The notes beneath the pieces are model-generated. The model was not told the origin of the DNA and did not search any database. It saw only the letters and a list, made by a program, of their open reading frames with translations. The position numbers and the translations under genes are program-made. Of a stretch of DNA of 64,000 bases, positions 1 to 64,000 are shown piece by piece. The DNA is from Octopus bimaculoides (Eukaryota): NCBI RefSeq assembly GCF_001194135.2, contig NC_068983.1, positions 167,962,514 to 168,026,513 of the forward strand, written 5' to 3'. Numbering within the stretch: position 1 is the stretch's first letter; each line of letters opens with the position of its first letter.

Positions 1-705
1 ACCACCAACAATCTCAATAAGGCTATTTCCAGAGTTCTTCCTAATGTTAATAATCTGAAGATAATCTAGTTAGACACACTACTGTAATACAAATCATTTC
101 ATAACAGATGTTATTCCTTTTATGTATTTTAATAATTATTCACCACTGATTTCTTTTCCTTCAGCAAAAATACCATTTTGGCTTTGTTGGTATCCTATTG
201 ACATCACACCCACCATATTTCTAGTTACAAGATTACATCATATGTGAAAGATATTGCTCATATTAATTTAATCTTTTCATCACAATTTCCATTAAATTAA
301 CATTTGGAACCTTCTTTCATCGATTAGACCAGAATAGAGGCAGCATCCTGATTTTGCAAACTGGTGAGACCTGTCTTCTGTTTGCAGGGATAGAATTCCA
401 GGGTGTGGTCTTAGTGCAGGAGTCAAAAGGTTGACACAAGTAGGAGAGATGGGGGGGGGGGTACTGTCAAGTAGGCCTGGAATCAGTTGGTACACAACAA
501 GATACAGCATTCTTCAATTTCTACCACTGAATTCTTTCTCAGCATGAAGGAAACAGAATATTCTAATTATATCATTCTATCAAAGCCTAATACCCTAAGT
601 CTAGACTTCTATGCTCTCAAAGAATTACCTCTATCTCTTTTCAGCAGAAAGCATTTTAAGGCTATTTCTTTGCCAAAGCAAAGATAAATCTTCCAAATTC
701 CTTAA

Positions 706-912
706 CTCTTTGGCGTTTAAACGAGCCATAGCTGAATATTCTACCCAATTTATGTTCAAACTGACACCTCTCACACCTACCCTACAATGCCATTTTAAAG
801 ACAGACAATCACATCCTCCAAATCTCTAAGCTATGAAATACTGCATGCTTAATTTAAAACCATGTGAATCTATAAACATTACATTTGACAGAGTAATCTA
901 AATGCGAAAGGG
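706..912. mobile_element. piggyBac-like MITE (TTAA-flanked)
   Basis: TTAA|ctctttggcgttt ... aatgcgaaaggg|TTAA. Same family as 14933-15150. Confidence 0.7.
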
Positions 913-1059
913 TTAATAGATTTCCCCAGTTTGTTGTTCTTTATTACTCCTTATCACCAATCCCATTGCCTTAATTTCTTCTTCCACCACCTTTAATCAT
1001 GTCTTCTCAATCTTCCTCTGCTTCCTTCTACGTTCATATCCAAAAACTCCTTTCATCCA

Positions 1060-1620
1060 GTTACCTTCATCCTTCTTCAAGGATATGACCCAGTGATTTC
1101 ATCACATTTCTCTTCACATCATTGATCACTAGCTCGATTTCCACTAAATAAGCTTGGAAATTTGACAAAAGGTAAAGTTGAAAGCTTTGCTGTTAGAATA
1201 GTATGTGGAGGAAGATTCTTGTTCAGTCATCATGTATATTATCTGTATTAGGTCTGTGAGCAGTGTGCTGGTTGAATGCAGTGCTTTGAATTTGTGATAT
1301 GATTTGGAAAGAAGGGTAGATGGATTAATAATGTCAAGGATTAACCTTCCAAGAATTTTTGAGGATGTGTATAGGAGAATGATGAATATGAATAATATTA
1401 CTTCAGTTTAGGATTGTTATAATTTTGTCCAGTTCCCAGTGTATGGCAATTCAACAACAGTAGCATTGATATTAGTTGTAGATGTTGGTGATTGAAGTGT
1501 TCCCTCAGGCCTCAGGTGTTGGTGATTTTATTTTGCACCAAGCCCTTTGAATTTTTATATATCCCAGATGATTCTGAGATATTTCTAGGTTCCTATTTTT
1601 CATTTTGTTTCCTTCTTTTC
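1060..1620 (-). mobile_element. Old Jockey/I-like non-LTR reverse transcriptase fragment
   Basis: Minus-strand translation ILLYTSSKILGRLILDIINPSTLLSKSYHKFKALHSTSTLLTDLIQII...SKAFN resembles the RT motifs SKILERL / GF..HST..LL / SKAFD. Boundaries are approximate. Confidence 0.55.
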
Positions 1621-2622
1621 TTTGTACAGTTTCCAATAGTTGGATTTTAGAGAAATATTTCATAGAGCATTTGTTTGATGTTGCTGTACGAATATATTGA
1701 GATTGCTGTTATGTCATGAGGGTCAGGTGTGAGCATTGTTGCTGATGGGAGTGATGGTGGTGGTACTACTACTACTACTACTACTACTGTTAATTAGCCT
1801 ACGAAGTGTTGTACCCTATTTGTGCTAGATTTCTGGGTGGTTGGAGTGTGTGTGTGTCTATTTTTGTTATTTCTTCCTTTAGTTGGCTGATGCTAAATTA
1901 TATTTCAGTTGTGTGTTATTTTGATGCATAGAGTTTTGAGATCATCTCTGCTTATTTCTAGAACATGATTGTTTCCTCTTGTTTTAAATATTTTTACATT
2001 ATGGTTTTTGTCTTTTTGGATGTATCTGATTATTTTGCTGGCTACATGCATAGCACTATTTATGTCAGTAATTGCAGTGGTGTCAAATTCTGAGCAACTT
2101 GTTTTAGTGTTTTATTTTCTTCTGTAGTTCGTGAGGAAATAGTTACAGTTATATAACCAAATTGTCTGAGACGATAGAGAACAATGCTCAAACTGTTAAC
2201 TCCATCTTTTTCCTCTTTGGTTTGTTTGTTTGTTGGTTTTTTCACCAAATATTTACAACAGTTTTAGTCTGTCCATTGTCAGGGATTCATTTATCATGTA
2301 TCTGTATAACATTCAAAAGGCTGATCCCAGCCCTAAAACATGCACAAGCTAATATGGCACCAGAGGCTAAACAAAACACAACATTGTGGTTACAGGAAAA
2401 AAAAAATGCATCTCTATCTTTTACTGATTTCAGTCACTGGACTGTGGCCATATTGGGATATTGACTTAAAAGGTTTAGTCAAACAGATTGACCCCACTAC
2501 TAACATATTAAGTCTGGTACTCTGTTTCTTTTGCTGAACTGTTATGTTACAGGGACATAAACAAACCAACACTAGTCAAGCAATGGTAAGAGAGCAACAA
2601 CAACAACACACACACACACACA

Positions 2623-2664
<42 letters not shown>

Positions 2665-2802
2665 GGGCTTCCACAGTTTCTGCTAACCAAATTCACTCAC
2701 AAGGCATTGGTGCCATGCAGTGAGAATGAACCCAAAAGCATGTGGTTGCAAAGCAAACTTCTTAGCCACGCCTACAACTATCACCTATGTATGTAAGTGT
2801 AT

Positions 2803-2844
<42 letters not shown>

Positions 2845-2947
2845 CAAAAAAGATAAAGTTAACAACACAAAATAAAGTTTTCCATCAATATTAGAATTGC
2901 CTTGAAGATATTGAGAGCTGAAATTACATTAAATTCAAAATAGTGTC

Positions 2948-3412
2948 ACATCATCATCATCCTCAATTAACGTCCGCTTTCCACGCTGGCATGGGTTGGA
3001 CGGTTTGACTGAGGACTGGCAAGCCGGGAGGCTGCACCAGGCTCCAATTTGATCTGGCAAGNNNNNNNNNNTGCACCAGGCTCCAATTTGATCTGGCAAG
3101 GTTTCTACAGCTGGATGCCCTTCCTAACACCAACCACTCCTAGAGTGTAGTGGGTGCTCTTTACATACCATCGACACAGGGGCCAGTCAGGTGGCACTGG
3201 CACCAACCATGCTTGAATAGTGCTCTTTATGTGCTACCAGCATCGGAACCAGACAAGCAGCACCAGCATTGACCCTGCTTGAATGGTGCTTTTTATGTGC
3301 CACTGGCACAGGTGCCAGTCAGGCGACACTGACATCAGCCACAACCACAATTTCGCTTGACTCAACAGGCCTTCTCAAGAACAGCATATTGCCCGACAAT
3401 TGAAGGGTACTT
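2948..3412 (-). mobile_element. RTE LINE 3' UTR fragment ending in a (GAT)n tail
   Basis: (cat)n-aacgtccgctttcca... terminus and internal ~60-bp subrepeats shared with 6392-6960 and 58500-58870. Confidence 0.8.
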
Positions 3413-6012
3413 TTATTATAATGTCACATTTACTATAATGATGAATAAAATTATTTATAGAGAGAGAATAACATTATTCTCCTCTTGAATAGTTGTTTCA
3501 ATAGGAAAGTAAAGAGATAATTATTGGGAATGCTTATCTTTAATTGAGGCCATTATGAATCCATTTCCTATTGTTCTCACAATACTCTCAATTATAAAAC
3601 CATTAAAACAAACAATTGATATAAAAAATAAAAACTGGCACAGAAAGAATATTACACAGGGAATTTGAAGAGAGATGCTGAATACGATAACTAATCCATT
3701 TGATATTGCAGAGTTTGTTATGAAACGTGTTCTGCTCTCACAAGAAAGTTCCTTCTGGATGGAATAAACAAACACAAGAGGAAGAAATGAAAATAATCAA
3801 GATTCTTTGGAACAAATGCAACTACCTTATTAGGGTGGATCTTTTTTTTCTAAACAGTATTTTATATGTTAATTTGTTTTATATTTCAAGGAACCCTATG
3901 TCAAGACTTAAAGAAAGTGTACTCTTTGCTGCTTTTTAAAGAATTCCTCCAAAACTAAAGGTAATAAAAATCAAACCAGAAATTCTATCAAGACATCAAA
4001 TTCTGAGACGTATACCTCTCTTCCTTTATGAAAAGATATTTAAAAGACTAATTCATATTACTCTTTACCTCTTACATATCTACTGAATTCCACCTCACAC
4101 CTGTTTGTGTGTCTCTGTCACACTCCAACCTTTCATCATCTGACACAAGATCACCTCCTCCAATGATCCCCTCCCCTTACAAAGATTCTTTGCCATTGTT
4201 TGTGTCACATAAAAAGAATCCAGTCAACAAAGTGGTTGGCATTTGGGTGGGCATCCAGCTGTAAAAACCATGTTGTCCAAAACTGACCTCACCTGTGGTG
4301 GTGCCATGTAAAAAGCAATCAGTCCACTCTGCTGGGTGGTTGATGTTAGGAAGGGCGACCATAAAAACTGTGCCAAAACTAACACAAAAGTCTGGTGTAG
4401 TCTTTTGCCTGGCCAGCTCCTGTCAAACCATCCAACCCATGCCAGCATGGAAGGCAGCCGTTAAATGATGATGATGATATTTTCTGAATTCTAAGCTAAT
4501 CATTTTACTTCTCTACAAATGAATATTAGATGACTTTGACATGTGAACACACACACACACACACAAAATCAGACATTACTCCAATCACAAGTGACATGAG
4601 TAAAAGTATTATACTATTTCCTGCAAGCTGCTTACCAAATGAACATTTCTGAAATCCAGGAATCAATGCACTGACGAGTCAGCTGTTATGTAGAACTCCA
4701 AATAACTTCCCTTTCCAAACAGAATCCCACAACTACCTGTCTTGCTATTCAGCCTTCACACACACTACAGCACTCATATCACAATCACATTATAACACAA
4801 TAAATACATCTATACATTCACATACACTATAATCAAGTCTCCAACTAAACAGCTTAATCTTACCACTTTACTTCACACTAGAACACTAGATCTAAAATCA
4901 AATTCTTGGTATTACATAAGTAATATTTAGACACAAGCCACAGAGTAATCTTATCACATACATTAACAAAACACCTTCAAACATGCACTGAAATAATAAT
5001 TTAACCAAAATTATTATTTTTTTTTGAATATGGAATCAATTTAGAACAAAAAACTATGTCAATCATCACAAAGCCGTTTTACTTAGGTTTCTAATCTCCG
5101 TCACAACTGACAGATTTGTCAAAACAAAGCTCTTTATATCATAACCTCATGATTTTTAGACCCAGTATTACTGATGGTCACCTCTTACTACAAACCCCAA
5201 AACTTGATTTCAAAGACCGAGAGGTGACATTTCACATTCATACAACTTTATGATTAAGAATTAGGAGGAGATAAATATGGATTTGGTGGAGATGTAATTG
5301 TTCAGATGAATGCTTCTTATATTCTCCTGGTTGAAAAATGTAAGTGTATCATCATCAGCATTTAATGTCAACTTTTCCAGCCACACATGGGTTAGACAGA
5401 ACTGAAGTTCATTTTCTACAGCCAGATGCTCATCCTGTTGCCAACCTGTCTTCAAGCAAAGTAATGTTTCCTCATGGCCAAACAAGCTTTTCATGGAAGA
5501 CTGAAAATAAATGTTGCTTGTATAACAGTAATGCTCATTTACATCACATGATGTCAAGACAAGGGTGCATGCAAACACACAGAAAAATTTTAGCATCCAT
5601 TTACCAAATTCACTCACAAGGCTTTGGTCAGCTTGGAGTTAAGTAGAAGACGCTTAATCAAGTTGCTGCACAGTGGGACTGAACCTGAGATCACATCATT
5701 AGGGAGTAAGCTTCTTAATCACTATTTGAAGTTCTACACATTCCTAAGAACTGTACTACTGATGGCAAAGTATCATTAACCCTAAACCCCATACTGGGAT
5801 ACAAACCATCAATGATAACTACAGAGAAATGACAGCAACTGTACTGATATGATCCAGTCCATTTCTGCCCACCTTCACTGTAGCTGTTACCACCAGAATC
5901 CACAGACATACATAAACAGAATGAACTCTATAAAACATGTCGAGACTGCAAAGTCTACACCATGTATAACTAACAAATGAATATTGCAGTGTGCAGTATG
6001 GTCAATAGCTAG

Positions 6013-6085
<73 letters not shown>

Positions 6086-6391
6086 CAACAACAGATTTAT
6101 GGGTCTCACCTAGCCTACCTGTCAATTACAGGTGTGTATGATGGTTCTCAATCAGGGGGTGAACTGCAGGTATACAACAAATTAGGATATTGTAAACATT
6201 TCCAATAAGTAGCTGACAGAGTTTACAATGTATTTCATCATAAGTAGTTTCTCAACTGATTTTGATTTCTTTACATCACCTTTGTTAACTTATAAACATA
6301 CATAGAAAAACAGTTCAACAACCAGCTGTATATAACATTACCTAAAACTGGTACACTGCACCAACTAAACACACTCACTCTCATACATATA

Positions 6392-7372
6392 TCATCATGA
6401 TCATCATCATTCAACGTCCGCTTTCTATGCTAGTATGGGTTGGACGGTTTGACTGAGGACTGGTGAACCAGATGGCTACACCAGACTCCAATCTGATCTG
6501 GCAGAGTTTCTATAACTGGATGCCCTTCTTAACGCCAACCACTCTGTGAGTGTAGTGGGTGCTTTTTACATGCCACCGGCACGAGGGCCAGTCCGGCAGT
6601 ACTGGTAATGGCCACGCTCAAATGGTGCTTTTTACGTGCCACTGGCACGGGAGCAAGACCACTGCTCTGGCAGTGATCCCGCTTGGATGGTGCTGTTAGC
6701 GCTCCACTGGCACGGGTGTCAGTCATTGAATTTGGTTCAGTTTTGATTGATCTCACTTGCCCCAACAGGTCTTCGCAAGCTGAGTTTAGTGTCCAATGAA
6801 GGAAGGTTGGCATGGGTGCCAGTCATCGAATTTGGTTCAATTTCAATTTCGATTTCACTTACCTCAACAGGTCTTCGCAAGCGGAGTTTAGCGTCCAATG
6901 AAGGAATGTTACGTGTAAGTGGGCTGGCTACATCCCTGGCAGAGGCCTTGGATTTTGGTCTCACTTGTCTTGCTGGGTCTTCTCATGCACAGCATATTTC
7001 CAAAGGTCTCGGTCACTAGTCATTGCCTCGGTGAGGCCTAATGTTCGAAGGTCGTGCTTCACCACCTCATCCCAGGTCTTCCTGGGTCTACCTCTTCCAC
7101 AGGTTCCCTCAACCGTGAGGCTATGGCACTTTTTGACACAGCTATCCTCATCCATTCTCGCCAAATGACCATACCAGTGCAATCGTCTCTCTTGCACACC
7201 ACATCTGATGCTTCTTAGGTCCAACTTTTATCTCAAGGTACTACACTCTGTCGAGTATGCACACTAACATTACAAATCCATTGGAGCATACTGGCTTCAT
7301 TCCTTGCAAGCTTATGCATGTCCTCAGCAGTCACGACCCAGGTTTCACTGCCATGTAACATGGCTGTTCATA
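6392..7372 (-). mobile_element. 5'-truncated RTE-clade LINE (ORF C-terminus plus 3' UTR)
   Basis: RRLHWYGHLARMDEDSCVKKCHSLTVEGTCGRGRPRKTWDEVVKHDLRTLGL is a typical RTE C-terminus. Followed by UTR and (GAT)n tail. Confidence 0.9.
6714..6905. repeat. About 100-bp tandem duplication inside the RTE 3' UTR
   Basis: gggtgtcagtcattgaatttggttca...tccaatgaaggaa begins at 6714 and recurs at 6814. Confidence 0.8.
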
Positions 7373-7706
7373 TATAAGTGTACAGTAAAACCCCTGATGG
7401 TAGAGCCTGAAAAGTGTAAAGTTTCAACGGTAAACTGGGTGGAGTTAATGGTAAGGTGAATAAGGAGAGTTACCGAAGATCTGATAAGGCAGGGAGAGAT
7501 GTCCAAGAGAGGCAGGATCAAACTGGGGTGACCATGTGAGTGTATGTTACATATGGTTCAAACGTACAGAAAACACAAGACAAAGAGAAGAGAGAGAACA
7601 ACAAGCAGGTGTATTAGTTTGATGCTCAAAAAGAATGGAAAAGTCTTTGACATTATGAGCCTACCTTCCTTGACAGAAAGGGATGAGAGGGGGAAGAGAG
7701 AGAGGG

Positions 7707-7761
<55 letters not shown>

Positions 7762-8582
7762 GTGTTGGGATTAATGGAACCATTAATCGCAACACTTTAC
7801 AGAAACTGTTGAATTTATGGAGAAAATCTATACTTAAAAATACAATGTCCTCAAAGAGTTTATCTTTCCTGAAACAGTCTTGTGAATAGTTGGCATTTGT
7901 CTGTACTACCTTCTCAGTCTTAACAGCTATAAGTAATATAGTTGTGAGTGCAGTGAAAAAGGGGCTGTTTACAATCTGTAACTCTAAACTCTCAAAATAT
8001 TGTGTACTGTAGTAAAAACAACTGAAGATGCTATGCATTGTAATGCACAACACATGATGAAAGTGTTGAAATATCTACCCTTACCACACACCCAATAAAT
8101 TTAGGCCTCCATCATAAAAATGCATGTAAATGTGCATAAACCACAAATCAGGGATTCATCTTTTATGAATGTCCCATGCAGTGAACATCTAGATAACTGT
8201 GCAAATGAAAAATTTACAAAATAAATGATGAAAATGTACAACTTTGAAAGAGAAAAGAAGAATACTTTATAAGAATTTTAAATCTGAAATGAAACCAAAA
8301 ATAGCCAACACCCCATATAATAAACACTGGTAAAAAAATATTTATGACCAAAACCAGAAAATAGTACTATCACTACCACAAAAATAACAACTTCCTCTTT
8401 AAGAGCACGTGTGTTTGAAAAGGTTTATCAAAAACATTCACACACTAGAAAAAAAAACTTCTTCCCAAAAAAGGTTAGTAACATCCTCATAAAAGATTTC
8501 ATAATATTTTTTTTTAATAATTTTTATTAAAAAATCATCTTCACACTTCAAAAAGTGTATTCAGTTATCCTCATAGACTTTC

Positions 8583-8630
<48 letters not shown>

Positions 8631-9627
8631 AAATATCAAACACATATACACAAGGAACGTGTTTTGCTAGTTCATGGGTGGGCTGCACTTGCAGGCATAA
8701 GAGATAATATTCTCTTGAATGCATCTGGCATTTAAAATACCTGAGAAGTCATAGACAAGTGAGATAACTCACATCAGATCCCATGCAGGAGTCATAGGCA
8801 TCAACGTGTCATCATTTTGGGGACTTGTCAATAGTGTGTACCCAATGCACATACAAACAATGTGCTTCTTTCAATTTCTACCAAATCCATTTACAAGGTT
8901 TTGGTCAGCCCAGGGCTACAGTAGAAGACACTTGTTCAAGGTGCCATGCAATGGGACTGAACCCAAGACTACATAGTTGGGAAGTAAGCTTCTTAACCAC
9001 ACAGCCATGCTTGCACCTTCTATCTTTATAAACTTCAAAAATATTTTCAACAAAGACTACATTGAACTTCTGTTGATAAATGTATTAGATAAATGTGCAT
9101 GTGAGGAACGATACATGTAACCAGCTAGCCCCGTGCCATCAAAAAGGACAGCTAATTGTGGTATTTTATATATATATATGGATGGCCAATCAAATTAATA
9201 CCCTTGTCAATGTTCATATACATTCACATACATTCCCTTGTACACACACACACACAGAGTTGAAACACTGACTTTTCTTTTCACAGTTGAATGTTCACCA
9301 TCCCCACCAGTTTGCCATCACCCCTTCCTTTCTCATTCATAAGCTGAGACGGAGAATAATACAAGAGTGTTATTATAATAGATATCACATAATACACACA
9401 CACACACACACACACACACAGATTTAAAGCGGAAGGAGAAATAGGTAGTAGTGATTTGAAGATAAACTTTCAGTGCAAGTTTGTTTTTTGTTCAACTCCT
9501 ACATAAATCTCTGAGAGATCTAAAAATGTATTATTTCTATTTTTGAAATCAGTGAATGTGTTTTACTAGAATTATTATATGTTTACGAGAGCCTGACAAG
9601 CATCTCCAACTAGCAGGCCATTGCTAC

Positions 9628-9670
9628 TCCAGACTGATGACGAGCAAAGACTCAGAAACATGTCTCTGGA
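9628..9670 (+). ncRNA. Type I hammerhead ribozyme motif with palindromic stem III and imperfect stem II
   Basis: TCCAGA-CTGATGA-cGAGcaaagaCTCa-GAAA-CATG-TC/TCTGGA. Stem I is a perfect 6 bp, ACATGT is palindromic, and a GUC cleavage triplet ends at 9664. Confidence 0.7.
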
Positions 9671-10145
9671 TGCAGGCTAAGTTAATTGGAAGTGCTTGTC
9701 TCCCCCTCGTAAACATAAGGACACAGGAAATGTGTCGAGGCAGACAGGAAGTGGTGCTGCTTCCTAGGGCTAAATAGCAGTAGTATTATTCTCTTCATGG
9801 GACTCTCAACATTAAGTTGACAACATACAACTACTTTATTGCATCACCACTGCATAAACCTCTCTGAGAGATTTAGAAACGTATTATTTCTATTACTGAA
9901 CATAATTGTAGCTAAAATTGGATTTATCTAATAATTTCAAGAACGTATTCAGTTTACTTTGGGAAAAATCTATTCAGATTATAAAAACTACGTTTTGAAT
10001 AGATTTAAACAAATATAAATATATAGACTCACTAATAATTTCTTTTCATTGAACAAGATGTAAAAATAATCCAATAACTTCCTGATGTTTTCAATAGGTT
10101 CCCTCCCCAACCATAACCTTTTTATTTATATGGATGGATGGATGG

Positions 10146-10179
<34 letters not shown>

Positions 10180-10770
10180 CCCTGTAAATCTTAATAGAGT
10201 CATTCTTATACATACATAAATATACCAATTAACTACATTTTACAAGTCGGAAAATGGATGAAAATTGCACGATATGTGAAATACAGATGAACCAACATGA
10301 AATAACTTATTCTATTGGATGATTAAGTCAGTACAAAAATAATTGCCTTATTGTTACTTCACAGACATAATCCAAAAACAAAATCAATTAATGGACTTAT
10401 AAAAATATAATTAGTAAATGTAATCAAAAGATAAGATATAGCAGTAACTACAGAGCAAGGCAAAATTTAAGATTATCAGCTTCAAAAAGAGAGACAAACA
10501 GCCATACTCTTTCACATAATATACAAGTACAAAATGGATTCTGTCTTTTTCTCTTCCAGTTTCAACCTACCTCACTCATAATTAGGCAAACTAACATTGA
10601 TGGTTTCAAAATCCCAACAAACACTAATTTTCTCACAGATTTTCAACTTGTTTATAAATCTCTGAACTTTTAAAATATGCTAATCACTGTTGTATTTTGT
10701 CTTTGAAGAACATCTTTTCCTTTCAAACAATTTTTATTCACAACACACTCAATTAATTGAGATAAGTGGC

Positions 10771-10823
10771 CTTTGAGACGCTGTGGTGCTTCGACTTGGT
10801 TGTGAATCTTCAGTCAAATCTAC
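10771..10823 (-). ncRNA. Degenerate hammerhead copy related to the 47972 motif (core GAAA changed to GAAG)
   Basis: Minus strand gtagATTTGA-CTGAAGA-ttcacaaccaagtc-GAAG-caccacagcGTC/TCAAAg. It shares the stem I tttga/tcaaa and the upstream gtag context with 47972. Confidence 0.45.
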
Positions 10824-11676
10824 ATATGGATCAATGAATCTAAACAAGAACTGCAGTTCTTGTTTGTTGTATTCAAATGCCTTTCCTAACACCAACCACT
10901 TCACAGAGCATACTAGGTGTGCTTTTTTATGCTACCAGAACGGGTGAGGTCAGCAAGTGGCTCACAAGACGAAACTCTTCAACTGTGAGGTTACTTTATG
11001 ATCAGAAGTTAAAGCATTATAGAACAGGAAAGAGAGAAAGTATGGTGGAAATGAGGCATCAGGGAATACACTGAAGGCATAAGAAAGCAGTGAAAAAAGC
11101 AAGAATAGGAACAGGGAATTAGGAAAGATAGATGGGTAGGTTTGCAAAAGTGTGAAGACAGAAATGGTAGATGGTTAGAGATGGGGATAGAGGTGAATGC
11201 AATGAATGGAAAAAATGGGAGTGGATGCGTGGGTAATGGTGAGTTTCCGTTTGGCAGGTAAGGTGAAGGAAAATAAGAGTTGATTGGAGAGGAGGCCAAT
11301 AAATAGAAACAATAACCCCACCCCCACCCCCGTACATAGATGAAAAATAAGGAAATGATGTGGGAAGAGTAGGGAAGTGAGAGGGATGCAGAGTGACAGA
11401 AACAGGTGAATATAGCGAGTGACAAAGATGGAGATGAGTGAAGAATGGCAGATATGAGAGGGTGTTCAAGGGAAGATGGCATCTCGTGGAAAATAGAAGA
11501 GGAAGGAATGAACTGAGAATGTGCGACCGATGATGAAGAGAGAGAACTGGTAGGACAGAAGAGGGATGGATGCAGGCGGTTCTGCTTTCATAATTAAAGC
11601 AGTTAAGTTCCAAAGAACAGTGGCGGAATGATGAGTATTAAGAAGATGAGGTTTGAACTGGGGCAGATTAGGCATG

Positions 11677-11761
11677 AAAGGTGGATATAGTGAGTGAGAA
11701 AGGTGGATATAGTGAGTGAGAAAGGTGGATATAGTGAGTGAGAAAGGTGGATATGAGTGAG
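11677..11761. repeat. 22-bp minisatellite (aaaggtggatatagtgagtgag) x3.9
   Basis: Three exact units plus one with a short deletion, within a purine-rich tract at about 11000-11800. Confidence 0.9.
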
Positions 11762-12827
11762 CAAAGGCAGAAATGAAAGGTGTGGTTTTAGGACCTCAGT
11801 TTTACTGAAATGAAAGCATCTTCTCAATCATAGCAAGTTACAAATCATCTTCATCTTCTCTCCCATCTTGCTTAATCCCCAAATACATTTTTTTTTTCAT
11901 GTTTATTCAAGTGATAGTGTCATGATTTACAAGTTGTAACTATTCTATTGACTCCACAACTCTGTTTCATTTATGTTAATGCAATCTATTTTATATCAAA
12001 GTGAAACTCTGTGAAAACACTTGATTGCATCCATCCAACCCAAGCCAGCATGGAAAGCAGACGTTAAACGATGATGATGATAAGGAAATGAACAGACTAA
12101 AATTAAGAAGCAACTAACTAGATCAATATTTGAGCAAAGTAGGTAAGGAGTTTGTTCCATAGAAATAACAGTCCAAGAAGAAGGAGTGAGGAGGAAGAGA
12201 ATTAAGTTACAATAACCATGGAGAGTCTTTGCCAAAAAAGTAAAAGAGAAAATGGCTATATTCTTCTTTATTAAAGGGTACACAGTCTGTTGTAAGCCAT
12301 TTAGTAATCACTCTTTCGTATAGGATTCCCTGCTGTTTAACCTCTTAATCCCTACCTTATATGACTTACCTCATAGACTTAAATCTAATTGCAACAGTTG
12401 TTGATGTCTAGCCCACACACACCACACACATTTATGTCTGTATATATATATATATATATATATTATCATTTTATATCTACTTTCCATGCTGGCATGGCTT
12501 GGGCAGTTCAACAGGATCTGACACATCAGATGATAGTGTCCTGCTCCAATGTCTCAGTTTTGGCATTGTTTCTACAGCTGGATGCCATTCCTTCTGCCAA
12601 CCATTTTACAGTGTGTACTTGGTGCCATTTCCATACCACCAGTACTAGTGAAGTCATCATGTGGCTTGCAAGACTACAAAGTTCAAGGGAAGTAGGGCTT
12701 TATGCTAAGAAATGAGGAGTTAAAGCATGAGACATGTCATAACAGAACCTGTTTCTTGCAGTAGAGGAACTTCAAGACTATTAACATTTTAGAAGAGAGG
12801 TTAGATGTAATCAATTGGAGCTGGAAA

Positions 12828-12869
<42 letters not shown>

Positions 12870-13466
12870 ATTATATATATATATATATATATAGTAATAA
12901 TATATATATATAGTAATAATAATAATAATCCAAAGATGGAATTTATAAATATTTTAATGTTAAAATATTCATAAATTCCATCCATGGACTATTATTATTA
13001 CTACTACTACTACATTTATCCTATGTTATATCAGCACAGCTTGGTGCAAACCCATAAAATTACTGTTGAATGTTGGATTCAGAAATATAAGCCTTTAAAA
13101 CCTTTCAAATGTGTCATGGGTTAAAACAAAATTAAAATTCTCATTTCCAATCATCATCATCATCATCGTTTAACGTCCGCTTTCCATGCTAGCATGGGTT
13201 GGACGATTTGACTGAGGACTGGCAAGCCAGAAGGCTGCACCAGGTTCCAGGCAAAAGTTAATCACTGAGATGGTCGTGGAGGGGTGGCAGTGATGGTAAT
13301 TTCACCTACTTCTTTAATATTCTCTCCCATCTACTCCATCACTCTCTCTCTCTCTCCATACCTCTCACAACTATAAATCTGTTCATCTCCTTTTAGTTCA
13401 CCTTTTTAGGCATTTTCTTTCTGTCTCTCATTTATTCTCCTTTAATTACAGGGAAAATAAAAATTT

Positions 13467-13692
13467 ACATGAAAACAGGTTAAGTCATAAAGCAACCTCT
13501 CTAGTGCTGGTACCCTGAAAAAAAGTAGGCAATACACCCCTGTAAAGCAACTGGTATTAAGAAGGGCATCAAGTGAAAGAAAGCAAGTTCAAGCAGACAT
13601 TGGAGCATGATGCAGTCCCCTGACTTGTTGGATCCTGTTGAATTATTCAGCCTATGCCTGCGTAGAAGGTGAAAGTTAAATGATGACAAGGA
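13467..13692 (+). repeat. Left arm of a 226-bp inverted repeat flanking the DENND5 exon (RTE-tail-like sequence)
   Basis: Manual alignment to the reverse complement of 14552-14777 gives 9 substitutions and no indels. Confidence 0.95.
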
Positions 13693-14079
13693 ATAAATGC
13701 ACTAAATCATTTATTCCCTAGGGCTTTGATGCATTTATGAATAGAACTATTTCACCATCATTTGGTTATTTTTATATATTCTTAGTATAATAGGTACATA
13801 CCTTTTTTTTTTTCCTTTTTTTATAAGCAATGTACAACAAAATTAATTCTTTTGGGAAATAACTTCCAGAAAACATATCCCTCAAATATCAGTCTATAGG
13901 AATACAATTACATTCAATAAATCTATTAGTATTTAAAGTTTCTAGCATGAGATGACCAAACTTCAGCAAAATTGTTAATCACAAGTGGTTTTAATTATAT
14001 TTGTTAACAAAAATTAATACTATTTTCAATATTGAAATACATCAGAAAAACACATTTGTAATGAAGTTTATTAACTTAC

Positions 14080-14189
14080 CATTCCAACAGCTTCTTTGTC
14101 GAATGGATTCCATGGCACAGTTTCTGGGTAATGTGCTAAAACTTTGGATTTGTATGGTCTTCTCAATGGAGCACAATGAAGATTATCTC
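14080..14189 (-). CDS. DENND5: Internal coding exon (110 nt, phase 1 to 0) of a DENN domain-containing protein 5 (Rab6-interacting protein 1/pinstripe) gene, uDENN region
   Basis: Minus strand reads tttttttttttccacattacag|GA GAT AAT ... GGA ATG|gtaagt, with canonical splice sites. Translation (G)[36 protein letters not shown] closely matches the DENND5A/B and fly pinstripe N-terminal segment as recalled (vertebrate ...[30 protein letters not shown]). Confidence 0.95.
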
Positions 14190-14551
14190 CTGTAATGTGG
14201 AAAAAAAAAAACTATATGAAACACAACAGATTTTCTTAAGATAAAACATTTACGGTTGTCAATCTTAATACATACAGATCAGCTTACATAGATGAAAGAA
14301 AAATAAAGAAACAATTTCTACCTTACAAAAGATGACTTGGTTTGATATGAATCCCAAGCAAAATCTTTTTAACTGAACCCTAATTTCAAGTTGAATTCAA
14401 ATAATAACTAAAGCTGACACAAGCGATAACTCTAAGGGATAATAATTCTGCAGTAAATGCTAACAGTTGATAATTTGTAATCAATAATCTTAAAATAACT
14501 CAGCACTGACAGAATTAATTGATAATTTTTGGATGCTTGAATGAAGCCTGA

Positions 14552-14777
14552 TCCTTGTCATCATCTAACTTTCACCTTCTACGCAGGCATAGGCTGAACA
14601 ATTCAACAGGATCCAACGAGTCAGGGGACTGCATCATGCTCCAATGTCTGCTTGAACTTGCTTTCTTTCATTTGATGCCCTTCCTAATAGCAGCTGCTTT
14701 ACAGGGGTGTATTGCCTACTTTTTTTCAGGGTACCAGCACTAGAGAGGTTGCTTTATGACTTAACCTGTCCTCATGT
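14552..14777 (-). repeat. Right arm of the 226-bp inverted repeat
   Basis: See left arm. The supplied ORFs 13501-13689(-) and 14555-14743(+) translate almost identically. Confidence 0.95.
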
Positions 14778-14932
14778 GCTCTACATTCTCACAGGTTTAT
14801 AGGAATAATTCAATAGTTTGAATTACAGTGACATATAACACCAGTGTATGTGTTTCCTCAACATATGGGCAGCTAATCAAATGGTAAAGATCAAGTCATA
14901 CATTTCTTAATGGAAGAAAACATTCTATTTAA

Positions 14933-15150
14933 CCCTCTAGCATTTAAACTGGCCATTATCAGGTCCAAAAATCCTACAAGTTGTATGTTTAAACTGACCA
15001 AATTCTGTTTCCCACACCTACCATACAATATCATTCTAAAAATATACCATCACATCACTGAAATCTAGAAGCAGTGAGATAATGTATGACTAACTGAAAC
15101 CAATTTGAAACAAGCATTACATTTGACAGAATAATTTGAATGCTAAAAGG
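14933..15150. mobile_element. piggyBac-like MITE (TTAA-flanked)
   Basis: TTAA|ccctctagcattt ... aatgctaaaagg|TTAA, with short TIRs and a TTAA target duplication. Confidence 0.75.
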
Positions 15151-15885
15151 TTAAGACAAACTTTCAGCTGAAATTTCAAATAGGAAGAAAGAAAGAGATG
15201 TCTTAGAATAACTTTAAAAATATTGAGCATGTCAAATCAACAAAATTGTTATCACCTAAACAAATCAATGCCTAGAATTATTTTCCAGATACTTCTCTTA
15301 GCATAAACATTCCTTATTTTTGCTGAAAGAATTGGAAAAATATATATGGCTTATGGTCTCTGTTATGACATTGGTATAAAATGGTATTACACAAATAAAT
15401 AGTTGGTTGTGGTTAACTAAAAATAACCTGCCACAGAAATGCAATTCCATGCTACTTGAACTCCTGACTGTTAAACCAACACCGATTGAACTAACACCAT
15501 CAACTATGCTGCTGACATTTCACTCAGGTCTTATTTATTGTAATCGGTTGGTCCACCTTCAGTCACATAGGGGCGTTCAGGATTCTGCCGAAACAGTCTC
15601 TAGTTTTGTTCACCTACATTCTGAGTTCAAAATCTACCTGAATCAACTTCACATTCCAATATATTAGATAGCTGATATAGAAGTTGATTCAAAAGGTTAT
15701 ACTTCTTCTACAAAAGTTGGTCTGGTGCCAAGTAAAGTTTACCAAAAGGTAAAAGTGAAACAAGCGTAAGATGTGACCATTTCTTATAAAAGTAGAGTTT
15801 AATCCTTTGACGTTGAAAGGGTATTATTCATTTTCTAGACTATCTTACAAATAAACAAGGACAAAAAAAATAATTGGGGGATAGG

Positions 15886-16715
15886 ATTCACCATGAAGTT
15901 TTGGTGTCAAAATCTCTACCTGATGGTCTCCTGAAGACTATGGACAACATTGTTAAAGTGGTGAATTACATAAAATCACATCCCCTACGGTGAAGACATT
16001 TAACCCTAACCCTATGTAAAACTATGGATTCTGATTTTAAGTGTTTACTGCTTCATACAGAAGTGCGATGGCTATCAAAAGGAAAAGGGCTGTCTCAATT
16101 TATCTCTCTGCGAACTGAAATAATATGCTGAAAATTCTGGATTTGAATTGGTGGCTGGAAGTAACATTTCTCAATGATCTTTTTGAGAAGTTGAACATTT
16201 TAAATTTGAGTCTGCAAGGAACGAACGAAAATATTATTAAATTACAAGCAAATTAAAGTCTTTCACCAACAAGTCAGAACTGTGGATAAGGAAAGTTAAA
16301 AACTCACAGCATAATTGCTTCCCAGGTGAAGAGGCTTTTCCCAACTAATTAAAAATTTTGTCAGAAATGCAGAAGATAGTAGAAAACCTCTCTCTATCAT
16401 TTCCTAAGTATTTTCCATCACTTGATTATCAAATGTATGAGTGGGCCATCAATCCTTTTGCAAGATATGATAGTATAGCCCTGCCATTAACAGAAGAAAA
16501 TTTAATAGACTTGAAAAACGATCCTGTGCACAAAGCCTCATTTTCTGTGCTAGAATTGTCAGAATTTCAGATTTTGCTTTGGAGCCAATATCCTTGATTA
16601 GCTGCTACAGCCATTAAATCTCTGTTGCCCTTTGGAGCATCATAACTTTGCGAATTAGCTTTCTCTGCGCTTATGGAAATGAAGTAAGAAAAACAGGAAC
16701 GATTACAATTGTATC
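15886..16715 (+). mobile_element. hAT (Buster/Charlie/ZBED5-like) transposase pseudogene fragment
   Basis: IHHEVLVSKSLPDGLLKTMDNIVKVVNYIKSHPLR*...LLLHTEVRWLSKGK and the C-terminal WAINPF...LLPFGASYLCELAFSALM dimerisation domain. Contains stops and frameshifts. Confidence 0.9.
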
Positions 16716-16748
16716 CTTCTCACTAAAAATATTATTATTGTGTTATAT

Positions 16749-16812
<64 letters not shown>

Positions 16813-17799
16813 TGTTCATAAAACAATGTTATTTTATTGCTACCATGATAAGAATTTATTTATTTTTATTCATACTAATAAAGTATATTCAATTTTGTTG
16901 GGATTTTATTTGGTGTGCCATAAAGTAAATTCTCCTCATCCAATGTGTTGTAAGGTAAAAAAAAAGTTTGGTAGACACTCGTCTGGACAGTGATAATTTT
17001 CTGCATATTTTTTGCCAGACCACTTGTCTGGCACTGTCAAACTTTTATAAACTTCTGCTGTCAAAGAAAATGGCAATGCTGCAGGCAACAATTTTCTAAT
17101 TCCCGCCCCACCCCTCTTGTGCAAGAAACAATCACAAATCAATAAGAGAAAGTCATCAATCACAATAATGATTTTGTTGTTCCCTCCCCCTCCAATAATG
17201 AACATTACAAGTGAAGGTATTAATTATTCTCACAACTTAACATCAAAACCATTTTCTCCTACATAAAGCTTCTTTGTTTCACTCATTGGACTGTGGTCAT
17301 GCTAGACCATCATCTTGAAGTGCCCTAGCATGACAGCTCTTCACATTCCAAGTTCAAATCCACAGAGGTCAACTTTGTTTTCCATCCTCTTAGAGTTGAT
17401 AAAGTAAGTACCTGTTGAGCATTAGAGACAATGTAATCAACTAGACCCCTCCCCACAAAATATCAGGCCTTATGCCTATAGTAGAAAGCATTATTATTAT
17501 TATTATTTTGGTTCAGGCTCAGTCTTATTCCTGGAAGGATTTATGTGAGTAGTGGGTAACTACGGTAACTTGAGGTAGCCACAAGTTTTCAGCAATCTTT
17601 CAAGTGCTTAGAACTCTCCTGATAATCCTTGCTGTCCCCAAGAGACAAACTTTCTATAGGAGCTCTACTGGGCATTCTATTCCAATCTCCTTCAGCCATT
17701 TCTCTAGATCTTTGCTTATTGTTCCCAATGCATAAATTATCATAAGCATGACCTTTACTGTTCTCATGCTCTATATTCTTCATTATCACCATTATTATT

Positions 17800-18030
17800 A
17801 ATAAGGTGGCAAGATGGTGGAACTGTTAGCATGCCAGACAAAATGCTTAGCGGTATTTCATCCATCTTTACATTCTGAGTTCAAATTCCACAAAGGTCGA
17901 CTTTGCTTTTCATCCTTACAGAATCAATGTAATCAACTTACCTTTCCCCCCTGAAATTGCTGGTCTTGTGCCAAAATTTGCAACCATTATTATTATTATC
18001 ATCATTATTATTATTATTATTATTATTATT
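17800..18030 (+). mobile_element. tRNA-type SINE, family A (ggc..gagctggcagaa.cgttagca head; gccaaaatttgaaacc-(att)n tail)
   Basis: Recurrent core ctgagttcaaattc..c.gaggtcgactttgcctttcatcc. Other copies at about 17345, 29340-29745(-), 37420-37625, 51185-51630 (two), 53400, 55040, 61800(-), 61965 and 62990-63205(-). Confidence 0.8.
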
Positions 18031-20163
18031 ACCTTAGGTTTGGCTTTTGCTTTGAATTTATACAAGTTGACTCCAATCTCACTCAGAGACCTCAAGAGGC
18101 AACAAGTTCAAGTTGGTGTTATGACTAGGATGCCAACAACATGTTGGGCTACTGCTGTTCTTTAAGATTTTGGCCTGGTAGCTTCTTGTAGGTGGGCATT
18201 GATCTTAGGCTGGTATGATAAACCCAATTATTATTTGAAAACTCACAGCTTATTTTTCTGGCTATGATTGAAAGTGTCAGCTGACCACAGCCAGCAGACT
18301 AAGGTGACACTTGTTTTACTGGTCATGCTTCAAAAACCCTGCCAAGAATTCTTGCAGTTCTAAGCAATACTGAGTTTTGTAGGTGTTCTACCTTCACACT
18401 TGCACCGATCTTTTTGAATCATGTTGGTAGTCGAGTGCTGATACTTCCAAGTGCACCAATTACTATTGGTATCACATCCACTCTCTTCATTGACCACAAT
18501 CTTTATATTTCCCATTTCAAATTGTCAGAGTTGTTTATTTTTTTCTTCTTTCACATTGATCCTGTTGTCGATTATCATATATGTTCTTTCATTTTTATTC
18601 ACCACAACAGGGTCCGGTTTCCGATGTCTGGTCAGGTGATCACATAGGATCATTGCATCCCACAAGATTTTGCAATTTTCATTTTCGGTTATTCCTGGAG
18701 TTTTCTCATACCATGTCTTTGCTCTTTGTAGGCTGTGATTCCCACAGAGCTTCCAATGGATCATTCTTGCCACATTGTCATGGCATCTTTTGTATTCATG
18801 TAATGCCAATTTGTGGCAGTCTCTAATAAAGTGCCATACCGTTTCACCCCTCTCACTACACATTCTGTATTTGTCGCTATCAGTAGTACCTATTCTGCAC
18901 TTCATATAAATGGTCCTTAACACTTGTTCCTGAGCTGTGCCTATGAGTGCTTCTGTCTCTATCTTCCGGTCACTCCTCCTCATCCACAGCCACCGGTCCT
19001 CTGCATCTGTCCCAGCGTTCACATCTCTTGCAAACTGACCGTACATTTTTTTTTTTCCTTCCATGCTTTCTCTTTTTTTTTTTTTCTGTTCATGTCTTAT
19101 TTAAACTTTTCTTTTCGGTCTTGATGACTCTGGCATTCTTTGTGTGTTTCAACAGTGACTCCACGGCATTTTTTATATTCCACCCTAGGCTGTTTTCCTC
19201 TGCTTCGATACAGTCCTGACAACTGATCAAACCTCCCCCACCCTTTCTTCCGGACAAGTACAGCCTATGGGTGTCACTTTTAGGGTGGAAGGCTCCATGT
19301 ACTGTCAACCCTTTTCTGGTTTTGGTATCCATTTTCTTCATTTCTCTCTTTTACCATTTTACAATTCCCACTCCATACCAAAGTATTAACTTCTCACATA
19401 TTAACTGCTTGGATTTTATTCCATCCACTCAGTTCTGAGCACAACACCAACCTCAGTCTTCAGAAATACTCCATCCTCAGTTGCTCTTTCATTTCTTTTT
19501 CCATTATCTCGTTGAACTCTAGTACACCAATGTATTTGTATCTTTCTGTTTCAATTTTGCTTCATCAAGTCTCTGTTCAGTAGTTCTATCCCAGCTAAGA
19601 GCTGTACCTTGCCTCTTTTTAAGTAGATTATTCTGCACTTCTGTCTCATCTTTGCCATACAGTTTCAAATCATTCATGCAAAGGAGGTGGTTGGTTGACT
19701 GCGATTTTTCCTTTAGTTGGTACCCCAGGTTCATTTTCCTAAGTACAAAGGTCGAGAGTATCATGCAGAGAACAAAAAGCAATGGAGATAGGCTATCACC
19801 CTGTAAAATTCCTCTTCTGATACCAAGGGTGCCCAAGTTTTTTCCGTAAGAGGTCAGTTCAGTTTTTTCCATCCCATCATACTTCTCTTCAGGAAACCCG
19901 TTACATTCCTTGCAATTCCAAACAGATCTAAGCACTCGATGATCCACGAATGTGGAATCATCATAAGTTTTGTGATAGTCAAATCCAGACCATTCTCAGA
20001 TTTGTTTTCCTTTGTTTATAATCTTGCTTTACCATTTTGTTTATCAATAGTTGATCTTTGGTACTTCTGCATTTCCGTCTACAGCCTTTTTGTTCGGGCG
20101 GTAATATATTGTTCTCATCAAGAAATCTATACAGTTCTTCTGCAATTCCTCCTGACAGTAACT
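18031..20163 (-). mobile_element. 5'-truncated R4/Dong-clade non-LTR element (RT, CCHC and restriction-like endonuclease) embedded in (TAA)n
   Basis: GI.QGDSLSPLLFVLCM, NHLLCMNDLKLYGK, C..C...ET..H...C..LA..EYK..HDNVA..IHW and VIPIVIGALG motifs. (TTA)n tracts abut both ends. Confidence 0.9.
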
Positions 20164-21457
20164 TTATTATTATTATTATAAATAATAATAACCCTATTAT
20201 TATTATTGTTGTTGTTATATACAGTTAGCACAAATGATAAGTCTTAGATTTATCATTTGTGCTAAGTTAATGATTTTTTATTCTATTTTGAGTACAATTT
20301 CACAAAATTTGATTGTTGTTACAGAGTTAACAAAAGAATACAAATGTTTTTCACAAGCAAAAAATTTTTTTAATTTCTCCAGTGGAAAAGCCAACTTTCA
20401 ATATTATTCATGGATGACAGAAAAGACTATATTATTTAGCAATGTAGAGAGAAATTAGTTTTACTGATCATTCGTTGTAGACACAAAAGAAAGTCTGTGC
20501 AGAATACATATAAAATACAGAAGATACCTGTTTATTAGCTCAAAATAGTAGGCACCATGTTGAAATAAAATTAAAATTGAAAAGCTACAAACATAAAAAA
20601 TAATAAGGGGAAAACAAAGCATAATATAAACATTCTAAATTTATTTTTCAGTGTAACAAGCTTTGGTGTGGAACTATTTTTTTAGTTTTATGAAATACAC
20701 TTCTAATAGTAAGAAATGAATTAATTTCTATGGAAACAAATTCTTTTCTCAAAGGTTAAGTCTAAGCCAAAATGTAAATTGTTGTAGCTCTGGGTAGACC
20801 AATGCCTTGTGAGTAGATTTAGTAGGTGGAAACTCTGTGTGTGTGTGTATTTGTGTTTGTCTCCCATTGCCACTTGACATCCAGTGTTGGTTTGTTTGGG
20901 TTACCATAACCCAGCAGCTCGGCAAGAGAGATCAATAGAATAAGCACAAGATTTAAGTACTGAAGTCAATCTGTTCCACTAAACCCTTAAAGGTGGTGCC
21001 CCAGTCCAATGATTGAATCCAATTAAAGATAAAAGATATCGTAAAATGCCCAAAACACAACTGTTGATGATCTAAGAATCAAAGACAGTGTAATGCGACA
21101 GAATAACTGTCCTAATCATCTGTAATTTAAAACAAAGGAAATAACTTAAATTTCACAGATGAATAAAAAAGGAAAATGTTATTCTTATAGAATAAGGCAA
21201 GTTTCCTGGCATATACAAATAAGGAATTGCTACAGGATACAACTAAATACTTACTAGAGTAATTATATATANNNNNNNNNNTATCTTAGATTTCTCTATA
21301 TGAATGTTCTTAGTCATCAGATTATCAAAATGAATTAATAAAAAAAATTTTTTAAACAACATTCCTATTTCCATTCAGGAAACAATTCTGTAAAATAGCT
21401 GCAAAGTGTTCAGCTTCCTCTAAATTTCATCAACATCATCATTTTCATAAACACTTA

Positions 21458-22381
21458 CAAGGTGGTATCAAAAGGTTCCCAGACTAATTATGTTTGACAA
21501 AATACAACCTATTTACCAAAGTATTAACATCATCTTCAAAATAGTCACCTTGCACTCGTCCCAGTGTTCCTGCCATTTTTGGAATCCAGCCTGAAAGTCA
21601 TTTTCTGTGAGTTGAGGACTTTCTGTGATTTGCTCTGGATCTCAAAAATGGTGTTAAAATGGAGACCTTTGAGCTGCGTTTTCATCTTGGGGAAGATCTG
21701 GTAAATAGGGCAGGTGTGGAAGCAATCCCATGTTATTTTTGGCTAAAAAACTCACAAGTGAGGCAAACTCAGTACAGAGTACATTGTTGTGAAGAATCAA
21801 ATCCTTTGCACTCCACAGATCCAGTCACTTTCGCTGAATGTCCTCTCACAAACACTTCAAAACGTCACAATAGAACTCTCAATTGATGGCTGGGNNNNNN
21901 NNNNNNNNNNNNNNNNNNNNNNNNNNNNNNNNNNNNNNNNNNGGCAAATTCTCAATGCACAATACTGCACTTTTCCAGGGGTGAAGCTCGTAGCAGGTCT
22001 TCCAGATCACTCATCATCTTCCAGGGACATTCTTCCACTTTTGAAGGCCCCTGTGCCATTTGAAACATTGTGTACAACCCACTGCCTAGCCACTGTAAGC
22101 TTACCAAAGCATGCTCAATGTCTCCATAGCAGACTTGCCAAGTTTAATGCAAAATTTCACACTGGATCTCTGTTCCTGTCCATGACAAAATCACAAACTA
22201 CAACATACACACGTGATCAGAAAAACACAAATTTCACAACTTGCAAAGTAAACACAGCGATATCACTCAGCACACACTGCCTCAATGCAGTCCCTGCTGG
22301 CTCTCACTGTGCCTGCAACGGTATGCTGCTATCTGTATCTCTACAACAGAACTAGTCTGGAAGCTTTTTAATACCACCTCA
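21458..22381 (-). mobile_element. Internally deleted Tc1/mariner element with TIRs and TA target site
   Basis: TA|caaggtggtatcaaaaggttcccagact ... agtctggaagctttttaataccacctca|TA. Minus-strand remnants EFLAKNNMGLLPHLPYLPDL, ENDFQAGFQKWQEHWD and GDYFED. Spans an N gap. Confidence 0.88.
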
Positions 22382-23820
22382 TATAATGTCCACTTTGACA
22401 TGTTTGTACGAGTCAGATTTTCTATGGCCAGACACCCTTACTGTTGCCAACCTCCTGTGATCAAGCAAGGTGATATTTTCCCATTCATCGCTTGCATGAC
22501 AATCATGCTTCTTCACATCCATTGCATGATGTCAAGTATTTGCATGCATGCACACACGGTAGGATTTTTCAGTTTCCATCTACCAAATTCACTCAGAAGA
22601 CTTTGATTGGCCTGAAACCATAGCAGAAGACACTTGCCCAGTGAGCCATGCAATGGGACTGAACCCAAAACCATGTAGTTGAGAAGCAAAACTTCTTAAC
22701 TATACAACAATGCCTTTAACTTTGAATGCAGAAATTCTCAGACTAGCTAAACATTAATGCAATTAGTATATATAGAGAGAGAACAGAGAGAAAGGAATGG
22801 AGAGAACGGGGAGGGCAGGGAGGGCAGGGAGAGAGAGAGAGAGAGATGAGGTATACCCAAGGTTTTTGCAGTAGAGAACAAAACTGAGAAATTCCCTCTT
22901 CACAACAACACAATTACAGGTAACATTTTATATTGTTTAGCTCAAGTCTACAGAAAGGATGAGATATGAAAAACTCATAATAGCATCCCAGTTTCTCTCT
23001 CTCATCATCATCATCATCATCATCGTTTAACGTCCGCTTTCCATGCTAGCATGGGTTGGACGATTTGACTGAGGACTGGTGAAACCGGATGGCAACACCA
23101 GGCTCCAGTCTGATTTGGCAGAGTTTCTACAGCTGGATGCCCTTCCTAACGCCAACCACTCAGATATTCAACCACACAAATATTCAAACCAACTAATTGA
23201 AGACACATACTGATAGCTTGATAACTAAAGTAACAGGAAATTATCAATTGCTCATGAATAGATCAGCAATCTTGCAGTACCAAACTGCAGCAAACTCAAC
23301 TTAGCTTCTTTCTTAAATAATGAGAGTGCATTTCTGATGCAAATTTGATAGCCAAATGAATGTATTCTATTTACGTTTAGCTAACCTCATTTTCCCATTT
23401 GTACAGCTAATCAAAGGGTTCCAATGAGAAACCAAAAGAATAAAACTATTTAATATATAGCACAGCTAGAAACGGCCATGGCAGCTGACAGTAGCTAAAG
23501 GCAGTTGTGGTTGCCAAGAGACATCATATAGAAGATTTCTGCAGGGAAAGGTTAACTGACCCATCACACTCAGGTAAAGCAGACAAGCTAAGGCACAAAT
23601 CACTTGTTATCCTGAGATACTGAAGAATTAAATAAACAGATTATTAAGGCAGAACATCTGCAGCAGGATACACTTGCTGTTACCAACCTTCAGCTGATTC
23701 CAAAGAAGGTAATATTTCACCATGGCCAAACATGTTTTCATAGAATATTAAAAATGAATGACAGTGTATGACAGTTACAATCATTTACAGTTATCATGCA
23801 TTGTCTACACAAGTAAAGAT

Positions 23821-23821
<1 letters not shown>

Positions 23822-23908
<87 letters not shown>
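23822..23908. repeat. (CA)n microsatellite; one of many (CA)n, (TA)n, (GA)n, (ATT)n and (CAT)n tracts
   Basis: Direct inspection. Other long tracts at about 2610-2662, 6017-6080, 7711-7758, 25247-25318 and 43910-43975. Confidence 0.97.
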
Positions 23909-23911
<3 letters not shown>

Positions 23912-24399
23912 GGGCTTCTTTCAGTTTCTGTCAATCAAATCTGCTCACAAAGCTTTGCTCAACCCAGGGCTATAATAAAAGACATTTGCTGCACAAGGTG
24001 CCATGTAGTGAGACTGAACCTCAAACCATGTTGTTGGAAAGCAGGCTTCTTGACGGCACAGTCACCCCTCTTTCCATTAAAGATACAGATTTCCATTAGA
24101 GCTTTCACCAACCACCAAGAGAAAGACCTTGCAACATTTTTGAAAAGGTTCTTGCAGTTTCTGTTTAGAGCAATATCTTTTATGTTTATTTCACCTGCCC
24201 ATATATGGTCAAATACTTTATAGGATAACAGTATTTATTACAGCCACAATAGTATAAAAAAAAGTGAAACAAAAGAAAAAATCCTTTCCTTAAATGCGAG
24301 ACCTGTTAAAGGAGATCTATAATTTAAGACAATCTAGATATGACTGGTCCATCTTTTTGCTCTCGTCAAGATAAGGAGCCACAAACACACACATATGCA

Positions 24400-25020
24400 C
24401 AAACATGAACGCACAGTCAAGACCCAGGAAGAAATGGGATGAGGTGGTGATGCATAATCTTTGAATGTTGGGCCTCACAGAGGTAACGATAAGTGACCGA
24501 GACATTTGGCGAAATGTTGTGCTTGAAAAGACCCATCAAGCCAAGTGAAATCAGTTGTAGCCATTAGTAGTGTCATGTAAATGGGCCCCTTGAAATTGTA
24601 ATCATGGCTGTTACCAGTAGCATGATCTTGAAATGTTGAGCCTCACGGAGGCAAGGGATGAGGTGGTGAAGCATGATCTTTGAATGTTGGGCTTCACAGA
24701 AGTGATGACGAGTGACCGAGACCGTGGCGATATGCAGTGCTTGAGAAGACTTGTCAAGCCAAACGAAACCAGTCATGACCATTAGCAGTGTCATGTAAAT
24801 GGCACCAGTGAAATCGTAGTCACGGCTGTAGCCAGTGTCATGCAAATGGCACCTGTGCTGGTGGCACATAAAAAAACACTCATTACGCTCTGAGTGGTTG
24901 GCATTAGGAAAGGCATCCAACTGTAGAAACCATGCCAAATCAGACTGGAACCTGGTGCAACTCTCTGGATTACCAGTTCCAGTTAAACTGTGTCTAACTG
25001 CTGGCATGGGTTGAATGGTT
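24400..25020 (+). mobile_element. RTE 3' end fragments with locally duplicated ORF-end segments
   Basis: gatgaggtggtga..gcatgatctttgaatgttgggc occurs at about 24438 and 24657 with a partial copy between, followed by RTE UTR. Confidence 0.7.
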
Positions 25021-25243
25021 TGACATGGAGCTGGCCAACTGGGAAGCTGTTCAGGTTTCAATTGTCTGTTGTGGCATGGCTTCTACAACTGGATGCCCTT
25101 CCAAATGCCAACCACTTTACAAAAGTGTGTTGGGTGCTTTTTGCATGCAACACTGCCACAGATGTATCTTATGTGACACTGGCACCTGCAAAGCACAAGC
25201 TTGTATGTGTGGATGGCATATTACCACAACCCCCAGTCCTTTG

Positions 25244-25322
<79 letters not shown>

Positions 25323-25934
25323 CTTCTTTCAGTTCCATCTACAAAATCTATTTATGAGGCTTTGGTCAATCAGGGGCTATAGGAGAAGATACCTGCCCAA
25401 GCTGCCACATAGTGGAACTGAACCCTGAAGTTGGAAAGCAAACTTAACTACACAGCTCCAAAATTAAATACCAAATTCTGACTACCTCCTTTTTCTGAAT
25501 ATATAAAACTTCTGCACTTCAAATAATGTGTGTGTGTGTGTGTGTGTGTGTGACACCTCTTCACCACATTCATTGTCTCTTTTCAGCTATTCCCATCTCA
25601 TCTTATATAATGCAGGGTGGCCAAGTGTCTCCCCTATGGCAAGATACCTGTTCTTCTATTGTACTTTAGCTTCCCTTAAAACTACATCCCCACACAGTTG
25701 AAAAGGTGGGTCCTGTCTTGTGAGTTACTTGGCAACCTAAGTTGTGCTGGTGCCTCCAAAAGAGAAGAATATGCATCCAGTACACACTGTAAAATGGTTG
25801 GCATTAAGAAAGTTATCCAATCACAGACAGCATAGCAAAACACAGACTGTGACATAGTTCTTGGGCCTGTTGGAATCTGTCAAACAGTGCAACTCATGCT
25901 AACATGGACAGTAGATGTTAAATGACCAGGACTA

Positions 25935-25975
<41 letters not shown>

Positions 25976-26247
25976 TTCACTTGTTTCAGTCATTGGATAG
26001 CAACCATGTTGAGGCAATGCCTTGAAGGATTTTAGTCAAAACAGTACTTATTTTTTAAGTCTAGTACTTATTCTATCAGTCTCTATAGTAGAAGACTTGT
26101 TCAAGGTGCTGCACAGTGGGACTGAACCTGAAACAATGTGGTTGCAAAATGAGCTTCTTAATCACAAATCCATACCTGCACCTATGATTATATATATTTA
26201 TCAAAACATTCTTCTATAAACAAACTATATCTGGTAATAGATGTATG

Positions 26248-26295
<48 letters not shown>

Positions 26296-28078
26296 ATGGT
26301 TGAGGAAAATACTTCAAGAGAAGCAAATAATAATAGAAAACTTGATTGTGTAGAGAAGACAAATAACAGTATTTTTGAAGGGAGCTATTTTTGTTATTCT
26401 CAACAAGGTTAACCATATCCAGCAGTTTGATGATTACCAATAACTGCCTGTTAGACAAGATAGTATATAACACTGTCTCTGCAGCTGGGAAAACTGTGAC
26501 AGAAAAAGAAGAAAAACAAAAAGAGGTGGAGAGAAACAAATGCAAATTGCAGCGCAGTGCATTTTACATGACACTCAAATAAGAATGGTTCATCAAGTAG
26601 ACTGAGCGAAAGAGAAAGAAAGCAAGATTACAACTGTTGCTATCGTAGCAATACAAAAGCCTGTTACCAAGGAGAATAGCTGCAAGCTGGCTGACGTACA
26701 GCCTGGAGTATTGATGAGGTGTAAACAATCTAATGTCCTCATAAAAGAGTTGACATATCATCTAGGAATGAATGGGAGATCCTATAAATTTCAGGAATGC
26801 ATTGTTAATATTACATCTTCAATTCCAACAACTCGGAATTTTATTAAACACAAGATTTTTAGAGACAATGTTCCACCACAAGAAAATTCATTATCCTTTT
26901 GTATCAATCTGCCCAACTTATACTGATTCTTTAGAAACAACTTAACATTGTATATAAAGAAAAAAAAAAAACTTTTTTAATAGAATAAGACACGCTTGAG
27001 TGACAACTTATTCTGCTGAAGCTAATTCTATAGAAAGTTTTAAACAATTGCGGCTGGAGATTGTGAGACAAATGTGAAGAATTTCTCATAGAATCTTAGC
27101 AAACATAGTATAACAAACACCAGTATATTACCATTTGGAAACTAAACCCTACGGTAACCAGGAATATTCTTTAGTTTACAATTGTAAAAGAAAACCCTGA
27201 CAGGATCTTTTATATGAAATCAGTTTGAAAATTATTGTTTCGTGTCCCAGTACATGACATCTTGGGATGACCAAAATCTTGTGAGTGTATTTGGTAGACA
27301 GATATCGAAATAAGTCCATCATGTGTATGTGTGTCTGTGAGTGTGTGTGTGTGTGTGTGCGCGCGCACACACACACACACACACTCAGACATTGTCATGA
27401 CATTATAGGATAATTATGAGTGCCACTGTCATAAGAGCAGTGTCATTTGTTTCCAACTTTCCATGAAAACTTAATGGGAAATATTTTGTTGTTTGGAAAC
27501 AAAAATGGATTGGTGACAAGGACATCCAACTGTAGAAAACCTGTCTTAATAAATTCTGTCTGACCCTTGCAAGCGGGGAAAAGTGGATAATAAAACAAGG
27601 ATAATTATGTCTAAGAAAATCAAAAAAAGGAATCAGAGCCAGTAAAGACGAAGGTAAACAATTGATGCATTGAATTATGGGTAGCCTGCATTGATTTCTA
27701 CAAATTCACTAATTATATTAGGGTTTAACTCACAACCTGAAAAATATTGTAATCGGTAGAACTGTATGCAAGTCTTATTTCATGAAGACAATTCGTGTAT
27801 AGTTCTGCAAATTATATTGATTCTAGAACGGTTGTGCTGATGAGAACTCTNNNNNNNNNNNNNNNNNNNNNNNNNNNNNNNNNNNNNNNNNNNNNNNNNN
27901 NNNNNNNNNNNNNNNNNNNNNNNNNNNNNNNNNNNNNNNNNNNNNNNNNNNNNNNNNNNNNNNNNNNNNNNNNNNNNNNNNNNNNNNNNNNNNNNTTGTA
28001 ATCGGTAGAACTGTATGCAAGTCTTATTTCATGAAGACAATTCGTGTATAGTTCTGCAAATTATATTGATTCTAGAAC

Positions 28079-28150
28079 GGTTGTGCTGATGAGAACTCTG
28101 ATGTTGTTACCTAAGTAAAACTTTAATGTTCGAAACCACGGTACACAACT
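28079..28150 (+). ncRNA. Type I hammerhead ribozyme motif with long loop II and short near-palindromic stem III
   Basis: GGTTGTG-CTGATGA-GAAC(31 nt)GTTC-GAAA-CCACGG-TA/CACAACT. Predicted cleavage after 28143. Confidence 0.8.
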
Positions 28151-28629
28151 CATTATTTTGTATATTTCTCATTTTGTCTTGTTTTGGTGTTTAGCAAAGT
28201 TTTTTCTGGAGAACATTATTTTTCTTTGTGGTTGGGTCGTTGATGACCTCTTTCTAGCATATTGGATGTCCACCTAGTGGTCATCCGTTATACACGTGTG
28301 ATACAATTTTTTCTGAATTTTCAGATTTTTTTATATGCTAGGATACTTGGTTTTAAATTGAATTAATATTCAATTTATCACCCTATATATATATATATAT
28401 AAATAATGATTTTAATAGCTATGTTCTCCAGCCGGCAACATATACCCATATATATATATATACATATATAAATACATATATACCCATACGTATACAACCA
28501 TATATATATATATACACACACACACACATATATATACCCATACATATACACTCCTACATATACACATATATACTCATATATATATATATATATATATATG
28601 CTCATACATATATATACTGAAATCTAGGT

Positions 28630-29290
28630 TTATGCATGGCACTTGTAGAAACACATCTCAGACCTGATGTAGGGAATGTAGAAATACAAATACCACAATG
28701 TGTTGTGATATGCTCAGACAGAAAGGAGAGGAGCCATGATGGAGTTGCTTTGCACATCCGAGAGGACCTCATACTCCAGGTCCTTCTGTCATATTCAAAT
28801 TTGGTTTGTGACACTCAAATTGTACACATAAGACAATTCTGCTATATGTACTACACATTGCCCACCAGATGCTCTCAGTCATACAGGCAAGTTTGAAAGC
28901 TGCCTAGCAAAGATAAGAGAAGTTCTCACGAAACTGGAACAACACATCAGTGCATTCCTTTTGGGTGACTTTAACTTCCCCAATGTAGGATGGCTTGGGG
29001 GCCAGATTCTCCCAGGAATGACACACCACCAACAAGCCCTAGCGGAGTCCCTGCTCCACATTACCTATGCTTCTTTCATGAAGGGAGCAAATTGTGCTAC
29101 AACCATCCAGAGCAAATAATATACTGAGTCTCTGCTTCACAAACAATATGGACATATCCATAATGTTAAAGTGACACTGATGCTGATCTCGGATCACAAC
29201 ATAATAGAACTATGGTCTATGTATGGACCAAAAGCTCCTGCAGACATACAGCCTATACAGGGCACCCAAAATCCCTCCAAACTAAATTTT
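28630..29290 (+). mobile_element. CR1-clade LINE APE endonuclease fragment
   Basis: ALVETHL...DRKERSHDGVALHIR, LLGDFNFPNVGW and ISDHNIIEL are APE motifs. Confidence 0.85.
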
Positions 29291-30403
29291 TCATAAAAAA
29301 TCTGCCTCAACGAATTCTATCAGGCACAAAGCCTGACATTTTGGGTGAAAGGGCTAGTTGGTTACTTCACTCAATATTCAACTGGTTCTTATTTTTATCA
29401 ACCCCAAAAGTATGAAAGGCAAAGGTAATCTTGCTGGAATCTATGTATGAATGAAATTCCAAGTGGTTTGTCAGGCGTGCTAATAATTCTGCTAGCCCCA
29501 CCACTTTCTTTATGACAATAATATTGGTTTCGAATTTTGCCAGTGGGTCAGCAACTTTGGTGGAGGGGGTAAGTCAATTATAACAACCTCAGTGCTCAAC
29601 TGGTACCTATTTGATCAACTCTGAGAGTATGAAAGGCAAAGTCGACCCCAGTGGCATTTGAACTCAGAACAAAGTCAGACAAAATGCTGCTAAGCATTTT
29701 GCTCGGTGCAGTAACAATTTTACCAGCTCACTGGCTTCTTTATGATAATAATATTAACTGATAAGATACTAATCTATTTTTAGCCTCATGGGAGGAGGAG
29801 GAGTTATCTTACTCTGATTTGACATTCACAATGGCCACTAACCAATAATTAATCTGATACTTCTAATTATTAGGCTATGAATGTCATATCTATGGTCCTA
29901 CATTGAAATAAATTACATACTACTAATCCTAATTACCTCACTGGCAAAAACTCTAAGCCAATTCCATGGTTTGACCTACAAGTTTTAAACTGTTCTAATT
30001 GGCCTTTCTTAACTCCTACATTAGATACAATTCATTGCACTAATACACCTGTTTTATTTATATATTTTTATATATTTTCTTCTTACTCTTTTTCTTTACT
30101 GCTGATGGCTTCTGAATTAAACTGCAGATCATTCTATCTTCTTGACTGCCTTAGGAACAGAAACCAAAAGGCATATATCTTGCCCATTACATTATTATTG
30201 TTATTGTTGTTATTATTATTATCATTTTTGAAAACTAACATCATATTAATGCCTGCCTTTCCATGCTTGCAAGGATCAGATGATGGAATTTGTTGAAGCA
30301 AATTTTCTATAACCAAATGCTCTTCCTATTACCAACCCCCACTTGTTTGTAAGCAAGGTAATATTTCCCCATGGCCAGACATGTTTTTGCAGAATATTGG
30401 AAA

Positions 30404-32013
30404 CTAGCAGAAATACCCGGCGTTGCCCGGGTTAAAGAGAATAATGAAATCTAAAAACGCCGTCTAGACTACGCATCATCTTTATATATAGAGATGTATA
30501 TACACACACGCACCCAAACACACGTATATATATATGTATATCAATATAAATATATGAAAGTCAATGAAGTTTCGTAAAAGAAGGTGATCATGTACATACT
30601 TTCTTGCTGTTGTGATTATAACACCTCATTGTAAACTATGTTCCTTGTTTTCCCTTGTGGAGCATATACAAATAGGTTTTTTGTTGCTGCCCACTCTTGA
30701 GCAGCCAACATACAGTTGTCCATGTGAGAAGCAGGGCTCTTCCAAGAGAAGACCNNNNNNNNNNNNNNNNNNNNNNNNNNNNNNNNNNNNNNNNNNNNNN
30801 NNNNNNNNNNNNNNNNNNNNNNNNNNNNNNNNNNNNNNNNNNNNNNNNNNNNNNNNNNNNNNNNNNNNNNNNNNNNNNNNNNNNNNNNNNNNNNNNNNNN
30901 NNNNNNNNNNNNNNNNNNNNNNNNNNNNNNNNNNNNNNNNNNNNNNNNNNNNNNNNNNNNNNNNNNNNNNNNNNNNNNNNNNNNNNNNNNNNNNNNNNNN
31001 NNNNNNNNNNNNNNNNNNNNNNNNNNNNNNNNNNNNNNNNNNNNNNNNNNNNNNNNNNNNNNNNNNNNNNNNNNNNNNNNNNNNNNNNNNNNNNNNNNNN
31101 NNNNNNNNNNNNNNNNNNNNNNNNNNNNNNNNNNNNNNNNNNNNNNNNNNNNNNNNNNNNNNNNNNNNNNNNNNNNNNNNNNNNNNNNNNNNNNNNNNNN
31201 NNNNNNNNNNNNNNNNNNNNNNNNNNNNNNNNNNNNNNNNNNNNNNNNNNNNNNNNNNNNNNNNNNNNNNNNNNNNNNNNNNNNNNNNNNNNNNNNNNNN
31301 NNNNNNNNNNNNNNNNNNNNNNNNNNNNNNNNNNNNNNNNNNNNNNNNNNNNNNNNNNNNNNNNNNNNNNNNNNNNNNNNNNNNNNNNNNNNNNNNNNNN
31401 NNNNNNNNNNNNNNNNNNNNNNNNNNNNNNNNNNNNNNNNNNNNNNNNNNNNNNNNNNNNNNNNNNNNNNNNNNNNNNNNNNNNNNNNNNNNNNNNNNNN
31501 NNNNNNNNNNNNNNNNNNNNNNNNNNNNNNNNNNNNNNNNNNNNNNNNNNNNNNNNNNNNNNNNNNNNNNNNNNNNNNNNNNNNNNNNNNNNNNNNNNNN
31601 NNNNNNNNNNNNNNNNNNNNNNNNNACATGTATATGTATACATATACATCTCTCTCTCTCTCTCTTTCTGTCTCTCTTTCTCTCTCTGTGAAAGTATCTG
31701 TCACTACAGTATCGAAATGTGATTGTTTCAGTTAGTGGAATAGTTTCATTTTTAAAGTGAAAGTATTCGACATGAGTGTTTTTGTTTCACTTTTGACACG
31801 TAATACTTAAATAGTGGAGGAGATATTATGTTGCTGTGTGCTCGAACTCTGCAAGAAGTTAATAATTTTTTTTGACTAAAACACAACTGGAACCCTAAGT
31901 AAGGCATGTGTAAAATTTGAATGAAATTGGTTGCGTAGTTCTCGAGTTTTAGGGATTCACACAGACAGACAGACAGACAGACAGACACACATTCTCATTT
32001 TTATATATATAGA
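30404..32013 (-). mobile_element. Non-autonomous Helitron with PIF1 helicase C-terminal remnant
   Basis: Minus strand A|TCTATATATATAAAAATGAGAATG-(GTCT)n ... CCCGGGCAACGCCGGG hairpin ...CTAG|T with no TSD. 30616-30754 encodes GLLLEEPCFSHGQLYVGCSRVG / KNLFVYAPQGKTRNIVYNEVL* with one frameshift. It splits a host repeat whose halves rejoin as ggaaa|tgattgacactgc. Includes an N gap. Confidence 0.92.
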
Positions 32014-32079
32014 TGATTGACACTGCTTGTATAAAAGTGACATTCATTTACAACCACCACACAATGTCAAGACAGACAC

Positions 32080-32117
<38 letters not shown>

Positions 32118-34214
32118 CCTTCAATTTCTATTTACCAAATTCACCCAGAAAGCATTGGTTGGTCCAAAGTTATAATAGAAGACATTTTGCCCAAGGTGCC
32201 TCACAATAAGACTGAAATTACCATTTTTCAGAGTGTTTGCTCCACACAAATTCTCGATTGGAAAACTTCCCTTATTTTGTTAATCTTGCCTGTACCTCCT
32301 GTTTTTTTTTTTCTTTCCTTTTATCTTGTATTCTCATATTTTGGTTTATTCCTATCAACAGTCTACTCCAGTTGCATTCTTAATATTTTCAAGAAGTCTT
32401 GACTGAATTTCTCAAAGACATGCCAGACCAGGTTGAAAGGATGCCAAACTACCAACCAACCGACCGACCCAAAAAGCTCAAGAACTAAAGCCCAAACCTA
32501 CACTAAACCATACCACTGACTTAGTCATCTTATTAGCAACATTGTTATTGCTTTGAGTCAGCTCTGATTGAGCAGAAGTATGATCAAAGGTGATTATCTA
32601 GTATTACACGTAGACAGAGCTTCAAGGACTACATTATTGAATGTGTTGGAGCATGAATTGAATTGAAATTTGGCTTCTATATCTAGAGATTAAGCAACTG
32701 CATTGACAATCCCTCATCAGTTTGTGAGCAGCACTCTAAGTGATTTGCAGTCTTGAAGTTCTGATTTATATCTCGTATGAATTTGAGCAATGATCTGCAA
32801 GTAGCTAACACACTTCACCATTATGTACACTGGTGCATATGTGAATAGGTGAGTGTACAAATATTAGAGCTTTATGTGAGCTTGCTCCTGCTTACAAGTG
32901 TTACAATGTGTGTGTGCGTGCATATTTAAATGCAGGTACATGTTTCAGAATGTGTACACATTTTAGAGTATGTTCAAAAGCTAGAGCAAGTGTATGAGCA
33001 TGAGTCCATGAATGAATGCAAGCTTGCATGTTTGTGTGAAAGAGACACAGGGAGTGCAAAATAGGTTATATGCTGCAGGTCCCTCACCTACGTGTGTGTA
33101 GAAAAGAGTCAACATGATGATGACTGTTATAAATATCTGTATTTATGGCTGAATGACAAAAGAGATGACTGGTTGCATAAACAGACATAGATTTCATAAT
33201 AGGTTTTATAGAAATATAAAAGAAGAAAACAAACAAATAGAACTTTATGAGTGTTCCAGAAACATGCTATTTATTCATGAAGATAACAACCAATATAATC
33301 GTATCTGATTAGAATAAACAAGATATTTTATTTACGTAAAGAAGGAACTGTAGCTATGAAACGAGATTGTGAGATATAAAAATATTTTAAATAAATATGA
33401 AGCCACCACACCAAATATGTTTTCCTGCAAATGAGACAGGAAAATCATTTTCACAGTTTCACGTGTTATGTTCAGAGTTTCTAATAAACTTCAAAACGAT
33501 GGAGAATAGCAACGACCTTCATCTGACAGGGAATGGAAATCAATAACCATTATAAGACAACCTTAAAATGATAGGGAATAAGGATAGCATGGAAAAAGAA
33601 GGTTCTTTTGGTGCAGCTGTCAACAATAAACATCTGGTCCTTAAGATTTTGATGTGATTCATTCACTGAGGCTCAAGTTGATATGGAATAGAGAAAGTAC
33701 TCCAAAACATGGAACAATATACATCATATATATATATATATATATATATATNNNNNNNNNNNNNNNNNNNNNNNNNNNNNNNNNNNNNNNNNNNNNNNNN
33801 NNNNNNNNNNNNNNNNNNNNNNNNNNNNNNNNNNNNNNNNNNNNNNNNNNNATATATATATATACTCATCAAGCCAAGTGAAATTGTCATTGTGGCTATT
33901 GACATTGACATGTAAATGGCACCTGTGAAACCGTAGTCATGGCCATTGCCAGTGCCCTGCAAATGACACCCATGCTGGTGGCATATAAAAAACACCCATT
34001 ACACACTTGGAGTGGTTGCCATTAGGAAGGGTGTCCAACCATAGAAACCATGCCAAATCAGACTGGAACCTGGTGCAGCCCTCTGGCTTACCAGTTCCAG
34101 TCAAACCAACTAACCCATGCCAGCATGGATGCAGATGTTAAATGATGAAGATATATATTCTTTTATACGTTTCAGTTCTAAGATTGTGACCATACTGGAG
34201 CACCACCAATGTAA

Positions 34215-36716
34215 TCACTTTTCAATGGCCAATTTTATTTGATTGGCTTTTGGTGAAGGAAGGGGTTTGACACTGCTGCCCTCTTTTGAGTCTCTTGTCT
34301 CGATATAGGTTCATCTGGGACCTTGGATAGCAGAAGGTCAAGTTCTTTCTTGAAAACATCTATCCCTATTCCATAAAAATCCCTCAGATGTTTTGGAAAA
34401 GCATTAAGTAGTAGTGGGTCCTTGAATCCCAAGCTATTGCAGTACATGGGCTTCACATGGATAGTTGAGACCGTTGGACAGTGCAGTAATGTCCAATTCA
34501 GGGTCCGATATAGCTCTTGATAGCAAAGTTTGGTGCCAACCCTTCCAGGATCTTCCCTACATACATCACTGCATACCTCTCCCATCTTTGTTCCAGGGAG
34601 GTGAATAGTAGCTCTTCCAGTCTCTCCCAGTAGCACAGCTGTTCTATCAATGCAATCTTCCTGGTGTAACACTGCTGAACTATTTCAAGTTCTGTAGGGT
34701 GACCACAGTTGAGAGCAGTAATCCAGATGGCTGAGTACAAATGTCCTTCATAGAACTAGCATAGTGACCTGGTCCCTTATTCTGAAGGTTCTCAGAATTC
34801 ATCCAGCCATTTGCCTGCATACTGTCACTATCTTGGTGGCATGTGAAATGAGGCATCGTTGTTCATATCAATCCCCAGAAAACACACTGTACATGACTCT
34901 GGAATTACTTTTGGTCCAAAGTATTACTGTTGCAGCTCGTGAGCACCTATTAGCTGGTAGTGGAGGGCTTGGAGTTTACCTACATTAAATTGCATGTTGT
35001 TTTCTTCACCCCATTTATATATGGCATCTGGGTCTTTCTGTAGAAGATTAACACCAGAAGGTTCCTTGACTGCTTGTACTACTTTTGTATCCTCAGCAGA
35101 GCTAGTTAGTGCAGCTGTCTAACTGATGGCACATCTGAAAGAGCCACCATGAACAACAGTAGCCCCAATACATTTACCTAAGGCACTCCACTCTCCATTA
35201 CTGTCTCCCTGGAGACGGCCCCATTGCTTCCACAACCAGTTCCCCAGCTTCCCAGCTGTGCCAAGTTCCCATGATCCACCTGAAAGGCCTTTGCAAAATG
35301 CAGATATAGTACATCCACGTTTGAGCAATTCATTTGTTGTTTCAACACCCAGTCATAATACTGCAAACACCGTGTAAGGCAGCTTCTTCCTGAGTGGAAG
35401 CCATGCTGGGTGTCAGGGAGCAAGTCATTATCTTCAAGGAATGCAATCAGTTTCCTCCTGACAATGACTTTGCTGACATGGAAGGTTAAAGAGACAGGTC
35501 TATCATTTTTAGCATCTGCTCTCACATATTATGCCATCCTTTAACTTTTTGGAAAGTCTCACAGTTGCAAGGGAGCTCTGGATGAGAATCTGAAGTGGTC
35601 TTTTGCATGTCTTTAGGAGAGTTGCTGAGAATCCATCAGGGCTTACGGCTGAGTTTGAACTCATTTCATCAATGGCAGATATTACATCTGTTTCCTCTAT
35701 TCTGATGCTATCAATAATCGCCATTCTTTGTGTAGAGATGTGGTGCCAAAGAACTTATCAGCATAGCTACTTGCAAGTGCGCCATTGAAATGGTGAAAAC
35801 ACTCTTGTATTGCAAATTCTGTATTTCACTGATCCTCCNNNNNNNNNNNNNNNNNNNNNNNNNNNNNNNNNNNNNNNGAGTCTGCAGTTGGTTGGCAAGC
35901 CATTTTCTTTGAACAGTGCCCTATCTTGTACTGTACTGAAGCAGACTCTTTTGCATGGTTCGTCTTAATATTTTGGACAGTTCTGGCTTCCTTTTCTGCC
36001 CTCTCCTTTTCATGGCAGTGTTTGAGTTCATTTTCTATCTCGAGCAATGTTTGTTTGAGATGGGATTGTTTGTTATCCTTTAGTGGCCCATTTAGATGGT
36101 TTCAGATTTTTGCTTGTTGTCTCATTAGAATCCTCCTAGCCCAGGGAATTATATTTTTCTGTTGGTTTGGCATTCTCTCTGAAGCACAACTTACTGCAAA
36201 TGTCATCATGCATGATTATCATACAGTGCTGCAGCTTTATGTCAACATCTTGCATTGAGAGATTGATTGGCCAGTTTTGTTTCGTGACCTCTTTCTCAAT
36301 ATCTTTCCAGTCAGCTTTGGGAAGGCTCAGGCTGAAGAGGAGTTGGGTGATTCTAGTAGCCTGCATGTCTGTAGTTTTCTGCAGGCAATACAATGATTGT
36401 TCTATTAAGTTATGGTCTGAGAAAATTGCTGGTGTCACCTTAACATTATAGATGAGTGCAGCATTATTTGTAAAGCAGAGGCTCACATCTTCAAAGCTAA
36501 TAAACACATTCCATCTTCTGGCCCACAGGTGTGCTGTCTTCTTTCTCTCCCCGTCTTTTCTATCATTACAACAGTGGCCTCTGCTCATTGCAGTTAGGTG
36601 ATCTCATACCACCATTACTCAGGTACCCTCAACCTACATCTCTCATCGCCTTTGCTGTAGCCAGCCTCTTTCCCATCAACAATCTTCCTGCTCATGTCTT
36701 TCCTGCAACAGTTTAA
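34215..36716 (-). mobile_element. Decayed CR1-clade LINE ORF2 (APE end, RT and C-terminus)
   Basis: IFSDHNLIE; DRPVSLTFHVSKV...QHGFHSGRSCLT...LYLHFAKAF; YSAIWI...LEIVQQCYTRKI; YWERLEEL...LEQRWERY. Confidence 0.9.
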
Positions 36717-36967
36717 ATGGAATATTTAAAAGCATTAATCCCATCAGTCTTAGAGAACCTGCAAAACTCATGGGCACTGCCCCGTCCTCCAGACTCAGTA
36801 AAGAAAAATTGAACCCACATTCATTGATTCCAGATGAGAGTGCAATCTGAAAGTATAGCCTTATTAATGTAAAAACACACTCAAACTAATGAAAAGAGTT
36901 TTATTTATTTATATAAATACTACACATTATTCTTGTTCTCAATGTGTAGCTGAAAGACCTAACCCAC

Positions 36968-37042
36968 CTTCTACCCCTGCAGGGAAATATTCGTTCCAAG
37001 TGACTCCTGAAAGCCTTACATAATGGCTAACAGCTTTAAAAT
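36968..37042 (-). CDS. DENND5: Candidate 75-nt phase 1/1 cassette exon of DENND5, upstream of the 14080 exon
   Basis: Acceptor ttttttgttttttttag|AT and donor AAG|gtgggt. Length is divisible by 3. It is open in the required frame, (D)FKAVSHYVRLSGVTWNEYFPAGVE|G, and joins GDNLHC. It sits in a non-repetitive island and resembles the short vertebrate DENND5A exon ALCQYIQ...TTE|G (recalled). Confidence 0.6.
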
Positions 37043-37368
37043 CTAAAAAAAAACAAAAAACAACCATATGCTAATAATATACATCTGGTTTTCCCAGTTA
37101 GCAAATGAAGGAAAATCACAATAATCAATACATACAATTGTTAATAAAACAAATGTTGATAAAGGATCGATAAGCTGTTCCACTTTTACTTTTGAGACAA
37201 CATATTTTTCATATTCTCAATCCTGTCCAACAGTTCTATGAAGGACAAACCAATTTCCATTCTATATTGAATTGTACTTCGGAGAGAGTTCACTTTGTAG
37301 GAAATCAAATGTGTAATTCTGTTTTAATGAATTGTGAAATTCATATTGACAGATGTGTGTGTGTTAGA

Positions 37369-37404
<36 letters not shown>

Positions 37405-39425
37405 GATAATTTCCAAGGCAGTGAACTGACAGAGTCATAAACACACCAGACAAAATGGCGTTCAGTCTGTGTTTACAGGAGATTAAATTCTGCCAAGGTA
37501 GACTTTGCCTTTCATCCTTTCAGGGTTGGTCAAATAAGAATCAGTTCAGTACTGGGGTCGAAGTATTCGACTTATCCTCTCCCCCGAAATTACTGGCCTT
37601 GTGCCAAAATTTGAAACCATTATTGTAATAATTTCCTAGAAATTAGAAATAACAAAATGAAATGCTATACTTTTAAAAGATAAGGAAAAGGTTTCTTCTA
37701 AAAAATCATAACCTGAGAGAAACCAATTCAACTCTGCAAACATTTAGTCTGCCATATTGATATTATCTCTGTTATGAACCTTTAACACTCCCAAGAACAC
37801 ATCCAGTCACACCATTTCTCTGTCATTCACCTTCCTGTGACTTGAGCGCATACCCTGGAGCATCTTCACTACCATCTTTCTCTTCCAACTGGGGTAGCCA
37901 TGAATCACCCCCACAGCAAGACACCTGTTTCTGACCCTGTATTACACTTTAATCTCTCGTCACCTGGCATAAACCACTTCCCTGAATACTAGTTCTCCTT
38001 CATTTGAGAAAGGTCTTGTCATACACATCAACTGGTGACCACAGTGGTGCTGGTGCCAAATAAAAAGCACCCAGTGCACTCTGTAAAGAGGTGGGTGCGA
38101 CAAAAGAAAGGCATCTAGTCATAGAAACCATGCCAAAGCAGACACTGGAGCTTGATCCAGTTCTCTTGTTCGCAAGAGTTTCTCAAACCATCCGACCAAT
38201 GCCAGAATGGAAAATGGACATCATGATGATGATGATGGCACTTATAGATATTGTTATCTAGTTTTCTATACTGATGTTATTAGAAAACTAAAGAACAGGT
38301 TTTCAATATTTATGAACAATTTGTTAGATTTTCAATATTTATTAATGATTTGATTTTCAATAGAAAATCTAGATTTTCAATATTTATAAATAATTTGATT
38401 GTTGATAGAAAATTTTCAAATAATGTTTCTGCAAACAAAATGTTTTTTTGTGTTCTGCTTTTTCTTTAAAAATAAAAGTGGATTAAAATTTTGAAATATT
38501 TTAACCAACAATTTTGTCCAAACTGGTTTAGGTTGGAATCTCTATTCCTCAGAATATCAGCAGTCAGATCATAAGTATGCTTTTAAGAAATTCTCTGTAA
38601 ATTATGCTAAACAATTTTCTTCAAAAACTGTTTCTAGTCTCCCAAACAACAGTTCCAGATTCCCAAACTCTTTATTGTTAGGAGGATTCGAGAAAGAAAG
38701 AAATGTTTGATAGAGAGACATGGAATAATTACCACTTCAGCTACATGACTCAACTTTCTAATTTCACAACTGACTCGAGTTTTGACTCTACACACTTTGC
38801 AGCACATTTTCTCAAATTATATTTACTAATTAGAGTTTACAAAAGGTCATAGCCCCTACCCCCACCCCCACCCATAAAAAAAACCCACATACTCTCCGAT
38901 ATATCTGTTTAGACATATATATATGTGTAGGGGGGAGACTAGCCACAGTGACAGTTCAGAAAAGAGAATGGCTCAGACTGTGTCGACGATAGTTTTGAAG
39001 TGAGAGGAATGCAAGAACCAAGATTTGCATGCATTAAAGTCTGCCAAGATGATGAGTTCAGAGGATTGAGAGATATAACAGAGGACTTCAATATAGGAGT
39101 TGCTTAAACACCTGCTGGTAAGAGAACAATAAAACGGCAAAGATAGCAAATGAATTGAGAGAAACAAAAAAAAAAGACTTTGTGTAAGAGCAACTGAAAG
39201 ATTGGTGAATCAGAATAAAAGTGTCAGAGCAGAATTAAGCAGTTGCTTGCAAATGTCTGTTCACGACTATTTTAGGTGTCACCATACCGTGACAGTTCCA
39301 AGGGATAGAGTGTTTACAGGGACACAACACTAAAAGGTTAGGATAAAACTATTAAACCTGATAAGCTGCTGGTATAGCACCTACATCCAGGATGAGTTAT
39401 ACCCATAAATCAGGCCAATTAGATT

Positions 39426-40041
39426 AGGGTACAACTCAACACCACCAACTTTGCCGACTTAATGTCAGGACAACCCAACATCAGGAAAATTGATTAATAA
39501 ATAATTTATTCATTTTATAACATTATCAGGTATCAATAAAAGCTTAATTTAATACAGGACATAAATTTTAAAATTCGAATAAAAGTAATTGAGAAACTAT
39601 ACATTTTTAATACAATGCTAAAATTTACATGAGATATGTATTGAAAGTTGTATGCAATTCCCTTCAAATATTCTGTGAGAGACTGTTCTAGAAAAAAAAG
39701 AAAACAATATGAAGAATTCTATCATCTGCCTTCATATACTTCTTCAGTTTAGGGGAGAGCGATGACTTTCAATCAGTTGCTCAAAAAATGCATCTCGGTT
39801 TCTTTGCACCTTGTGCAGCCCATTTATGAATCCCCAGATTGTGGGGGGCTCCATTCCCAGCTCGGTCTGGAGTCTTCTATTTGCTGCTTCAGCATGGTTA
39901 GTTATCTGCGTCGATTTGGTCTCCCAATACAGGTATCTTACAAATTTCTGATAATATTATAAAATGAATAAATTATCTATTAAGCAATTTTCCTGGTGTT
40001 GAGTTGTACTGGTATTGAGTCAGCAGTGGTGAGTTGTCCCT
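39426..40041 (-). mobile_element. Internally deleted Mutator-like (MULE) element with ~100-bp TIRs
   Basis: TIRs at about 39426-39529 and 39948-40041 (caggaaaattg.ttaata.ataatttattcattttataa.attatcag). The minus-strand remnant at about 39640-39915, TNHAEAANRRLQTELGMEPPTIWGFINGLHKVQ...KKYMKADDRILHIV...EYLKGIAYN, is typical of a MULE transposase C-terminus. Confidence 0.8.
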
Positions 40042-40571
40042 ATTTGATTAGATTAACATTTCAATTTTTAAAAAATGAATAACATCAAAACAGAAATCAG
40101 TTTCCAAGTAGCATGCTTCACTAAGACTATATCCTATAATTACAAATAAAACACTCTAATTAGTCAATTCAGACAGGTACAAATGAAGCAGAGGTGGAGG
40201 AGACCAAGGGTGAAGTGATATTTCTCTAAAAAATAAGCATACAAAAATAAAATTTCACCATCTAAATAAGTTATTGGACTGATTATTATTATTATTACTA
40301 TTTTTTGTGTAGCCTTGCTTGTGTAACATTACAAACTCTCTCCACAAAATTCAACTGGAAATAAAGATTAAAAAGCTAGAATAATTAATACGGAATATTA
40401 ACTACTAATTAGTATCATTGTGTTCTTCACAAAGTACATAATCTAAGGAAAGGCTCATGCAATGCTGTGGAAAATAGGAGTAATACAGGAATTCTACATT
40501 GCAGACAATAGAGTAGAATCAGAGATTTTATTGAGTGAAGATTCTATAGAAAGACACCCACCCACCCACAC

Positions 40572-40609
<38 letters not shown>

Positions 40610-40732
40610 CAAGTGACGAAGTGTGCAGTCAGCAGCATGCCAATGGCTGCAATAAGGTGCAGGGAGGCTGCTAGTGAGAGAGGACATGTGTTACCAGCAG
40701 CATGCCAACGGCTGCCACATGTGCATTATTAG

Positions 40733-40917
40733 AGGCCCAACACTTGAAAGGAACTCAGCCACTTTGTCTCCATGAAGCCCAATGTTCAAAAGATACTCAG
40801 CCAATTTGCCTCCGTCAGGCCCAATGCTCAAAAGGTACTTAGCCACTTAGCATCTGTCAGGCCCAACGCTTGAAAGGTACTCAGTCATTTTGCCTTCGTG
40901 AGGCCCAACATTCAAAG
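40733..40917. repeat. 42-bp minisatellite x4.4 derived from the RTE ORF end
   Basis: Units start at 40733, 40775, 40817, 40859 and 40901 (aggcccaa.g.t..aaaggtactcagcca.tt.gcct..gt.). Similar to gcctcggtgaggcctaatgttcgaagg in the RTE copies. Confidence 0.85.
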
Positions 40918-40919
40918 GT

Positions 40920-42420
40920 TGATTTTTTTTACATGCCACCAGCATGCACTTGACTTAACAGTTCCTCTTAAGCAAAGCACATCGCCAAAGGTCTGGGTCA
41001 CTAGTCATTGCCTCTGTGAGGTTCAAAGTTCGAAGGTCATGCTTCACCACCTTGTCCCATGTCTTCCTGGGTCTACCTCTACCACAGATTCCATCCACAG
41101 AGATTGGCATTTCTTTACACAACTGTCCTCGTCCATACGCATCACATGGACATGCCAGCACAGTTGTCTCTCTTGTCCAGCACATCTGATTCTTCTTATG
41201 CCTAACTGTTCTCTCAAGATGCTTACACTCTAACGAACTCACACACTGACATTGCACATCCAGCGAAGCATACTGGCTTCATTTCTTTCATGCCTACACA
41301 TATCCTCAGTTGTCACAGTCCATGTTTCACTGCCATGCAGTATAGCTGTTCACACACAGGCATCAAACAATCTGCTTTTCACTCTGAGGGAGAGGCCTTT
41401 TGTTGCCAGAGGGGGTAAGAGCTCTCTGAATTTTGCCCAGCCTAATCTTATTCTCACAGCTATACTCTCAGAACAACCACCTCCACTACTAACCTGGTCA
41501 ACTAGATACCGGAAGCTATCTACTACCTCTAGCTTGCACCCCTGGCAGTTGATGGAGTCTATTTTCCATGCATGTTCAGCATTTATTAAGCTTGTGCACC
41601 TTCTACATACAAAAGTTAGTTTCCTTGTTAACCTTCCTCTGACGTTGCTGCACCTTTTGTGTGTCCAAAGCTTACACAGGGTGCATCTTATGGAGTTTCT
41701 ACCTATACCTTTTCTACAGATTGAGCAGGGACATCTACCTGAGGGGATTTGTGATTTGTCTGCCTTCCTACTTATTAAGACTTTGGGTTTTATTAGGTTA
41801 ACTCTAAGGCCCTTCAATTCTTGATCTTGTTTCCATACCTGGAACTTCTTCTCTAGATCAGGTAGTGATTCAGCTTTAAGAGCAAGGTCATCAGCATAGA
41901 GGAGCTCCCAGGGGCAACCTGTCTTAAATTCCTTTGTTATTGCCTAGAGGACTATGATGAACAAGAGGGGACTGAGCACTGATCCTTGGTGAACCCCTGT
42001 GTGTACTCTGAATTCTTTGCTGTACTCACTGCCAACTCTCACCTTACAGGTAGCATCCCTGTACAAGGCTTGTACAGCTCTTACAAACCACTCATCTATC
42101 CCTAGTTTCCGCATTGACCACTAGATAATGGACTAGGGGACAGTCAAAAGCTTTCTCCAAGTCAACAAAAGCCAAGTACAGGGGTTTATCTTTGGCTAGG
42201 TATTTCTCCTGCAGAAATATAGCATCTCATCTAGACTAACTCTCTCCCTGATTAGTTGGGCTAGGATTCCCTCCATAACTTTCATCACCTGATCCAACAA
42301 TTTGATACCTCTGTAATTATTTCAATCTAAGGCACCACCTTTACCTTTGTAGCAGTTAACTGTGATGCTGCTACACCAGTCAATTGAGTAGGGCTCTTTC
42401 ATGAGCCACCTGATTTACAA
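40920..42420 (-). mobile_element. 5'-truncated RTE-clade LINE (RT and C-terminal region)
   Basis: NYRGIKLLDQVMK, LLYADDLAL, GLRVNLIKPKVL, CSICRKGIGRNSIRCTLCKLWTHKRCS and GRGRPRKTWDKVVKHDL. Confidence 0.92.
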
Positions 42421-43901
42421 TACAGGTGACTAGGCCATAACCCACACCACCAGATATTTCAAGCATCTCAGCGGTGATTCCTGATAGGCTGGGAGCTTTC
42501 CTTGTCTTCATATCCTTAATTGCTTTTGAAATCAACCCTTTGGAGTTAATAAAATGAAGTACCAGTCAAATACTGGGGTTAATGCAATCAGTTTGCTTCT
42601 TCCCCTCAAAAAAAAAAACAAAAAAAAATGCTTGCAAAGGATCAGCATCCTGTTCAAAATGCATGTTGTAATCTCTACCATGGAAACCAGGTGACCAGCC
42701 ATATGAATCCTAGTGCTTTGACAAAAAAAAAAAAACCCACACATATATAATGTCACTATAACTAAATCCACCAAAGCACAGAATATACAGCTAAAACGGT
42801 TTCAAATTACCTTTCTAACTTTCTCTAGTCTAAGAAAGCTTCTTTCCCCAAAGAGACTTGTAGTAATAGTTTAATTGATTGATAAACCACCATAAAAATA
42901 GCTCAACTTCTAATTCATGAGGAAGGTATGTGCTTTCTCTTTGATCATCATTCCTGTTATATACTCTTATACCTAGAGGTAAGGATGTTGCATTTGAGAC
43001 TGATGCTTTCACATCATCAGCTCAACTGAGCAGTGTTGTGTTCTTCAACAATATACTTCATTTCCCATTGCTCCGTCCACTTAGCTGTCAATGAGTTACA
43101 GCAATAACAGGAAAGTTAACTCTGAATCAGATATGCATCATGTCCAGTGGGGAGTGCTTTTAATCTCAATCACTATGGAGACCAGATGTTCTAAGATTTA
43201 TGACACACCTAAGTTCTACTCTTTACTAACACAGTCATAATTGAACATCGAGGTTTCCATGCTTGCATGGATCAGACAGTCTTTGTTAGGGCTGATTTTC
43301 TACAGCCTGATGCCTTACCCCATGGCCAGACACGTTTTTTGTGCAAGAAAGACTTAAAACAAAAGACATCACCCATATAATGATGATGTTCATTTACAAC
43401 TATAATATGATCCCAAGACAAAAGTACACAAACATACACTGTGTGTGTGTGTATTTATATCATCCATCAACATCACTTAATACCTATTTCCCATTCGTGG
43501 AATAATATAAATTATCATAGAAATGTTCTGAAGTTTTTTTGTTTTTTTTTTTTGAAGAAGACTTCTCCAATTGAACCTTAAATCCTGTTCCTTGCCAATT
43601 CAGATCTGGAGTTTCACATGAAAGGCATTGTTGGCGAAACCCCACTTGAGAGAAGACAAGCTAATCTAACGATAATATTTCTGCTGGTAAATATCCAATT
43701 GAATAAAATTTATAGGAAATCTAAACTTAAAATATAATATAGTTTCATATTGATTTCAAGCTAATCCCACCTCTCTCTCTCTCTCTCTCACATACACACA
43801 CTTTCTGATTAAGAGTTTTTTTCATTCCAGGCAGATTACCAACTGATGTAACTCCACAACACTCCACCTTCTACTTCATACTTTATCCTTAGTTTTCTTT
43901 T

Positions 43902-43953
<52 letters not shown>

Positions 43954-44620
43954 AGAGAGAGGGAGAGAGAGAAAGAATACACTTCTAATTTCCATTTTCT
44001 GAACAATCCTCCAGATTCACAGCATAGTGCACATAAATATCAATTAAGGCAATCACTAACTAAAAAACTATTAGAATCACTATCAACGTCCATTTTGCTA
44101 TGCTTGCATGAATCTGTTGTGTTTATTACTGAGGCAGATTTTCTAATGTTGGATGCCCTTTTTGTTGCCAACCTTCTATTTTCAAGCAAAGTAATATTTT
44201 CCCCATGGCCTGACATGGTTCCACAATTTGGAAATGAATGATACTGCTTGTAGGATAGTGGCATGCATTTACAACTATCACACAACACACACACATGATG
44301 AGCTTCTTTCAGTTTCTGCCAACCCAATCCCCTCACGAAGCTTTGGGGGATATAGTAAAAGACACTTGCCCAATGGGCTACACAGTGGAACCGAACCTGA
44401 AATGTGGTTGGGAAGCAAACTTAACCACACAGCCACACCAACATTCTATGAATTTGATTTAATTAACTAAAATCTCTCAAAGGTGGTACTCCAGCATAAT
44501 CCTACTACAACTGAAACTAGTACAAAAAAAAGAGAGAGAGAGAAACTAGTCAAGCATTCTATAAACAAACATGAAACATTAGTTAAAATAAAAAACCTAT
44601 CAATCATCATCATCATCGTT

Positions 44621-45505
44621 NNNNNNNNNNNNNNNNNNNNNNNNNNNNNNNNNNNNNNNNNNNNNNNNNNNNNNNNNNNNNNNNNNNNNNNNNNNNNNNN
44701 NNNNNNNNNNNNNNNNNNNNNNNNNNNNNNNNNNNNNNNNNNNNNNNNNNNNNNNNNNNNNNNNNNNNNNNNNNNNNNNNNNNNNNNNNNNNNNNNNNNN
44801 NNNNNNNNNNNNNNNNNNNNNNNNNNNNNNNNNNNNNNNNNNNNNNNNNNNNNNNNNNNNNNNNNNNNNNNNNNNNNNNNNNNNNNNNNNNNNNNNNNNN
44901 NNNNNNNNNNNNNNNNNNNNNNNNNNNNNNNNNNNNNNNNNNNNNNNNNNNNNNNNNNNNNNNNNNNNNNNNNNNNNNNNNNNNNNNNNNNNNNNNNNNN
45001 NNNNNNNNNNNNNNNNNNNNNNNNNNNNNNNNNNNNNNNNNNNNNNNNNNNNNNNNNNNNNNNNNNNNNNNNNNNNNNNNNNNNNNNNNNNNNNNNNNNN
45101 NNNNNNNNNNNNNNNNNNNNNNNNNNNNNNNNNNNNNNNNNNNNNNNNNNNNNNNNNNNNNNNNNNNNNNNNNNNNNNNNNNNNNNNNNNNNNNNNNNNN
45201 NNNNNNNNNNNNNNNNNNNNNNNNNNNNNNNNNNNNNNNNNNNNNNNNNNNNNNNNNNNNNNNNNNNNNNNNNNNNNNNNNNNNNNNNNNNNNNNNNNNN
45301 NNNNNNNNNNNNNNNNNNNNNNNNNNNNNNNNNNNNNNNNNNNNNNNNNNNNNNNNNNNNNNNNNNNNNNNNNNNNNNNNNNNNNNNNNNNNNNNNNNNN
45401 NNNNNNNNNNNNNNNNNNNNNNNNNNNNNNNNNNNNNNNNNNNNNNNNNNNNNNNNNNNNNNNNNNNNNNNNNNNNNNNNNNNNNNNNNNNNNNNNNNNN
45501 NNNNN
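44621..45505. other. Assembly gap (N run). Other gaps: 3062-3071, 21272-21281, 21895-21942, 27851-27995, 30755-31625, 33752-33851, 35839-35877
   Basis: Runs of N. The long poly-X ORFs in the track are artefacts of these gaps. Confidence 0.99.
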
Positions 45506-46505
45506 ACTTTCTCTAAAACAGGATTAAAATAAACTGATCTTTTTTTTTTACCAAGTTATTTTGTAATCGAAATACAGTGTCAGCAAAAGATTTATGAATT
45601 TTAACTCATTTCAATAATTGAGCCACCATAATTCTGCCTTCAATTTTCATTTATCTATACTATAATGGAGAAAGCTGCTTACTAATAAGGTATGTAACAA
45701 TTACTAGAAGTACTAAAAGAAAGTAATTATTAAAGGGTTGACCATCTGGAAATATTTTTATAAATTCATGTTTTAAGAAATTTCCTATAATTTCAATCTC
45801 TCAACTTTGTTGAATCTTTCATTGCATCCAATTCTTCACAAATTTAAATATTCATTGCATTCACTGCAGAGTATTCCATTTTCATTTGCAGAGTCTCCCA
45901 CTTTCTCTTTTAATGTTTTCATTTCAAGTTTTAATTCGCTGTTTGAAAAACCAACAGTTAATTCTATTAATGTATACATAATGTAAAAACATTTACTGAA
46001 TGAAATTTTTTTTAAATACCCATATAATTTTTGTAAAAAAATTTTAAAGTGATTTTGTTGTTATGGCTGTTTGGAATGCTATAAATTTTACAATAATGTC
46101 TATCTGGACTGATTTTGGCTGTTTTCCTTTTTAACTTAAAAACCATGGGAGGAGCGTTTGCAGTAAAAAAAATTGTAAATATTTTCAGAGGAAAAGGTAA
46201 ACAATTGAAGGGAGGTTTTGCTGTTGTTTCTAGCACAACCCAACTCCCCCTGTCCTTTTCATTCTCACATGTATTGATGTTTTTTCAATATTTTTCTCCC
46301 ATTAAATATATTTTATGGAATGATGCTGCTGAAGTAACACATGTGTGGTCCATTGGTGGATGAAAATCAACAAAATAAATTGTAATCTAAATTTTTACCC
46401 CACCTGAATCAAGCGAAGCCGTGTGTGTAAGAAAAAACATTTTCTATACTATTAAAATGAACTATTGTTTACATAACTTTTTATTACATCAACAACAATT
46501 GCTGC

Positions 46506-46775
46506 ATGGAAGATGTTTGTAAGCCACTCAAGAACACACAAAAAATTAGTTTCACTTCAACATTTAAATTTCATCTGTGTCAAAATATTTTGTCGCTTTG
46601 AAACCGCGACCTGTTCACTGACAAAACTTTGTGCTGCATCATTCTTGTGAAGTTTTGTCAGTGAACAGGTCGGTGTTTCAAAGCGACGAAATATTTTGAC
46701 ACAGATGAAATTTAAATGTTGAAGTGAAACTAACAGCATTTGTGTCTTCTTGAATGGTTTACAAACATCTTCCAT
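46506..46775. repeat. Long palindrome/foldback (about 125-bp arms, 20-nt spacer)
   Basis: atggaagatgtttg...ctgttcactgacaaaactt (46506-46629), spacer 46630-46649, then aagttttgtcagtgaacag...caaacatcttccat (46650-46775). Confidence 0.9.
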
Positions 46776-47971
46776 AATACAACTGCTTTTGTTTCAGCAC
46801 ATGATCTCAGATCAAGTCACTTGCTATGCAAATACATCTCCGTAATTTTTTAAAATCACTGTGGATAAATGCCAGCAATGACTTCCTTCCCAGTTTCTCC
46901 AATATTCTAATTTCTAAACAGAAACAATCGGGAGCAGGGAGTGGAGTTGCAAAAAATTCCCAGTTTCTCAAATTTTCTTTTTTTCATAGCATATAAAATG
47001 TATTTATGAGGGAAAAGTTTTCATTTTACTGGATGTTATGAGGCAACTAAGTCAGGGGCATACACATCTGTAATAATGCCTTTTTGTTTACACAATTTTT
47101 TCATCTCATCTTTATTTCATTCATTGTTTGCAATGTTCTCTCTCCCCACTCTCTCTCTCTCTCTTATACACACACTGCAAAGCTTACAGATGGGCTGCTG
47201 AATTGTAGTCTCTAGTTGCTTTAATACAACATCAAAAAGTTACCGTCTTTGCTTTCACATCATCATAATTCATAAATATTTTACAGGTACAAAGAGTTAA
47301 GTGAAGTTGTTTGCACTCAATTTGTAGTACTACTAGCAACCAATAGCACAACTACAATAGATCAGGAGGTTAGAGAAAAGCAGAGAGCCAAATAGAGTAA
47401 ACAGAATGGAGAAACAGCAGCAAGCACTTCCACGACTAATGAATGTGAACCTTGGGATCATAAAAAGAAACCCCAAACTTACTTTCAATGATATGCATGG
47501 GTGGCTTAGAAGTTTGCTTTGCAACCATATAGTTTGAAGTTCAGTACCACTGCATGATATATTAGGTATTTTCTACTACAGCCCAGATCTAATCAAAGGC
47601 TTGTAAATGGATTTGGTAGATGGAAACTGAAAGAAGATCAATGTGTGTGTGTGTGTGTGTGTGTGTCATTTTGTCTTGATATCATGCGATAGCTGTAAAT
47701 CCATGTCACTGTCGTACAAGCAGTGTCATTCATTTTCAATATTCTGTAAAAACATGTCTAGCCATGAAGAAACATTACCTTACTTGGGAATAGATGAGGG
47801 TTGGTGACGGGGAGTTCATCCAGCAGTTGAAAAATCTGCTTCAATAAAATCCATGCAAGTATGGAAAAATGGATGGTGATGTGTGTGTGTATAAATCTTT
47901 AGACGTATTTAATCACAAGCTCTAATACATATTTTCTGTCCTCTCATTAGAATTATTGGTCTAGTAGAGTA

Positions 47972-48024
47972 GCTTTGACTGATGAGATCGCAACAAGATT
48001 GAAACACTGCAGTGTATCAAAGTT
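47972..48024 (+). ncRNA. Type I hammerhead ribozyme motif (Penelope/retrozyme-like)
   Basis: GCTTTGA-CTGATGA-GATC(gcaacaa)GATT-GAAA-CAC(TGCA)GTG-TA/TCAAAGT. All core nucleotides and three stems are present. Predicted cleavage after 48016. Confidence 0.85.
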
Positions 48025-49464
48025 TGTTTGTACCAGTGAATGTTATGAAGACATTGTCTAAAAGAAGGTGTTCACTGTTGACCCCACCAAAACAAAAAAC
48101 AAAACAAAAAAAACAAACAATGGATAACCCTAACCCTAACCCATACTGAGAATGTATAGATACGTTATTGTATCATATACTGGCATTTGAACAGAATATT
48201 TAATTTGTAAAATTTTGTTTCATCTTATTACAGTGTTTAATATGTCTTTATACCAACAGTTCATCAATAGAATCAGTACATTTATACAATATAATAATCT
48301 GACAAAAAAATGTTTATTCATCTTGATTCTAAGAGATGCTGAACATTTATTTCCACTTCAACATAAATAGAGAAAACCCTGCTCAAAAAATATTTTATCC
48401 AAATTAATAAAGGCTGAAATGTTAATATAAGCACTGACCATTTTTAAAATACACACACACACACACACACTTATAAAGGTGATAAAATGAATAAAACAAG
48501 TAGACCACTGGGGATTAAAGAGCCAATTTCTCTAAATTATAGGATTACATAGCATGGGTTATAATTAACTGTTTAATTTATACAATACAACTAATAAACA
48601 TTGATAGTATGAGTAACTGAACATCATTAAAGGTTAACAATTTTGAAAACAACATCTAAAATAGTTTTAATTAAGTTACTCAGATCTAACTGAAAGATGA
48701 AATTGTTACACAAGTTTGTTGTGAAACAATAGTCAAAACTGAAATGATTGCTCTTAAGAAACAGGAAATTGAAGGCCTAAAACAGTGATAGGAGGAATTA
48801 AAGCAATTAGTAACAAAATGAAGAACAAACACTTGTGGATGGTTACTAAATTATGCTAATAATATATTAATGATGATAATTAGATGGGATGATTGCACCA
48901 TTTGTTCTAATTAAACTTAATAGTACTTTTGTTAAGCAATAAAATGGAACATTATTTCTTACACTGCTCACAATTGTTGTCCTCCCTACCTTACTAAATT
49001 CAACCAAAGTTCTCCAAAGTAGCTGGATCAGAAATAAACAAATATTTTACACTTAAACTACTTTATTCAACAATATGCATACATATTTAGCAGCTTAATA
49101 AGGCTTTGGACCATTTAAAAACGGTTTCTATGAAAATAGATGAAAACTTTTAATATTTTATTTATTTAGATTTCTACCAGAACTTCTGCCTGCAGTATTA
49201 ATAAAGCTGATTTCACTAATACAGATGACGAATGCAGACAGTTTCTACATTGTTTAAAAGTAACCCCAGTATAAACTACACTGACAGAGATTAGGAAATA
49301 AACAGTCTTGATGGTAAAACAAGTAAAACTATCTTTAAACATGTGAAAAGTGTTATCAACCCCTTGACCATTACATGTTGAGGAGATGAAGTGAGATCAG
49401 TTCTAATTATTAACTTGAAAAGCTGTGTTAATGAATTACCTATCTAACATCATAGAGAGAAATA

Positions 49465-49845
49465 TATTCTTTTCTACTCTAGGCACAAGGCCCGAAATTT
49501 TGGAGGAGGGGGCCAGTCGATTAGATTGACCTCAGTACGCAACTGGTACTTAATTTATCAACCCTGTAAAGATGAAAGGTAAAGTCGACCTTGGCGGAAT
49601 TTGGACTCAGAATGTAAGGACAGATAAAATACTGCTAAGAAATTCGCCCAGTGTGCTAACGTTTCTTATTTCTTTGCTGCCCACAAGGGGCTACACACAG
49701 AGGGGACAAACGGATTAAGTCAATTATATCGACCCCAGTGTGTAACTGTTACTTGGCAGAATTTGAACTCAGAACGTAGTGGCAGACGAAATACCGCTCA
49801 GCATTTTGCCCAGCATGCTAACGTTTCTGCCAGCTCACTGCCTCA
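49465..49845 (-). mobile_element. Head-to-tail dimer of family A SINE with two different tails
   Basis: First unit ends gccccttgtgggcagcaaagaaataag and is fused at aaacgttagcac to a second unit ending gccttgtgcctagagtagaaaag. Confidence 0.75.
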
Positions 49846-50294
49846 TGGAGAGAAATCTATTAGAGCCAGGCAGTGTGTATAGCTAAATTAGTCTATTTGA
49901 CAATGAGAATAACTGTTTCTAGAATAGATAACCCAGGGGATAAAAAATTAAAAAATAGACATTAAGCCTCATCTCTTTCATGCTTATCTTTAAGAGTTAC
50001 TCATTTTCTTTAAGACTGACAAAAGAGAAAGAATAAATCAAACACACAGCACAGGTGATTTGATTAAAATACGTTTTCCTTAAATACTGCAACTGTCCAT
50101 CTGAAGCTGGAAGAAACAACAAAAATACACAGCTAATATTTCCAGAGCCATTAACTGAAATATGTTGACTGAGGCAATATCTACATTCTACTTATTAAAC
50201 TAGAAAATACCTTTAATTAAGGATGTTCAGATGACATAACAACAGATTACTAGCTTTATTATTATCTCATCATCACCATTAATATCATTATTAT

Positions 50295-51167
50295 AGATGT
50301 TGCACAGTTTACAATATTGTGAGGTTGTTGACTGAAGATATTGTGCCTACCGGGTGTTTGTACTGTTTGTCAAGTCACAAGGACACTTTACGCAATGTGT
50401 GTGCAGTTCCAAGTAATGCTGACTTTTGCAATACATCTTGATTATAGGGTATCTCTAAGGTTTTCAGATGCTTTTTCAGATTGGGTGGCATTGAACCCAA
50501 TGCTCTGATGACAATAGGGATAATCTTTATGTTCGACCCGCATAGCTGCCACATCTTAGCCATCTCAATTCTCATATCTCCATATTTATCAACCTTTTCT
50601 CTTTCTTTCATGATACTGGTACTGCCATGTCAATTATTAGGCATTCTTGTTTGTTCCTCCTAAAGGTTACTATATCCAGCCTTTGGGGCTCTAATACCTT
50701 GTCTGTCTGGAAGTCAAAGTTCCCTTCCCCTTTACGTCCATTACCTTTTCTGGTATATGTTGATACCAAGCACCCCTAAACTCACATTCATACTTATAGC
50801 ATAGTAGCCAGTGGAGGGTTTGGGTTACCTTGTCATGTCTACACTTGTACTCTTTCTGCGCAAGACTTTCACAAGCACTAACAATGTGAGTCATGCTTTC
50901 AACCCTCTTCCCACACGTTCTGCAGATGTCTGTTGCATTTGTGTGGTGTATATTCTTTTTCACTGAGTTGGTATTCAATGCCTGGTCCTGGGCAATGATG
51001 ATTAGGCTTTCAGTATTCTTTTTCAGGTCACCCTCCCTGATGCTTCCTGGTCTTTTAATTTGTTGGTTTCATGGTGGAGCTGACCATGTAATTCCATGCG
51101 GAGTAGGGTTTCTCCTCTCTCGCTGGCTGTTCTTGATCAGAATTCATAAGAATAATAAATTTTGGTT
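50295..51167 (-). mobile_element. R4/Dong-clade 3' fragment (CCHC and RLE domain) between ATT-rich tracts
   Basis: CRTCGKRVESMTHIVSACESLAQKEYKCRHDKV..LHW and KVDKYGDMRIEMAKMW...IIPIVIRALGS...LQKSALLGTAHTLRKV. Confidence 0.9.
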
Positions 51168-51639
51168 ATCATTATTATTATTAAGACAGTGACCTAGTAG
51201 AATTGGTCGTGCAACAGAGAAAATGCTGAGCAGTATTTCTTGTGAATCATTATGTTCTAAGTTCAAATTTCACTGGGGTCAACTTTGCCTTTTATCTCTC
51301 CAAGGCTAATAAAACAAAGTATCAGTCAAGTACTGAGATTGATGGTATCTACGAATCCCTCCCTCTAAAATAGCCGGCTTTGTGCCAAAATTTGAAACCA
51401 TAAAGGTGATGAGCTGACAGAATTATTAGTGTAGTAGACAAAATGGTTTGCAGCATTTTTTTTTTTTCTGGCTTTAGATTCTGAGTTCAAATATACACTG
51501 AGGTCAACTATGCCTTTCATCATTTCAGAGTCAATAAAATAAGTACCAGCTAACTAATGGGGTCAATGTGATTGACTTGCCCACCTCCTGGTAAATTTGC
51601 TGATCTTGTGCCAAAATGTGAAACATTATTATTATTATT

Positions 51640-52145
51640 GAGTGAGAGAGTAGAGCCTGCCATCAAAGTGACACTGGGGTACAAATATACAAAGCCCAAT
51701 GTACCCATCATTAATATCCGTCTGATCAGGGTACACTGGGCACATGCATCACAACCATATGTGCATGATATGGTGACCTTATATCAAGATAAAAAGTGCA
51801 TGATCTTGCAGGTGGGGCCCAGTTAGAATTTCCTTCAGGTCGAGTAGCCCATCCCGCTCAAAATGTCCCTGAATAAGTGAATTATCCAAACCTCAAAGAA
51901 TACCTCTCCACATATGGTTATGATGCTGCCCCACTACTTCTGCCCATGATTAGAGATGCACATATTGTCAACCACCAGGGGACATGCTCAACTGGTTAAG
52001 GTCAAACAACTGACAAGCAAATCTGTGGTATTGAGCAGAATATTTGCTACAATCCATCTTTTTTATATCAAGACAAAACAATGTATATGATAATACTTCC
52101 AATTAGTGAAGATCAGAAGCCATGCCTGGTACTGCATCCGGGCAT
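51640..52145. mobile_element. Unclassified ~500-bp non-coding interspersed element inserted in (ATT)n
   Basis: Sharp boundaries against (ATT)n on both sides, no ORF, higher GC than the flanks. Confidence 0.55.
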
Positions 52146-52169
52146 TTATTATTATTATTATTATTATTA

Positions 52170-53370
52170 CCAGTTAAATTGCTTGGGGTCTGCAATGGTC
52201 CAGACCTCCAGGTGGAGAAGAACTGGAAGAAGGTGATGAGCAGGGTAGCTAATCTAACCCAGAAATGCAGAGAGAGGAAGCTGCCCCTGAAAACGTTGGG
52301 TGAAAGTGGCGAATGTGTGCATTGCTTCTACTACCGCCTGACCATCGTCCCTTGCTCTGCTTCATGGCTGGTGAAGCTGGAGCACTTACTTTTCTGTGGA
52401 AGGGATATGTTCAACTTGTCAAATAGTCCATCTGCTGTCAACAGCCACTGAGTGGAGGGCTGTGCATGCCTTGGCTAATGATGCACAGACACATGCTAAG
52501 GCTGCAACATCTCCAGCAGGTGTGGTCGCCATTTGTCACACAGGATTTTCCACAGCTTATTTCATTGATGGAGCTACACTCCTGGATCAAGCATAGAACC
52601 AGAAAAGGTCTGTTCTGGAGGACGTCCAAGATAACTTCCAGAAATCCCTAGCCTGGCAGTGCTACTGGAGAGCTCAACAGATATGGAAGTGTTGTTAGAT
52701 GGACCTGTCCAAGGTGAGTGCAAGGCAATGAAACCGTCCTGCATGCACTCATCCAGTATCCATGCATTACTGACTTGTGGAGCTTTGTCAAACAGCTGTT
52801 GTCAGGTGTAGGATGGATCCAGTTATCATCCAAGTCCATTATGACGATTGCCCCACCACCTTCCTTTGGCCAGGAAAGAAAGGCAGTTTTCCTCTGTCTG
52901 GTGGCTATGGTGAAAGAAGTAGTGTGGTGGACAAGATTGAAAGGACTTAAGACAGATACTTTCCTCTTCAGCCAAGCCCTCATTGACTTTTTCTTCAAGT
53001 TCCACTTGAAAAAGAAAGTGAGAGTAGAGAGCAAAGTTCTGTCCCCCAGTAAATTTGTTGAAAGGTGGTTGAATGTGACAAGGGTGGCCCATGTGAATGG
53101 GCCTACCCTGAACTTCTGTCAGTAAACCAGAGGAGTTCAGGAGAGAGGTGTTTACTGAGGTGCATCTGGTGGACAGGATAACCAGAATGGGTAGAGTTCC
53201 TCACTTGTTCCTATGGAGAACTCACCACTTTTGGGGAATTTTATTGTTTGTGTTGTTAATTGTCATTGTTATTTTGTTTACTCGATTTTTGTGTCAAACC
53301 CCATGTGTCCCTAGTTTTGTATTGTCCCTATTTGTTTTGTTTGGCCCTTGTGGCCAATAAAGAAATGACT
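52170..53370 (+). mobile_element. L1/Tx1-clade LINE 3' fragment (ORF2 C-terminus plus 3' UTR, ATT tail)
   Basis: KLLGVCNGPDLQVEKNW, YYRLTIVPC, GGLCMPWLMMHRH, ETVLHALIQ and KEVVWWTRLKGLKT...FHLKKKVRVE are typical of a Tx1-type ORF2 C-terminal/zf-RVT region. AATAAA precedes the tail. Confidence 0.8.
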
Positions 53371-53371
53371 A

Positions 53372-53402
<31 letters not shown>

Positions 53403-55464
53403 GGCAACGAACTGGCAGACTCATTACTGGGCTGGGCAAAATGCTTACTGGCATTTCATCCAGCTTTATACTCTGAATTCAAATTCTGCCTTTCATCCTT
53501 TTGGAGTTGATAAAAATAAATACCAGTTGCTTTCTCCTCCTCCTCCTGCCATAAAACATTAGCAAGCCTCCTATTCATGACTTTTCTCCACATTATGTAA
53601 ACTTACTGTCTAGCCTCTAGGTAAAATTCTCTGCTACCTTAGATTGTATCCTGTCTAAACAGTAGTTATCAATTATCATCAATTACTACTTAACAGGGCT
53701 TTTATTCCATCCACAAAACGGATATCTCAACTAAGCTACTCTACAAATATGTCCAACTAGCTTCTTCCCTACTACAACCTTCTGTGTCTATATAAGACCT
53801 TAGTAATGCTTTGCAGAAGAAAGTTAACCAACAGAAGCAACTGTCCATGAACTTGTTTCACTATTTACTACTCTTTTTCCATACTTCCATAGCTTGAACT
53901 AAGCTAACTAAAGAAACCTTCAAATTATAGGGAAACATTGTGTTTTCAGCCATCATCTCCTACCAGTCAGTCATTCAATTTGCAGATGGATTTTGTAAAT
54001 TGTATTAGAAGTGACAACATTTTAATTAAATCACAAAACACCCAACATCTAATATTTGTCTCATTATTTATTAAACCTTATTCATATTGTTAATGTATCC
54101 ACACTGTTGTTTCTTGGTATTAACATAATTCCCTACAACAATTATGATAGTCTGCTTTTTCGTGGGGTAGTCATCAATGGAACCACATAGAGCTGGTATA
54201 TTTGTTCAGTCAGCTAATCCATTTCCTAAGCCTTCTTATAACTATTCAGGGCATTACATTCCCTAACTCTCACTCATGCCTACCACTGTAGAAATGGAGT
54301 AGTTACGTAAATGAAACTGATTCGGAATGGATAGATTTGTTGAGCAAGTTAATCTATTTCATAAGTCTTTCATAATAAACATTTTGTTCTCTAACATTTA
54401 CACAAGTCTGCTTGTGCACAGATGAAATAATCATATTAATTAAACTAATTTAGAAAAATAAAAACCATGTTTAACTTTATTTTAATGTTGAACTTTAAAC
54501 TGTACTTGTTTTAGTCATTGAACTGTAACCATGCTGGATCTTGAAGAGTTTTAGTTGGAAAAATCAATCCCAATACTTATTTCTTAAGTCTGGTCCTTCA
54601 TCAGTCTTTTTTGCTGAACCACAAAGTTTCGCAGACGTAAAAAAACAACACTGGCTGTGAAGCAGTAGGGGGACAAACACACACACACACCCACAGGCTT
54701 CCACATAGTTACCATCTACCAAATTCACTGACAAGGCATTGGTTGGTACTGGACTATAGAAGACACTTGCTCAGATGCTATGCAGTATAACCAAACCCAA
54801 AACCATGAAGTTATGAAGTAGACTTTTAGCCATACAGACATCTAATTAAGGAAATTTAATGAAAATTTACTGTAGTTACTAACTCAAACATCAGAGATAT
54901 TGCCTGCTTCAAACTCTACCATTTACTGATAGTGTCCCCTATAACACCAGTTCTCTTTGAAATGAATAAACATATTAGTTATATTTGGTTTACTAAAATT
55001 AGATGAATTGAGGCTGTAAAATAACAGAGTTGTTGCAGCATCAGACAGAATGCTTTACATTACTCATTCCAATTCCCAGCACTCTGAGTTCAAATTTTAC
55101 AATGGACAAATTTGACTTTTGTTCTTCCACGGTTGATAGAAAAGTACCAATCTAAGGAGATGCATTGGTGGAACTGTAAGAATGTTAGACCAAACGTCTT
55201 GTGGTATATGTTCCAGCTGTTTTTGTTCTAAGTTCAAATCCCATCATGACCTCTTTAGGTGGTAGAGTTTAACACCACCATCTTGGCACCATAGTTGTCT
55301 CCAGCAGAGTCCACTCTGTTGCAAGCATTTGAGTCAGGCTTCATGTTTGAGGGTAATTCTCTCTCCACCCACTCATCCCAACCGGTCTCAAAGGCTCTGT
55401 AGAAGGTCATGAGAATTTCCCTTTCATTCTTCCATATCAAAAGATAAAAATCATTATTATTTAA

Positions 55465-55676
55465 CCTGCTTCATTAACATCTTTCTATTGAAATACCCTG
55501 CTTTTGTATCAATTTTAAAAATAATGAAGAATATAGTAAAATGACTGTCATTATTAAGCTGGCGTTTGGAACAGAAATTCATGTGAAATTTTGAAGGTTT
55601 TAATTTAGATCACTTCCAAACAGGAAGTTGTGTGATAGAACCTGAGGAAATCTCAGGCAGGTTGGTATCAAATGAG
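55465..55676. mobile_element. Second TTAA-ended MITE-like family (related copy at about 63420-63650)
   Basis: Shared body aaaataatgaag.at.tagtaaaat.actg.cattattaagct and right end ggtatcaaa.gagtta(a/c). Confidence 0.5.
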
Positions 55677-57309
55677 TTAAACATATTATAACGATGAATA
55701 AATAAATGATGCTATCAGTGTTAATTTCCATCAAGTCTCAAAAAGAAGGCTATATGAATGTGATATTTCATTGGTATTTATATAAATGATTATTTCAAAA
55801 ATTCAGCTAGATACAAATCAAATGCATTAAAAAATTACTGTACTCAAGAATGAACAACCGGTATAATATCTTGTAAGTTGGTCCCAAGAAATTTGGAGAA
55901 TGTTACTGGTATTATAGGTTTGAGTTTAATCTGGTCAGTTTCAGCAATTAATTCATTGTAAAGGAAAAATGAATAAATAAAAAAACTAAAACTATTGAGG
56001 TCTCTGAGGGATAGTGTAGAATGAAGGTTGATATTTTAGGAAAAATGTTTCCAAAATTAGCACATTCATTTTTTTTTTTTTTTCATTCATTAAAAACTAT
56101 TTTTAAAATATTTCAAAAAAGAATACTACACATAACCAGAGAAATTTGTTATTTATCATCATAATTACTGTCCACTTTCCACACTGGCATAGGTTGGAAT
56201 AGTATGACAGGATCCAACAAACCAGAGGACCATGTTTTATTCCAAATGTTTTACTCCAATGCCTTGTTTGTTTGGATGGTTTGGACAGTTTGACAGGATT
56301 AAATGATTCTGAGGAAGAAGTCTTTTTTTAATGTTTCAGCTTTGACTTGGTTTCTACAACTGGATGTTCTTCCTGACACCATTCATATTACAAAGTGTAC
56401 TGGACACATTTTTCACGGCACCAACACTATAGAAGATGTCTTACGATTTAGCAAGACTAAAATGCCCTCTCAAGCTCTGTGTTACTGCTGTTTGGATTGA
56501 TTACCAATCACTTAGAGTGTACGGGGAGCTTTTTGTGGCACCAGCACTGATGGGGTTTCTTTGTAGCTCAGAAAGCAAAAGATGGCACCCCATTATGGAA
56601 AGGAAAAATTTACTGTGAGAGGATGATAATGGAAAGAATAATGTTGAGATGGGAGTATAAGAGACTGAGGAGAAGGGAAGAACAATGTCAGGTTAGTGTG
56701 AAGGAGAGGGAAAGGGGACAACGTAATCATGGTAATGGGGTAAGTTGAGTAGGTAGACTCAGTAATGGCACGAGTCAGTCCAACTGCCATACCAACATGG
56801 GTAGATGGTTTGTTAGAGTCAGTGAGAGAGGATGAAACACAGAGGGGAGGGTTGAGAAGGAGGCAGTGAAGTGTAACCTCACATTATACATGAATGGATA
56901 AAGTGGTTTAACCAAATTAAAATGATGAACGAAAAGAACTAGTTAATGATGTTTAACATTTTAAAATACCACAAACTGTCCTCATTAGGATATGAAATTC
57001 AACCAGACATACAAAAGCAGAAATAGACAGATGAATAGCAAAATGAATAACAGTTTGAAAATAACTAAATTCTTTTATACCTTATATTTTCGTTTTCAAA
57101 TCATTGTATTTTATTTGTTAACTATCTATTTACACATCAACTGATGGATGGCCATATAAAAGGAATATATTGTCAAACTTTGGGTCAATAAAACTACTGT
57201 TTCTGTGAGTTGTTTGTATTTGTATGAACTTTGTAAATGAATAATGACAAGTGTCCACATTTTCTTTGTAAGAAAGAAACAATTTGTTGTTCTTGACACC
57301 AACTTTCCT

Positions 57310-57480
57310 GCTTTATAGTAGAGTGGTTAAGAAGTTTGGTTCCCAACTACATTATTTTGGGTTCAGTCCCATTGTGTGGTATCTTGGTCAAGTGTCTTTT
57401 ATTGCCCTGGATGGCCAAAGCTTTGTGAGTGAATTTGGTACACAGAAACTAGAAGCTCACCAGATGTGTGTATGTCTGTA
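57310..57480 (+). mobile_element. tRNA-type SINE, family B (gtggttaagaag.ttg.ttcc...gggttcagtccc head, ending in TG/TA microsatellite)
   Basis: Other copies at about 2660(-), 5570(-), 8855(-), 20770(+), 22555(-), 23910(-), 25318(-), 26070(-), 32115(-), 44300(-), 47490(+) and 54695(-). Confidence 0.8.
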
Positions 57481-58499
57481 TGTTTACATCATCTTGACTT
57501 GAAATCACACGTTAATTACAAATGAACTTTGTCGTAATGCAAGTGGTGTCATTCATTTCCAATATTCTGTGAAAACATCTGGCTGTGGAGAAGTATTATC
57601 TTGCTTGGAAACAGGTGAGAGTTGGTGACAGGAAGGACATCTGGCTATAGAAAATCTGCCTCAATAAACTCCATCCACCTCATGAAAGCATGGAAAAGGT
57701 GGATGTAAAAACAATGATGAAGTGTTTTACATGCAGCTATTTTTTTAACAAAATTTTTTAAACAGATAAAGGTGATTTCTGTAACCTTAAATCCAAGATA
57801 TACCTCAATAAATATGGCATGAATTAAATCCCCAATTTAAATAAGACAATACATATCATTTAACATTTACTTTTTCATGCTTGCATTTGTTGGGGCTAAT
57901 TTTTCTACAAACTGATGCTTTTTCTACAAACAGTAGCAATTGACATTACTACCATTTTAACCTCAGGAAGGCACTTCCTCCAGCTGGTTATTTGATGGAA
58001 GGAAGAAAGGCAAAGTAAACTATAACAGGATTTAAACTAAGAATGCAAAAGGATGTAGCTAAATTCTGGTGCTACAAGAACTAACTTCAATTCTTATTTG
58101 AGCTTTATTTATATACTTGGAAACATGTTCATTCTTTTCTCTGTGGTAATTATTTCTATTGGCTTGGTCTATTTTTTCATTGCTAAATTCACTGTTGTTT
58201 ATCTGTATATCATTTTTCAGATCCTGTTTGCTGGAAATTGTTTTTACTAAAACTGTATATCACTTTCCATTTGACAATTCAGTAGTCATAAGTCCCTACT
58301 TCTTGATTGTGTAATCATATCCTGTTTTTCCAAGCCGTGTCCTGTTTTGCTAGAATTCTTTATTTGCTAATTTATTTACTAATAGCTGTCCAGTATCTAC
58401 CTGTTGATTACACCATTCTCTGCGCCACTTTTTACACAAATGATGAAGGGATATATATGTGTGTGTGTGTGTGTGCAAGTGTGTACACATATATACATA

Positions 58500-60200
58500 T
58501 CATTATTATTTAACTTCTGCTTTCCATGCTGGCCTGGGCTGGATGGTTTGACTTAGGACTGGCAAGCCAGGAGGCTGCTCCAGGCTCCAATCTGATCTTG
58601 CAAGATTTCTTCAGCTGGATGTCCTTCCAAACACCAACCACTTAAAGTGAAGTGGGTGCTTTTTATGTGCCACCCACATGGGAGCCAGTCAGGCAGGACT
58701 GGCATCAAGGATGCTCGGATGGTCCTTTTTATGTGCTACCAGCACAGGTGCCAGTCAGGCGGCACTGGCATTGGCCATGACTATGATTTCACTTGACTCA
58801 ACAGGTCTTCTCAAGCACAGAATATTGCCTGGTGATTAAAGGGTACTTTTAAATGGGCCAGTTATGCAACACTGGCATCAGCCACAGTTACATTCTCCCT
58901 TGACTTGCCAGGCCTTCTCAATCACAGCATACCTCCAAAGTTCTCGGTCACTTGTCATTGCCTCTAAAAAGCCCAACATCCAAAAGTCAAGCTTGACCAC
59001 CTCATTCCATGTCTTCCTGGGTCTACCTCTTCCACAAGTTTCTTCAACGATTAGGGTGTGACACTTCACACAGCTGTCCTCATCCATACATAACACATGA
59101 CCACACCAGTGCAGTCATCTCTCTGATGCTTCTTAGTCCAACTTTTCTCTTAAGATGCTCACACTCTGTCATCGATGCACACTGACACTACACACATCCA
59201 GTGAATCATACTAGTTTCATTTCTTTCAAGCCTACGCATGTCTTCAGCAGTCATGGTCCATGTTTTACTGCCATGTAGCATGACAGTTCACACACATGCA
59301 TCATACAGTCTACCTTACATTCTGAGCGAGAGGCCCTTTGTCACCAGAAGAGGTAGAACCTTTCTGAACTTTACCCAAGCTATTCTTATTCTAGTGGCAA
59401 AGCTGTAAGAGCATCCACCCCCGCTACTGACTTGGTCACCTGGGTAACAGAAGCTATCAACTATTTCTAGTTTCTCTCCCTGGCATGTGATGGAATCTGT
59501 TTTCTGTACATCTTCGGTGTTTATTGCCCCTGTGCATCTACCACACACAAAAACTATCTTCCTGGTTAACCTTCATCTGATATTGCTGCACCTCTTATGT
59601 GTCCATAGCTTACACTGAGTACATCTTATGGAGTTTCTACCTATGTCTTTTCTACAGATCGAGCAGGCCCATCTACCTGAAGGGGTTTGTGATGTGTTCG
59701 CCTTCCTACTTACCAGGACTTTGGTTTTTGCTAGATTAACTCGGAGGCTCTTCGATTCTAGACCTTGCTTCCACACCCGAAACTTCATTTCTGGTTCTGG
59801 TAGTAACTCAGCAATTAGAGCAAGGTCGTCAGCATAGAGGAACTCCCAGGGGCAGCTTGTCATGAATTCCTCTGTTATTGCCTGGAAGACTCTGATAAGA
59901 GAGGACTGAGGTTTATCCATGGTGAACTTGTACTTCTACCCGGAATTCTTCATTATACTCGTTGCCAACCCTCACCTTACTGACAGCATTCCTGTACAGC
60001 TCTTACCAACCACTTGTCTATCCCTTTTTTACTACATTGATCACCAGATAAGTGATCAGGGGGCTCTGTCAAAGGCTTTCTCCAAGTCAAAAGCCAAACA
60101 CAGAGGTTTATATTTGGTTAGGTATTTCTCCTGCAGTTGCCTTACCAGAAATATAGCATCAGGCACAAAACCAAACTGCAACTTCAAACGTAGTAAACAT
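58500..60200 (-). mobile_element. 5'-truncated RTE-clade LINE with 3' UTR and (GAT/AAT) tail
   Basis: CPWEFLYADDLALIAE, CSICRKDIGRNSIRCTQCKLWTHKRCS, ATRIRIAWVKFR and GRGRPRKTWNEVV. Confidence 0.92.
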
Positions 60201-60494
60201 CTGATGACTCAATAGCAATAGAGACACAATGATGCCAACAGCAATGGGTTGGAAAAACAAATGGACCCATGAGAAAGAATGACAATTTAGAGACATCAGT
60301 ATGGAGACCACTTCCCCTGCAAAATTCATTGTCACTGACTTCAAATATAAATTAATAATTTATTTACACAAGAACAACTTTAGGAAAATGGGATATTCTT
60401 GCATATACTAGATTCTGTTATATTATTACATTGTGCTAGTATATACTAACTTTGAGCATACTATGCTCTCTAGCATTAGATAATATATTAACAT

Positions 60495-60720
60495 TTAGGG
60501 CAGCGAGCTAGCAGAATCTTTAGCATGCAGGGTGGAATACTTAGAGGTATTTCTTCTGCCGAGTTCAAATTCTGCCGAGGTCGACTTTGTCTTTCATCTT
60601 TTTGGGTTGATTAAATAAGTACCAGTTATGCACTGGGGTTGATGTAATCGACTTAGTCCCTTTGTCTGTCCTTGTTTGTCCCCTCTATGCTTAGACCCCT
60701 GTGAGCAATAAAGAAATATA
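60495..60720 (+). mobile_element. Family A SINE with Tx1-like tail (...gacccctgtgagcaataaagaaat)
   Basis: Full head ggcagcgagctagcagaatc, core, and a tail similar to 53306-53366. Confidence 0.8.
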
Positions 60721-61267
60721 TCAACGTGTGTGTGTGTGTGTGGATGGATGTATATATGTGATATTTACAATATGATTAGATTCATGAGAGCTACCAGTGA
60801 TCAGATCAATACAGTATTCATCAACTAGTCTAAGATGAGCTCACATTAAAGCCCTATGTGCAAGAAATAGCAGCTAAATCTTCATACAACATGCTTTCTT
60901 AAAAAGCAGATGGATACATTTCATAATGTTGTCCTAGGTACATTATATATGAAAAACAAAAGCATGGAAAGGTGATGGCTAAAATGACAGATCAATCTTA
61001 TTCTATGATCAAGGACTCCATTGATTATAAATGCTAAAGTCACTCACTGCTGCGTTGCATCTATGGTCAAATTATTTCAAACAGACCAGTTTAGCAAAAT
61101 AGAAATAGGCAATAAAGAATAAAAGGAGCCTCTGCTGTAAGCAGTAGGAACACTGTAAAACTGATGATTGTTTCACTGACATACAGTACTGAGTTCTGTT
61201 CCTACCTTAAATATAGCCTGAAGATAAATTGGATCAATCTCACCTATTTACCAATATGGTTACTCAC

Positions 61268-61315
61268 CCATTAATATAAACTTATGACAATGGCTTATCT
61301 GATGAGACCCATTAT
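61268..61315 (-). CDS. DENND5: Candidate 48-nt phase 1/1 small cassette exon of DENND5
   Basis: Acceptor gaattatattttctgtag|AT and donor TGG|gtgagt. Length is divisible by 3. Only the DENND5-compatible frame is stop-free: (D)NGSHQISHCHKFILM. It lies in non-repetitive sequence. No homology recognised. Confidence 0.4.
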
Positions 61316-62203
61316 CTACAGAAAATATAATTCATTAAACCACGCACCCAGCTACTATCCACTGACTAGATTAAGAATAAACGAAGGATTTAAATGTAGT
61401 TGCAGATTGAGATGTGCCTGTGCAAGTTTTGCACATGGGACTTGAAGGAGTCGAGAGAACGTGATAGTGGTTCTGTTAAAAGGTTGATAAAATAAAGTAG
61501 CCTCTGTCAAGTACTGTAATCATTATATTCAATTAATTAATTGCCTCAAACTGAGACCTGGCACTTATATTAGATATTAATACTAGTGCCCAGTGGTTAT
61601 TTAGGATGTTTTCAATTAGATTCTTAATGAATACAATATACAACTCTTGGGACACAATTCACACGTAAAAATCTGTTTGAGAGTAATGTACAAAGAATTA
61701 AATAGTGTTCTGCATACATGAACCCTCATACATTAGAGAAGACAAAAGATGTTAGAATGTTGACATAAATAAAAGAAGAAAAAAAAGAATATAATTTATC
61801 AATACTGGTTTCAAATTTTGGCACAAGGTCAACAAGTTTGGGGGAGATGGGTAAGTCAATTACATGATGAAAAGCAAAGTCAACTTCAGCAGAATTTGAA
61901 CTCAGAACAAAGACAGACAAAAGGCTGCTAATGATTCTAACCTATCAATATTAATAAATGTAAAGTGGAAAGTTGGCAGAATTATTAGCATGCCAGGCAA
62001 AATGATTGGCAACATTTGTCCGTCTTTAAACTCAGAGTTAAAATTCTGCTGAGGTTGACTTTGCCTTTTGTCCTTTCAGGGGTCAATAAAATAAGTGTCA
62101 GTTAAACACTGGGGTCAATGTAATCAACTTAGCCCTCCCCTGAAATTGCTGGCTTTGTGCAAAAATTAATTAAAAATATAAGAATTTCTAATGTAGATAA
62201 ACA

Positions 62204-62235
<32 letters not shown>

Positions 62236-63663
62236 AAACATAATGGTGTTCAATTGTCTTGGAAAATAGTTTAAAAATTCAACCAAAGATTCCTCTGAAA
62301 CTTTTCAGGCAAGGCACCACCAACAACATGGATCTATATCATCTCTGAAGATAGTGTACAAAACAAAGCTGTTACCATGACAACATAAAAGATCTAAAAC
62401 AATGAAGAAAGCTACATTTTATAATCTAAATAGATTTCTATGACAAGTAGATCATCTTCCCTGTAAAGAGTTAATCCAGTTTAATCCTTCACCAAACCTA
62501 TTTCTCTTCCTCTCATACCACACGATTAGTTTTGAGCAAATGATGTAACATTTTTGTAATTTATACTAGATATAGGGTCAAATTTCCTACTACATAAGGA
62601 TCCAAGGTCAATAACTTCTGTAACTGAAAAAGCTGGAATCTCAAACAACAACTTAGACAATGAAATAGTTTCTTAAACAGAATACCTTTCCCAAAACAAT
62701 TACACACACACACATATAGGCATACATACATATGTACATAGATAAAGACATACATGTAAACACATACTGTATACATACAGAAATACATATATACATATAC
62801 ACATCATCATTTAATGCCTCTTCTTTATTCTGGCATGGGTTAGAGTAAGTGAGAGAAGTTGGACAGAAATTTAAATAAAATTTTCACAAATAAGTTACTG
62901 TTTACTTGGCAACACGACTGGCCTCGAAGCAATGGTGTTGTCTTACATGTTAAGATGTTAAGTAGACAGAAGCAGATGATGACAATAATAATCCGTTCTA
63001 CTAAAGGCACAAGGCCTGAAATCTGGGGAGAGAGGGTAAGTTGATCACATCAACCCCAGTACTTGACTGGTATTGAATTCATTGACCCCAGAAGGATGAA
63101 AGGCAAAGCCAACCTCGGCGGAATTTGAACCCCAGAACGTGAAGACAGATGAAATACCACCAAGCATTTTGCCCAGCATGCTAACAATTCTGCCAGCTCA
63201 CCGCCATGATAATAATAATAATAATAATAATAATATACTCAGCTCACAGATGCAATACAGAGAAGAATGCATCTACTTCTCATTAATCTGGCAAAAGAAT
63301 TTTTTTTTTTTTTGTAAATACTAATAGTTCTCTCAGATCATTCTAAGGAAAAAAAATGTCTTAATTCCCAAATAACAAAAAATGCAAAGAAAAACAACTG
63401 TATCTCTGCACAGCCTTCAAAATCTCTTCTGTTGCCATATTCGTGTTGAAATACACAGCCTGTTTCAATTAATTTTTAAAAATAATGAAGTATTTAGTAA
63501 AATAACTGCCATTATTAAGCTAGGGTTTGGAACATAAATTAACATGGATACTTAATGGAAGGTTTTTTTTTTTTAAATCACTTTAAACTAGGAAGATTGT
63601 GTCATAGAATCGGGGGAGGTCTCAGGTTGGTAGGTATCAAAAGAGTTACCTCTTCAAAAAATA

Positions 63664-64000
63664 AGAGGCATCAAGCTGTTAGATCAGGTTATGAAAGTTA
63701 CAGAGAGGGTCATAGCCCAACTAATTAGGGAGCGAATCAATTTAGATGAGATGCAGTTTGGGTTCGTGCCAGGTAAAAGCACTACTGATGCCTTATTTCT
63801 AGTGAGACAGTTGCAGGAGAAATACCTAGCTAACGATAAACCTCTGTACCTGGCTTTCGTTGACATGGAGAAAGCCTTTGACAGGGTCCCCCAATCCCTT
63901 ATCTGGTGGTCAATGAGGAAACTTGGGATAGAAGAATGGTTAGTGAGAGCTGTGCGAGCCATGTACAGAGATGCTGCCAGTAAGGTGAGGGTTGGAAATG
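63664..64000 (+). mobile_element. RTE-clade LINE RT region, open frame running off the window
   Basis: RGIKLLDQVMKVTERVIAQLIRERINLDEMQFGFVPGKSTTDALFLVRQLQEKY...LAFVDMEKAFDRVP...WLVRAVRAMY, with no stops. Confidence 0.95.

What the first reader, a model, noticed from the sequence alone, without database searches (positions are those of the whole stretch)
13467..14777. 96%-identical 226-bp inverted repeat brackets the DENND5 exon, with mismatches favouring the sense-strand duplex
Seen: arms at 13467-13692 and 14552-14777 enclose an ~860-nt loop containing the 110-nt exon. They appear much closer to each other than to other RTE-tail copies here. Of 9 mismatches, 6 become G-U wobbles in the DENND5 pre-mRNA, 2 are A-C and 1 is C-C; on the opposite strand the 6 would be A-C. 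Known: such duplexes are ADAR substrates, A-C mismatches are favoured editing sites, and flanking inverted repeats drive back-splicing or skipping. Coleoid cephalopods edit extensively. Skipping 110 nt would shift the frame. Inference: a structure that may control editing, circRNA formation or NMD-coupled skipping. The 6 of 8 transition bias is only suggestive.
Basis: partly seen in the sequence, partly recalled or inferred. Interest (0 to 1): 0.75.

Follow-up and report, generated by a model that had tools for sequence, protein, structure and literature searches.

The report
Young inverted repeat pair flanking DENND5 exon
Two nearly identical 226-bp copies of a retrotransposon tail sit in opposite orientation either side of one coding exon of an octopod DENND5 gene; they will almost certainly fold into a long RNA hairpin, but nothing found here shows this is more than an ordinary, recent genomic accident of a well-known kind.

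Summary
The arms lie at 13467-13692 and 14552-14777, are 226 nt long with 9 mismatches and no gaps, and enclose an 859-nt loop. The loop holds a 110-nt minus-strand exon with good splice sites. On the gene's sense strand the mismatches are 6 G·U, 2 A·C and 1 C·C. The exon is 100% identical to residues 33-68 of a protein annotated DENND5B in Argonauta hians (uDENN-DENN-dDENN-PLAT-RUN).

The arms are the 3' ~210 nt of a LINE-tail repeat family with about 15 older copies in the window. They are sister copies and far closer to each other than any other genuine repeat pair in the window. Both stop at the same 5' point and share the same degenerate tail, and neither has a target-site duplication. 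I therefore favour one truncated insertion plus a local inverted copy over two independent insertions.

The functional reading is not supported beyond generic plausibility. The G·U bias is not significant (p=0.29) and is worth about 10 of about 426 kcal/mol. It is also the direction expected from transcription-linked mutation bias. The exon has strong splice sites, and 110 nt is short for circularisation. A distant orthologous exon lacks any such repeat. No genome-wide, cross-species or RNA data could be reached. The most likely role is a passive ADAR hyper-editing substrate.

The parts
13467..13692 (+). Arm 1. A LINE-3'-tail-derived repeat fragment in element-sense orientation on the + strand, so it is antisense within the DENND5 pre-mRNA. 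Its 3' tail ATGATGACAAGGA faces the exon. It lies in the intron downstream of the exon and is transcribed after it.
   Evidence: inverted repeat; family homology covers arm positions 15-225, tail orientation
14552..14777 (-). Arm 2. Sister copy of arm 1, in element-sense orientation on the - strand, so it is sense within the pre-mRNA. Its tail also faces the exon. It lies in the intron upstream of the exon and is transcribed first.
   Evidence: equidistant from all outgroup copies
13693..14551 (-). The 859-nt loop: 362 nt of upstream intron, the 110-nt exon, and 387 nt of downstream intron.
14080..14189 (-). DENND5 coding exon (residues 33-68 of P0001, in the uDENN region). 110 nt, so skipping it shifts the frame. 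Acceptor AG at 14191-14190, donor GT at 14079-14078.
   Evidence: borders conserved in ORFs from many distant animals
14671..14671 (-). Sense-strand A opposite C (13573) in the stem. This is an A.C mismatch and a predicted preferred ADAR site (inference only).
13626..13626 (-). Sense-strand A opposite C (14618) in the stem. This is the second A.C mismatch and a predicted preferred ADAR site (inference only).
13690..13717 (.). Small 10-bp hairpin (GGAATAAATG / CATTTATTCC, 8-nt loop) abutting the inner end of arm 1. It forms in both minimum-free-energy folds and extends the stem region.

Best explanation
This is a recent, probably lineage-specific pair of co-terminal fragments of a LINE (RTE-like) 3'-tail repeat, in opposite orientation either side of one constitutive-looking DENND5 exon. 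The most likely origin is a single 5'-truncated insertion followed by a local inverted copy. That copy arose either at DNA level, or by retro-copying of the host pre-mRNA, in which arm 2 is in sense orientation and presents the LINE tail. The alternative origin is two independent retrotranspositions.

In the pre-mRNA, arm 2 is transcribed first, then the exon, then arm 1 about 1.1 kb later. The two arms should zip into a 226-bp near-perfect duplex that loops out the exon with about 370 nt of intron on each side. The expected consequence is promiscuous ADAR binding and A-to-I hyper-editing of the intronic arms, with at most a minor, probably slightly deleterious, increase in exon skipping followed by NMD. 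In short, it is a passive by-product of repeat dynamics and not a regulatory device.

Shown: the anatomy, the gene identity, the family relationship, the sister status of the arms, the predicted fold, and the lack of significance of the mismatch bias. Inferred: formation of the duplex in vivo, editing, the origin by local duplication, and neutrality.
For: The repeat and its mismatches are confirmed. The stem dominates the minimum-free-energy and centroid folds on both strands, and the stem alone is about -426 kcal/mol.

The family is a LINE 3' tail. Sense copies lie 214-376 nt downstream of ORF2 C-termini at 58880->58503 and 6963->6403 and end in (ATG)n.

On origin: a profile built from non-arm copies aligns only to arm positions 15-225, which correspond to model positions 265-473 of 507. 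The arms are therefore the 3' part of a longer element. Both stop at the identical 5' point after 14 shared non-family nucleotides, and both carry the same degenerate tail ATGATGACAAGGA. There is no convincing target-site duplication and no empty-site paralogue for either arm. Given two copies placed at random in 64 kb, the chance of lying within about 1.1 kb of each other is about 3% (own arithmetic).

On age and divergence: both arms are equally distant from every outgroup copy, and changes fall on both arms. Divergence is JC 0.041. With the O. vulgaris repeat calibration (JC 0.065 = 18 My, PMC13282606) this suggests roughly 6 My since the arms separated, if there has been no gene conversion.

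On function: young repeats with nearby inverted copies are the main A-to-I targets across metazoans, including octopus (PMC9989829). Octopus editing is mostly in intronic and 3'UTR hairpins (PMC9699675). The distant orthologous exon has no long flanking inverted repeat.
Against: No RNA data, no genome-wide copy census and no sister-species locus could be obtained. Editing, neutrality, age and the duplication origin are therefore all untested. A short, young subfamily whose natural unit is this 226-bp module would also explain the shared termini. RTE-type elements often lack clear target-site duplications, so their absence is weak evidence. The 6:2 bias and the near-symmetric placement (362 vs 387 nt from the exon) are in the direction expected for a selected structure, even if neither is significant.
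Confidence: 0.6

Rival explanations
1. Origin rival: the arms are two independent retrotranspositions of a young, short subfamily whose full unit is this ~226-bp module. They landed by chance on either side of the exon. The functional consequences are the same as in the best explanation.
For: Octopus genomes hold many recently active SINE and LINE families: 900 SINE families with insertions <=2% from consensus in O. vulgaris, and a SINE/LINE burst at JC 0.065 (PMC13282606). Each arm would be about 2% from a common source. The family is very abundant locally, with about 17 copies in 64 kb.
Against: No third copy of this subfamily occurs in 64 kb. Both arms share the same 5' end point within a longer family model and the same degenerate tail. 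No target-site duplications were found. The arms have no tRNA-like head or promoter module. Proximity of two random copies is about a 3% event (own arithmetic).
Confidence: 0.3
2. One reading: the duplex is a selected regulatory element that tunes DENND5 output. It would work through ADAR-sensitive loop-out skipping of the 110-nt exon (frameshift, then NMD), with sense-strand pairing preserved by selection.
For: The stem brackets a frame-shifting exon at near-symmetric distances. Six of 8 transitions are G.U on the sense strand. The sense-strand fold is more stable, -591.8 vs -567.5 kcal/mol. Loop-out skipping by inverted Alu pairs is documented (PMC13019027).
Against: The bias is not significant, with p=0.29 two-sided. 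It is energetically trivial, 10.5 of 426 kcal/mol, and is expected from mutational asymmetry. The exon has strong splice sites, whereas the Alu effect is confined to exons with a weak 3' splice site and is small (PMC13019027). The pair is young. A distant orthologue lacks any such repeat.
Confidence: 0.08
3. The inverted repeat drives back-splicing of the exon into a 110-nt circular RNA.
For: Flanking complementary sequences within a few hundred nt of both splice sites are the canonical circRNA determinant (PMC4201285).
Against: Exons <=400 nt circularised poorly or not at all in the ZKSCAN1 system (PMC4201285). [quoted passage not shown]
Confidence: 0.04
4. One arm is an assembly artefact of a gapped short-read scaffold, for example a misplaced or collapsed repeat copy.
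For: The window is a draft with eight N runs and at least one obvious scaffolding artefact, a 100% direct repeat straddling the gap at 27851-27995.
Against: There are nine mismatches, not perfect identity. The 859-nt spacer is unique sequence holding a correctly oriented conserved exon. No N run lies within about 6.5 kb.
Confidence: 0.04
5. The hairpin is a source of endogenous siRNAs, like the hpRNA loci of Drosophila, and is processed by Dicer instead of, or as well as, being edited.
For: A long near-perfect intramolecular duplex. This rests on general knowledge of hpRNA loci, not on any test here.
Against: No small-RNA data were available. The hairpin is intronic with a large loop. No such pathway evidence for cephalopods was found in the papers read.
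Confidence: 0.03

Closest known systems
Inverted Alu pairs (IRAlus) flanking exons in primates: ADAR hyper-editing substrates, loop-out exon skipping (e.g. the TBXT AluY-AluSx1 pair) and circRNA biogenesis (PMC13019027, PMC4201285)
   Same: Two same-family retroelement copies of ~200-300 nt lie in opposite orientation in the introns either side of one exon, within 1 kb. They are predicted to form a very stable stem that loops out the exon.
   Different: The element is a LINE (RTE-like) 3'-tail fragment in an octopod, not a 7SL-derived SINE. The arms are 96% identical and co-terminal, which points to a local duplication and not two insertions. No editing, skipping or circle has been observed. 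The exon is short and has strong splice sites.
Repeat-derived intramolecular dsRNA as the bulk A-to-I editing substrate across Metazoa, including Octopus bimaculoides (PMC9989829; octopus intronic and 3'UTR hairpins, PMC9699675)
   Same: A young repeat with a nearby inverted copy inside a transcribed intron.
   Different: This is only a prediction for this locus; no editing calls were available.
Site-selective ADAR substrates formed by an exon and an intronic editing-complementary sequence, the conserved recoding sites of cephalopods, insects and mammals
   Same: An intronic sequence participates in a duplex within a neuronal-type gene.
   Different: Here the two intronic arms pair with each other, not with the exon. 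The exon sits in the loop, so recoding of this exon by this structure is not expected.
Solnick-type hairpin-sequestered exons (own knowledge: Solnick 1985; Solnick and Lee 1987)
   Same: An exon enclosed in the loop of a long hairpin can be skipped.
   Different: Those were engineered constructs. The in vivo effect depends on stem length and on the kinetics of transcription and splicing, neither of which was tested here.

Membership tests
Exon-flanking intronic inverted-repeat pair (IRAlu-like) | Two copies of one repeat family in opposite orientation | tested here: met
Exon-flanking intronic inverted-repeat pair (IRAlu-like) | Arms in the introns on either side of the same exon, within about 1 kb | tested here: met
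   362 and 387 nt from the exon
Exon-flanking intronic inverted-repeat pair (IRAlu-like) | Predicted stable stem-loop in the pre-mRNA | tested here: met
   MFE -591.8 kcal/mol with the full stem in the MFE and centroid structures; stem alone -425.8
Exon-flanking intronic inverted-repeat pair (IRAlu-like) | A-to-G clusters in the arms in RNA versus DNA | not testable with these tools
   No reads or transcript assemblies of this species could be reached
Exon-flanking intronic inverted-repeat pair (IRAlu-like) | Arm-dependent exon skipping or back-splicing | not testable with these tools
   No RNA data available
circRNA-producing exon | Exon long enough to circularise efficiently (>=~500 nt good, <=400 nt poor in ZKSCAN1 minigenes) | tested here: not met
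   The exon is 110 nt; the threshold comes from PMC4201285
LINE (RTE-like) 3'-tail repeat / tail-sharing SINE | 3' end in a short microsatellite tail, colinear with the 3' UTR of a LINE ORF2 | tested here: met
   (ATG)n tails; family copies 214-376 nt downstream of ORF2 stops at 58880 and 6963
LINE (RTE-like) 3'-tail repeat / tail-sharing SINE | The partner LINE belongs to the RTE clade | tested here: inconclusive
   Only weak RVT_1 and PHD hits on ORF fragments. The GRGRPRKTW...DR.LW C-terminal motif resembles BovB/RTE from memory only.
LINE (RTE-like) 3'-tail repeat / tail-sharing SINE | tRNA-, 5S- or 7SL-derived pol III head (needed to call it a SINE) | tested here: not met
   The arms begin 14 nt upstream of family model position 265. 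ARAGORN finds no tRNA-like sequence in the window, and there is no Rfam hit.
LINE (RTE-like) 3'-tail repeat / tail-sharing SINE | Target-site duplication marking an independent insertion | tested here: not met
   Only an AT-rich 6-mer for arm 1 and nothing for arm 2. This is weak evidence because RTE-type insertions often lack clear duplications.
Conserved structured regulatory RNA element | Presence and covariation in related species | tested here: inconclusive
   The only orthologous genomic fragments reached (L001, L002; exon 74% nt identity, introns unalignable) have no long flanking inverted repeat. No close relative could be examined.
DENND5 (Rab6-interacting protein 1) gene | uDENN-DENN-dDENN plus RUN-PLAT-RUN architecture of the protein containing this exon | tested here: met
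   P0001 is 100% identical over the exon; Pfam domains; NCBI name DENND5B

The most novel reading that the evidence does not exclude
The pair is a recently evolved, lineage-specific dsRNA clamp that makes inclusion of a frame-critical DENND5 exon depend on ADAR activity. Binding, editing or unwinding of the 226-bp stem would set the ratio of productive to NMD-targeted transcripts. In an ectotherm with extreme neural editing, this could couple the dosage of a Rab GEF to temperature or neuronal state. The sense-strand G.U bias would then be the first trace of selection.
Probability: 0.04. Interest if true: 0.55.

Novelty: new member of a known kind. Interest (0 to 1): 0.2.

Why it matters
If the ordinary reading holds, this is one more example that repeat-rich cephalopod introns generate long intramolecular dsRNA. 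That dsRNA is the bulk substrate of their ADAR activity, and young inverted pairs can arise next to essential exons without obvious harm. Two things would make it more interesting. The first is arm-dependent skipping, which would be a natural invertebrate counterpart of the hominoid Alu loop-out mechanism. The second is proof that the second arm arose by local copying and not by transposition, which would document a mechanism that builds exon-bracketing hairpins.

Tried and rejected
What led nowhere:
The index even missed P0001, which contains the exon exactly, so these negatives say nothing.
2. Exact-product look-ups of the two arm ORFs and three exon-overlapping ORFs found nothing on record.
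3. The A. hians DENND5B locus exists in the collection but no DNA was returned, because the gene range exceeds the limit.
4. The Logan contigs L001 and L002 and L004 come from distant species. L001 and L002 could not be aligned in the introns. L004 was not analysed.
5. DNA pattern scans were empty: viral contigs 0 hits, metagenome contigs 0 hits for an arm-specific 23-mer, and one chance hit in a 57% GC bacterial contig for the family core.
6. Pfam and PDB searches with the 36-aa exon alone were uninformative.
7. No paper holds both DENND5 and octopus.

Considered and rejected:
- One-sided A-to-G hypermutation, i.e. a retrocopy of an edited RNA. Polarised changes fall on both arms and in mixed directions.
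- CpG decay as the source of the bias. Only one of the nine sites (13626/14618, a C/T difference) lies in a CpG context; none of the six A/G sites does.
- Clustering of the mismatches (P=0.56).
- A foldback or MITE element spanning 13467-14777. The loop holds an ancient conserved exon.
- Gene conversion between two older insertions as the reason for the shared ends. There is no residual family homology outside either arm.
- A known structured RNA in the interval.

Full report
**Observation.** The arms are 13467-13692 and 14552-14777, 226 nt each, 96% complementary, with 859 nt between them. A base-by-base comparison gives 9 mismatches and no gaps, and similarity falls to random immediately outside all four ends. 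On the minus strand the mismatches are six G·U, two A·C and one C·C; on the plus strand they are six A·C, two G·U and one G·G. The enclosed exon runs 14189->14080 on the minus strand and is 110 nt long. It is preceded by an 11-T + CC tract and CAG and followed by GTAAGT. It encodes [36 protein letters not shown]. No assembly gap lies within about 6.5 kb.

**Gene identity.** Pfam and PDB could not place a 36-residue peptide, and the word-indexed protein search found nothing. The exhaustive HMMER search returned 139 hits. The best is P0001 (1339 aa), 100% identical across residues 33-68. NCBI names it DENN domain-containing 5B isoform X4 of Argonauta hians, and it carries uDENN, DENN, dDENN, PLAT and RUN domains. 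tblastn of P0001 against the window finds only this one exon, so the flanking introns exceed 14 kb and 49 kb. ORFs from many distant animals share the same exon borders, so this is an old, constitutive-type exon. The window is from an octopod; the species cannot be fixed, because the library holds one representative per 50% cluster.

**The repeat family.** nhmmer with an arm finds about 15 further copies in the 64 kb. By blastn they are 67-79% identical to the arm. In element-sense orientation the family ends in an (ATG)n microsatellite. Sense copies lie 214 and 376 nt downstream of two LINE ORF2 stops (58880 and 6963), whose C-termini read GRGRPRKTW...DR.LW. The RTE clade itself was not established: there are only weak RVT_1 and PHD hits. 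Arm 1 is element-sense on the plus strand and arm 2 on the minus strand, so both tails point inward to the exon.

**How unusual the pair is.** Of 88 repeat pairs >=100 nt in the window, the median identity is 75%. Only this pair and a 100% direct repeat straddling the N gap at 27851-27995 (a scaffolding artefact) reach 95%. Both arms are equally distant from every outgroup copy, so they are true sister copies.

**Origin.** A profile built only from non-arm copies aligns to arm positions 15-225, which correspond to model positions 265-473 of 507. The arms are thus the 3' ~210 nt of a longer element, preceded by 14 nt that do not match the family. Both arms share those 14 nt, the same end point, and the same degenerate tail ATGATGACAAGGA.

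Independent 5'-truncated insertions would not be expected to stop at the same base. There is no tRNA-like head, no convincing target-site duplication and no empty-site paralogue. Two random copies in 64 kb would lie within 1.1 kb only about 3% of the time (own arithmetic).

I therefore favour (about 0.6) one truncated insertion plus a local inverted copy. One attractive route is retro-copying of the DENND5 pre-mRNA itself, in which arm 2 is in sense orientation and presents the LINE tail. A short young subfamily with these natural termini remains possible (about 0.3) and needs a genome-wide census.

Divergence is JC 0.041. With the O. vulgaris calibration (JC 0.065 = 18 My, 0.09 = 25 My; PMC13282606) this is roughly 6 My, barring gene conversion. 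That is younger than the O. vulgaris / O. bimaculoides split quoted there (13-33 My), so I predict that at least one arm is lineage-specific.

**The mismatch bias.** Six of eight transitions favouring the sense strand gives p=0.145 one-sided and 0.29 two-sided. The stem alone is -425.8 kcal/mol on the sense strand and -415.3 on the other, against -443.4 for a perfect duplex. For the whole 1361-nt region the values are -591.8 and -567.5. A 2.5% difference in a stem many times longer than the 30-40 nt that suffices for intron pairing (PMC4201285) offers no handle for selection.

The bias also has a purely mutational explanation. Any C>T or A>G change on the sense strand converts a Watson-Crick pair to G·U in the sense RNA, whereas G>A or T>C gives A·C. 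Transcription-associated asymmetry (own knowledge: Green et al. 2003) favours the former. The sense strand of this window does show G>C (skew +0.050 +/- 0.016) and G+T = 0.514 +/- 0.004, although orientation bias of the repeats could contribute to that.

Outgroup polarisation is low-confidence. It places changes on both arms: arm 1 at 13550, 13560 and 13645; arm 2 at 13554, 13573 and 13679. There is no one-sided hypermutation, only one of the nine sites (13626/14618) lies in a CpG context, and there is no significant clustering (P=0.56).

**Likely behaviour.** Arm 2 is transcribed first, then the exon, and arm 1 follows about 1.1 kb later. The duplex should form before either very long intron is removed (inference). 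Long near-perfect intronic duplexes from young repeats with a nearby inverted copy are the main A-to-I substrates across animals, including octopus (PMC9989829). In octopus most editing lies in intronic and 3'UTR hairpins (PMC9699675). The two sense-strand A·C mismatches (A at 14671 and at 13626) are the predicted preferred sites.

Circularisation is unlikely. Exons <=400 nt circularised poorly or not at all in minigenes (PMC4201285), and octopus circRNAs are low overall.

Loop-out skipping is possible but probably small. In the human Alu survey, inverted pairs also flank very many constitutive exons. The difference in predicted stability between pairs flanking skipped and constitutive exons is small (d = -0.12), and the correlation between stability and skipping holds only for exons with a weak 3' splice site. 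The splice sites here are strong.

The orthologous exon in a distant species (L001/L002) has only short low-complexity inverted matches around it, so the exon does not need a clamp.

**What could not be done.** No genome of this or a sister species, no reads and no transcripts were reachable.

**Verdict.** The regulatory interpretation has no positive support. The only mildly unusual feature is the co-terminal, sister-copy nature of the arms, which suggests local copying instead of two separate transpositions.

Noticed in passing
window 27747-27850 and 27996-28099: A 104-bp, 100% identical direct repeat sits immediately on either side of the N run 27851-27995. It looks like a gap-closure or scaffolding artefact, i.e. 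overlapping contig ends that were not merged.
   Followed up: no
window 46506-46775: A 270-bp interval (46506-46775) that aligns to its own reverse complement at 85.6% identity over a 278-column gapped alignment, i.e. a palindrome with no spacer. Its origin is unknown.
   Followed up: no
window 24850-24992 and 24999-25168: Two older copies of the same LINE-tail family lie in opposite orientation, only 6 nt apart. This shows that tight inverted pairs of this family recur locally.
   Followed up: partly
window 13150-13250 versus 23007-23108 and 6391-6544: A different, moderately young subfamily of the same tail family (90-92% between copies). The 13150-13250 fragment lies about 216 nt outside arm 1 in the orientation of arm 2, so it could compete weakly for pairing with arm 1.
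   Followed up: partly
window 58880-59920, 6963-7100 and 40957-41817 (- strand): LINE ORF2 remnants with a weak RVT_1 hit, a PHD/C1-like zinc finger and a GRGRPRKTW...DR.LW C-terminus. The PHD finger between the RT and the C-terminus may help classify the partner LINE.
   Followed up: partly
window 12911-13006: An AT-rich 47-nt-arm palindrome with a 2-nt spacer gives sub-threshold miRNA-family hits (mir-3047 at 26 bits against a gathering score of 53). This is probably a chance effect of low complexity.
   Followed up: no
window 13690-13717: A 10-bp hairpin (GGAATAAATG / CATTTATTCC) directly abuts the inner end of arm 1 and overlaps its last 3 nt.
   Followed up: no
tool behaviour: The word-indexed protein search reported no candidate for a query containing 36 residues that are identical to P0001. 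P0001 is in the same collection as a cluster representative. Negatives from that tool for short queries should not be trusted.
   Followed up: partly
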